Shown piece by piece: positions 1 through 64,000 of a DNA stretch of 64,000 bases. The DNA comes from Eledone cirrhosa (lineage: Eukaryota). The stretch covers positions 375,100,001 through 375,164,000 of the forward strand of contig OZ024743.1 of NCBI GenBank assembly GCA_964016885.1, written 5' to 3'. Made by a program: the position numbers and the translations under genes. How positions within the stretch are numbered: position 1 is the stretch's first letter; each line of letters begins with the position of its first letter. Below the pieces are notes generated by a model. It worked only from the letters and a program-made list of their open reading frames with translations, did no database searches and was not told the origin of the DNA.

Positions 1-3000
1 AGTGGTGAAAGAGTGACAGTGGCAGGTATAGAGAGTGTGACAGTGGGGAGAGTGACAGTAACAGAGACAGACAGAGAGAAAGGAAGTGGTGAAAGAGTGA
101 CAGTGGCAGGTATAGAGAGTGTGACAGTGGGGAGAGTGACAGTAACAGAGACAGACAGTGAGAGAAGGAGTGGTGAAAGAATGACAGTGGCAGGTATAGA
201 GAGTGTGACAGTGGGGAGAGTGACAGTAACAGAGACAGACAGAGAGGGAAGGAGTGGTGAAAGAGTGACAGTGGCAGGTATAGAGAGTGTGACAGTGGGG
301 AGAGTGACAGTAACAGAGACAGACAGAGAGGGAAGGAGTGGTGAAAGAGTGACAGTGGCAGGTATAGAGAGTGTGACAGTGGGGAGAGTGACAGTAACAG
401 AGACAGACAGAGAGGGAAGGAGTGGTGAAAGAGTGACAGTGGCAGGTATAGAGAGTGTGACAGTGGGGAGAGTGACAGTAACAGAGACAGACAGAGAGGG
501 AAGGAGTGGTGAAAGAGTGACAGTGGCAGGTATAGAGAGTGTGACAGTGGGGAGAGTGACAGTAACAGAGACAGACAGAGAGGGAAGGAGTGGTGAAAGA
601 GTGACAGTGGCAGGTATAGAGAGTGTGACAGTGGGGAGAGTGACAGTAACAGAGACAGACAGAGAGAGAAGGAGTGGTGAAAGAGTGACAGTGGCAGGTA
701 TAGAGAGTGTGACAGTGGGGAGAGTGACAGTAACAGAGACAGGCAGAGAGAGAGGAAGTGGTGAAAGAGTGACAGTGGCAGGTATAGAGAGAGTGACACA
801 GGGGAGAGTGACAGTAACAGAGACAGGCAGAGAGAGAGGAGGTGGTGAAAGAGTGACAGTTGCAGGTATAGAGAGAGTGACACAGGGGAGAGTGACAGTG
901 ACAGAGACAGACAGAGAAGGAAGGAGTGGTGAAAGAGTGACACTGGCAGGTATAGAAGTGTGACAGTGGCGAGAGTGACAGTAACAGAAACAGACAGAGA
1001 GGGAAGGAGTGGTGAAAGAGTGACAGTGGCAGGTATAGAGAGTGTGACAGTGGGGAGAGTGACAGTAACAGAGACAGACAGAGAAGGAAGGAGTGGTGAA
1101 AGAGTGACAGTGGCAGGTATAGAGAGTGTGACAGTGGGGAGAGTGACAGTAACAGAGACAGGCAGAGAGAGAGGAAGTGGTGAAAGAGTGACAGTGGCAG
1201 GTATAGAGAGTGTGACAGTGTGGAGAGTGACAGTAACAGAGACAGGCAGAGAGAGAGGAAGTGGTGAAAGAGTGACAGTGGCAGGTATAGAGAGAGTGAC
1301 ACAGGGGAGAGTGACAGTAACAGAGACAGGCAGAGAGAGAGGAAGTGGTGAAAGAGTGACAGTGGCAGGTATAGAGAGAGTGACACAGGGGAGAGTGACA
1401 GTGACAGAGACAGACAGAGAAGGAAGGAGTGGTGAAAGAGTGACACTGGCAGGTATAGAGAGTGTGACAGTGGCGAGAGTGACAGTAACAGAGACAGACA
1501 GAGAGAGAGGGAGTGGTAAAAGAGTGACAGTGGCAGGTATAGAGAGTGTGACAGTGGGGAGATTGACAGTAACAAAGACAGACAGAGAGAGAAGGAGTGG
1601 TGAAAGAGTGACAGTGGCAGGTATAGAGAGTGTGACAGTGGGGAGAGTGACAGTAACAGAGATAGACAGAGAGGGAAGGAGTGGTGAAAGAGTGACTGTG
1701 GCAGGTATAGAGAGTGTGACAGTGGGGAGATTGACAGTAACAAAGACAGACAGAGAGAGAAGGAGTGGTGAAAGAGTGACAGTGGGAGGTATAGAGAGTG
1801 TGACAGTGGTGAGAGTGACAGTAACAGAGACAGGCAGAGAGGGAAGGAGTGTTGAAAGAATGACAGTGGCAGGTATAGAGAGCGTGACAGTGGGGAGAGT
1901 GACAGTAACAGAGACAGACAGAGAGGGAAGTAGTGTTGAAAGAGTGACAGTGGCAGGTATAGAGAGTGTGACAGTGGGGAGAGTGACAGTAACAGAGACA
2001 GACAGAGAGGGAAGGAGTGGTGAAAGAGTGACAGTGGCAGGTATAGAGAGTGCAACAGTGGGGAGAGTGACAGTAACAGAGACATGCAGAGAGGGAAGGA
2101 GTGTTGAAAGAGTAACAGTGGCAGGTATAGAGAGTTTGACAGTAACAGAGACAGACAGAGTGGGAAGTAGTGTTGAAAGAGTGACAGTGGCATGTATAGA
2201 GAGTGTGACAGTGGGGAGATTGACAGTAACAAAGACAGACAGAGAGAGAAGGAGTGTTGAAAGAGTGACAGTGGCAGGTATAGAGAGTGTGACAGTGGGG
2301 AGAGTGACAGTAACAGAGACAGACAGAGAGGGAAGGAGTGGTGAAAGAGTGACTGTGGCAGGTATAGAGAGTGTGACAGTGGGGAGATTGACAGTAACAA
2401 AGACAGACAGAGAGAGAAGGAGTGGTGAAAGAGTGACAGTGGCAGGTATAGAGAGTGTGACAGTGGTGAGAGTGACAGTAACAGAGACAGACAGAGAGGG
2501 AGGGAGTGGTGAAAGAGTGACAGTGGCAGGTATAGAGAGTGTGACAGTGGGGAGAGTGACAGTAACAGAGACGGGCAGAGAGGGAAGGAGTGTTGAAAGA
2601 ATGACAGTGGCAGGTATAGAGAGCGTGACAGTGGGGAGAGTGACAGTAACAGAGACAGACAGAGAGGGAAGTAGTGTTGAAAGAGTGACAGTGGCAGGTA
2701 TAGAGAGAGTGACAGTGGGGAGAGTGACAGTAACAGAGACAGACAGAGAGGGAAGGGGTGTTGAAAGAATGACAGTGGCAGATATAGAGAGTGTGACAGT
2801 GGGGAGAGTGACAGTAACAGAGACAGACAGAGAGGGAAGGAGTGGTGAAAGAGTGACAGTGGCAGGTATAGAGAGCGTGACAGTGGGGAGAGTGACAGTA
2901 ACAGAGACAGACAGAGAGGGAAGTAGTGTTGAAAGAGTGACAGTGGCAGGTATAGAGAGTGTGACAGTGGGGAGAGTGACAGTAACAGAGACAGACAGAG

Positions 3001-3749
3001 AGGGAAGGAGTGGTGAAAGAGTGACAGTGGCAGGTATAGAGTGTGACAGTGGGGAGAGTGACAGTAACAGAGACAGACAGAGAGGGAAGGAGTGGTGAAA
3101 GAGTGACAGTGGCATGTATAGAGAGTGCAACAGTGGGGAGAGTGACAGTAACAGAGACAGACAGAGAGGTAAGGAGTGTTGAAAGAGTGACAGTGGCAGG
3201 TATAGAGATAGTGACAATGCCGAGAGTGGCAGTAACAGAGACAGACAGCGAGGGAAGGAGTGGTGGAAGAGTGAGACTTGCAGGTATAGAGAGTGTGACA
3301 GTGGGGAGAGTGACAGTAACAGAGACAGACAGAGAGGGAAAGAGTGGTGAAAGAGTGACAGTGGCAGGTATAGAGAGTGTGACAGTGGGGAGAGTGACAG
3401 TAACAGAGACAGACAGAGAGGGAAGGGGTGGTGAAAGAGTGACAGTGGGGAGAGTGATAGTAACAGAGACAGACAGAGAGGGAAGGAGTGGTGAAAGAGT
3501 GACACTTGCAGGTATAGAGAGTGTGACAGTGGGGAGAGTGACAGTAACAGAGACAGACAGAGAGGGAAAGAGTGGTGAAAGAGTGACAGTGGAAGGTATA
3601 GAGAGAGTGACACAGGGGAGAGTGACAGTAACAGAGACAGACAGAGAGAGAGGGAGTGGTGAAAGAGTGACAGTGGCAGGTATAGAGAGTGTGACAGTGG
3701 GGAGAGTGACAGTAACAGAGACAGACAGAGAGAGAGAGAGAGTGGTGAA

Positions 3750-6700
3750 AGAGTGACAGTGGCAGGTATAGAAATTGTGATAGTGAGGAGAGTGATAGTA
3801 ACAGAGACAGACAGCGAGGGAAGGAGTGGTGGAAGAGTGACACTTGCAGGTATAGAGAGTGTGACAGTGGGGAGAGTGACAGTAACAGAGACAGACAGAG
3901 AGGGAAAGAGTGGTGAAAGAGTGACAGTGGCAGGTATAGAGAGTGGGACAGTGGGGACAGTGACAGTAACAGAGACAGACAGAGAGAGAGGGGGTGGTGA
4001 AAGAGTGACAGTGTCAGGTTTAGAGAGTGTGACACTGGGGAGAGTGACAGTAACAGAAACAGACAGAGAGGGAAGGAGTGTTGTAAGAGTGACAGTGGCA
4101 GATATAGAGAGTGTGACAGTAACAGAGACAGACAGAGAGGGAAGTAGTGTTGAAAGAGTGACAGTGGCAGGTATAGAGAGTGTGACAGTGGGGAGTGTGT
4201 CAGTAACAGAGACAGACAGAGAGGGAAGGGGTGTTTAAATAGTGACAGTGGCAGGTATGGAGAGTGTGACAGTGGGGAGAGTGACAGTAACAGAGACAGA
4301 CAGAGGGGGAAGGAGTGGTGAAAGAGTGACAGTGGCAGGTATAGAGAGTGCAACAGTGGGGAGAGTGACAGTAACAGAGACAGGCAGAGAGGGAAGGAGT
4401 GTTCAAAGAGTGAGAGTGGCAGGTATAGAGAGTGTGACAGTGGGGAGAGTGACAGTAACAGAGACAGACAGAGAGAGAGGGAGTGGTGAAAGAGTGAGAG
4501 TGGCAGATATAGAGAGTGTGACAGTGGGGAGAGTGACAGTAACAGAGACAGGCAGAGAGAGAGGAAGTGGTGAAAGAGTGACAGTGGCCGGTATAGAGAG
4601 AGTGACACAGGGGAGAGTGACAGTAACAGAGACAGACAGAGAGAGAGGGAGTGGTGAAAGAGTGACAGTGGCAGGTATAGAGAATGAGACACTGGGGAGA
4701 GTGACAGTAACAGAAACAGACAGAGAGGGAATGAGTGATGAAAGAGTGACACTGGCAGGTATAGAGAGTATGACAGTGGGTAGAGTGACAGTAACAGAGA
4801 CAGACAGAGAGGGAAGGAGTGCTGAAAGCGTGACAGTGGCAGGTATAGAGAGTGTGACAGTGGGGAGAGTGACAGTAACAAAGACAGACAGAGAGAGATG
4901 AAGTGGTGAAAGAGTGACAGTGGAAGGTTAAGAGAGTGTGACAGTGGGGAGAGTGACAGTAACAGAGACAGACAGAGAGGGACGGAGTGTTGAAAGAGTG
5001 ACAGTGGCAGGTATAGAGAGTGTGACAGTGGGGAGAGTGACAGTAACAGAGACACACAGAGAGGGAAGGAGTGTTGAAAGAGTGACAGTGGCAGGTATAG
5101 AGTGTGTGACAGTGGGGAGAGTGACAGTAACAGAGACAGACAGAGAGGGAAGGAGTGTTGAAAGAGTGACAGTGGCAGATATAGAGAGTGTGACAGTAAC
5201 AGAGACAGACAGAGAGGGAAGTAGTGTTGAAAGAGTGACAGTGGCAGGTATAGAGAGTGTGACAGTGGGGAGAGTGACAGTAACAGAGACAGGAAGAGAG
5301 AGAGGAAGTGGTGAAAGAGTGACAGTGGCAGGTTAAGAGAGTGTGACAGTGGGGAGAGTGACAGTAACAGAGACAGACCGAGATGAAATGAGTGGTGAAA
5401 GAGTGACACTTGCAGGTATAGAGAGTGTGACAGTGGGGAGAGTGACAGTAACAGAGACAGACAGAGAGGGAAGGAGTGGTGAAAGAGTGACAGTGGCAGG
5501 TATAGAGAGTGTGACAGTGGGGACAGTGACAGTAACAGAGACAGACAGAGAGGGAAGGAGTGTTGAAAGAGTGACAGTGACAGGTATAGTGAGTGTGACT
5601 GTGGCGAGAGTGACAGTAACAGAGACAGACAGAGATAGAGGAAGTGGTGAAAGAGTGACAGTGGCAGGTATAGAGAGTGTGACAGTGGGGAGAGTGACAG
5701 TAACAGAGACAGACAGAGAGAGAGGAAGTGGTGAAAGAGTGACAGTGGCAGGTATAGAGAGTGTGACAGTGGGGAGAGTGACAGTAACAGAGACAGACAG
5801 AGAGGGAAGGAGTGTTGAAAGAGTGACAGTGACAGGTATAGTGAGTGTGACTGTGGCGAGAGTGACAGTAACAGAGACAGACAGAGATAGAGGAAGTGGT
5901 GAAAGAGTGACAGTGGCAGGTATAGAGAGTGTGACAGTGGGGAGAGTGACAGTAACAGAGACAGACAGAGAGAGAGGAAGTGGTGAAAGAGTGACAGTGG
6001 CAGGTATAGAGAGTGTGACAGTGGGGAGAGTGACAGTAACAGAGACAGACAGAGAGGGAAGGGTGGTGAAAGAGTGACAGTGGGGAGAGTGATAGTAACA
6101 GAGACAGACAGAGAGGGAAGGAGTGGTGAAAGAGTGACACTTGCAGGTATAGAGAGTGTGACAGTGGGGAGAGTGACAGTAACAGAGACAGACAGAGAGG
6201 GAAAGAGTGGTGAAAGAGTGACAGTGGAAGGTATAGAGAGTGTGACAGTGGGGAGAGTGACATTAACAGAGACAGGCAGAGAGAGAGGAAGTGGTGAAAG
6301 AGTGACAGTGGCCGGTATAGAGAGAGTGACACAGGGGAGAGTGACAGTAACAGGGACAGACAGAGAGAGAGGGAGTGGTGAAAGAGTGACAGTGGCAGGT
6401 ATAGAGAGTGTGACAGTGGGGAGAGTGACAGTAACAGAGACAGACAGAGAGAGAGAGGGAGTGGTGAAAGAGTGACAGTGGCAGGTATAGAGAGTGTGAC
6501 AGTGGGTAGAGTGTCAGTAACAGAGACAGACAGAGAGGGAAGGAGTGGTGAAAGCGTGACAGTGGCAGGTATAGAGAGTGTGACAGTGGGGAGAGTGACA
6601 GTAACAGAGACAGGCAGAGAGAGAGGAAGTGGTGAAAGAGTGACACTGGCAGGTATAGAAATTGTGATAGTGAGGAGAGTGATAGTAACAGAGACAGACA

Positions 6701-8990
6701 GCGAGGGAAGGAGTGGTGGAAGAGTGACACTTGCAGGTATAGAGAGTGTGACAGTGGGGAGAGTGACAGTAACAGAGACAGACAGAGAGGGAAAGAGTGG
6801 TGAAAGAGTGACAGTGGCAGGTATAGAGAGTGGGACAGTGGGGACAGTGACAGTAACAGAGACAGACAGAGAGAGAGGGGGTGGTGAAAGAGTGACAGTG
6901 GCAGGTTTAGAGAGTGTGACACTGGGGAGAGTGACAGTAACAGAAACAGACAGAGAGGGAAGGAGTGTTGTAAGAGTGACAGTGGCAGATATAGAGAGTG
7001 TGACAGTAACAGAGACAGACAGAGAGGGAAGTAGTGTTGAAAGAGTGACAGTGGCAGGTATAGAGAGTGTGACAGTGGGGAGTGTGTCAGTTACAGAGAC
7101 AGACAGAGAGGGAAGGGGTGTTTAAATAGTGACAGTGGCAGGTATGGAGAGTGTGACAGTGGGGAGAGTGACAGTAACAGAGACAGACAGAGGGGGAAGG
7201 AGTGGTGAAAGAGTGAGAGTGGCAGGTATAGAGAGTGCAACAGTGGGGAGAGTGACAGTAACAGAGACAGGCAGAGAGGGAAGGAGTGTTCAAAGAGTGA
7301 GAGTGGCAGGTATAGAGAGTGTGACAGTGGGGAGAGTGACAGTAACAGAGACAGACAGAGAGAGAGGGAGTGGTGAAAGAGTGAGAGTGGCAGATATAGA
7401 GAGTGTGACAGTGGGGAGAGTGACAGTAACAGAGACAGGCAGAGAGAGAGGAAGTGGTGAAAGAGTGACAGTGGCCGGTATAGAGAGAGTGACACAGGGG
7501 AGAGTGACAGTAACAGAGACAGACAGAGAGAGAGGGAGTGGTGAAAGAGTGACAGTGGCAGGTATAGAGAGTGAGACACTGGGGAGAGTGACAGTAACAG
7601 AAACAGACAGAGAGGGAATGAGTGATGAAAGAGTGACACTGGCAGGTATAGAGAGTATGACAGTGGGTAGAGTGACAGTAACAGAGACAGACAGAGAGGG
7701 AAGGAGTGCTGAAAGCGTGACAGTGGCAGGTATAGAGAGTGTGACAGTGGGGAGAGTGACAGTAACAGAGACAGGCAGAGAGAGATGAAGTGGTGAAAGA
7801 GTGACAGTGGAAGGTTAAGAGAGTGTGACAGTGGGGAGAGTGACAGTAACAGAGACAGACAGAGAGGGACGGAGTGTTGAAAGAGTGACACTGGCAGGTA
7901 TAGAGAGTGTGACAGTGGGGAGAGTGACAGTAACAGAGACAGACAGAGAGGGAAGGAGTGTTGAAAGAGTGACAGTGGCAGGTATAGAGTGTGTGACAGT
8001 GGGGAAAGTGACAGTAACAGAGACAGACAGAGAGGGAAGGAGTGTTGAAAGAGTGACAGTGGCAGATATAGAGAGTGTGACAGTAACAGAGACAGACAGA
8101 GAGGGAAGTAGTGTTGAAAGAGTGACAGTGGCAGGTATAGAGAGTGTGACAGTGGGGAGAGTGACAGTAACAGAGACACACAGAGAGGGAAGGAGTGTGG
8201 AAAGAGTGACAGTGGCAGGTATAGAGAGTGTAACAGTGGGGAGAGTGACAGTAACAGAGACAGACAGAGAGGGAAGGAGTGTTGAAAGAGTGACAGTGGC
8301 AGGTATAGAGTGTGTGACAGTGGGGAGAGTGACAGTAACAGAGACAGACAGAGAGGGAAGGAGTGTTGAAAGAGTGACAGTGGCAGATATAGAGAGTGTG
8401 ACAGTAACAGAGACAGACAGAGAGGGAAGTAGTGTTGAAAGAGTGACAGTGGCAGGTATAGAGAGTGTGACAGTGGGGAGAGTGACAGTAACAGAGACAG
8501 GAAGAGAGAGAGGAAGTGGTGAAAGAGTGACAGTGGCAGGTTAAGAGAGTGTGACAGTGGGGAGAGTGACAGTAACAGAGACAGACCGAGATGAAATGAG
8601 TGGTGAAAGAGTGACACTTGCAGGTATAGAGAGTGTGACAGTGGGGAGAGTGACAGTAACAGAGACAGACAGAGAGGGAAGGAGTGGTGAAAGAGTGACA
8701 GTGGCAGGTATAGAGAGTGTGACAGTGGGGACAGTGACAGTAACAGAGACAGACAGAGAGGGAAGGAGTGTTGAAAGAGTGACAGTGACAGGTATAGTGA
8801 GTGTGACTGTGGCGAGAGTGACAGTAACAGAGACAGACAGAGATAGAGGAAGTGGTGAAAGAGTGACAGTGGCAGGTATAGAGAGTGTGACAGTGGGGAG
8901 AGTGACAGTAACAGAGACAGACAGAGAGAGAGGAAGTGGTGAAAGAGTGACAGTGGCAGGTATAGAGAGTGTGACAGTGGGGAGAGTGAC
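3750..8990. repeat. About 2.9-3.2 kb higher-order duplication inside the 84-bp array
   Basis: Variant strings recur at +2887 (ORFs 4242/7129; marker GGGGTGTTTAAATAGTGACAGTGGCAGGTATGG) and at +3208 (5343/8551; marker GACCGAGATGAAATGAG). Boundaries are approximate. Confidence 0.85.
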
Positions 8991-11900
8991 AGTAACAGAG
9001 ACAGACAGAGAGGGAAGGAGTGATGAAAGAGTGACAGTGGCAGGTATAGACAGTGTGACAGTGGGGAGAGTGACAGTAACAGAGACAGACAGAGAGGGAA
9101 GGAGTGGTGAAAAGGTGACACTGGCAGGTATAGAGAGTGTGACAGTGGCGAGAGTGACAGTAACATAGACAGATAGAGAGGAAATGGTGAAAGAGTGACA
9201 GTGGCAGCTATAGAGAGAGTGACACAGGGGAGAATGACAGTAACCGAGACAGACAGAGAGGGAAGGATTGTTGAAAGAGTGACAGTGGCAGGTATAGAGA
9301 GTGTGACAGTGGGGAGAGTGACAGTAACAGAGACACACAGAGAGGGAAGGTGTGTGGAAAGAGTGACAGTGGCAGGTATAGAGAGTGTGACAGTGGGGAG
9401 AGTGACAGTAACAGAGACAGACAGAGAGGGAAGGAGTGTTGAAAGAGTGAGAGTGGCAGGTATAGAGTGTGTGACAGTGGGGAGAGTGACAGTAACAGAG
9501 ACAGATAGAGAAGGAAGGAGTGTTGAAAGAGTGACAGTGGCAGATATAGAGAGTGTGACAGTAACAGAGACAGACAGAGAGGGAAGTAGTGTTGAAAGAG
9601 TGACAGTGGCAGGTATAGAGAGTGTGACTGTGGGGAGAGTGACAGTAACAGAGACAGGAAGAGAGAGAGGAAGTGGTGAAAGAGTGACAGTGGCAGGTTA
9701 AGAGAGTGTGACAGTGGGGAGAGTGACAGTAACAGAGACAGACAGAGAGGGAAGGAGTGGTGAAAGAGTGACAGTGGCAGGTATAGAGAGTGTGACAGTG
9801 GGGAGAGTGACAGTAACAGATCAGACGGAGAGGGAAGGAGTGGTGAAAGAGTGACAGTGGCAGGTATAGAGAGTGTGACAGTGGGGAGATTGACAGTAAC
9901 AGAGACAGACAGAGAGGGAAGGAGTGGTGAAAGAGTGACAGTGGCAGGTATAGAGAGTGTGACAGCGGGGAGAGGGACAGTAACAGAGACAGGCAGAGAG
10001 GGAAGTAGTGTTGAAAGAGTGACAGTGGCAGGTATAGAGAGTGTGACAGTGGGGAGAGTGTCAGTAACAGAAACAGACAGAGAGGGAAGGGGTGTTTAAA
10101 TAGTGACAGTGGCAGGTATAGAGAGTGTGACAATGGGGAGAGTGACAGTAACAGAGACAGACAGAGAGGGAAGGAGTGGTGAAAGAGTGACACTGGCAGG
10201 TATAGAGAGTGTGACAGTGGGGAGAGTGACAGTAACAGAGACAGACAGAGAGGGAAGGAGTGGTGAAAGAGTGACACTGGCAGGTATAGAGAGTGTGACA
10301 GTGGCGAGAGTGACAGTAACATAGACAGACAGATAGAGAGGAAGTGGTGAAAGAGTGACAGTGGCAGGTATTGAGAGAGTGACACAGGGTAGAGTGACAG
10401 TAACCGAGACAGACAGAGAGAGAGGAAGTGGTGAAAGAGTGACAGTGGCAGGTATAGAAAGTGTGATAGTGGGGAGAGTGACAGTAACAGAGACAGACAG
10501 AGAGAGAGGGAGTGGTGAAAGAGTTACAGTGGCAGGTTTAGAGAGTGTGACACCGGGGAGAGTGACAGTAACAGAAACAGACAGAGAGGGAAGGAGTGAT
10601 GAAAGAGTGACAGTGGCAGGTATAGAGAGTGTGACAGTGGGGAGAGTGACAGTAACAGAGACAGACAGAGAGGGAAGGAGTGTTGAAAGAATGACAGTGG
10701 CAGGTATAGAAAGTGTGACAGTAACAGAGACAGACAGAGAGGGAAGTAGTGTTGAAAGAGTGACAGTGGCAGGTATAGAGAGTGTGACAGTGGGGAGAGT
10801 GACAGTAACAGAGACAGACAGAGAGGGAAGGAGTGGTGAAAGAGTGACAGTGGCAGGTATAGAGAGTGCAACAGTGGGGAGAGTGACAGTAACAGAGACA
10901 TGCAGAGAGAGAAGGAGTGGTGAAAGAGTGACAGTGGCATGTATAGAGAGTGTGACAGTGGGGAGAGTGACAGTAACGGAGATAGACAGAGAGGGAAGGA
11001 GTGGTGAAAGAGTGACTGTGGCAGGTATAGAGAGTGTGACAGTGGGGAGATTGACAGTAACAAAGACAGACAGAGAGAGAAGGAGTGGTGAAAGAGTGAC
11101 AGTGGCAGGTATAGAGAGTGTGACAGTGGTGAGAGTGACAGTAACAGAGACAGACAGAGAGGCAGGGAGTGGTGAAAGAGTGACAGTGGCAGGTATAGAG
11201 AGTGTGACAGTGGGGAGAGTGACAGTAACAGAGACGGGCAGAGAGGGAAGGAGTGTTGAAAGAATGACAGTGGCAGGTATAGAGAGCGTGACAGTGGGGA
11301 GAGTGACAGTAACAGAGACAGACAGAGAGGGAAGTAGTGTTGAAAGAGTGACAGTGGCAGGTATAGAGAGAGTGACAGTGGGGAGAGTGACAGTAACAGA
11401 GACAGACAGAGAGGGAAAGAGTGTTGAAAGAATGACAGTGGCAGGTATAGAGAGTGTGACAGTAACAGAGACAGACAGAGAGGGAAGTAGTGTTGAAAGA
11501 GTGACAGTGGCAGGTATAGAGAGTGTGACACTGGGGAGAGTGACAGTAACAGAGACAGACAGAGAGGGAAGGAGTGGTGAAAGAGTGACAGTGGCAGGTA
11601 TAGAGAGTGCAACAGTGGGGAGAGTGACAGTAAGAGAGACAGACAGAGAGGTAAGGAGTGTTGAAAGAGTGACAGTGGCAGGTATAGAGAGTGTGACAGT
11701 GGGGAGGGTGTCAGTAACAGAGACAGTCAGAGAGACAGGAAGTGGTGAAAGAGTGATAGTGGCAGGTATAGAGATAGTGACAGTGCCGAGAGTGGCAGTA
11801 ACAGAGACAGACAGAGAGGGAAGGGTGTGGTGAAAGAGTGACAGTGGCAGGTATAGAGAGTGTGACAGTGGCGAGAGTGACAGTTATAGAGACAGACAGA

Positions 11901-13134
11901 GAGGGAATGGTGTGGTGAAAGAGTGACAGTGGCAGGTATAGAGAGTGTGACAGTGTGGAGAGTGACAGTAACAGAGACAGACAGAGAGGGAAGGCGTGGT
12001 GAAAGAGTGACACTGGCAGGTTTAGAGAATGTGACAGTGGCGAGAGTGATAGTAACAGAGACAGACAGAAAGGGAAGGGAGTGGTGAAAGAGTGACAGTG
12101 GCAGGTATAGAGAGTGTGACAGTGGGGAGAGTGACAGTAACAGAGACAGACAGAGAGGGAAGGGGTGGTGAAAGAGTGACAGTGGGGAGAGTGATAGTAA
12201 CAGAGACAGACAGAGAGGGAAGGAGTGGTGAAAGAGTGACACTTGCAGGTATAGAGAGTGTGACAGTGGGGAGAGTGACAGTAACAGAGACAGACAGAGA
12301 GGGAAAGAGTGGTGAAAGAGTGACAGTGGAAGGTGTAGAGAGTGTGACAGTGGGGAGAGTGACATTAACAGAGACAGGCAGAGAGAGAGGAAGTGGTGAA
12401 AGAGTGACAGTGGACGGTATAGAGAGAGTGACCAGGGGAGAGTGACAGTAACAGAGACAGACAGAGAGAGAGGGAGTGGTGAAAGAGTGACAGTGGCAGG
12501 TATAGAGAGTGTGACAGTGGGGAGAGTGACAGTAACAGAGACAGACAGAAAGAGAGAGGGAGTGGTGAAAGAGTGACAGTGGCAGGTATAGAGAGTGTGA
12601 CAGTGGGTAGAGTGACAGTAACAGAGACAGACAGAGAGGGAAGGAGTGGTGAAAGCGTGACAGTGGCAGGTATAGAGAGTTTGACAGTGGGGAGAGTGAC
12701 AGTAACAGAGACAGACAGAGAGAGAGGAAGTGGTGAAAGAGTGACAGTGGCAGGTATAGAGAGTGGGACAGTGGGGACAGTGACAGTAACAGAGACAGAC
12801 AGAGAGAGAGGGGGTGGTGAAAGAGTGACAGTGGCAGGTTTAGAGAGTGTGACACCGGGGAGAGTGACAGTAACAGAAACAGACAGAGAGGGAAGGAGTG
12901 ATGAAAGAGTGACAGTGTCAGGTATAGAGAGTGTGACAGTGGGGAGAGTGACAGTAACAGAGACAGGCAGAGAGGGAAGGAGTGGTGAAAGAGTGACAGT
13001 GGCAGGTATATAGAGTGTGACAGTGGGGAGATTGACAGTAACAAAGACAGACAGAGAGGGGAGGAGTGTTGAAAGAGTGACAGTGGCAGATATAGAGAGT
13101 GTGACAGTAACAGAGACAGACAGAGAGGGAAGGA

Positions 13135-16100
13135 GTGGTGAAAGAGTGACAGTGGCAGGTATAGAGAGTGTCACACTTGGGAGAGTGACAGTAACAGAAA
13201 CAGACAGAGAGGGAAGGAGTGGTGAAAGAGTGACAGTGGCAGGTATAGAGAGTGTGACAGTGGGGAGATTGACAGTAACAAAGACAGACAGAGAGGGGAG
13301 GAGTGTTGAAAGAGTGACAGTGGCAGATATAGAGAGTGTGACAGTAACAGAGACAGACAGAGAGGGAAGGAGTGGTGAAAGAGTGACAGTGGCAGGTATA
13401 GAGAGTGTCACACTTGGGAGAGTGACAGTAACAGAAACAGACAGAGAGGGAAGGAGTGGTGAAAGAGTGACAGTGGCAGGTATAGAGAGTGTGACAGTGG
13501 GGAGAGTGTCAGTAACAGAAACAGACAGAGAGGGAAGGGGTGTTTAAATAGTGACAGTGGCAGGTATAGAGAGTGTGACAGTGGGGAGAGTGACAGTAAC
13601 AGAGACAGACAGAGAGGGAAGGAATGGTGAAAGAGTGACAGTGGCAGGTATAGAGAGTGCGACAGTGGGGAGAGTGACAGTAACAGAGACAGGCAGAGAG
13701 GGAAGGAGTGTTCAAAGAGTGACAGTGGCAGGTATAGAGAGTGTGACAGTGGGAGAGTGACATTAACAGAGACAGACAGAGAGAGAGGGTGTGGTTAAAG
13801 AGTGAGAGTGGTAGGTATAGAGAGTGTGACAGTGTGGAGAGTGACAGTAACAGAGACAAGCAGAGATAGAGGAAGTGGTGAAAGAGTGACAGTGGCAGGT
13901 ATAGAGAGTGCAACAGTGGGGAGAGTGACAGTAACAGAGACAGACAGAGAGAGAAGGAGTGTTGAAAGAGTGAGAGTGGCAGGTATAGAGAGTGTGACAG
14001 TGGGGAGAGTGACAGTAACAGAGACAGACAGAGAGAGAGGAAGTGGTGAAAGAGTGACAGTGGCAGGTATAGAGAGTGTGACAGTGGGGAGAGTGACAGT
14101 AACAGAGACAGACAGAGAGGGAAGGAGTGGTGAAAGAGTGACAGTGGCAGGTATAGAGAGTGTGACAGTGGCGAGAGTGACAGTAACAGAGACAGACAGA
14201 GAGGGAAGGAGTGGTGAAAGAGTGGCATTGGCAGGTATAGAGCGTGTGACAGTGGGGAGAGTGACAGTAACAGAGACAGACAGAGAGGGAAGGGTGTGGT
14301 GAAAGAGTGACAGTGGCAGGTATAGAGAGTGTGACAGTGGGGAGAGTGACAGTAACAGAGACAGACAGAGAGAGAGGGAGTGCTGAAGGAGTGACAGTGG
14401 CAGGTATAGAGAGTGTGACACAGTGGAGAGTGACAGTAACAGAGACAGACAGAGAGAGAGGGAGTGGTGAAAGAGTGACAGTGGCAGGTATAGAGAGTGT
14501 GACAGTGGCGAGAGTGACAGTAACAGAGACAGACAGAGAGAGAAGGAGTGGTGAAAGAGTGACAGTGGCAGGTATAGATAGTGTGACAGTAACAGAGACA
14601 GACAGAGAGGGAAGTAGTGTTGAAAGAGTGACAGTGGCAGGTATAGAGAGTGTGACTGTGGCGAGAGCGACAGAAACAGAGACAGACAGAGAGGGAAGGA
14701 GTGGTGAAAGAGTCACAGACGCAGGTATAGAGAGTGTGACAGTGGGGAGAGTGACAGTAACAGAGACAGGCAGAGAGGGAAAGAGTGGTGAAAGAGTGAC
14801 AGTGGCAGGAATAGAGAGTGTGACAGTGGGGAGAGTGACAGTAACAGATCAGACAGAGAGGGAAGGAGTGGTGAAAGAGTGACAGTGGCAGGTATAGAGA
14901 GTGTGACAGCGGGGAGAGGGACAGTAACAGAGACAGGCAGAGAGGGAAGTAGTGTTGAAAGAGTGACAGTGGCAGGTATAGAGAGTGTGACAGTGGGGAG
15001 AGTGTCAGTAACAGAAACAGACAGAGAGGGAAGGGGTGTTTAAATAGTGACAGTGGCAGGTATAGAGAGTGTGACAATGGGGAGAGTGACAGTAACAGAG
15101 ACAGACCGAGAGGGAAGGAGTGGTGAAAGAGTGACAGTGGCAGGTATAGAGAGTGCAACAGTGGGGAGAGTGACAGTAACAGAGACAGGCAGAGAGGGAA
15201 GGAGTGTTCAAAGAGTGACAGTGGCAGGTATAGAGAGTGTGACAGTGGGGAGAGTGACAGTAACAGAGACAGACAGAGAGAGAGGGAGTGGTGAAAGAGT
15301 GAGAGTGATAGGTATAGAGAGTGTGACAGTGGGGAGAGTGACAGTAACAGAGACAAGCAGAGATAGAGGAAGTGGTGAAAGAGTGACAGTGGCAGGTATA
15401 GTGAGTGTGACAGTGGGGAGAGTGACAGTAACAGAGACAGACAGAGAGAGAAGGGGTGTTGAAAGAGTGATAGTGGCAGGTATAGAGAGTGTGACAGTGG
15501 GTAGAGTGACAGTAACAGAGACAGACAGAGAGAGAGGAAGTGGTGAAAGAGTGACAGTTGCAGGTATAGAGAGTGTGACAGTGGGGAGAGTGACTATAAC
15601 AGAGACAGACAGAGAGGGAAGGGTGTCGTGAAAGAGTGACAGTGGCAGGTATAGAGAGTGTGACAGTGGGGAGAGTGACAGTAACAGAGACAGACAGAGA
15701 GAGAAGGAGTGTTGAAAGAGTGATAGTGGCAGGTATAGAGAGTGTGACAGTGGGGAGAGTGACAGTAACAGAGACAGACAGAGAGAGAGGAAGTGGTGAA
15801 AGAGTGACAGTTGCAGGTATAGAGAGTGTGACAGTGGGGAGAGTGACTATAACAGAGACAGACAGAGAGGGAAGGGTGTCGTGAAAGAGTGACAGTGGCA
15901 GGTATAGAGAGTGTGACAGTGGCGAGAGTGACAGTAACAGAGACAGACAGAGAGGGAAGGAGTGGTGAAAGAGTGACACTGGCAGGTATAGAGAGTGTGA
16001 CAGTGGGGAGAGTGACAGTAACAGAGACAGACAGAGAGGGAAGGAGTGGTGAAAGAGTGACAGTGGCAGGTATAGAGAGTGTGACAGTGGGGAGAGTGAC

Positions 16101-19100
16101 AGTAACAGAGACAGACAGAGAAAGAAGGAGTGGTGAAAGAGTGACAGTGGCAGGTATAGAGAGTGTGACACTGGGGAGAGTGACAGTAACAGAGACAGAC
16201 AGAGAGGGAAGGAGTGGTGAAAGAGTGACAGTCGCAGGTATAGAGAGTGTCACAGTGGGGAGAGTGATAGTAACAGAGACAGACAGAGAAAGAAGGAGTG
16301 GTGAAAGAGTGACAGTGGCAGGTATAGAGAGTGTGACAGTGGGGAGAGTGACAGTAACAGAGACAGGCAGAGAGGGAAAGAGTGGTGAAAGAGTGACAGT
16401 GGCAGGTATAGAGAATGTCACAGTGGGGAGAGTAACAGTAACAGAGAAAGACAGAGAGGGGGAGTGGTGAAAGAGTGACAGTGGCAGGTATAGAGAGTGT
16501 GACAGTGGGGAGAGTGATAGTAACAGAGACAGAGAGGGTGGGAGGGAGTGGTGATAAAGTGACAGTGGCAGGTATAGAGAGTGTGACAGTGGGGAGAGTG
16601 ATAGTAACAGAGACAGAGAGGGTGGGAAGGAGTGGTGAAAGAGTGACAGTGGCAGGTATAGAGAGCGTGACAGTGGGGAGAGTGACAGTAACAGAGACAG
16701 ACAGAGAGGGAAAGAGTGGTGAAAGAGTGACAGTGGCCGGTATAGAGAGTGTGACAATGGGGACAGTGACAGTAACAGAGACAGACAGAGAGGGAAAGAG
16801 TGGTAAAAGAGTGACAGTGGCAGGTATAGAGAGTGTGACAGTGGGGAGAGTGACAGTAACAGAGACAGACAGAGAGGGAAGGAGTGGTGAAAGAGTGACA
16901 GTGGCAGGTATAGAGAGTGTGACAGTGGGGAGAGTGACAGTAACAGAGACAGACAGAGAGGGAGGGAGTGGTGAAAGAGTGACAGTGGCAGGTATAGAGA
17001 GTGCAATAGTGGGGAGAGTGACAGTAACAGAGACAGGCAGAGAGGGAAGGAGTGTTCAAAGAGTGACAGTGGCAGGTATAGAGAGTGTGACAGTGGGGAG
17101 AGTGTCAGTAACAGAAACAGACAGAGAGGGAAGGGGTGTTTAAATAGTGACAGTGGCAGGTATAGAGAGTGTGACAGTGGGGAGAGTGACAGTAACAGAG
17201 ACAGACAGAGAGGGAAGGATTGGTGAAAGTGTGACAATGGCAGGTATAGAGAGTGCAACAGTGGGGAGAGTGACAGTAACAGAGACAGGCAGAGAGGGAA
17301 GGAGTGTTCAAAGAGTGACAGTGGCAGGTATAGAGAGTGCGACAGTGGGGAGAGTGACAGTAACAGAGACAGACAGAGAGAGAGGGAGTGGTAAAAGAGT
17401 GAGAGTGGTAGGTATAGAGAGTGTGACAGTGGGGAGAGTGCCAGTAACAGAGACAGACAGAGAGGGAAGGGTGTGGTGAAAGAGTGACAGTGGCAGGTAT
17501 AGAGAGTGACAGTGGCGAGAGTGACAGTAACAGAGACAGACAGAGAGGGAAGGAGTGGTGAAAGAGTGACACTGGCAGGTATAGAGAGTGTGACAGTGGG
17601 GAGAGTGACAGTAACAGAGACAGGCAGAGAGAGAGGGAGTGGTGAAAGAGTGACAGTGGCAGGTATAGAGACTGTGACACTTGGGAGAGTGACAGTAACA
17701 GAAACAGACAGAGAGGGAAGGAGTGATGAAAGAGTGACACTGGCAGGTATAGAGAGTGTGACAGTGGGGAGAGTGACAGTAACAGAGACAGACAGAGAGG
17801 GAAGGAGTGGTGAAAGAGTGACAGTGGCAGGTATAGATAGTGTGACAGTAACAGAGACAGACAGAGAGGGAAGTAGTTTGAAAGAGTGACAGTGGCAGGT
17901 ATAGAGAGTGTGACAGTGGGGAGAGCGACAGTAACAGAGACAGACAGAGAGGGAAGGAGTGGTGAAAGAGTGACAGTCGCAGGTATAGAGAGTGTGACAG
18001 TGGGGAGAGTGACAGTAACAGAAACAGACAGAGAGGGAAGGAGTGATGAAAGAGTGACAGTGTCAGGTATAGAGAGTGTGACAGTGGGGAGAGTGACAGT
18101 AACAGAGACAGGCAGAGATAGAGGAAGTGGTGAAAGAGTGACAGTGGCAGGTATAGAGAGTGTCACACTTGGGAGAGTGACAGTAACAGAAACAGACAGA
18201 GAGGGAAGGAGTGGTGAAAGAGTGACAGTGGCAGGTATATAGAGTGTGACAGTGGGGAGATTGACAGTAACAAAGACAGACAGAGAGGGGAGGAGTGTTG
18301 AAAGAGTGACAGTGGCAGATATAGAGAGTGTGACAGTAACAGAGACAGACAGAGAGGGAAGGAGTGGTGAAAGAGTGACAGTGGCAGGTATAGAGAGTGT
18401 CACACTTGGGAGAGTGACAGTAACAGAAACAGACAGAGAGGGAAGGAGTGGTGAAAGAGTGACAGTGGCAGGTATAGAGAGTGTGACAGTGGGGAGAGTG
18501 TCAGTAACAGAAACAGACAGAGAGGGAAGGGGTGTTTAAATAGTGACAGTGGCAGGTATAGAGAGTGTGACAGTGGGGAGAGTGACAGTAACAGAGACAG
18601 ACAGAGAGGGAAGGAGTGGTGAAAGAGTGACAGTGGCAGGTATAGAGAGTGCGACAGTGGGGAGAGTGACAGTAACAGAGACAGGCAGAGAGGGAAGGAG
18701 TGTTCAAAGAGTGACAGTGGCAGGTATAGAGAGTGTGACAGTGGGAGAGTGACATTAACAGAGACAGACAGAGAGAGAGGGTGTGGTTAAAGAGTGAGAG
18801 TGGTAGGTATAGAGAGTGTGACAGTGTGGAGAGTGACAGTAACAGAGACAAGCAGAGATAGAGGAAGTGGTGAAAGAGTGACAGTGGCAGGTATAGAGAG
18901 TGCAACAGTGGGGAGAGTGACAGTAACAGAGACAGACAGAGAGAGAAGGAGTGTTGAAAGAGTGAGAGTGGCAGGTATAGAGAGTGTGACAGTGGGGAGA
19001 GTGACAGTAACAGAGACAGACAGAGAGAGAGGAAGTGGTGAAAGAGTGACAGTGGCAGGTATAGAGAGTGTGACAGTGGGGAGAGTGACAGTAACAGAGA

Positions 19101-22100
19101 CAGACAGAGAGGGAAGGAGTGGTGAAAGAGTGACAGTGGCAGGTATAGAGAGTGTGACAGTGGCGAGAGTGACAGTAACAGAGACAGACAGAGAGGGAAG
19201 GAGTGGTGAAAGAGTGGCATTGGCAGGTATAGAGCGTGTGACAGTGGGGAGAGTGACAGTAACAGAGACAGACAGAGAGGGAAGGGTGTGGTGAAAGAGT
19301 GACAGTGGCAGGTATAGAGAGTGTGACAGTGGGGAGAGTGACAGTAACAGAGACAGACAGAGAGAGAGGGAGTGCTGAAGGAGTGACAGTGGCAGGTATA
19401 GAGAGTGTGACACAGTGGAGAGTGACAGTAACAGAGACAGACAGAGAGAGAGGGAGTGGTGAAAGAGTGACAGTGGCAGGTATAGAGAGTGTGACAGTGG
19501 CGAGAGTGACAGTAACAGAGACAGACAGAGAGAGAAGGAGTGGTGAAAGAGTGACAGTGGCAGGTATAGATAGTGTGACAGTAACAGAGACAGACAGAGA
19601 GGGAAGTAGTGTTGAAAGAGTGACAGTGGCAGGTATAGAGAGTGTGACTGTGGCGAGAGCGACAGAAACAGAGACAGACAGAGAGGGAAGGAGTGGTGAA
19701 AGAGTCACAGACGCAGGTATAGAGAGTGTGACAGTGGGGAGAGTGACAGTAACAGAGACAGGCAGAGAGGGAAAGAGTGGTGAAAGAGTGACAGTGGCAG
19801 GAATAGAGAGTGTGACAGTGGGGAGAGTGACAGTAACAGATCAGACAGAGAGGGAAGGAGTGGTGAAAGAGTGACAGTGGCAGGTATAGAGAGTGTGACA
19901 GCGGGGAGAGGGACAGTAACAGAGACAGGCAGAGAGGGAAGTAGTGTTGAAAGAGTGACAGTGGCAGGTATAGAGAGTGTGACAGTGGGGAGAGTGTCAG
20001 TAACAGAAACAGACAGAGAGGGAAGGGGTGTTTAAATAGTGACAGTGGCAGGTATAGAGAGTGTGACAATGGGGAGAGTGACAGTAACAGAGACAGACCG
20101 AGAGGGAAGGAGTGGTGAAAGAGTGACAGTGGCAGGTATAGAGAGTGCAACAGTGGGGAGAGTGACAGTAACAGAGACAGGCAGAGAGGGAAGGAGTGTT
20201 CAAAGAGTGACAGTGGCAGGTATAGAGAGTGTGACAGTGGGGAGAGTGACAGTAACAGAGACAGACAGAGAGAGAGGGAGTGGTGAAAGAGTGAGAGTGA
20301 TAGGTATAGAGAGTGTGACAGTGGGGAGAGTGACAGTAACAGAGACAAGCAGAGATAGAGGAAGTGGTGAAAGAGTGACAGTGGCAGGTATAGTGAGTGT
20401 GACAGTGGGGAGAGTGACAGTAACAGAGACAGACAGAGAGAGAAGGGGTGTTGAAAGAGTGATAGTGGCAGGTATAGAGAGTGTGACAGTGGGTAGAGTG
20501 ACAGTAACAGAGACAGACAGAGAGAGAGGAAGTGGTGAAAGAGTGACAGTTGCAGGTATAGAGAGTGTGACAGTGGGGAGAGTGACTATAACAGAGACAG
20601 ACAGAGAGGGAAGGGTGTCGTGAAAGAGTGACAGTGGCAGGTATAGAGAGTGTGACAGTGGGGAGAGTGACAGTAACAGAGACAGACAGAGAGAGAAGGA
20701 GTGTTGAAAGAGTGATAGTGGCAGGTATAGAGAGTGTGACAGTGGGGAGAGTGACAGTAACAGAGACAGACAGAGAGAGAGGAAGTGGTGAAAGAGTGAC
20801 AGTTGCAGGTATAGAGAGTGTGACAGTGGGGAGAGTGACTATAACAGAGACAGACAGAGAGGGAAGGGTGTCGTGAAAGAGTGACAGTGGCAGGTATAGA
20901 GAGTGTGACAGTGGCGAGAGTGACAGTAACAGAGACAGACAGAGAGGGAAGGAGTGGTGAAAGAGTGACACTGGCAGGTATAGAGAGTGTGACAGTGGGG
21001 AGAGTGACAGTAACAGAGACAGACAGAGAGGGAAGGAGTGGTGAAAGAGTGACAGTGGCAGGTATAGAGAGTGTGACAGTGGGGAGAGTGACAGTAACAG
21101 AGACAGACAGAGAAAGAAGGAGTGGTGAAAGAGTGACAGTGGCAGGTATAGAGAGTGTGACACTGGGGAGAGTGACAGTAACAGAGACAGACAGAGAGGG
21201 AAGGAGTGGTGAAAGAGTGACAGTCGCAGGTATAGAGAGTGTCACAGTGGGGAGAGTGATAGTAACAGAGACAGACAGAGAAAGAAGGAGTGGTGAAAGA
21301 GTGACAGTGGCAGGTATAGAGAGTGTGACAGTGGGGAGAGTGACAGTAACAGAGACAGGCAGAGAGGGAAAGAGTGGTGAAAGAGTGACAGTGGCAGGTA
21401 TAGAGAATGTCACAGTGGGGAGAGTAACAGTAACAGAGAAAGACAGAGAGGGGGAGTGGTGAAAGAGTGACAGTGGCAGGTATAGAGAGTGTGACAGTGG
21501 GGAGAGTGATAGTAACAGAGACAGAGAGGGTGGGAGGGAGTGGTGATAAAGTGACAGTGGCAGGTATAGAGAGTGTGACAGTGGGGAGAGTGATAGTAAC
21601 AGAGACAGAGAGGGTGGGAAGGAGTGGTGAAAGAGTGACAGTGGCAGGTATAGAGAGCGTGACAGTGGGGAGAGTGACAGTAACAGAGACAGACAGAGAG
21701 GGAAAGAGTGGTGAAAGAGTGACAGTGGCCGGTATAGAGAGTGTGACAATGGGGACAGTGACAGTAACAGAGACAGACAGAGAGGGAAAGAGTGGTAAAA
21801 GAGTGACAGTGGCAGGTATAGAGAGTGTGACAGTGGGGAGAGTGACAGTAACAGAGACAGACAGAGAGGGAAGGAGTGGTGAAAGAGTGACAGTGGCAGG
21901 TATAGAGAGTGTGACAGTGGGGAGAGTGACAGTAACAGAGACAGACAGAGAGGGAGGGAGTGGTGAAAGAGTGACAGTGGCAGGTATAGAGAGTGCAATA
22001 GTGGGGAGAGTGACAGTAACAGAGACAGGCAGAGAGGGAAGGAGTGTTCAAAGAGTGACAGTGGCAGGTATAGAGAGTGTGACAGTGGGGAGAGTGTCAG

Positions 22101-23012
22101 TAACAGAAACAGACAGAGAGGGAAGGGGTGTTTAAATAGTGACAGTGGCAGGTATAGAGAGTGTGACAGTGGGGAGAGTGACAGTAACAGAGACAGACAG
22201 AGAGGGAAGGATTGGTGAAAGTGTGACAATGGCAGGTATAGAGAGTGCAACAGTGGGGAGAGTGACAGTAACAGAGACAGGCAGAGAGGGAAGGAGTGTT
22301 CAAAGAGTGACAGTGGCAGGTATAGAGAGTGCGACAGTGGGGAGAGTGACAGTAACAGAGACAGACAGAGAGAGAGGGAGTGGTAAAAGAGTGAGAGTGG
22401 TAGGTATAGAGAGTGTGACAGTGGGGAGAGTGCCAGTAACAGAGACAGACAGAGAGGGAAGGGTGTGGTGAAAGAGTGACAGTGGCAGGTATAGAGAGTG
22501 ACAGTGGCGAGAGTGACAGTAACAGAGACAGACAGAGAGGGAAGGAGTGGTGAAAGAGTGACACTGGCAGGTATAGAGAGTGTGACAGTGGGGAGAGTGA
22601 CAGTAACAGAGACAGGCAGAGAGAGAGGGAGTGGTGAAAGAGTGACAGTGGCAGGTATAGAGACTGTGACACTTGGGAGAGTGACAGTAACAGAAACAGA
22701 CAGAGAGGGAAGGAGTGATGAAAGAGTGACACTGGCAGGTATAGAGAGTGTGACAGTGGGGAGAGTGACAGTAACAGAGACAGACAGAGAGGGAAGGAGT
22801 GGTGAAAGAGTGACAGTGGCAGGTATAGATAGTGTGACAGTAACAGAGACAGACAGAGAGGGAAGTAGTTTGAAAGAGTGACAGTGGCAGGTATAGAGAG
22901 TGTGACAGTGGGGAGAGCGACAGTAACAGAGACAGACAGAGAGGGAAGGAGTGGTGAAAGAGTGACAGTCGCAGGTATAGAGAGTGTGACAGTGGGGAGA
23001 GTGACAGTAACA
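13135..23012. repeat. Near-identical 4992-bp higher-order tandem duplication inside the 84-bp array
   Basis: Diagnostic variants and ORF-track entries recur at exactly +4992 (13509/18501, 15047/20039, 16475/21467, 17886/22878). Boundaries are approximate. Confidence 0.93.
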
Positions 23013-26000
23013 GAGACAGGCAGCGAGGGAAAGAGTGGTGAAAGAGTGACAGTGGCAGGTATAGAGAGTGTGACGGTGGGGAGAGTGACAGTAACAGATC
23101 AGACAGAGAGGGAAGGAGTGGTGAAAGAGTGACAGTGGCAGGTATAGAGAGTGTGACAGTGGGGAGAGTGACAGTAACAGAGACAGACAGAGAGGGAAGG
23201 AGTGGTGAAAGAGTGACAGTGGCAGGTATAGAGAGTGTGACAGCGGGGAGAGGGACAGTAACAGAGACAGACAGGGAGAGAGGGAGTGGTGAAAGAGTGA
23301 CAGTGGCAGGTATAGAGAGTGTGACAGTGGGGAGAGTGACAGTAACAGAGACAGACAGCGAGGGAAGGAGTGGTGAAAGAGTGACACTGGCAGGTATAGA
23401 GAGTGTGACAGTGGCGAGAGTGACAGTAACAGAGACAGACAGAGAGGGAAGGGTGTGGTGAAAGAGTGACAGTGGCAGGTATAGAGAGTGTGACAGTGGC
23501 GAGAGTGACAGTAACAGAGACAGACAGAGAGGGAAGGAGTCGTGAAAGAGTGACAGTGGCAGGTATAGAGAGAGTGACACAGGGGAGAGTGACAGTAACA
23601 GAGACAGACAGAGAGGGAAGGAGTGGTGAAAGAGTGACAGTGGCAGGTATAGAGAGTGTGACAGTGGCGAGAGTGACAGTAACAGAGACAGACAGAGAGG
23701 GAAGGAGTGGTGAAAGAGTGACACTGGCAGGTATAGAGAGTGTGACAGTGGCGAGAGTGACAGTAACAGAGACAGACAGAGAGGGAAGGGTGTGGTGAAA
23801 GAGTGACAGAGGCAGGTATAGAGAGTGTGACAGTGGGGAGAGTGACAGTAACAGAGACAGACAGAGAGAGAGGGAGTGGTGAATGATTGACAGTGGCAGG
23901 TATAGAGAGTGTAACACAGTGGAGAGTGACAGTAACAGAGATAGACAGAGAGGGAAGGAGTGGTGAAAGAGTGACAGTGGCAGGTATAGAGAGTGTAACA
24001 CAGGGGAGAGTGACAGTAACAGAGACAGACAGAGAGGGAAGGGTGTGGTGAAAGAGTGACAGTGGCAGGTATAGAGAGTGTGACAGTGGGGAGAGTGACA
24101 GTAACAGAGACAGACAGAGAGAGAGGGAGTGGTGAAAGATTGACAGTGGCAGGTATAGAGAGTGTGACAGTGGGGAGAGTGACAGTAACAGAGACAGACA
24201 GAGAGGGAAGGAGTGGTGAAAGAGTGACAGTGGCAGGTATAGAGAGTGTGACAGCGGGGAGAGGGACAGTAACAGAGACAGACAGGGAGAGAGGGAGTGG
24301 TGAAAGAGTGACAGTGGCAGGTATAGAGAGTGTGACAGTGGGGAGAGTGACAGTAACAGAGACAGACAGCGAGGGAAGGAGTGGTGAAAGAGTGACACTG
24401 GCAGGTATAGAGAGTGTGACAGTGGCGAGAGTGACAGTAACAGAGACAGACAGAGAGGGAAGGGTGTGGTGAAAGAGTGACAGTGGCAGGTATAGAGAGT
24501 GTGACAGTGGCGAGAGTGACAGTAACAGAGACAGACAGAGAGAGAGGGAGTGGTGAAAGATTGACAGTGGCAGGTATAGAGAGTGTGACAGCGGGGAGAG
24601 TGACAGTGACAGAGACAGACAGGGAGAGAGGGAGTGGTGAAAGAGTGACAGTGGCAGGTATAGAGAGTGTGACAGTGGGGAGAGTGACAGTAACAGAGAC
24701 AGACAGAGAGGGAAGGAGTGGTGAAAGATTGACAGTGGCAGGTATAGAGAGTGTGACAGTGGGGAGAGTGACAGTAACAGAGACAGGCAGAGAGGGAAAG
24801 AGTGGTGAAAGAGTGACAGTGGCAGGTATAGAGAGTGTGACAGTGGGGAGAGTAACAGTAACAGATCAGACAGAGATGGAAGGAGTGGTGAAAGAGTAAC
24901 AGTGACAGGTATAGAGAGTGTGACAGTGGGGAGAGTGACATTAACAGAGACAGACAGAGAGGGAAGGGTGTGGTGAAAGAGTGACAGTGGCAGGTATAGA
25001 GAGTGTGACAGTGGCGAGAGTGACAGTAACAGAGACAGACAGAGAGGGAAGGAGTGTTGAAAGAGTGAGACTGGCAGGTATAGAGAGTGTGACAGTGGGG
25101 AGAGTGACAGTAACAGAGACAGACAGAGAGGGAAAGATTGGTGACAGAGTGACAGTGGCAGGTATAGAGAGTGTGACAGTGGGGAGAGTGACAGTAACAG
25201 AGACAGACAGAGAGGGAAAGAGTGGTTAAAGAGTGACAGTGGCAGGTATAGAGAGTGTGACAGTGGGGAGAGTGATAGTAACAGAGACAGACAGAGAGGG
25301 AAGGAGTGGTGAAAGAGTGACAGTGGCAGGTATAGAGAGTGTGACAGTGGGGAGAGTGACAGTAACAGAGACAGACAGAGAGGGAAGGAGTGGTGAAAGA
25401 GTGACAGTGGCAGGTATAGAGAGTGTGACAGTGGGGAGAGTGACAGTAACAGAGACAGACAGAGAGGGAGGGAGTGGTGAAAGATTGACAGTGGCAGGTA
25501 TAGAGAGTGTGACAGTGGGGAGAGTGACAGTAACAGAGACAGACAGAGAGAGAGAGGGAGTGGTGAAAGAGTGACAGTGGCATGTATAGAGAGTGTGACA
25601 GTGGGGAGAGTGACAGTAACAGAGACAGACAGAGAGGGAGGGAGTGGTGAAAGAGTGACAGTGGCAGGTAAAGAGAGTGTGACAGTGGGGAGCGTGACAG
25701 TAACAGAGACAGACAGAGAGGGAAAGAGTGGTTAAAGAGTGACAGTGGCAGGTATAGAGAGTGTGACAGTGGGGAGAGTGACAGTAACAGAGACAGACAG
25801 AGAGGGAAGGAGTGGTGAAAAAGTGACAGTGGCAGGTATAGAGAGTGTGACAGTGGGGAGAGTGACAGTAACAGAGACAGACAGAGAGGGAGGGGGTGGT
25901 GAAAGAGTGACTGTGGCAGGTATAGAGAGTGTGACAGTGGGGAGAGTGACAGTAACAGAGACAGACAGAGAGGGAGGGGGTGGTGAAAGAGTGACAGTGG

Positions 26001-26060
26001 CAGGTATAGAGAGTGTGACAGTGGGGAGAGTGACAGTAACAGAGACAGACAGAGAGGGAG

Positions 26061-26701
26061 AGAGAGAGAGAGAGGGAGAGAGAGAGAGAGTGATAGCGAG
26101 AGAGAGAGAGAGAGAGAGTGAGAGAAAGAGAGAGAAGGATAGAGAGAGAGGGAAAGTTTGATTGTGTGGGATGTCAGGAGACAGAGAGTGCGAGAGGGTG
26201 AGAGAGTGACAGTGAGAGTGAGTGGATGTGTGAAAGTACAAGTGTGTGTGTGTGTGTGTCACAGAGATTATGGCGAGATGTGACAGCGTAATAAGAGACA
26301 CTAACAGAAGGAGACAGAGAGAGAGAGAGGGGGGTAGGGGAGCGTGAGAGGGAGTGCATGTGAGTGCGTGTATGTGTATGTGTGATAGAGTGAGAGATAG
26401 AGAGAGCGTGAGAGGAGAGCATGTGAGTGTGTGTATGTATGTATGTGTGTGTGAGTATGTGTATGTATGTGTGTGTGTGTGAGAGAGAGATAGAGTGAGA
26501 GAGTGAGAGAGTGCGTGAGAGGGTGAGGGAGAGCATGTAAGTGTGTGTATGTGTGAGAATGTGTATGTGTGTGTTTGAGAGAGTGTGTGTCTGTGTTAAT
26601 ATGTGTATGTGTGTGTGAGTGTGTGTGTGTGTGTGTGAGTGTGTGTGTAAAGTATTTATTTATACATCTCTATATCTATAGGTGAGCAATAGTAAGTATG
26701 A

Positions 26702-26740
<39 letters not shown>
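26061..26740. repeat. Compound (GA)n / (GT)n degenerate microsatellite
   Basis: GA runs directly after the array, then GT/GTAT runs, and a pure (GT)n at about 26705-26740. Confidence 0.92.
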
Positions 26741-26741
<1 letters not shown>

Positions 26742-26837
26742 TGATAGTCAATGCAACATGTGATGTAGTAGAAGCGAGCTGCTGGGTACCTCCTGTTATA
26801 GACTATATTACACTGCGGAATCATCTGGAAATTACTG

Positions 26838-26928
26838 CACACTCACATATACACAGATACACACGCACACACACACACACTCACAGACAGACAGACTCAT
26901 AGACACATGCATACATACAGCATACACT

Positions 26929-26966
<38 letters not shown>

Positions 26967-27150
26967 CACACACATATACGTATACACGCACACACACAGA
27001 CATACACACACATATATATATATACATACATACACACATGTACACACATACTCATAGACACATACATACATACAGCATACACACACATATATATATATAT
27101 ATATATACATACATACACACATATACGTACACACGCACACACACAGACAT

Positions 27151-27181
<31 letters not shown>

Positions 27182-27345
27182 CATACATACATACACACAT
27201 GTACACATGCTATTAGACACATGCATACATGCAGCATACACACAGACATACGCACATACACACATACTCATAGACACATGCATACATACATCATACACAC
27301 ACATGCTCACACAGACACATACAGCACATAACACACACAACTCAA
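26838..27345. repeat. Compound (CA)n/(TA)n microsatellite with internal duplicated blocks
   Basis: CA/TA runs. The block CTCATAGACACATRCATACAT recurs near 26896, 27051, 27211 (variant) and 27267. Confidence 0.9.
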
Positions 27346-27418
27346 TGTAACATTGGTCTGTTGAGCTTCACTTGTTGCTTGCTGCCTGCTTCAAATATTG
27401 TAGAGTTGGGGGGAGGAG

Positions 27419-27920
27419 GATGGTTGTGATGGTGGTGATGGTCGTTGTGGTAGTGGTGGTGGTGGTGGTGATGATGGTTGTGGTTGTGGCGGTGGTGGTG
27501 GTGGTGGTGGTGATGGTGGTGGTGTTGGTGGTGATGGTTGTGGTTATTGTGGTGATGGTGCTGTTGATGGTAGTAGTTGTAGTGATGGTGGTGATCGTCG
27601 TTGTGCTGGTGCTAACGCTGGTGGTGGTGATGATAGTGGTGGTTGGTTGTGGTGGTGGCGGCGGTGGCGGTGGCGGTGACGGTGGTGGTGATGGTGGATG
27701 TGATGGTGTTGGTGTTGGTGGTGGTCGTGGCGGCGGTGGCGGTGGCGGTGACGGTGGTGGTGATGGTGGTGGTGATGGTGTTGGTGTTGGTGGTGGTGGT
27801 GGCGGCGGTGGCGGTGGCGGTGACGGTGGTGGTGATGGTGTTGGTGGTGGTGGTGGCGGCGGTGGCGGTGGCGGTGACGGTGGTGGTGGCGGTGGTGGTG
27901 GTGGTGGTGGCGGTGGTGAG
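27419..27920 (+). repeat. Degenerate (GGT)n trinucleotide repeat
   Basis: GGT/GAT/GGC triplets with three copies of a GGCGGCGGTGGCGGTGGCGGTGACGGT block plus a fourth near 27855. Confidence 0.92.
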
Positions 27921-27995
27921 TGACGGGGTGGGAGGGAGCAGTAATTATTGGTGGTCTCTGCTGCCATACGCCGTCACCATAGTCGAAACATCGCC

Positions 27996-28905
27996 AACCA
28001 CCACCACCACCACCACCACCACTACCGCTGCCATCATCATCATCATCATCATTGCGATCACCAGCAGCACTATCAACTACATCATCATCATCATCATCAT
28101 TACCGCCACCGCCACCGCTAACGTCGTCCATCGGCATCATCCTCTCACTATTACCACCACCATTTGTAATATCATCATCTCCACCACCACCACCACCACC
28201 ACCACCACCACCACCACCACCACCACCACCACCACCACCACCACCACCACCACCATCATCATCATCCTTGTCATTGTAACCGTCCACAACGACCAGAGAC
28301 AGTGAGATATGGAGAAATATCACCACAACCACCACAAATACCATTATCATTATCACCACCACCATCATACCCACCACCACCACCACCACCACCATTATCA
28401 CCACCACCATCATACCCACCACCACCACCACCACCATCATTATCACCACCACCATCATACCCACCACCACCATCATACCCACCACCACCACCACCACCAT
28501 CACCACTACCATCATTATCACCACCACCATCATACCCACCACCACCATCATACCCACCACCACCACCACCACCATCACCACTACCATCATTATCACCACC
28601 ACCATCATACCCACCACCACCACCATCACCACTACCATCATTATCACCACCACCATCATACCCACCACCACCACCATCACCACTACCATCATTATCACCA
28701 CCACCATCATACCCACCACCACCACCATCACCACTACCACCACAATCACCATTATCATTACCACCACCATCATCATCACCAATGTCATCATACCCACCAC
28801 TGCCACCATCCCTACCACCACCACCACCACCACCACTACCACCACCATCAGCACCATCATACCCACCACTACCATCATCCACACCACCACCACCACCACC
28901 ACCAC
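27996..28905 (-). repeat. (ACC)n/(ATC)n repeat, i.e. (GGT)n in the opposite orientation, with a ~51-bp higher-order unit at 28340-28740
   Basis: Pure (ACC)n at about 28181-28255, followed by repeated CCATCATTATCACCACCACCATCATACCCACCACC blocks. Confidence 0.92.
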
Positions 28906-29014
28906 TGTTTGTGACTGTGTTAGCTACTTTCTAAGGTGTTTATGTATGTGCGTATGTATATCTATTGTATGGGTCATACAGATACATACTTACATACATA
29001 TGTTTGGTCAGCAT

Positions 29015-29515
29015 ATCTCTCTCTCTCTCTCTCTCTTACTCTCTCTCTCTCTCTCTCACTCTCTCTCTCTCACTCACTCACACGGTGAGCTGACTCTCTA
29101 AAGTCAGGCCTCCTCCCTCTTTCGTTATCCTTACATAAGTCTTTCTCTCTCTTATTTTCCTCCTCCCTCTCTCTCTCTCACTCTCTATCACGCACACACT
29201 CTCTCTCTTTCTCTCCCTCTCGCACACACACAGTGAGCTTACTCTCTAAAGTCAGCCCTCCCCCTCTTTCGTTATCCTTATATAAGTCACTCTCTCTCTC
29301 CCTAACTCTTTATCTCTCTCCTACTTTCTCCCTCACGCTATCTCTGTTTCTTATTTTCGCCCTCACTTTCTCTCTCTCACTCTTTCCTCCTACTTTCTAT
29401 CCGTCTCCTACCTCAATACGTCTCTTTCTCTCTCTCTCTCCCTTACTCTCTATCTGTATCTTACTCTCTCCATTACCCCCCTCTATCTATCTCTCCTTAC
29501 TCACATTTACTCTAC
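29015..29515. repeat. (CT)n-rich pyrimidine tract containing a ~60-bp imperfect direct repeat
   Basis: GTGAGCT(G/T)ACTCTCTAAAGTCAG...CTCTTTCGTTATCCTTA(C/T)ATAAGTC at about 29085 and 29233. Confidence 0.88.
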
Positions 29516-29570
29516 CACGATGCTGCAAGCTGGCATCGGAAGAAACAAAAAAGGAGTTGGGTACAGATAA

Positions 29571-29708
29571 TGGTGGCTTTGGTGGTGGTGGTGGTGGTGG
29601 TGGTGGTGGTGGTGGTGGTGGTGGGTTGTTGTTGTTGGTGGTGGTGGTGGTGGTGGTGGTGGTGGTGTTGTTGTTGTTATTGGTGGTGGTGGTGGTGGTG
29701 GGTTGTTG

Positions 29709-29740
<32 letters not shown>

Positions 29741-29791
29741 GGTGGTGGTGGTGGTGGTGTTGTTGTTATTGGTGGTGGTGGTGGTGGTGGG

Positions 29792-29838
<47 letters not shown>

Positions 29839-29877
29839 GGTGGTGGTGGTGGTGGGTTGTTGTTGTTGTTGGTGTTG

Positions 29878-29908
<31 letters not shown>

Positions 29909-31331
29909 GTTGTTGTTGTTGGTGGGTTGTTGTTGGTGGTGTTGTTGGTGTTGGTGGTGTTGTTGGTGTTGGTGCTGGTGGTGGTTGTGGTGATGATGGT
30001 GGTGGTGGGGGTGGGTTGTTGTTGGTGTTGGTGCTGGTGCTGGTGGTTGTGGTGGTGGTGGGGTAGTAGTGGTGATGATGATGGTGGTGGTGGTGGTGGT
30101 TGTGGTGGTGGTGGGGTAGTAGTGGGGTTAATGATGGTGGTGGTGGTGGTGGTGGTGGTGGTGGGTTGTTGATGTTGTTGATGTTGTTGATGTTGGTTGT
30201 GGTGGTGGTGGGATAGTAGTGGGGTTAATGATGGTGGTGGTGGTGGGTTGTTGGTGGTGTTGGGGTAGTAGTGGTGATAATGATGGTGGTGGTGGTGGTG
30301 GTGGTGGTGGTGGGTTGTTGGTGGTGATGGTGATGGTATGGTGGGGTAGTAGTGGTGATGATGATGGTGGTGGTGGGGTAGTAGTGGTGATGATGATGAT
30401 GGTGGGGGTGGGTTGTTGTTGGTGGTGGTGGTGGTGGGGTATTAGTGGTGATAATGATGGTGGTGAGGGTGGTGGTGGTGTTGGTGGTGGGTTGCTGGTG
30501 GTGTTGGTGATGGTGGTGGTGCTGGTGGTGGTGGTGGGGTAGTAATGGTGGTAATGATGGTGGTGGTGGTGGTGTTGGTGGTGGGTTGTTGGTGGTGTTG
30601 GTGATGGTGGTGGTGGTGGTGGTTGTGGTGGTGGTGGGATATTAGTTGTGATGATGATGGTGGTGGTGGTGGTGGTTTTTGTGGTGGTGGTGGGGTAGTA
30701 GTGGTGATGATGTTGGTGCTGGTGGTGTTGGTGCTGGCCGTTGTGGTGGTGTTGCTTGTGGTTGTGATGGTTGTGGGATAGTAGTGGTAATGATGGTGGA
30801 GGTGGTGCTGGTGGTGGTGCTGATGGTGGTACTGGTGGTTGTGGGGGTGGTGAGGTAGTAGTGGTGATGATGTTGGTGCTGGTGGTGTTGGTGCTGGCCG
30901 TTGTGGTGGTGTTGCTTGTGGTTGTGATGGTTGTGGGATAGTAGTGGTAATGATGGTGGAGGTGGTGCTGGTGGTGGTGCTGATGGTGGTACTGGTGGTT
31001 GTGGGGGTGGTGAGGTAGTAGTGGTGATGATAATGGTGGAGGTGGTGCTGGTGGTGGTGCTGGTGGTTGTGGTGGTGGTGGGGTAGTAGTGGTGATGTTG
31101 ATGGTGGTGGTGCTGGTGGTTGTGGTGGTGGTGGGGTAGTAGTGGTGATGTTGATGGTGGTGGTGCTGGTGGTGATGATGATGAGATGGAGGTGGTCATC
31201 GTAGTGGTGATGATGGTTGTGATAATGGTGATACTGATGATGATGGTGGTGGTCGACGTCGTAGTGGTGATTATGGTAGTTGTGATTATGGTGATACTGA
31301 TGATGATGGCGGTGGTGATGGTGATTATAAT
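29571..31331 (+). repeat. Compound (GGT)n/(GTT)n/(GAT)n repeat with a 160-bp tandem duplication
   Basis: Triplet runs. The segment starting TGTTGGTGCTGGTGGTGTTGGTGCTGGCCG at 30711 repeats at 30871. Confidence 0.92.
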
Positions 31332-34300
31332 GGTAGTGGTAGTGGTGTTGGTAGTGGTAGTGGTGTTGGTAGTGGTAGTGGTGTTGGTAGTGGTAGTGGT
31401 GTTGGTAGTGGTAGTGGTAGTGGTGTTGGTAGTGGTAGTGGTGTTGGTAGTGGTAGTGGTGTTGGTAGTGGTAGTGGTGTTGGTAGTGGTAGTAGTGTTG
31501 GTAGTGGTAGTGGTGTTGGTAGTGGTAGTGGTGTTGGTAGTGGTTGTGGTGATGGTAGTGGTAGTGGTGTTGGTAGTGGTAGTAGTGTTGGTAGTGGTAG
31601 TGGTGTTGGTAGTGGTAGTGGTGTTGGTAGTGGTTGTGGTGATGGTAGTGGTAGTGGTGTTGGTAGTGGTAGTAGTGTTGGTAGTGGTAGTGGTGTTGGT
31701 AGTGGTAGTGGTGTTGGTAGTGGTTGTGGTGATGGTAGTGGTAGTGGTGTTGGTAGTGGTAGTGGTGTTGGTAGTGGTTGTGGTGATGGTAGTGGTAGTG
31801 GTGTTGGTAGTGGTAGTGGTGTTGGTAGTGGTAGTGGTGTTGGTAGTGGTAGTGGTGTTGGTAGTGGTAGTGGTGTTGGTAGTGGTAGTGGTGTTGGTAG
31901 TGGTAGTGGTGTTGGTAATGGTAGTGGTGTTGGTAGTGGTAGTGGTGTTGGTAGTGGTAGTGGTGTTGGTAGTGGTAGTGGTGTTGGTAATGGTAGTGGT
32001 GTTGGTAGTGGTAGTGGTGTTGGTAATGGTAGTGGTGTTGGTAGTGGTAGTGGTGTTGGTAGTGGTAGTGGTGTTGGTAGTGGTGTTGGTAGTGGTAATG
32101 GTGTTGGTAGTGGTAGTGGTGTTGGTAGTGGTAGTGGTGTTGGTAATGGTAGTGGTGTTGGTAGTGGTAGTGGTGTTGGTAGTGGTAGTGGTGTTGGTAG
32201 TGGTAGTGGTGTTGGTAGTGGTAGTGGTGTTGGTAGTGGTAGTGGTGTTGGTAATGGTAGTGGTGTTGGTAGTGGTAGTGGTGTTGGTAATGGTAGTGGT
32301 GTTGGTAGTGGTAGTGGTGTTGGTAGTGGTAGTGGTGTTGGTAGTGGTGTTGGTAGTGGTAATGGTGTTGGTAGTGGTAGTGGTGTTGGTAGTGGTAGTG
32401 GTGTTGGTAATGGTAGTGGTGTTGGTAGTGGTAGTGGTGTTGGTAGTGGTAGTGGTAGTGGTGTTGGTAGTGGTGTTCGTAGTGGTAATGGTGTTGGTAG
32501 TGGTAGTGGTGTTGGTAGTGGTAGTGGTGTTGGTAGTGGTAGTGGTGTTGGTAATGGTAGTGGTGTTGGTAGTGGTAGTGGTGTTGCTAGTGGTAGTGGT
32601 GTTTGTAGTGGTAGTGGTGTTGGTAGTGGTAGTGGTAGTGGTGTTGGTAGTGGTGTTCGTAGTGGTAATGGTGTTGGTAGTGGTAGTGGTGTTGGTAGTG
32701 GTAGTGGTGTTGGTAGTGGTAGTGGTGTTGGTAATGGTAGTGGTGTTGGTAGTGGTAGTGGTGTTGGTAATGGTAGTGGTGTTTGTAGTGGTAGTGGTGT
32801 TGGTAGTGGTAGTGGTAGTGGTGTTGGTAGTGGTGTTCGTAGTGGTAATGGTGTTGGTAGTGGTAGTGGTGTTGGTAGTGGTAGTGGTGTTGGTAATGGT
32901 AGTGGTGTTGGTAGTGGTAGTGGTGTTGGTAATGGTAGTGGTGTTGGTAGTGGTAGTGGTGTTGGTAATGGTAGTGGTGTTAGTAGTGGTAGTGGTGTTG
33001 GTAGTGGTAGTGGTGTTGGTAGTGGTATTGGTGTTGGTAGTGGTAGTGGTGTTTGTAGTGGTAGTGGTGTTGGTAGTGCCAGTGGTGTTGGTAGTGGTAG
33101 TGGTGTTGGTAGTGGTGTTGGTAGTGGTAGTGGTGTTGGTAGTGGTATTGGTGTTGGTAGTGGTATTGGTGTTTGTAATGGTAGTGGTGTTGGTAGTGGT
33201 AGTGGTGTTGGTAGTGGTACTGGTGTTGGTAGGGGTAGTGGTGTTGGTAGTGGTAGTGGTGTTGGTAGTGGTAGTGGTGTTGGTAATGGTAGTGGTGTTA
33301 GTAGTGGTATTGGTGTTTGTAGTGGTAGTGGTGTTGGTAGTGGTAGTGGTGTTGGTAGTGGTAGTGGTGTTAGTAGTGGTAGTGGTAGTGGTGTTGGTAG
33401 CGGTAGTGGTGTTGGTAGTGGTAGCGGTGTTGGTAGTGGTAGTGGTGTTTGTAGTGGTAGTGGTGTTAGTAGTGGTAGTGGTAGTGGTGTTGGTAGTGGT
33501 GTTGGTAGTGGTAGTGGTAGTGGTAGTGGTAGTGGTGTTTGTAATGGTAGTGGTGTTGGTAGTGGTAGTGGTGTTAGTAGTGGTAGTGGTAGTGGTGTTG
33601 GTAGCGGTAGTGGTGTTGGTAGTGGTAGTGGTGTTTGTAGTGATAGTGGTGTTTGTAGCGGTAGTGGTGTTGGTAGTGGTAGTGGTGTTGGTAGTGGTAG
33701 TGGTAGTGGTGTTGGTAGTGGTAGGGGTGTTGGTAGTGGTAGGGGTGTTAGTAGTGGTAGTGGTAGTGGTGTTGGTAGTGGTGTTGGTAGCGGTAGTGGT
33801 GTTGGTAGTGGTAGTGGTGTTGGTAGTGGTAGGGGTGTTAGTAGTGGTAGTGGTAGTGGTGTTGGTAGCGGTAGTGGTGTTGGTAGTGGTAGTGGTGTTG
33901 GTAGTGGTAGGGGTGTTAGTAGTGGTAGTGGTAGTGGTGTTGGTAGTGGTGTTGGTAGCGGTAGTGGTGTTGGTAGTGGAAGTGGTGTTGGTAGTGGTAG
34001 TGGTGTTGGTAGTGGTAGTGGTGTTGGTAGTGGTAGGGGTGTTAGTAGTGGTAGTGGTAGTGGTGTTGGTAGTGGTGTTGGTAGTGGTAGTGGTGTTGGT
34101 AGTGGTAGTGGTGTTGGTAGTGGTAGTGGTGTTTGTAATGGTAGTGGTGTTGGTAGTGGTAGTGGTAGTGGTGTTGGTAGCGGTAGTGGTGTTGGTAGTG
34201 GTGTTAGTAGTGGTAGTGGTAGTGGTGTTGGTAGCGGTAGTGGTGTTGGTAGTGGTGTTAGTAGTGGTAGTGGTAGTGGTGTTGGTAGCGGTAGTGGTGT

Positions 34301-37300
34301 TGGTAGTGGTGTTAGTAGTGGTAGTGGTAGTGGTGTTGGTAGCGGTAGTGGTGTTGGTAGTGGTAGTGGTGTTTGTAGTGGTAGTGGTGTTAGTAGTGGT
34401 AGTGGTAGTGGTAGTGGTAGTGGTGTTGGTAGTGGTAGTGGTGTTGGTAGTGGTAGTGGTAGTGGTGTTGGTAGCGGTAGTGGTGTTGGTAGTGGTAGTG
34501 GTGTTGGTAGTGGTAGTGGTAGTGGTGTTGGTAGTGGTAGTGGTAGTGGTGTTGGTAGTGGTAGTGGTGTTGGTAGTGGTAGTGGTGTTGGTAATGGTAG
34601 TGGTGTTAGTAGTGGTAGGGGTGTTGGTAATGGTAGTGGTGTTGGTAGCGTAGTGGTGTTGGTAGTGGTAGTGGTGTTGGTAGCGGTAGTGGTGTTTGTA
34701 GTGGTAGTGGTGTTGGTAGTGGTAGTGGTGTTGGTAGTGGTAGTGGTGTTGGTAGTGGTAGTGGTAGTGGTGTTGGTAGTGGTAGTGGTGTTGGTAGTGG
34801 TAGTGGTGTTTGTAGTGGTAGTGGTGTTGGTAGTGGTAGTGGTGTTGGTAGTGGTAGTGGTGTTGGTAGTGGTAGTGGTAGTGGTGTTGGTAGTGGTAGT
34901 GGTGTTGGTAGTGGTAGTGGTGTTGGTAGTGGTAGTGGTAGTGGTGTTGGTAGTGGTAGTGGTGTTGGTAGTGGTAGTGGTGTTGGTAGTGGTAGTGGTA
35001 GTGGTGTTGGTAGTGGTAGTGGTGTTGGTAGTGGTAGTGGTGTTTGTAGTGGTAGTGGTGTTGGTAGTGGTAGTGGTGTTGGTAGTGGTAGTGGTGTTGG
35101 TAGTGGTAGTGGTAGTGGTGTTGGTAGTGGTAGTGGTGTTGGTAGTGGTAGTGGTGTTGGTAGTGGTAGTGGTGTTGGTAGTGGTAGTGGTGTTGGTAAT
35201 GGTAGTGGTGTTGGTAGTGGTAGTGGTGTTGGTAGTGGTAGTGGTGTTGGTAGTGGTAGTGGTAGTGGTGTTGGTAGTGGTAGTGGTGTTGGTAGTGGTA
35301 GTGGTGTTGGTAGTGGTAGTGGTGTTGGTAGTGGTAGTGGTGTTTGTAGTGGTAGTGGTGTTGGTAGTGGTAGTGGTGTTGGTAGTGGTAGTGGTGTTGG
35401 TAGTGGTAGTGGTGTTGGTAGTGGTAGTGGTAGTGGTGTTGGTAGTGGTAGTGGTGTTGGTAGTGGTAGTGGTGTTGGTAGTGGTAGTGGTGTTGGTAGT
35501 GGTAGTGGTGTTGGTAGTGGTAGTGGTAGTGGTGTTGGTAGTGGTAGTGGTGTTGGTAGTGGTAGTGGTGTTGGTAGTGGTAGTGGTGTTGGTAGTGGTA
35601 GTGGTAGTGGTGTTGGTAGTGGTAGTGGTGTTGGTAGTGGTAGTGGTGTTGGTAGTGGTAGTGGTGTTGGTAGTGGTAGTGGTAGTGGTGTTGGTAGTGG
35701 TAGTGGTGTTGGTAGTGGTAGTGGTGTTGGTAGTGGTAGTGGTGTTGGTAGTGGTAGTGGTAGTGGTGTTGGTAGTGGTGTTGGTAGTGGTAGTGGTAGT
35801 GGTGTTGGTAGTGGTAGTGGTGTTGGTAGTGGTAGTGGTAGTGGTAGTGGTGTGGTAGTGGTAGTGGTGTTGGTAGTGGTAGTGGTGTTGGTAGTGGTAG
35901 TGGTGTTGTAGTGGTAGTGGTAGTGGTGTTGGTAGTGGTAGTGGTGTTGGTAGTGGTAGTGGTGTTGGTAGTGGTAGTGGTAGTGGTGTTGGTAGTGGTA
36001 GTGGTGTTGGTAGTGGTAGTGGTGTTGGTAGTGGTAGTGGTGTTGGTAGTGGTAGTGGTGTTGGTAATGGTAGTGGTGTTGGTAGTGGTAGTGGTGTTGG
36101 TAGTGGTAGTGGTGTTGGTAGTGGTAGTGGTGTTGGTAGTGGTAGTGGTGTTGGTAGTGGTAGTGGTAGTGGTGTTGGTAGTGGTAGTGGTGTTAGTAGT
36201 GGTAGTGGTAGTGGTAGTGGTGTTGGTAGTGGTAGTGGTGTTGGTAGCGGTAGTGGTGTTGGTGAGTGGTAGTGGGTGTTGGTAGTGGTAGTGGGTGTTG
36301 GTAGTGGTAGAGGTGTTGGTAGTGGTAGTGGTGTTGGTAGTGGGTAGTGGTGTTGGTAGTGGTAGTGGTGTTGGTAAGTGGTAGTAGTAGTGGTGTTGGT
36401 AGTGGTAGTGGTGTTGGTAGTGGTAGTGGTGTTGGTAGTGGTAGTGGTGTTGGTAATGGTAGTGGTGTTGGTAGTGGTAGTGGTAGTGGTGTTGGTAGTG
36501 GTAGTGGTGTTGGTAGTGGTAGTGGTGTTGGTAGTGGTAGTGGTGTTGGTAGTGGTAGTGGTGTTGGTAGTGGTAGTGGTGTTGGTAATGGTAGTGGTGT
36601 TGGTAGATGGTAGTGGTAGTGGTGTTGGTAGTGGTAGTGGTGTTGGTAGTGGTAGTGGTGTTGGTAGTGGTAGTGGTGTTGGTAGTGGTAGTGGTGTTGG
36701 TAGTGGTAGTGGTGTTGGTAGATGGTTAGTGGTGTTGGTAGTGGTAGTGGTGTTGGTAGTGGTAGTGGTTTTGGTAGTGGTGTTGGTAGTGGTAGTGGTG
36801 TTGGTAGTGGTAGTGGTGTTGGTAGTGGTAGTGGTGTTGGTGTAGTGGTAGTGGTGTTGGTAGTGGTAGTGGTGTTGGTAGTGGTAGTGGTAGTGGAGTT
36901 GGTAGTGGTAGTGGTGTTGGTAGTGGTAGTGGTGTTGGTAGAGGTAGGGGGTAGTGGTGTTGGTAGTGGTAGTGGTGTTGGTAATGGTAGTGGTGTTGGT
37001 AGTGGTAGTGGTGTTGGTAGTGGTAGTGGTGTTGGTAGTGGTGTTGGTAGTGGTAGTGGTGTTGGTAGTGGTAGTGGTGTTGGTAATGGTAGTGGTGTTG
37101 GTAGTGGTAGTGGTGTTGGTAGTGGTAGTGGTGTTGGTAGTGGTAGTGGTGTTGGTAGTGGTAGGGTAGTGGTGTTGGTAGTGGTAGTGGTGTTGGTAGT
37201 GGTAGTGGTGTTGGTAATGGTAGTGGTGTTGGTAGTGGTAGTGGTGTTGGTAGTGGTAGTGGTGTTGGTAGTGGTAGTGGTGTTGGTAGTGGTAGGGGTA

Positions 37301-40300
37301 GTGGTGTTGGTAGTGGTAGTTGGTAATGGTAGTGGTGTTGGTAGTGGTAGTGGTGTTGGTAGTGGTAGTGGTGTTGGTAGTGGTGTTGGTAGTGGTAGTG
37401 GTGGTAGTGGTAGTGGTGTTGGTAGTGGGAGTGGGTGTTGGTAGTGGTAGTGGTGTTGGTAGTGGTAGTGGTGTCGTAGTGGTAGTGGTGTGGTAGTGGT
37501 AGTGGTGTTGGTAGTGGTAGTGGTGTTGGTAGTGGTAGTGGTGTTGGTAGTGGTAGTGGTGTTGGTAGTGGTAGTGGTGTTGGTAGTGGTAGTGGTGTTG
37601 GTAGTGGTAGTGGTGTTGGTAGTGGTAGTGGTGTTGGTAGTGGTAGTGGTGTTGGTAGTGGTAGTGGTGTTGGTAGTGGTAGTGGTGTTGGTAGTGGTAG
37701 TGGTGTTGGTAGTGGTGTTGGTAGTGGTAGTGGTGTTGGTAGTGGTAGTGGTGTTGGTAGTGGTAGTGGTGTGGTGTGGTAGTGGTGTTGGTAGTGGTAG
37801 TGGTGTTGGTAGTGGTAGTGGTGTTGGTAGTGGTAGTGGTGTTGGTAGTGGTAGTGGTGTTGGGTGTTGGTAGTGGGTGTATGGTAGTGGTAGTGGTAGT
37901 GGTGTTGGTAGTGGTAGTGGTGTTGGTAGTGGTAGTGGTGTGGTAGTGGTGTTGAGGTAGTGGTGTTGGTAGTGGTAGTGGTGTTGGTAGTGGTAGTGGT
38001 GTTGGTAGTGGTAGTGGTGTTGGTAGTGGTAAGTGGTGTTGGTAGTGGTAGTGGTGTAGGTAGTGGTAGTGGTGTTGGTAGTGGTAGTGGTGTTGGTAGT
38101 GGTAGTGGTGTTGGTAGTAGGTAGTGGTGTTGGTAATGGTAGTGGTGTTGGTAGTGGTAGTGGTGTTGGTAGTGGTAGTGGTGTTGGTAGTGGTAGTGGT
38201 GTTGGTAGTGGTAGTGGTGTTGGTAGTGGTAGTGGTGTTGGTAGTGGTAGTGGTGTTGGTGTAGTGGTAGTGGTGTTGGTAGTGGAAGTGGTGTTGGTAG
38301 TGGTAGTGGTGTTGGTAGTGGTAGTGGTGTTGGTAGTGGTAGTGGTGTTGGTAGTGGTAGTGTGAGTGGTGTTGGTAGTGGTAGTGGTGTTGGTAGTGGT
38401 AGTGGTGTGGTAGTGGTAAGTTGGTGAGTTGAGTGAGTGGTAGTGGTGTTGGTAGTGGTAGTGGTGTTGGTAGTGGTAGTGGTGTTGGTAAGTGGTAGTG
38501 GTGTTGGTAGTGGTAGTGGTGTTGGTAGTGGTAGTGGTGTTGGTAATGGTAGTGGTGATGGTAGTGGTAGTGGTGTTGGTAGTGGTAGTGGTGTTTGGTA
38601 GTGGTAGTGGTGTTGGTAGTGTAGTGGTGTTGGTAGTGGTAGTGGTGTTGGTAGTGGTAGTGGTGTTGGTAGTGGTAGTGGTGTTGGTAGTGGTAGTGGT
38701 GTTGGTAGTGGTAGTGGTGTTGGTAGTGGTAGTGGTGTTGGTAGTGGTAGTGGTGTTGGTAGTGGTAGTGGTGTTGGTAGTGGAAGTGGTGTTGGTAGTG
38801 GTAGTTGGTGTTGGTAGTGGTAGTGGTTGTTGGTAGTTGGTAGTGGTGTTGGTAAAGTGGTAGTGGTGTTGGTAGTGGTAGTGGTGTTGGTAGTGGTAGT
38901 GGTGTTGGTAGTGGTAGTGGTGTTGGTAGTGGTAGTGGTGTTGGTAGTGGTAGTGGTGTTGGTAGTGGTAGTGGTTGTTGGTAGTGGTAGTGGTGTTGGT
39001 AGTTGGTAGTGGTGTTGGTAGTGGTAGTGGTGTTGGTAGTGGTAGTGGTGTTGGTAGTGGTAGTGGTGTTGGTAGTGGTAGTGGTGTTGGGTAGTGGTAG
39101 TGGTGTTGGTAGTGGTAGTGGTGTTGGTAGTGGTAGTGGTGTTGGTAGTGGTAGTGGTGTTGGTAGTGGTAGTGGTGTTGGTAGTGGTAGTGGTGTTGGT
39201 AGTGGTAGTGGTGTTGGTAGTGGTAGTGGTGTTGGTAGTGGTAGTGGTGTTGGTAGTGGTAGTGGTGTTGGTAGTGGTAGTGGTGTTGGTAGTGGTAGTG
39301 GTGTTGGTAGTGGTAGTGGTGTTGGTAGTGGTAGTGGTGTTGGTAGTGGTAGTGGTGTTGGTAGTGGTAGTGGTGTTGGTAGTGGTAGTGGTGTTGGTAG
39401 TGGTAGTGGTGTTGGTAGTGGTAGTGGTGTTGGTAGTGGTAGTGGTGTTGGTAGTGGTAGTGGTGTTGGTAGATGGTAGTGGTGTTGGTAGTGGTAGTGG
39501 TGTTGGTAGTGGTAGTGGTGTTGGTAGTGGTAGTGGTGTTGGTAGTGGTAGTGCGTGTTGGTTAGTGGTAGTGGTGTTGGTAGTGGTAGTGGTGTTGGTA
39601 GTGGTAGTGGTGTTGGTAGTGGGTAGTGGTGTTGGTAGTGGTAGTGGTGTTGGTAGTGGTAGTAGGTGTTGGTAGTGGTAGTGGTGGTTGTGGTAGTGGT
39701 GTGGAGTGGAGTGGTGTTGGTAGTGGTAGTGGTGTTGGTAGTGGTAGTGGTGTTGGTAGTGGTAGTGGTGTTGGTAGTGGTAGTGGTGTTGGTAGTGGTA
39801 GTGGTGTTGGTAGTGGTAGTGGTGTTGGTAGTGGTAGTGGTGTTGGTAGTGGTAGTGGTGTTGTAGTGGTAGTGGTGTTGGTAGTGGGTAGTGGTGTTGG
39901 TAGTGGTAGTGGTGTTGGTAGTGGAGTGGTGTTGGTAGTGGTAGTGGTGTTGGTAGTGGTAGTGGTGTTGGTAGTGGTAGTGGTGTTGGTAGTGGTAGTA
40001 GTGTTGTAGTGGTAGTGGTAGTGGTGTTGGTAGTGGTAGTGGTGTTGGTAGTGTAGTGGTTGTAGTGGTGTTGGTAGTGGTAGTGGTGTTGGTAGTGGTA
40101 GTGGTGTTGAGTAGTGGTGTTGGTATGGTAGTGGTGTTGGTAGTGGTAGTGGTGTTGGTAGTGGTAGTGGTGTTGGTAGTGGTAGTGGTGTTGGTAGTGG
40201 TAGTGGTGTTGGTAGTGGTAGTGGTGTTGGTAGTGGTAGTGGTGTTGGTAGTGGTAGTGGTTGTTGGTAGTGGTAGTGGGTTGGTAGTGGTAGTGGTGTT

Positions 40301-43300
40301 GGGTAGTGGTAGTGGTGTTGGTAGTGTAGTGGTGTTGGTAGTGGTATTGGTGTTGGTAGTGGTAGTGGTGTTGGTAGTGGTAGTGGTGTTGGTAGTGGTA
40401 GTGGTGTTGGTAGTGGTAGTGGTGTTGGTAGTGGTAGTGGTGTTGGTAGTGGTAGTGGTGTTGGTAGTGGTAGTGGTGTTGGTAGTGGTAGTGGTGTTGG
40501 TAAGTGGTAGTGGTGTTGTAGTGGTAGTGGTGTTGGTAGTGGTGTTGGTAGTGGTAGTGGTGTTGGTAGTGGTAGTGGTGTTTGGTAGTGGTGTTGGTAG
40601 TGGTAGTGGTGTTGGTAGTGGTAGTGGTGTTGGTAGTGGTGTTGGTAGTGGGTAGTGGTGTTGGTAGTGGAAGTGGTGTTGGTAGTGGTGTTGGTAAGGT
40701 AGTGGTGTTGGTAGTGGTAGTGGTGTTGGTAGTGGTAGTGGTGTTGGTAGTGGTAGTGGTGTTGGTAGTGGTAGTGGTGTTGGTAGTGGTAGTGGTGTTG
40801 GTAGTGGTAGTGGTGTTGGTAGTGGTAGTGGTGTTGGTAATGGTAGTGGTGTTGGTAGTGGTAGTGGTGTTCGGTAGTGGTAGTGGTGTTGGTAGTGGTA
40901 GTGTGTTGGTAGTGGTATTGGTGTTGGTAGTGGTAGTGGTGTTGGTAGTGGTAGTGGTGTTGGTAGTGGTAGTGGTGTTGGTGTGGTAGTGGTGTTGGTA
41001 GTGTAGTGGTGTTGGTAATGTAGTGGTGTTGGTAGTGGTAGTGAGTGTTGGTAGTGGTAGTGTGTTAGGTAGTGGTAGGTTGTTAGTGGTAGGAGGTGTT
41101 GGTAGTGGTAGTGGTTGTTGGTAGTGGTAGTGGTGTGGTAATGGTAGTGGGTGGTCTTCTGGTAGTGGTAGTGGTAAGTAGCGTAGTGAGTGTGGTGTTG
41201 TAGTGGTAGTGTGTGTTGGTAAGTGGTAGTGGAGTGTTGGTAGTGGACTAGTGAGATGATGGTATTGTGGAGATAGGTGTATGTGTAGTGAAGGACTAGT
41301 GTATGAGACTTAGGAGGTATGGTAGTGGTAAGTGTGTGATTGGACTGTGGGTCAGTGGTNNNNNNNNNNNNNNNNNNNNNNNNNNNNNNNNNNNNNNNNN
41401 NNNNNNNNNNNNNNNNNNNNNNNNNNNNNNNNNNNNNNNNNNNNNNNNNNNNNNNNNNNNNNNNNNNNNNNNNNNNNNNNNNNNNNNNNNNNNNNNNNNN
41501 NNNNNNNNNNNNNNNNNNNNNNNNNNNNNNNNNNNNNNNNNNNNNNNNNNNNNNNNNNNAAGTGGTGTTGGTAGTGGTAGTGGTGTTGGTAGTGGTAGTG
41601 GTGTTGGTAGTGGTATTGGTGTTGGTAGTGGTAGTGGTGTTGGTAGTGGTAGTGGTGTTGGTAGTGGTAGTGGTGTTGGTAGTGGTAGTGGTGTTGGTAG
41701 TGGTATTGGTGTTGGTAGTGGTAGTGGTGTTGGTAGTGGTAGTGGTGTTGGTAGTGGTAGTGGTGTTGGTAATGGTAGTGGTGTTGGTAGTGGTAGTGGT
41801 GTTGGTAGTGGTAGTGGTGTTGGTAGTGGTAGTGGTGTTGGTAGTGGTAGTGGTGTTGGTAGTGGTATTGGTGTTGGTAGTGGTAGTGGTGTTGGTAGTG
41901 GTAGTGGTGTTGGTAGAGATAGTGGTGTTGGTAATGGTAGTGCTGTTGGTAGTGGTAGTGGTGTTGGTAGTGGTAGTGGTGTTGGTAGTGGTAGTGGTGT
42001 TGGTAGTGGTAGTGGTGTTGGTAGTGGTAGTGGTGTTGGTAGTGGAAGTGGTGTTGGTAGTGGTAGTGGTGTTGGTAGTGGTAGTGGTGTTGGTAGTGGT
42101 AGTGGTGTTGGTAGTGGTAGTGGTGTTAGTAGTGGTAGTGGTAGTGGTGTTGGTAGCGGTAGTGGTGTTGGTAGTGGTAGTGGTGTTGGTAGTGGTAGTG
42201 GTGTTGGTAGTGGTAGTGGTGTTGGTAGTGGTAGTGGTGTTGGTAGTGGTAGTGGTGTTTGTAGTGGAAGTGGTGTTGGTAGTGGTGTTGGTAATGGTAG
42301 TGGTGTTGGTAGTGGTAGTGGTGTTGGTAGTGGTAGTGGTGTTGGTAGTGGTAGTGGTGTTGGTAGTGGTAGTGGTGTTGGTAGTGGTATTGGTGTTGGT
42401 AGTGGTATTGGTGTTGGTAGTGGTAGTGGTGTTGGTAGTGGTAGTGGTGTTGGTAGTGGTAGTGGTGTTGGTAGTGGTAGTGGTGTTGGTAGTGGTAGTG
42501 GTGTTGGTAGTGGTAGTGGTGTTGGTAGTGGTAGTGGTGTTGGTAGTGGTATTGGTGTTGGTAGTGGTAGTGGTGTTGGTAGTGGTAGTGGTGTTGGTAG
42601 TGGTAGTGGTGTTGGTAGTGGTAGTGGTGTTGGTAGTGGTAGTGGTGTTGGTAGTGGTAGTGGTGTTGGTAATGGTAGTGGTGTTGGTAGTGGTAGTGGT
42701 GTTGGTAGTGGTAGTGGTGTTGGTAGTGGTAGTGGTGTTGGTAGTGGTAGTGGTGTTGGTAGTGGTAGTGGTGTTGGTAGTGGTAGTGGTGTTGGTAGTG
42801 GTAGTGGTGTTGGTAATGGTAGTGGTGTTGGTAGTGGTAGTGGTGTTGGTAGTGGTAGTGGTGTTGGTAGTGGTAGTGGTGTTGGTAGTGGTAGTGGTGT
42901 TGGTAGTGGTAGTGGTGTTGGTAGTGGAAGTGGTGTTGGTAGTGGTAGTGGTGTTGGTAGTGGTAGTGGTGTTGGTAATGATAGTGGTGTTTGTAGTGGT
43001 AGTGGTATTTGTAGTGGTAGTGGTGTTGGTAGTGGTAGTGGTGTTGGTAGTGGTAGTGGTAGTGGTGTTGGTAGTGGTGTTGGTAGTGGTAGTGGTGTTG
43101 GTAGTGGTAGTGGTGCTGGTAGTGGTAGTGGTGTTGGTAGTGGTAGTGGTGTTGGTAATGGTAGTGGTGTTGGTAGTGGTAGTGGTGTTGGTAGTGGAAG
43201 TGGTGTTGGTAGTGGTAGTGGTGTTGGTAGTGGAAGTGGTGTTGGTAGTGGAAGTGGTGTTGGTAGTGGTAGTGGTGTTGGTAATGGTAGTGGTGTTGGT

Positions 43301-46300
43301 AGTGGTAGTGGTGTTGGTAGTGGTAGTGGTGTTGGTAATGGTAGTGGTGTTGGTAGTGGAAGTGGTGTTGGTAGTGGAAGTGGTGTTGGTAGTGGTAGTG
43401 GTGTTGGTAATGGTAGTGGTGTTGGTAGTGGTAGTGGTGTTGGTAGTGGTAGTGGTGTTGGTAGTGGTAGTGGTGTTGGTAGTGGTAGTGGTGTTGGTAG
43501 TGGTAGTGATGTTGGTAATGGTAGTGGTGTTGTTAGTGGTAGTGGTGTTGGTCGTGGTAGTGGTGTTGGTAGTGGTAGTGGTGTTGGTAGTGGTGTTGGT
43601 AATGGTAGTGGTGTTGGTAGTGGTAGTGGTGTTGGTAGTGGAAGTGGTGTTGGTAGTGGAAGTGGTGTTGGTAGTGGTAGTGGTGTTGGTAATGGTAGTG
43701 GTGTTGGTAGTGGTAGTGGTGTTGGTAGTGGTAGTGGTGTTGGTAATGGTAGTGGTGTTGGTAGTGGAAGTGGTGTTGGTAGTGGAAGTGGTGTTGGTAG
43801 TGGTAGTGGTGTTGGTAATGGTAGTGGTGTTGGTAGTGGTAGTGGTGTTGGTAGTGGTAGTGGTGTTGGTAGCGGTAGTGGTGTTGGTAGTGGTAGTGGT
43901 GTTGGTAGTGGTAGTGGTGTTGGTAGTGGTAGTGATGTTGGTAATGGTAGTGGTGTTGTTAGTGGTGGTGGTGTTGGTCGTGGTAGTGGTGTTGGTAGTG
44001 GTAGTGGTGTTGGTAGTGGTAGTGGTGTTGGTAATGGTAGTGGTGTTGGTAGTGGTAGTGGTGTTGGTAGTGGAAGTGGTGTTGGTAGTGGTAGTGGTGT
44101 TGGTAATGGTAGTGGTGCTGGTAGTGGTAGTGGTGTTGGTAGTGGTAGTGGTGTTGGTAGTGGTAGTGGTGTTGGTAGTGGTAGTTGTGTTGGGAGTGGT
44201 AGTGGTGTTGGTAGTGGTAGTGGTGTTGGTAGTGGTAGTGGTGTTGGTAGTGGTAGTGGTGTTGGTAGTGGCAGTGGTGTTGGTAGTGGTAGTGGTGTTG
44301 GTAATGGTAGTGGTGTTGGTAGTGGTAGTGGTGTTGGTAGTGGTAGTGGTGTTGGTAGTGGTAGTGGTGTTGGTAGTGGTAGTGGTGTTTGTAATGATAG
44401 TGGTGTTGGTAGTGGTAGTGGTGTTGGTAGTGGTAGTGGTGTTGGTAGTGGTAGTGGTGTTGGTAGTGGTAGTGGTGTTTGTAATGATAGTGGTGTTGGT
44501 AGTGGTAGTGGTGTTGGTAGTGGTAGTGGTGTTGGTAATGATAGTGGTGTTGGTAGTGGTAGTGGTGTTTGTAATGATAGTGGTGTTGGTAGTGGTAGTG
44601 GTGTTGGTAGTGGTAGTGGTGTTGGTAGTGGTAGTGGTGTTGGTAGTGGTAGTGGTGTTGGTAGTGGAAGTGGTGTTGGTAGTGGTAGTGGTGTTGGTAG
44701 TGGTAGTGGTGTTGGTAGTGGTAGTGGTGTTGGTAGTGGTAGTGGTGTTTGTAATGGTAGTGGTGTTGGTAGTGGTAGTGGTGTTGGTAGTGGTAGTGGT
44801 GTTTGTAGTGGTAGTGGTGTTGTTAGTGGTAGTGGTGTTGTTAGTGGTAGTGGTGTTGGTAGTGGTAGTGGTGTTGGTAGTGGTAGTGGTGTTGTTAGTG
44901 GTAGTGGTGTTTGTAATGGTAGTGGTGTTGGTAGTGGTAGTGGTGTTGGTAGTGGTAGTGGTGTTTGTAGTGGTAGTGGTGTTTGTAATGGTAGTGGTGT
45001 TTGTAATGGTAGTGGTGTTGGTAGTGGTAGTGGTGTTGGTAGTGGTAGTGGTGTTTGTAGTGGTAGTGGTGTTGGTAGTGGTAGTGGTGTTGGTAGTGGT
45101 AGTGGTGTTGGTAGTGGTAGTGGTGTTGGTAGTGGTAGTGGTGTTTGTAATGGTAGTGGTGTTGGTAGTGGTAGGGGTGTTTGAAGTGGTAGTGGTGTTG
45201 GTAGTGGAAGTGGTGTTGGTAGTGGTAGTGGTGTTGGTAATGGTAGTGGTGTTGGTAGTGGTAGTGGTGTTGGTAGTGGTAGTGGTGTTGGTAGTGGTAG
45301 TGGTGTTGGTAGTGGTAGTGGTGTTGGTAATGGTAGTGGTGTTGGTAGTGGTAGTGGTGTTGGTAGTGGTAGTGGTGTTGGTAGTGGTAGTGGTGTTGGT
45401 AGTGGTAGTGGTGTTGGTAGTGGTAGTGGTGTTGGTAATGGTAGTGGTGTTGGTAGTGGTAGTGGTGTTGGTAGTGGTAGTGGTGTTGGTAATGGTAGTG
45501 GTGTTGGTAGTGGTAGTGGTGTTTGGTAATGGTAGTGGTGTTGGTAGTGGTAGGGGTGTTTGTAATTGTAGTGGTGTTGGTAGTGGTAGTGGTGTTTGTA
45601 ATGGTAGTGGTGTTGGTAGTGGTAGGGGTGTTTGTAATGGTAGTGGTGTTGGTAGTGGTAGTGGTGTTGGTAGTGGTAGTGGTGTTGGTAGTGGTAGTGT
45701 TGTTGGTAATGGTAGTGGTGTTGGTAGTGGTAGTGGTGTTGGTAGTGGTGGTGGTGTTGGTAGTGGTAGTGGTGTTGGTAGTGGTATTGGTGTTGGTAGT
45801 GGTATTGGTGTTGGTAGTGGTAGTGGTGTTGGTAGTGGTAGTGGTGTTGGTAATGGTAGTGGTGTTGGTAGTGGTAGTGGTGTTTGGTAGTGGTAGTGGT
45901 GTTGGTAGTGGTAGTGGTGTTGGTAATGGTAGTGGTGTTGGTAATGGTAGTGGTGTTGGTAGTGGTAGTGGTGTTGGTAGTGGTAGTGGTGTTGGTAGTG
46001 GTAGTGGTGTTGGTAGTGGTAGTGGTGTTGGTAATGGTAGTGGTGTTGGTAATGGTAGTGGTGTTGGTAGTGGTAGTGGTGTTGGTAGTGGTGTTTGTAA
46101 TGGTAGTGGTGTTGGTAGTGGTAGTGGTGTTGGTAATGGTAGTGGTGTTGGTAGTGGTAGTGGTGTTGGTAATGGTAGTGGTGTTGGTAGTGGTGTTGGT
46201 AATGGTAGTGGTGTTTGTAGTGGTAGTGGTGTTGGTAGTGGTAGTGGTGTTGGTAGTGGTATTGGTGTTGGTAGTGGTAGTGGTGTTGGTAGTGGTAGTG

Positions 46301-49300
46301 GTGTTGGTAGTGGTAGTGGTGTTGGTAATGGTAGTGGTGTTGGTAATGGTAGTGGTGTTGGTAGTGGTAGTGGTGTTGGTAGTGGTAGTGGTGTTTGTAA
46401 TGGTAGTGGTGTTGGTAGTGGTAGTGGTGTTGGTAGTGGTAGTGGTGTTCGTAGTGGTAGTGGTGTTGGTAGTGGTAGTGGTGTTGGTAATGGTAGTGGT
46501 GTTGGTAGTGGTAGTGGTGTTGGTAGTGGTAGTGGTGTTGGTAGTGGAAGTGGTGTTGGTAGTGGTAGTGGTGTTTGTAGTGGTAGTGGTGTTGGTAATG
46601 GTAGTGGTGTTGGTAGCGGTAGTGGTGTTGGTAATGGTAGTGGTGTTGGTAGTGGTAGTGGTGTTGGTAGTGGTAGTGGTGTTGGTAGTGGTAGTGGTGT
46701 TGGTAGTGGTAGTGGTGTTTGTAATGATAGTGGTGTTGGTAGTGGTAGTGGTGTTGGTAGTGGTAGTGGTGTTGGTAGTGGTAGTGGTGTTTGTAATGAT
46801 AGTGGTGTTGGTAGTGGTAGTGGTGTTGGTAGTGGTAGTGGTGTTGGTAGTGGTAGTGGTGTTGGTAGTGGTATTGGTGTTGGTAGTGGTAGTGGTGTTT
46901 GTAGTGGTAGTGGTGTTTGTAGTGGTAGTGGTGTTGGTAGTGGTAGTGGTGTTGGTAGTGGTAGTGGTGTTTGTAGTGGTAGTGGTGTTGGTAGTGGTAG
47001 TGGTGTTGGTAGTGGTAGTGGTGTTTGTAGTGGTAGTGGTGTTGGTAGTGGTAGTGGTGTTTGTAATGGTAGTGGTGTTGGTAGTGGTAGTGGTGTTGGT
47101 AGTGGTAGTGGTGTTGGTAATGATAGTGGTGTTTGTAGTGGTAGTGGTGTTGGTAGTGGTAGTGGTGTTGGTAGTGGTAGTGGTGTTGGTAGTGGTAGTG
47201 GTGTTTGTAGTGGTAGTGGTGTTTGTAGTGGTAGTGGTGTTTGTAGTGGTAGTGGTGTTGGTAGTGGTAGTGGTGTTGGTAGTGGTAGTGGTGTTGGTAG
47301 TGGTAGTGGTGTTGGTAATGATAGTGGTGTTGGTAGTGGTAGTGGTGTTGGTAGTGGTAGTGGTGTTGGTAATGATAGTGGTGTTTGTAGTGGTAGTGGT
47401 GTTGGTAGTGGCAGTGGTGTTGGTAGTGGTAGTGGTGTTGGTAGTGGTAGTGGTGTTGTAATGTTAGTGGTGTTGGTAGTGGTAGTGGTGTTGGTAGTGG
47501 TAGTGGTGTTGGTAATGATAGTGGTGTTTGTAGTGGTAGTGGTGTTGGTAGTGGCAGTGGTGTTGGTAGTGGTAGTGGTGTTGGTAGTGGTAGTGGTGTT
47601 TGTAATGGTAGTGGTGTTGGTAGTGGTAGTGGTGTTGGTAGTGGTAGTGGTGTTGGTAATGATAGTGGTGTTTGTAGTGGTAGTGGTGTTGGTAGTGGCA
47701 GTGGTGTTGGTAGTGGTAGTGGTGTTTGTAATCATATTGGTGTTGGTAGTGGTAGTGGTGTTGGTAGTGGTAGTGGTGTTGTAGTGGTAGTGGTGTTGGT
47801 AGTGGTGTTGGTAGTGGTAGTGGTGTTGGTAGTGGTAGTGGTGTTGGTAGTGGTAGTGGTGTTTGTAATGATAGTGGTGTTGGTAGTGGTAGTGGTGTTG
47901 GTAGTGGTAGTGGTGTTGGTAGTGGTAGTGGTGTTGGTAGTGGTAGTGGTGTTGGTAGTGGTAGTGGTGTTGGTAGTGGTAGCGGTGTTGGTAATGGTAG
48001 TGGTGTTAGTAGTGGTAGTGGTGTTGGTAGTGGTAGTGGTGTTGGTAGTGGTAGTGGTGTTGGTAGTGGTAGTGGTGTTGTAGTGGTAGTGGTGTGGTAG
48101 TGGTAGTGGTGTTGGTAGTGGTGGTGTGGTAGTGGTAGTGGTGTTGGTAGTGGTAGTGGTGTTTGTAGTGGTAGTGGTGTTGGTATGGTAGTGGTGTTGG
48201 TAGTGGTAGTGGTGTTGGTAGTGGTAGTGTGTGGTAGTGGTGTTTGTAATGGTAGTGGTGTTGTAGTGGTAGTGGTGTTGGTAGTGGTAGTGGTGTTGTA
48301 GTGGTAGTGGTGTTGGTAGTGGTAGTGGTGTTGGTAGTGGTGTTGGTAGTGGTAGTGGTGTTTGTAATGGTAGTGGTGTTAGTAGTGGTAGTGGTGTTGG
48401 TAGTGGTAGTGGTGTTGGTAGTGGTAGTGGTGTTGGTAGTGGTAGTGGTGTTGGTAGTGGTAGTGGTGTTGGTAGTGGTAGTGGTGTTGGTAGTGGTAGT
48501 GGTGTTGGTAGTGGTAGTGGTGTTTGTAATGATAGTGGTGTTGGTAGTGGTAGTGGTGTTGGTAGTGGTAGTGGTGTTGGTAGTGGTAGTGGTGTTGGTA
48601 GTGGTAGTGGTGTTGGTAGTGGTAGTGGTGTTGGTAGTGGTAGTGGTAGTGGTGTTGGTAGTGGTGTTGGTAGTGGTAGTGGTGTTGGTAGTGGTAGTGG
48701 TGTTGGTAGTGGTAGTGGTAGTGGTGTGGTAGTGGTGTTGGTAGTGGTAGTGGTGTTGGTAGTGGTAGTGGTGTTGGTAGTGGTAGTGGTGTTTGTAGTG
48801 GTAGTGGTGTTGGTAGTGATAGTGGTGTGGTAGTGGTAGTGGTGTTGGTTGTGGTAGTGGTGTTGGTAGTGGTAGTGTAGTGGTGGTTGTGGTGGTGGTG
48901 GTGGTAGTGGTGGTGGTGGTGGTTGTGGTGGGGGTGGGGGTGGTTGTGGGGGTGGTGATGGGTGGAGGTAGTGGTTTTGGTGGTGGTGGTGGTGGTGGTG
49001 GTGGTTGTGGTGGTGGTGGTGGTGGTGGTTGTGGTGGTGGTGGTTGTGGTGGTGGTGGTGGTGGTTGTGGTGGTGGTGGTGGTGGTGGTGGTGGTGGTGG
49101 CGGTGGTGGTGGTGGTGGTTGTGGTGGTGGTGGTGGTGGTGGTGGTTGTGGTAGTGGTAGTGGTGTTTGTAATGATAGTGGTTTTGGTAGTGGTAGTGGT
49201 GTTTGTAATGATAGTGGTGTTGGTAGTGGTAGTGGTGTTGGTAGTGGTAGTGGTGTTGGTAGTGGTAGTGGTGTTGGTAGTGGTAGTGGTAGTGGTGGTT

Positions 49301-52300
49301 GTGGTGGTGGTGGTGGTAGTGGTGGTGGTGGTGGTTGTGGTGGTGGTGGGGGTGGTTGTGGTGGTGGTGATGGTGGAGGTAGTGGTTTTGGTGGTGGTGG
49401 TGGTGGTGGTTGTGGTGGTGGTGGTGGTGGTGGTTGGGTGGTGGTGTTGTGGTGGTGGTGGTGGTGGTGGTGGTGGTGGGGTGGTGGTGGTGGTGGTGGT
49501 GGTGGCGGTGGTGGTGGTGGTGGTTGTGGTGGTGGTGGTGGTGGTGGTGGTGGTTGTGGTAGTGGTAGTGGTGTTTGTAATGATAGTGGTTTTGGTAGTG
49601 GTAGTGGTGTTTGTATGATAGTGGTGTTGGTAGTGGTAGTGGTGTTGGTAGTGGTAGTGGTGTTGGTAGTGGTAGTGGTGTTTGTAATGTAGTGGTGTTG
49701 GTAGTGGTGGTGGTGTTGGTAGTGGTAGTGGTGTTGGTAGTGGTAGTGGTGTTGGTAGTGGTAGTGGTGTTGGTAGTGGTAGTGGTGTTGGTAGTGGTAG
49801 TGGTGTTGGTAGTGGTAGTGGTGTTGGTAGTGGTAGTGGTGTTGGTAATGGTAGTGGTGTTGGTAGTGGTAGTGGTGTTGGTAGTGGAAGTGGTGTTGGT
49901 AGTGGTAGTGGTGTTGGTAGTGGTATTGGTGTTGGTAGTGGTAGTGGTGTTGGTAGTGGTAGTGGTGTTGGTAGTGGTAGTGGTGTTGGTAGTGGTAGTG
50001 GTGTTGGTAGTGGTATTGGTGTTGGTAGTGGTAGTGGTGTTGGTAGTGGTAGTGGTGTTGGTAGTGGTAGTGGTGTTGGTATGGTAGTGGTGTTGGTAGT
50101 GGTAGTGGTGTTGGTAGTGGTAGTGGTGTTGGTAGTGGTAGTGGTGTTGGTAGTGGTAGTGGTGTTGGTAGTGTATTGGTGTTGGTAGTGGTAGTGGTGT
50201 TGGTGGTGGTAGTGGTGTTGGTAGTGGTGGTGTTGTATGGTAGTGGTGTTGGTAGTGGTAGTGGTGTTGGTAGTGGTAGTGGTGTTGGTAGTGGTAGTGG
50301 TGTTGGTAGTGGTAGTGGTGTTTGTTAGTGGAAGTGGTGTTGGTAGTGGTAGTGGTGTTGGTAGTGGTAGTGGTGTTGGTACTGGTAGTGGTGTTGGTAG
50401 TGGTAGTGGTGTTAGTAGTGGTAGTGGTAGTGGTGTTGGTAGCGGTAGTGGTGTTGGTAGTGGTAGTGGTGTTGGTAGTGGTAGTGGTGTTGGTAGTGGT
50501 AGTGGTGTTGGTAGTGGTAGTGGTGTTGGTAGTGGTAGTGGTGTTTGTAGTGGAAGTGGTGTTGGTAGTGGTAGTGGTGTTGGTAATGGGTAGTGGTGTT
50601 GGTAGTGGTAGTGGTGTTGGTAGTGGTAGTGGTGTTGGTAGTGGTAGTGGTGTTGGTAGTGGTAGTGGTGTTGGTAGTGGTATTGGTGTTGGGTAGTGGT
50701 ATTGGTGTTGGTAGTGGTAGTGGTGTTGGTAGTGGTAGTGGTGTTGGTAGTGGTAGTGGTGTTGGTAATGGTAGTGGTGTTGGTAGTGGTAGTGGTGTTG
50801 GTAGTGGTGTGGTGTTGGTAGTGGTAGTGGTGTTGGTAGTGGTAGTGGTGTTGTAGTGGTATTGGTGTTGGTAGTGGTAGTGGTGTTGGGTAGTGGTAGT
50901 GGTGTTGGTAGTGGTAGTGGTGTTGGTAGTGGTAGGGGTGTTGGTAGTGGTAGTGGTGTTGGTTGTGGTAGTTGTGTTGGTAATGGTAGTGGTGTTGGTA
51001 GTGGTAGTGGTGTTGGTAGTGGTAGTGGTGTTGGTAGTGGTATTGGTGTTGGTAGTGGTAGTGGTGTTGGTAGTGGTAGTGGTGTTGGTAGTGGTAGTGG
51101 TGTTGGTAGTGGTAGTGGTGTTGGTAATGGTAGTGGTGTTGGTAGTGGTAGTGGTGGTTGGTAGTGGTAGTGGTGTTGGTAGTGGTAGTGGTGTTGGTAG
51201 TGGTAGTGGTGTTGGTAGTGGTAGTGGTGTTGGTAGTGGAAGTGGTGTTGGTAGTGGTAGTGGTGTTGGTAGTGGTAGTGGTGTTGGTAGTGGTAGTGGT
51301 GTTGGTATGTAGTGGTGTTGTAGTGGTAGTGGTGTTGGTAGTGGTAGTGGTGTTGGTAGTGGTAGTGGTGTTGGTAGTGGTAGTGGTAGTGGTGTTGGTA
51401 GTGGTGTTGGTAGTGGTAGTGGTGTTGGTAGTGGTAGTGGTGGTGGTAGTGGTAGTGGTGTTGGTAGTGGTAGTGGTGTTGGTAGTGGTAGTGGTGTTGG
51501 GAGTGGTAGTGGTGTTGGTAGTGGTAGTGGTGTTGGTAGTGGTAGTGGTGTTGGTAGTGGTAGTGGTGTTGGTAGTGGCAGTGGTGTTGGTAGTGGTAGT
51601 GGTGTTGGTAATGGTAGTGGTGTTGGTAGTGGTAGTGGTGTTGGTAGTGGTAGTGGTGTTGGTAGTGGTAGTGGTGTTGGTAGTGGTAGTGGTGTTTGTA
51701 ATGATAGTGGTGTTGGTAGTGGTAGTGGTGTTGGTAGTGGTAGTGGTGTTGGTAGTGGTAGTGGTGTTGGTAGTGGTAGTGGTGTTTGTAATGATAGTGG
51801 TGTTGGTAGTGGTAGTGGTGTTGGTAGTGGTAGTGGTGTTGGTAATGATAGTGGTGTTGGTAGTGGTAGTGGTGTTTGTAATGATAGTGGTGTTGGTAGT
51901 GGTAGTGGTGTTGGTAGTGGTAGTGGTGTTGGTAGTGGTAGTGGTGTTGGTAGTGGTAGTGGTGTTGGTAGTGGAAGTGGTGTTGGTAGTGGTAGTGGTG
52001 TTGGTAGTGGTAGTGGTGTTGGTAGTGGTAGTGGTGTTGGTAGTGGTAGTGGTGTTTGTAATGGTAGTGGTGTTGGTAGTGGTAGTGGTGTTGGTAGTGG
52101 TAGTGGTGTTTGTAGTGGTAGTGGTGTTGTTAGTGGTAGTGGTGTTGTAGTGGTAGTGGTGTTGGTAGTGGTAGTGGTGTTGGTAGTGGTAGTGGTGTTG
52201 GTAGTGGTAGTGGTGTTTGTATGGTAGTGGTGTTGGTAGTGGTAGTGGTGTTGGTAGTGGTAGTGGTGTTGTAGTGGTAGTGGTGTTTGTATGGTAGTGG

Positions 52301-55300
52301 TGTTGGTATGGTAGTGGTGTTGGTAGTGGTAGTGGTGTTGGTAGTGGTAGTGGTGGTTGTAGTGGTAGTGGTGTTGGTAGTGGTAGTGGTGTTGGTAGTG
52401 GTAGTGGTGTTGGTAGTGGTAGTGGTGTTGGTAGTGGTAGTGGTGTTTGTAGTGGTAGTGGTGTTGGTAGTGGTAGGGGTGTTTGTAGTGGTAGTGGTGT
52501 TGGTAGTGGTAGTGGTGTTGGTAGTGGTAGTGGTGTTGGTAATGGTAGTGGTGTTGGTAGTGGTAGTGGTGTTGGTAGTGGTAGTGGTGTTGGTAGTGGT
52601 AGTGGTGTTGGTAGTGGTAGTGGTGTTGGTAGTGGTAGTGGTGTTGGTAGTGGTAGTGGTGTTGGTAGTGGTAGTGGTGTTGGTAGTGGTAGTGGTGTTG
52701 GTAGTGGTAGTGGTGTTGGTAATGGTAGTGGTGTTGGTAGTGGTAGTGGTGTTGGTAGTGGTAGTGGTGTTGGTAATGGTAGTGGTGTTGGTAGTGGTAG
52801 TGGTGTTGGTAATGGTAGTGGTGTTGGTAGTGGTAGGGGTGTTTGTAATGGTAGTGGTGTTGGTAGTGGTAGTGGTGTTGGTAGTGGTAGTGGTGTTGGT
52901 AGTGGTAGTGGTGTTGGTAGTGGTAGTGGTGTTGGTAGTGGTAGTGGTGTTTGTATGGTAGTGGTGTTTGTAATGGTAGTGGTGTTGGTAGTGGTAGTGG
53001 TGTTGGTAGTGGTAGTGGTGTTTGTAATGGTAGTGGTGTTGGTAGTGGTAGGGGTGTTTGTAGTGGTAGTGGTGTTGGTAGTGAAGTGGTGTTGGTAGTG
53101 GTAGTGGTGTTGGTAATGGTAGTGGTGTTGGTAGTGGTAGTGGTGTTGGTAGTGGTAGTGGTGTTGGTAGTGGTAGTGGTGTTGGTAGTGGTAGTGGTGT
53201 TGGTAGTGGAAGTGGTGTTGGTAGTGGTAGTGGTGTTGGTAGTGGTAGTGGTGTTGGTAGTGGTAGTGGTGTTGGTAGTGGTAGTGGTGTTTGTAATGGT
53301 AGTGGTGTTGGTAGTGGTAGTGGTGTTGGTAGTGGTAGTGGTGTTTGTAGTGGTAGTGGTGTTGTTAGTGGTAGTGGTGTTGTTAGTGGTAGTGGTGTTT
53401 GTAGTGGTAGTGGTGTTTGTAATGGTAGTGGTGTTTGTAATGGTAGTGGTGTTGGTAGTGGTAGTGGTGTTGGTAGTGGTGTGGTGTGTGGTAGTGGTAG
53501 TGGTGTTGGTAGTGGTAGTGGTGTTTGTAATGGTAGTGGTGTTGGTAGTGGTAGGGGTGTTTGTAGTGGTAGTGGTGTTGGTAGTGGAAGTGGTGTTGGT
53601 AGTGGTAGTGGTGTTGGTAATGGTAGTGGTGTTGGTAGTGGTAGTGGTGTTGGTAGTGGTAGTGGTGTTGGGTAGTGGTAGTGGTGTTGGTAGTGGTAGT
53701 GGTGTTGGTAATGGTAGTGGTGTTGGTAGTGGTAGTGGTGTTGGTAGTGGTAGTGGTGTTGGTAGTGGTAGTGGTGTTGGTAGTGGTAGTGGTGTTGGTA
53801 GTGGTAGTGGTGTTGGTATGGTAGTGGTGTTGGTAGTGGTAGTGGTGTTGGTAGTGGTAGTGGTGTTGGTAATGGTAGTGGTGTTGGTAGTGGTAGTGGT
53901 GTTTGGTAATGGTAGTGGTGTTGGTAGTGGTAGGGGTGTTTGTAATGGTAGTGGTGTTGGTAGTGGTAGTGGTGTTGGTAGTGGTAGTGGTGATGGTAGT
54001 GGTAGTGGTGTTGGTAGTGGTAGTGGTGTTGGTAGTGGTAGTGGTGTTTGTAATGGTAGTGGTGTTTGTAATGGTAGTGGTGTTGGTAGTGGTGTTGGTA
54101 GTGGTAGTGGTGTTTGTAATGGTAGTGGTGTTGGTAGTGGTAGGGGTGTTTGTAGTGGTAGTGGTGTTGGTAGTGGAAGTGGTGTTGGTAGTGGTAGTGG
54201 TGTTGGTAATGGTAGTGGTGTTGGTAGTGGTAGTGGTGTTGGTAGTGGTAGTGGTGTTGGTAGTGGTAGTGGTGTTGGTAGTGGTAGTGGTGTTGGTAAT
54301 GGTAGTGGTGTTGGTAGTGGTAGTGGTGTTGGTAGTGGTAGTGGTGTTGGTAGTGGTAGTGGTGTTGGTAGTGGTAGTGGTGTTGGTAGTGGTAGTGGTG
54401 TTGGTAGTGGTAGTGGTGTTGGTAGTGGTAGTGGTGTTGGTAATGGTAGTGGTGTTGGTAGTGGTAGTGGTGTTTGGTAATGGTAGTGGTGTTGGTAGTG
54501 GTAGTGGTGTTGTAATGATAGTGGTGTTGGTAGTGGTAGTGGTGTTTGTAATGGTAGTGGTGTTGGTAGTGGTAGTGGTGTTGGTAGTGGTAGTGGTGTT
54601 GGTAGTGGTATTGGTGTTGGTAGTGGTATTGGTGTTGGTAGTGGTAGTGGTGTTGGTAGTGGTAGTGGTGTTGGTAATGGTAGTGGTGTTGGTAGTGGTA
54701 GTGGTGTTTGGTAGTGGTAGTGGTGTTGGTAGTGGTAGTGGGTTGGTAATGGTAGTGGTGTTGGTAATGGGTAGTGGTGTTGGTAGTGGTAGTGGTGTTG
54801 GTAGTGGTAGTGGTGTTGGTAGTGGTAGTGGTGGTGGTAGTGGTAGTGGTGTTGGTAATGGTAGTGGTGTTGGTAATGGTAATGGTAGTGGTTGTTGGTA
54901 GTGGTAGTGGTGTTGGTAGTGGTGTTTGTAATGGTAGTGGTGTTGGTAGTGGTAGTGGTGTTGGTAATGGTAGTGGTGTTGGTAGTGGTAGTGGTGTTGG
55001 TAATGGTAGTGGTGTTGGTAGTGGTGTTGGTAATGGTAGTGGTGTTTGTAGTGGTAGTGGTGTTGGTAGTGGTAGTGGTGGTGGTAGTGGTATTGGTGTT
55101 GGTAGTGGTAGTGGTGTTGGTAGTGGTAGTGGTGTTGGTAGTGGTAGTGGTGTTGGTAATGGTAGTGGTGTTGGTAATGGTAGTGGTGTGGTAGTGGTAG
55201 TGGTGTTGGTAGTGGTAGTGGTGTTTGTAATGGTAGTGGTGTTGGTAGTGGTAGTGGTGTTGGTAGTGGTAGTGGTGTTCGTAGTGGTAGTGGTGTTGGT

Positions 55301-56570
55301 AGTGGTAGTGGTGTTGGTAATGGTAGTGGTGTTGGTAGTGGTAGTGGTGTTGGTAGTGGTAGTGGTGTTGGTAGTGGAAGTGGTGTTGGTAGTGGTAGTG
55401 GTGTTTGTAGTGGTAGTGGTGTTGGGTAATGGTAGTGGTGTTGGTAGCGGTAGTGGTGTTGGTAATGGTAGTGGTGTTGGTAGTGGTAGTGGTGTTGGTA
55501 GTGGTAGTGGTGTTGGTAGTGGTAGTGGTGTTGGTAGTGGTAGTGGTGTTGGTAGTGGTAGTGGTGTTTGTAATGATAGTGGTGTTGGTAGTGGTAGTGG
55601 TGTTGGTAGTGGTAGTGGTGTTGGTAGTGGTAGTGGTGTTGGTAGTGGTAGTGGTGTTGGTAGTGGTATTGGTGTTGGTAGTGGTAGTGGTGTTTGTAGT
55701 GGTAGTGGTGTTTGTAGTGGTAGTGGTGTTGGTAGTGGTAGTGGTGTTGGTAGTGGTAGTGGTGTTTGTAGTGGTAGTGGTGTTGGTAGTGGTAGTGGTG
55801 TTGGTAGTCGTAGTGGTAGTGGTGTTGGTAGTGGTAGTGGTGTTTGTAATGGTAGTGGTGTTGGTAGTGGTAGTGGTGTTGGTAGTGGTAGTGGTGTTGG
55901 TAATGATAGTGGTGTTTGTAGTGGTAGTGGTGTTGGTAGTGGTAGTGGTGTTGGTAGTGGTAGTGGTGTTGGTAGTGGTAGTGGTGTTTGTAGTGGTAGT
56001 GGTGTTTGTAGTGGTAGTGGTGTTGGTAGTGGTAGTGGTGTTGGTAATGATAGTGGTGTTTGTAGTGGTAGTGGTGTTGGTAGTGGCAGTGGTGTTGGTA
56101 GTGGTAGTGGTGTTGGTAGTGGTAGTGGTGTTTGTAATGGTAGTGGTGTTGGTAGTGGTAGTGGTGTTGGTAGTGGTAGTGGTGTTGGTAATGATAGTGG
56201 TGTTTGTAGTGGTAGTGGTGTTGGTAGTGGCAGTGGTGTTGGTAGTGGTAGTGGTGTTTGTAATCATATTGGTGTTGGTAGTGGTAGTGGTGTTGGTAGT
56301 GGTAGTGGTGTTTGTAGTGGTAGTGGTGTTGGTAGTGGTGTTGGTAGTGGTAGTGGTGTTGGTAGTGGTAGTGGTGTTGGTAGTGGTAGTGGTGTTTGTA
56401 ATGATAGTGGTGTTGGTAGTGGTAGTGGTGTTGGTAGTGGTAGTGGTGTTGGTAGTGGTAGTGGTGTTGGTAGTGGTAGTGGTGTTGGTAGTGGTAGTGG
56501 TGTTGGTAGTGGTAGCGGTGTTGGTAATGGTAGTGGTGTTAGTAGTGGTAGTGGTGTTGGTAGTGGTTGT
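31332..56570 (+). repeat. 18-bp minisatellite (GGTAGTGGTAGTGGTGTT)n, interrupted by an assembly gap and a (GGT)n block at about 48880-49560
   Basis: Directly visible period of 18, with 12- and 24-bp variants from loss or gain of a GGTAGT hexamer. Confidence 0.98.
41360..41559. other. Scaffold gap (200 N)
   Basis: Run of exactly 200 N. The round number indicates a placeholder of unknown true size. Confidence 0.99.
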
Positions 56571-58500
56571 GGTAGTGGTGGTTGTGGTGGTGGTGGTGGT
56601 AGTGGTGGTGGTGGTGGTTGTGGTGGTGGTGGGGTGGTTGTGGTAGTGGTGGTGGTGATGGTGGAGGTAGTGGTTTTGGTGGTGGTGGTGGTGGTGGTGG
56701 TGGTTGTGGTGGTGGTGGTGGTGGTGGTGGTTGTGGTGGTGGTGGTGGTGGTGGTGGTGGTGGTGGTGGTGGTGGTGGTGGTGGTTGTGGTGGTGGTGGT
56801 GGTGGTGGTGGTGGTGGTGGTGGTCGTCGTGGTGGTGGTGGTCGTGGTGGTGGTGGTGGTGGTGGTGATGGTGGAGGTAGTGGTTTTGGTGGTGGTGGTG
56901 GTGGTGGTGATGGTGGTGGTGGTGATGGTGGAGGTAGTGGTGGTGGTGGTGGTGGTGGTGATGGTGATGGTGGTGGTGATGGTGGAGGTAGTGGTTTTTG
57001 GTGGTGGTGGTGGTGATGGTGGTGGTGGTGGTGGTGGTGGTGGTGGTGGTGGTGGTGGTGGTTGTGGTGGTGGTGGTTGTGGTGGTTGTGGTTTTGGTGG
57101 TGGTGGTGGTGGTGGTGGTGGTGGTGGTGGTGATGGTGGAAGTAGTGGTTTTGGTGGTGGTGGTGGTGGTGGTGGTGGTGGTGGTGGTGGATGGTGGTGG
57201 TGGTGGTGGTGGTGGTGATAGTGGTGGTGGTGGTGGAAGTAGTGGTTTTGGTGGTGGTGGTGGTGGTGGTGGTGGTGATGGTGGTGGTGGTGATGGTGGT
57301 GGTGGTGGTGGTGGTGGTGGTGGTGATGGTGGTGGTGGTGATGGTGGAGGTAATGGTGGTGGTAGTGGTGGTGGTGGTGGTGGTGATGGTGGTGGTTGTG
57401 GTGTTGGTGGTGGTGGTGGTGGTGGTGGTGGTGGTGGTGGTGGTGGTGGTGGTGGTGGTGGTGGTGGTGGTGGTGGTGGTGGTGGTGGTGGTGGTGGTGG
57501 TGGTGGTGGTGGTGGTGGTGGTGGTGATGGTGGGGTGGTGGTGGTGGTGGTGGTGGTGGTGGTGGTGGTGGTGGTGGTGGTGGTGGTGGTGGTGGTTGTG
57601 GTGGTAGTGGTGGTGGTGGTGATGGTGGTGGTGTGGTGGTGGTGGTGGTGGTGTTGTGATGGTGGTGGGGTGGTGGTGGTGGTGGTGGTGGTAGTGATGG
57701 TGGTGGTGGTGGTGGTGGAAGTAGTGGTTTTGGTGGTGGTGGTGGTGGTGGTGGTTGTGGTGGTGGTGGTGGTGGTGGTGGTGGTGGTGGTGATGGTGGT
57801 GGGGTGGTGGTGGTGGTGGTGGTGGTGGGTGGAAGTAGTGGTTTTGGTGGTGGTGGTGTTGGTGGTGGTGGTGGTGGTGGTGGTGGTGGTTGTGGTGGTG
57901 GTGGTGGTGGTGGTGGTGATGGTGGTGGGGTGGTGGCGGTGGTGGCGGTAGTGATAATGGTGGTGGTGGTGACAGCGGCGGTTGTGGTGGTGGTGGGGTG
58001 GTGGTGGTGGTGGTGGTGGTGGTAGTGATAATGGTGGTGGTGGTGACAGCGGCGGTTGTGGTGGTGGTGGGGTGGTGGTGGTGGCGGTGGTGATGGTGGT
58101 GGGGTGGTGGTGGTGGTGGTGGTGGTAGTGATGGTGGTGGTGGTGGTGACAGCGGCGGTTGTGGTGGTGGTGGTGGTGACAGCGGCGGTTGTGGTGGTGG
58201 TGGTGGTGGTGGAGGTGGTGGAGATGTCTGTGGAAGTGGTGACAATGGTGACGGTAGCAAAGGTGATTGTAGTAGAAATGATGTTGACAAGATGTGGGTA
58301 GCGGTGGGAGGTGATGTCGCGATGGTCCCGATGACGCGGTGATGATGAGGAGGAGGAGGAGGATGAGAAGGGGGAGGAGGGGAGTCATGACGACGATGAT
58401 GATGATGATGATGATGATGACAACGATAAATGATGATGATCATGATGGTGATGATGACGACGACGCCGATGATGAGGAGGCGGAGGAGGGGCGATGAAGA
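56571..58500 (+). repeat. (GGT)n microsatellite grading into (GAG)n/(GAT)n
   Basis: Long GGT runs (pure at about 57406-57525), then GAG and GAT runs at 58340-58500. Confidence 0.93.
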
Positions 58501-58648
58501 GGAGGGATGTAGTGTTGTTACTCCGATATTTCTGGTGGGAATTGAAACCATGACGATCAACTATAGATACTCGACTGTATGAATGAGCACACTGAAATGT
58601 CTATATAGATATATATATATATATATATACAGTCCAGTATTTATATAT

Positions 58649-58699
58649 TACTTTCGCAATCTTCAGGTTAATAATATGAACCTGAAGATTGCGAAAGTA
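58649..58699. repeat. Perfect 21-bp inverted repeat with a 9-nt spacer
   Basis: TACTTTCGCAATCTTCAGGTT (58649-58669) and AACCTGAAGATTGCGAAAGTA (58679-58699). Confidence 0.95.
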
Positions 58700-58719
58700 T
58701 GAAAGTACTTGTTCAATTA
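58672..58719 (+). ncRNA. Minimal type I hammerhead ribozyme motif (family H1)
   Basis: Stem I TGAAC/GTTCA (extendable TAAT/ATTA past a one-base bulge), core CTGAAGA, stem II t-TGC-GAAA-GTA-t, core GAAA, palindromic GTAC, then TT. Predicted cleavage after 58710 (CUU). Confidence 0.75.
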
Positions 58720-58867
58720 ACACTTAGAATTTAATATTCTATCATACTATTTCATTATAATACCATTATAAATTTTAAAGGATTGTAAATAAAACGAGTA
58801 AATCAAAGTTGGAATTCCTCTTATTAATATAATCTTCTATACACAATCATACACACCCGTGTATATT

Positions 58868-59054
<187 letters not shown>

Positions 59055-59303
59055 TGTAAGTATGCATGTATACTACGTACATACATATATGTATACAGAC
59101 GTACAGTAGCATGCACATATATATATATATATATATATACATATATATATACATATGCATACAGGTACACATACATATATGCACGTATCAGTTTAGCGGC
59201 GCTAACGTCGCTTTGTTCGTTTGTAAACAAACTGAACAGCCTGAATTTATGCCATACGGTGTTAAGGCAACCACGTCACCTTTTTGTTCAACACTGACAA
59301 AGG

Positions 59304-59348
59304 AACGATGTACTAGTTTCAAGCTTGTTAGCTATCATCAGCACCGTT
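59304..59348 (-). ncRNA. Minimal type I hammerhead ribozyme motif (H2 copy A)
   Basis: Minus strand reads AACGGTG CTGATGA t AGCT AACA AGCT t GAAA CTAG TA CATCGTT: 7-bp stem I, intact core, 4-bp stem II, palindromic stem III, GUA cleavage triplet. Confidence 0.85.
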
Positions 59349-59769
59349 TACCCATCTGCCAGATAGTTGAACGTTCGAAAGTATAAACTTTCCTTATGAA
59401 AATTAACGGCTGAGCAGCCTAATTTGCATATTGAGTGAGTTAAATCGGTCAGGCATACCGAAAACGATAAATTGAAACAAAATGAAAACGAAATTTCATT
59501 TCTCACTCTTAGTATGGCACTTACTTAAATGTAAGTATGCATGTATACGTACATACATATATGTATACAGACGTACAGTATCATGCACATATATATATAT
59601 ATATACATATATATATACATATGCATACAGGTACACATACATATATGCACGTATCAGTTTAGCGGCGCTAACGTCGCTTTGTTCGTTTGTAAACAAACTG
59701 AACAGCCTGAATTTATGCCATACGGTGTTAAGGCAACCACGTCACCTTTTTGTTCAACACTGACACAGG

Positions 59770-59814
59770 AACGATGTACTAGTTTCAAGCTTGTTAGCTA
59801 TCATCAGCACCGTT
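59770..59814 (-). ncRNA. Minimal type I hammerhead ribozyme motif (H2 copy B)
   Basis: Identical 45-nt motif to copy A. Confidence 0.85.
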
Positions 59815-59840
59815 TACCCATCTGCCAGATAGTTGACATT

Positions 59841-60072
59841 TACTTTCGAACGTTCAACTATCTGGCAGATGGGTAAACGGTGCTGATGATAGCTAACAAG
59901 CTTGAAACTAGTACATCGTTCCTGTGTCAGTGTTGAACAAAAAGGTGACGTGGTTGCCTTAACACCGTATGGCATAAATTCAGGCTGTTCAGTTTGTTTA
60001 CAAACGAACAAAGCGACGTTAGCGCCGCTAAACTGATACGTGCATATATGTATGTGTACCTGTATGCATATG

Positions 60073-60103
<31 letters not shown>

Positions 60104-60222
60104 GTGCATGCTACTGTACGTCTGTATACATATATGTATGTACGTATACATGCATACTTACATTTAAGTAAGTGCCATACTAAGAGTGAGAAATGAAATT
60201 TCGTTTTCATTTTGTTTCAATT

Positions 60223-60225
<3 letters not shown>
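59841..60225 (+). mobile_element. H2 copy C, inverted relative to copy B (about 370-bp-arm palindrome 59467-60225)
   Basis: 59854-60225 is the reverse complement of 59467-59836 apart from one substitution and TA-run length. The spacer is 17 nt and the copy ends in (TA)n. Confidence 0.85.
59876..59920 (+). ncRNA. Minimal type I hammerhead ribozyme motif (H2 copy C)
   Basis: AACGGTGCTGATGATAGCTAACAAGCTTGAAACTAGTACATCGTT on the + strand. Predicted cleavage after 59913. Confidence 0.85.
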
Positions 60226-60255
<30 letters not shown>

Positions 60256-60322
60256 GTATATATATATGTATATATATGTGTATATATATGTGTATATATA
60301 TGTGTATATATATATATATATA

Positions 60323-60362
<40 letters not shown>

Positions 60363-60400
60363 TATACATATATATATATACACATATATATACATATATA
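60226..60400. repeat. Degenerate (TA)n microsatellite
   Basis: TA runs with scattered G/C. Confidence 0.95.
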
Positions 60401-60592
60401 TTGAAGACTAAAATCCAAAGAGTGGGTGAAAGCAGCGATTCTTTGCTTAAACTTTAATCTGTTATTTTAATAAATAAATATATATATATATATGGCCTTT
60501 ATAACTTATGTTTATTGCTTTGGACTTTTTTAGCCCATAGAATTTGCGTTACGTTTCGCTTTTTCTACCCGCCGAAATGCGATTCTCGCTGA

Positions 60593-60650
<58 letters not shown>

Positions 60651-60653
<3 letters not shown>

Positions 60654-61049
60654 GGAAAAATGAAACGAAATTTCATTTCACACTCTTAGTATGGCTGTTA
60701 CTTAAATATAAGTATGTATACGTACATACATATATGTATACAGACGTACAGTAGTATGTATATATATATACATACATATATATATGTACGTATGGATTCA
60801 CCGAACATTTATTATAATGCTCGGTGTGTTTGTAAACAAACATACCGTATTTAGCCGTAGTGTCCAGCAACCATCGTTGCTCGTTTGTTCAACACTGACA
60901 AAGGAACGCTGTACTAGTTTCAAGCTTATTAGCTATCGTCAGTAACGTATACCTTCCTGCCAGATTGTTGAACGTATATACTTACCTTATGCACATTAAC
61001 GGCTGAGTAGCCCAATTTGCATATCGGTGGGTTAATCGGCCGGGTGCAT
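60651..61049 (-). mobile_element. H2 copy D, diverged subfamily member
   Basis: Colinear similarity to A/B (GAAACGAAATTTCATTTC-CACTCTTAGTATGGC, TGTTCAACACTGACAAAGGAACG, ATTAACGGCTGAG-AGCC-AATTTGCATAT). The 3' end abuts (TA)n at 60592-60650. Confidence 0.8.
60905..60949 (-). ncRNA. Minimal type I hammerhead motif (H2 copy D; closing pair of stem I mismatched)
   Basis: Minus strand reads TACGTTA CTGACGA t AGCT AATA AGCT t GAAA CTAG TA CAGCGTT. Confidence 0.7.
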
Positions 61050-61195
61050 AAATATATAATTCAAAAGAACATCTATTTTATTAATATTTATATTTTAATA
61101 TTAATAACTCCGGAAAATTATTTTTTGTAGGGTGCTTCCAATCTACTGTAAAACTCATTCTTTGACATACTCATTGAATATTGTTAAACACTTTA

Positions 61196-61236
<41 letters not shown>

Positions 61237-61467
61237 TTAGACACACACAGATACATGCGGACACACACATATACATGAATGCATCCGCACCCAACCGTGA
61301 GTTAAGGGTGCCAACTTCACCGATGTTGCTCAATGAATGACTGGGACAGACCAATCCGGTTGAACCAGACTGAACCAGTATCAGAGTTAAAAATACATTA
61401 TGAAGAGAGAAGAAACATTTAGATATAATTAGTCATAAAATGTATCATACCTAAACTGCTCCTAGAT

Positions 61468-61557
61468 TCCTCGACTACGTAGTTTCGTGGCATAAACAAA
61501 AACAATACATCATAAAGATATAGAGTCCTTGCGAGGTCTGCCGACTTATCAAGAGGA
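61468..61557 (-). ncRNA. Type I hammerhead motif, U3-A8 core variant (H3 left arm)
   Basis: Reverse complement of the 62005-62094 motif. Confidence 0.68.
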
Positions 61558-62004
61558 TACCTCATTTTACTAGTCTCAAGAACGCGTCTACACGACGTGA
61601 GAAAGAATCCCAAAAGGCGGAGGGGGAGATAGTCACGCGATATAACGGTCGAGAAACAGAGTTAAGCCTCCTATAACCCCGAAGAAAATACCACGGAGGC
61701 GGAGGGGGTATTTATATCGAAGCCGTTTCTAAATATATTGTTAATAACTCCCTCTGGTCGAGCAATCTTTGAAGTGTGAGGACTGCTGGAAAGCTTCCAT
61801 TACTCATACTTCTCGTCTCCTTCACCACCTCTTCTACGGTTTCGATATAAATACCCCCTCCGCCTCCGTGGTATTTTCTTCGGGGTTATAGGAGGCTTAG
61901 CTCTGTTTCTCGACCGTTATATCGCGTGACTATCTCCCCCTCCGCCTTTTGGGATTCTTTCTCACGTCGTGTAGACGCGTTCTTGAGACTAGTAAAATGA
62001 GGTA

Positions 62005-62094
62005 TCCTCTTGATAAGTCGGCAGACCTCGCAAGGACTCTATATCTTTATGATGTATTGTTTTTGTTTATGCCACGAAACTACGTAGTCGAGGA
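62005..62094 (+). ncRNA. Type I hammerhead motif, U3-A8 core variant with a long stem-loop II (H3 right arm)
   Basis: Stem I TCCTC/GAGGA, core TTGATAA, stem II GT(c)GGCA...TGCCAC, GAAA, palindromic CTACGTAG, then TC. GUC cleavage predicted after 62089. Confidence 0.68.
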
Positions 62095-62163
62095 ATCTAG
62101 GAGCAGTTTAGGTATGATACATTTTATTACTAATTATATCTAAATGTTTCTTCTCTCTTCATA

Positions 62164-62165
<2 letters not shown>

Positions 62166-62218
<53 letters not shown>

Positions 62219-62460
62219 GTCACTCGCCCTCTCCCTCTTTCCCTCTCTCTCCTCCTTTACTCAAGTTGACATACTGACATACACACACCCTACTCCTCAT
62301 ATACATCTGTCTCTCTCTCTCGGTCTCGTGGTTTCTCTTTCTCTCAACGATACACACATCCAAATACAGAGAGAGAGAAAAACTTTCTCAGTCTCTCTCT
62401 CTCTCACTCTCTCTCTCTCTCTCCCTCTCTCTCTCTCTCTGTTTCCCCCTTCCTCTTATT

Positions 62461-62530
<70 letters not shown>

Positions 62531-62729
62531 CTCTCTCTCCCGCTCTCTCTTACTCATCCTCTCTCACTTCTCTTTTTCTCTCTCGGTGTCTCTCTTTTAC
62601 CCCCTCTCTCCCTTTTATCTCCCACCCCCTCTCTCTCTCTTCCTCGTCCTCCTACCCCGTTTAGGGTTTGCTAGCACACACACACATACTAATATATAGG
62701 CATTCGCACATACACGCAATGCACACACA

Positions 62730-62790
<61 letters not shown>
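62166..62790. repeat. (TA)n, (CT)n-rich and (TA)n microsatellite block
   Basis: TA at 62166-62215, CT-rich at 62220-62645, TA at 62733-62789. Confidence 0.93.
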
Positions 62791-62794
<4 letters not shown>

Positions 62795-62860
62795 GAACAT
62801 AATCTTAGCCAACACACATCAATATATATCCTATGTTATCTCCCCTCTCTCATTATATAA

Positions 62861-64000
62861 CTTTCTTTTTATTTGCCACCAGGGCATCAAAAAGTGGGAC
62901 ATGTACAAAGGGGGGAGTTTACATAAAAAGGCGTCCTCAATAAGGAGGAGGCTATAACAAAATATAAAAATAATATAAAATATAACAAAATAAATTTTAT
63001 AACAAAATCCTCAATAGGGAGGAGGCGCCTTGGGGGGGTCGCACACAACCCCGAAAAAAAGTGTGCAACCCTTCTCCTCAGGAGCACAGAGAGGGGGTGC
63101 TCCCTTGATCTTTCATCTTCCTCACCTATAGTCTGATGTAGAGTGAAGGCCCATTCACACGGGCCATTCTCGCCACTTTCACCCATCTTTCATAAAAACG
63201 GCTGGGGTGCAGCACCTCTCTCTCCATCCTGATCCTTCTTCCGAAATGATATCGGAAGAAACGGACCAGTTGTTGGCCAGAGAGAAAGGTGTCTGACCTC
63301 AGTCCTTTCAGACGCGTCCACCATACAACCTCTTTCGCCATGGCTATTACGCACAGAAACACAGCCTCTCCTTCGTTTTTGAAGAGGGGAGGCGGCTTGA
63401 TCGTTACAATAGACTCGGTGGTCAACCGGATCGGTCCCACCCTTGACAGCAGTTGTTCGACATAGCCCCACAGATCGGCAATGCCCGAGCAGTGTACCAA
63501 TGCGTGTGCAACGGTTTCCTCGTCGCACACGCATCTGGGACAGATCTTTTTCGAGGAATCCTTACCCGGGCGCCCGTGTCTGTAGAGCCTTTCTCGAACG
63601 AGCAGAGCCCCTCGGTAGCATTGCCAGGCCAGGGACATCTGCAAGTTATCCATGGGTCCCGGGCTGAATGTCTTACCGAACAGGTTGGCCAGTTCCTCTT
63701 CCTCCATGCCTAGGGCTTCTCCGAGGGCATCATCGCACCTGCTAACCACCAGCCCTCTATAGAATGACGAGGTGGATTCTCCACTGACAGCCGGGTCCGC
63801 CTGCCAGAGAGCCGTGAGCGCCTGGGCACACTCGGTGTGCCAGGCGCCCTGTTTTCTCGGTCTTTGCTTGACCCAGGATTGCAGCTCGGTGAGCGAGACG
63901 AGTCTGGGAAAGGCTCGCCTTACAAACGGGGCCCACACCGGTTGACCGGTGAGGAATACCTGGAGGTGCCGTAGCCTTAATGCGTGTTTACGTATCATTA
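62861..64000 (-). mobile_element. 3' portion of a non-LTR retrotransposon (L1/Tx1-like LINE), truncated by the window edge
   Basis: ORF2-like C-terminus followed by a ~260-bp 3' UTR with a T-rich stretch. AATAAA (minus strand, 62873-62868) merges into an A-rich tail AAAAGAAAG. Confidence 0.82.
63126..64000 (-). CDS. LINE ORF2 C-terminal region with a zf-RVT-type zinc-binding motif (partial; open at the window edge)
   Basis: 290 stop-free codons of normal complexity. LAWQCYRGALLVRERL...CPRC..DEETVAHALVHC...LW and the later AKEVVWWTR match the W..H..L.T...CxxC...ET..H...C and K..IW..R pattern of L1/Tx1 ORF2. The Met at 63998 is probably internal. Confidence 0.82.
   Translation of the reverse strand, partial: MIRKHALRLRHLQVFLTGQPVWAPFVRRAFPRLVSLTELQSWVKQRPRKQGAWHTECAQALTALWQADPAVSGESTSSFYRGLVVSRCDDALGEALGMEEEELANLFGKTFSPGPMDNLQMSLAWQCYRGALLVRERLYRHGRPGKDSSKKICPRCVCDEETVAHALVHCSGIADLWGYVEQLLSRVGPIRLTTESIVTIKPPPLFKNEGEAVFLCVIAMAKEVVWWTRLKGLRSDTFLSGQQLVRFFRYHFGRRIRMEREVLHPSRFYERWVKVARMARVNGPSLYIRL

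Follow-up and report, generated by a model that had tools for sequence, protein, structure and literature searches.

Animal non-LTR retrozymes, as described by Cervera and de la Pena (2020, PMC7229834) and by Li, Clavereau and Pollet (2026, 10.64898/2026.07.22.740005), are short, AT-rich units repeated in tandem, each with a type I hammerhead ribozyme; they lack LTR-type features, are predicted to form self-paired circles and co-exist with Penelope-like elements (PLEs). RNA circles have been shown for the retrozymes of coral, mussel and axolotl, and double-hammerhead activity is reported for newt and axolotl motifs (PMC7229834). Of nine Xenopus dimers, only one was cleaved in vitro (10.64898/2026.07.22.740005). 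The mobilization of retrozymes by PLEs and the copying of circles over several laps are proposals already in the literature.

PLE insertions have an anatomy of their own. Those of EN+ PLEs display partial tandems, an inverted 5'-truncated arm, a tail at one end, microsatellite targets and a hammerhead upstream of the end points (PMC8557442, PMC3846280, PMC11167929, PMC4209133), the first two of these sources describing both the one-sided tail of inverted insertions and the targeting of microsatellites. With a PLE tested in vitro, the tail corresponds to the stretch between two internal reverse-transcription start sites, these sites are alike on both strands, and cleavage is dispensable for insertion (PMC11167929); the last two results count against the reading given below.

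The stretch analyzed here, 64,000 nt from the 3.0-Gb genome of Eledone cirrhosa and hereafter called the window, consists almost wholly of simple and tandem repeats. Our reading, to which we assign a probability of about 0.8, is that three copies of a 466-nt hammerhead repeat in it form one young insertion of what is likely a non-LTR retrozyme, copied by a PLE reverse transcriptase (RT)-endonuclease, likely from circular RNA. Judged on its sequence, the element is an animal non-LTR retrozyme in the sense of the published descriptions (10.64898/2026.07.22.740005, PMC7229834), with a unit just above the 150–450 bp given in PMC7229834 and within the 51–972 bp of 10.64898/2026.07.22.740005; like those elements it shows no LTR-type features and shares its genome with PLEs. 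A preliminary description had already proposed a retrozyme, and the tandem type I hammerhead units, the short, AT-rich, non-coding unit and the dispersed copies all support that proposal.

One insertion of three copies

The three copies, A, B and C, make up one insertion with a (TA)n-type target tract on each side (58941–59054 on the left, 60226–60401 on the right); the (TA)n is degenerate and would mask any target-site duplication. On the minus strand, copy B (59055–59466) covers unit positions 1 to ~403, and its "short", untailed 3' end adjoins (TA)n; copy A (59467–59836), 5'-truncated and head-to-tail with copy B, covers unit positions 97–466. The inverted arm, copy C (59841–60225, plus strand), spans unit positions 84–466 and has a "long", tailed 3' end that likewise adjoins (TA)n. 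The arms meet head-to-head at 4 nt (59837–59840) that match neither of them. Copy C differs from copy A by one substitution and a 2-nt indel, and the 759-bp palindrome at 59467–60225 is 97.65% self-complementary.

Two identical hammerheads 466 nt apart on one strand had been recognized beforehand, and they are indeed present on the minus strand, with cores at 59807–59777 (copy A) and 59341–59311 (copy B); the predicted cuts after GUA at 59777 and 59311 (59777/59776 and 59311/59310) follow from these core coordinates. That count of two holds for the minus strand but missed a third intact copy, core C, enclosed by the palindrome on the plus strand at 59883–59913 with a predicted cut after 59913. 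All three cores are 31 nt long and identical in sequence, and the flanks of cores A and B differ by one base, just 3' of stem I.

From cut to cut, the unit at 59311–59776 (minus strand) is complete at 466 nt, as had been claimed, and its A-to-B junction is one that recurs 70 times across the 45 best-hit loci of the genome. It is predicted to be highly self-paired: its circular fold reaches –149.9 kcal/mol (z –9.2), or z –4.4 without the AT-rich self-complementary hairpin at 59540–59655 (minus strand), which contains unstable (TA)n. The unit is AT-rich and holds no recognizable gene, its ATG frames (93 and 103 codons) running antisense only, through low-complexity sequence. Unlike EN+ PLEs it has no RT or GIY-YIG frame, and no open reading frame for RT plus GIY-YIG between pLTRs, the mark of an autonomous PLE, was found in the 466 nt. 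Between the short and long end points lies an internal "tail" of ~60 nt (59467–59530, minus strand); the same tail stands at the outer end of arm C (60162–60225, plus strand), and the outer end of arm B is without it.

Near the unit start is the octamer ATGCAAAT (59422–59429, minus strand), present in 88 of 94 upstream blocks of the retrozyme family and in 24 of 24 of a sister family. We regard it as a possible promoter element; it may parallel the snRNA-type promoter that newt satellite 2 presumably carries, a literature search on that octamer promoter having turned up nothing usable. Copy A lacks the first 96 nt of the unit and hence the octamer segment.

Release of a 466-nt unit by read-through of this locus, as the preliminary description envisaged, is not supported by its anatomy: the antisense of copy C would be transcribed first, and copy A is predicted to be locked in a long hairpin. 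The predicted cost of forming the double-hammerhead fold is 48–368 kcal/mol for transcripts starting at 59900–60225, as against 4–11 kcal/mol for starts at 59836–59860. Going by these folding models, the locus is more probably a product than a source, and its tandem is best read as a reverse-transcription footprint, one of many, 16 of 67 sampled insertions having more than one hammerhead on the same strand.

The (TA)n zone around the locus is a nest of PLE-type insertions. At 58649–58870 lies a PLE 3' end of a coding family (that of loci L077 and L078), with a hammerhead-like motif (58682–58707, plus strand) and a short inverted arm. The retrozyme family has an older single copy, ~75% identical overall, at 60651–61046 (minus strand), with its core at 60942–60912, a long end at (TA)n and a mismatched first pair in stem I. 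Further on, at 61388–62174, another repeat family is represented by an inverted repeat of 339 bp (98%), whose left arm extends further than its right; each arm has GAAA-CUACGUAG-UC with UUGAUAA upstream, possibly a hammerhead variant with a long stem II to judge by these motifs. At 62900–64000 (minus strand) lies what seems, by eye, to be the broken 3' part of a LINE-type element, and similar sequence flanks L078 and L087. Most of the window is taken up by an 84-bp satellite (~311 copies) and an 18-bp G/T-rich array (~1,585 copies), at 1–26056 and 29571–58221.

The hammerhead and its family

The core runs CUGAUGA, stem II, GAAA, CUAG, UA, and so contains the elements of a type I hammerhead (CUGANGA, GAAA and UH, with stems I–III). 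In stem I, 6 bp are accompanied by a 3-nt bulge and additional helices; stem II pairs over 4 bp, with U-U at the base and AAYA as its loop; helix III consists of a single A-U pair closed by the palindrome CUAG, stem III as a whole being the palindrome ACUAGU. The preliminary description had called the motif minimal, which is apt for helix III only: its 6-bp stem I, bulge and further helices set the motif apart from what counts as minimal among PLEs, whose minimal hammerhead has no such full, bulged stem I. The bulge starts with U, and a pyrimidine fills the variable loop place in 88 of 90 cores; bulge and AAYA loop agree with what we take to be the consensus for the contact between loop 1 and loop 2. 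The single base pair and palindromic tetraloop of helix III are as in axolotl HHR_Amex1, and the U-U at the base of stem II is as in HHR_Amex2; axolotl motifs that share these weaknesses cut poorly by themselves but well when dimeric (PMC7229834). Newt satellite 2, too, has a weak palindromic helix III that needs a double hammerhead (PMC7229834, PMC6155905), but the window family, unlike it, forms dispersed short arrays with PLE-type ends.

The Rfam scan of the window returned no match at gathering thresholds, so the motif is called a hammerhead on the strength of its core sequence and of covariation. Among the 90 cores of the 45 best-hit loci, the catalytic core is retained in 77, ACTAGT in 87 and the U-U at the stem II base in 86, and what variation there is falls chiefly on N7 and one loop pyrimidine. 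In a position-ordered sample (all clusters of the first 100 matches listed, contig C1, 62 regions), 104 of 116 cores are intact, a figure to be read in the light of a selection pattern that itself includes half the core. Covariation was assessed on 16 hand-picked sequences, 14 of the 70 distinct ones and two from the sister family (one of them among the 70). Here 8 of 21 pairs are altered on both sides, a number reached by 2 of 500 shuffles, and 92% of cells pair; this is supportive rather than a probability, since the two sister sequences and a single stem I position account for most of the changes, and the window copy served as the model for the structure. A 27-mer across the predicted cut has 14,804 exact matches genome-wide and its reversed control none, and together with the compensatory changes in stems I and II this excludes a chance hammerhead.

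For the 567-nt dimer, the double hammerhead folds at –181.6 kcal/mol, two single hammerheads at –170.8 and the free minimum at –185.8. The suggestion that the two motifs could pair as a double hammerhead thus gains support from prediction, the double fold being 10.8 kcal/mol stabler than two singles and 4.2 above the free minimum, in which the core is predicted to be drawn into pairs in a shifted register. Self-cutting is a prediction from core conservation, covariation and folding, against which the shifted register and the U-U at the stem II base count.

Because the 27-mer has so many exact matches, the family is not an assembly artefact; with older subfamilies added to those matches, it comprises ~15,000 or more dispersed copies. 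The position-ordered sample holds 67 insertions, of which 37 are head-to-head pairs and 30 are single arms; the 16 with at least two same-strand hammerheads reach up to nine units, and the window itself has two consecutive units, each with a complete type I hammerhead, at least two such units being what defines a non-LTR retrozyme tandem. Sequence difference averages 2.1% within arrays versus 6.5% between loci (28 loci given), and young arrays of 4–7 units differ by 0–0.4%. The window copies stand ~0.2% from the four nearest other loci, and by this measure the insertion is young and of a very young subfamily.

The sister family (L010:2130-3018, L015:1-390, L124–L143) has a 466–467-nt unit that is 64% identical (299/466) to that of the window, a G-C at the base of stem II, GUC or GUU as the cut triplet, and copies 98–100% alike. 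It has the same octamer, hairpin and long and short ends as the window family. In its insertion L010, ~55 bp of flanking DNA is present in inverted form on both sides (2084–2140 and 3040–3090).

Insertion ends and the link to PLEs

The insertions end at two fixed internal points ~60 nt apart and not at the ribozyme cut. Of 104 arm 3' ends, 48 are long (unit positions 445–466), 43 short (385–415, mostly 401–407), 13 other and none at the cut, and most adjoin (TA)n. Where both ends of an inverted pair can be called (30 of the 37 pairs sampled, an end being uncallable in the other seven), one arm is long and one short in 30 of 30 (p ~1e-9, position-ordered sample). The sister family shows the same in six of six distinct pairs, and the best-hit loci, read by eye, give 16 long/short pairs alongside one short/short (L012) and one seemingly long/long (L052). 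The window obeys this one-tail rule, with B short and C long. Past the tail, the sequence enters the next unit in 70 of 104 cases, ends at TA tracts in 25 and does something else in nine (one of these being a locus edge); a tail running into an open reading frame was not seen among the 104.

In four of the 30 pairs neither arm contains the other, which implies that both arms were copied from a template, and the longer arm may be of either type (14 versus 16). Twelve of 104 5' ends fall within unit positions 446–459, a T-rich 14 nt just before the long end point, where ~3 are expected; microhomology could account for this excess, or else stalling at the place taken up by the other primer or the protein. 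Unit position 97 was considered as a start site on account of a 5'-end pile-up in the best-hit loci, and was dropped when the position-ordered sample did not bear this out.

A PLE-mobilized element is recognized by an incomplete tandem, a second arm that is inverted and 5'-truncated, a tail on just one side and a microsatellite target; the insertion has all of these, its hammerheads lie upstream of the end points, and one tailed plus one untailed end is the PLE "tail" signature, which three coding PLE families of this genome share. The tail is ~60 nt here, versus 30–40 nt in the PLE papers and 40–66 nt in the coding families of this genome. Non-autonomous Chlamys elements such as MRC1 (PMC8557442) are similar in being non-coding and inserted in multicopy, head-to-tail form by PLE machinery; unlike the window element, those of the MRC1 type have a 3' end like that of an autonomous family, and canonical hammerheads are described as missing from most Chlamys.

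The genome has 10,597 GIY-YIG candidates. Three coding PLE families, identified by RT and GIY-YIG matches (the RT match lying just below the Pfam cut-off for three of four proteins), likewise have two end points and mostly (TA)n flanks. One of these, comprising L074 (G000:C1:145869500-145877500), L075, L079, L082 and L087, has between two hammerheads an open frame of 938 aa with RT and GIY-YIG, found in L074; its hammerhead variant has U3, A8 and a palindromic ACCGGU helix III, and its tail of ~66 nt leads straight into the start of the open reading frame. In 40 GIY-YIG loci of the 10,597 candidates, blastn with seven unit segments found no DNA similarity between the unit and a coding PLE, and a match to the unit at L087 was rejected as a sign of partnership, the match being a separate neighboring insertion. 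The end regions are no more similar to the ends of the three PLE families than chance would give (9 of 300 shuffles in the best of nine tests). The partner PLE is one that we infer, since none of the PLEs sampled has DNA sequence in common with the unit. In the published texts, co-occurrence and pLTR homology are what ties retrozymes to PLEs; here it is the footprint of insertion that does so, no homologous pLTR having been found among the sampled loci.

The template and what the reading would mean

A 17-mer after the cut has 16,130 matches; extended by 10 nt across the cut it keeps 14,804 (91.8%), and by 10 nt downstream 14,890 (92.3%). Only 2 of 104 5' ends lie within 8 nt of the cut, in a sample chosen on an intact cut. 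The copies do not start at the cut, as those of cut linear monomers would, and the template should accordingly be either a ligated circle or an uncut multimer. We lean towards the circle, which ribozyme conservation and the homogeneity of the arrays favor. That the same element and PLE enzyme instead used an uncut linear multimer from existing arrays, circles being rare or irrelevant, we consider doubtful but worth serious attention: the absence of a step at the cut is equally expected of it, both helix III and the base of stem II are weak, and uncut RNA was the dominant substrate of an anole PLE in vitro (PMC11167929), a result that favors the multimer. It accounts less well for the near-identity of long young arrays, or for a core and stems that persist, through compensatory changes, in families sharing just 64% identity and so point to selection on cleavage, and retrozyme circles are on record in other animals. 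The 3'-most units of the two arms have no common private variants in seven of eight loci and three in the remaining one, which counts slightly against a multimer in what is a nearly uninformative test.

The other alternatives concern the arms and the unit itself. That the inverted arm arose by snap-back self-priming and not as a second target-primed cDNA appears improbable to us. Self-priming on an antisense template has been proposed for PLE palindromes (PMC3846280), and 26 of the 30 pairs were not called non-nested, yet the four non-nested pairs and the finding that either arm may be the longer disfavor a simple snap-back, as does the fact that the two arms each terminate at a fixed point beside a (TA)n tract of their own. 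Still less probable is that the unit is only the pseudo-LTR of a coding PLE yet to be found and the tandem an ordinary truncated insertion. PLEs do insert with this anatomy (PMC8557442, PMC3846280) and just 40 PLE loci were examined, but the sequence past the tail enters the next unit or ends and, in the 104 cases, was not seen to enter an open reading frame, where in the coding family of L074 it enters one directly, and the arrays extend to nine same-strand units. A satellite-like local duplication or assembly artefact with a decayed or chance hammerhead hardly merits credence, and for the family it is already largely refuted. The window is nearly all simple repeats, and none of the contigs listed for the four runs compared covers the whole stretch; against this stand dispersed copies with fixed ends, the strict long/short rule, covariation and the recurrent A–B junction, which contigs from two other studies span.

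Those contigs (470 and 486 nt, one each from runs X4 and X5, which carry other-organism labels) cross the unit junction within 59170–59534 of the window with 2–3 differences, and neighboring high-copy repeats have none. A unit-length molecule present in the absence of the genome, e.g. a carried-over abundant RNA, would look like this; the kind of run is not on record.

Returning to PLE-mediated copying of a circle, we picture the following course. Some multimeric loci would be transcribed, two motifs would pair through ACUAGU into a double hammerhead and cut, and the monomer would be ligated into a circle. A PLE protein would then nick both strands of a (TA)n target and begin one cDNA at each internal site; the cDNAs would continue past the hammerhead, for up to several laps, and their far ends would be joined head-to-head. 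In the window, one cDNA would be 782 nt (A + B) and the other 385 nt (C). More tentatively, and at somewhat less than even odds, the protein may be a dimer that nicks both target strands and is obliged to begin one cDNA at either site, the sites being ~60 nt apart and both cDNAs rolling round a single circle.

If that dimeric arrangement is true, the one-tail rule, the non-nested arms and the lack of a stop at the cut would be genomic proof that PLEs mobilize hammerhead circles, and the PLE tail and inverted arm would be explained together. The conserved octamer would in turn mean that the circle precursor promotes itself. We found no paper with the tail and inverted-arm footprint on a retrozyme, though supplements may show it; the words "inverted" and "tail" are absent from the main text of PMC7229834. 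PLE mobilization of retrozymes has been a published hypothesis from co-occurrence and homology, and the window family offers a direct view of the PLE insertion footprint, many times over. The window locus itself is an ordinary copy. A very young subfamily beside PLEs with long open frames nonetheless makes a ready system in which to ask whether a PLE enzyme copies the circle, and why there is exactly one tail.
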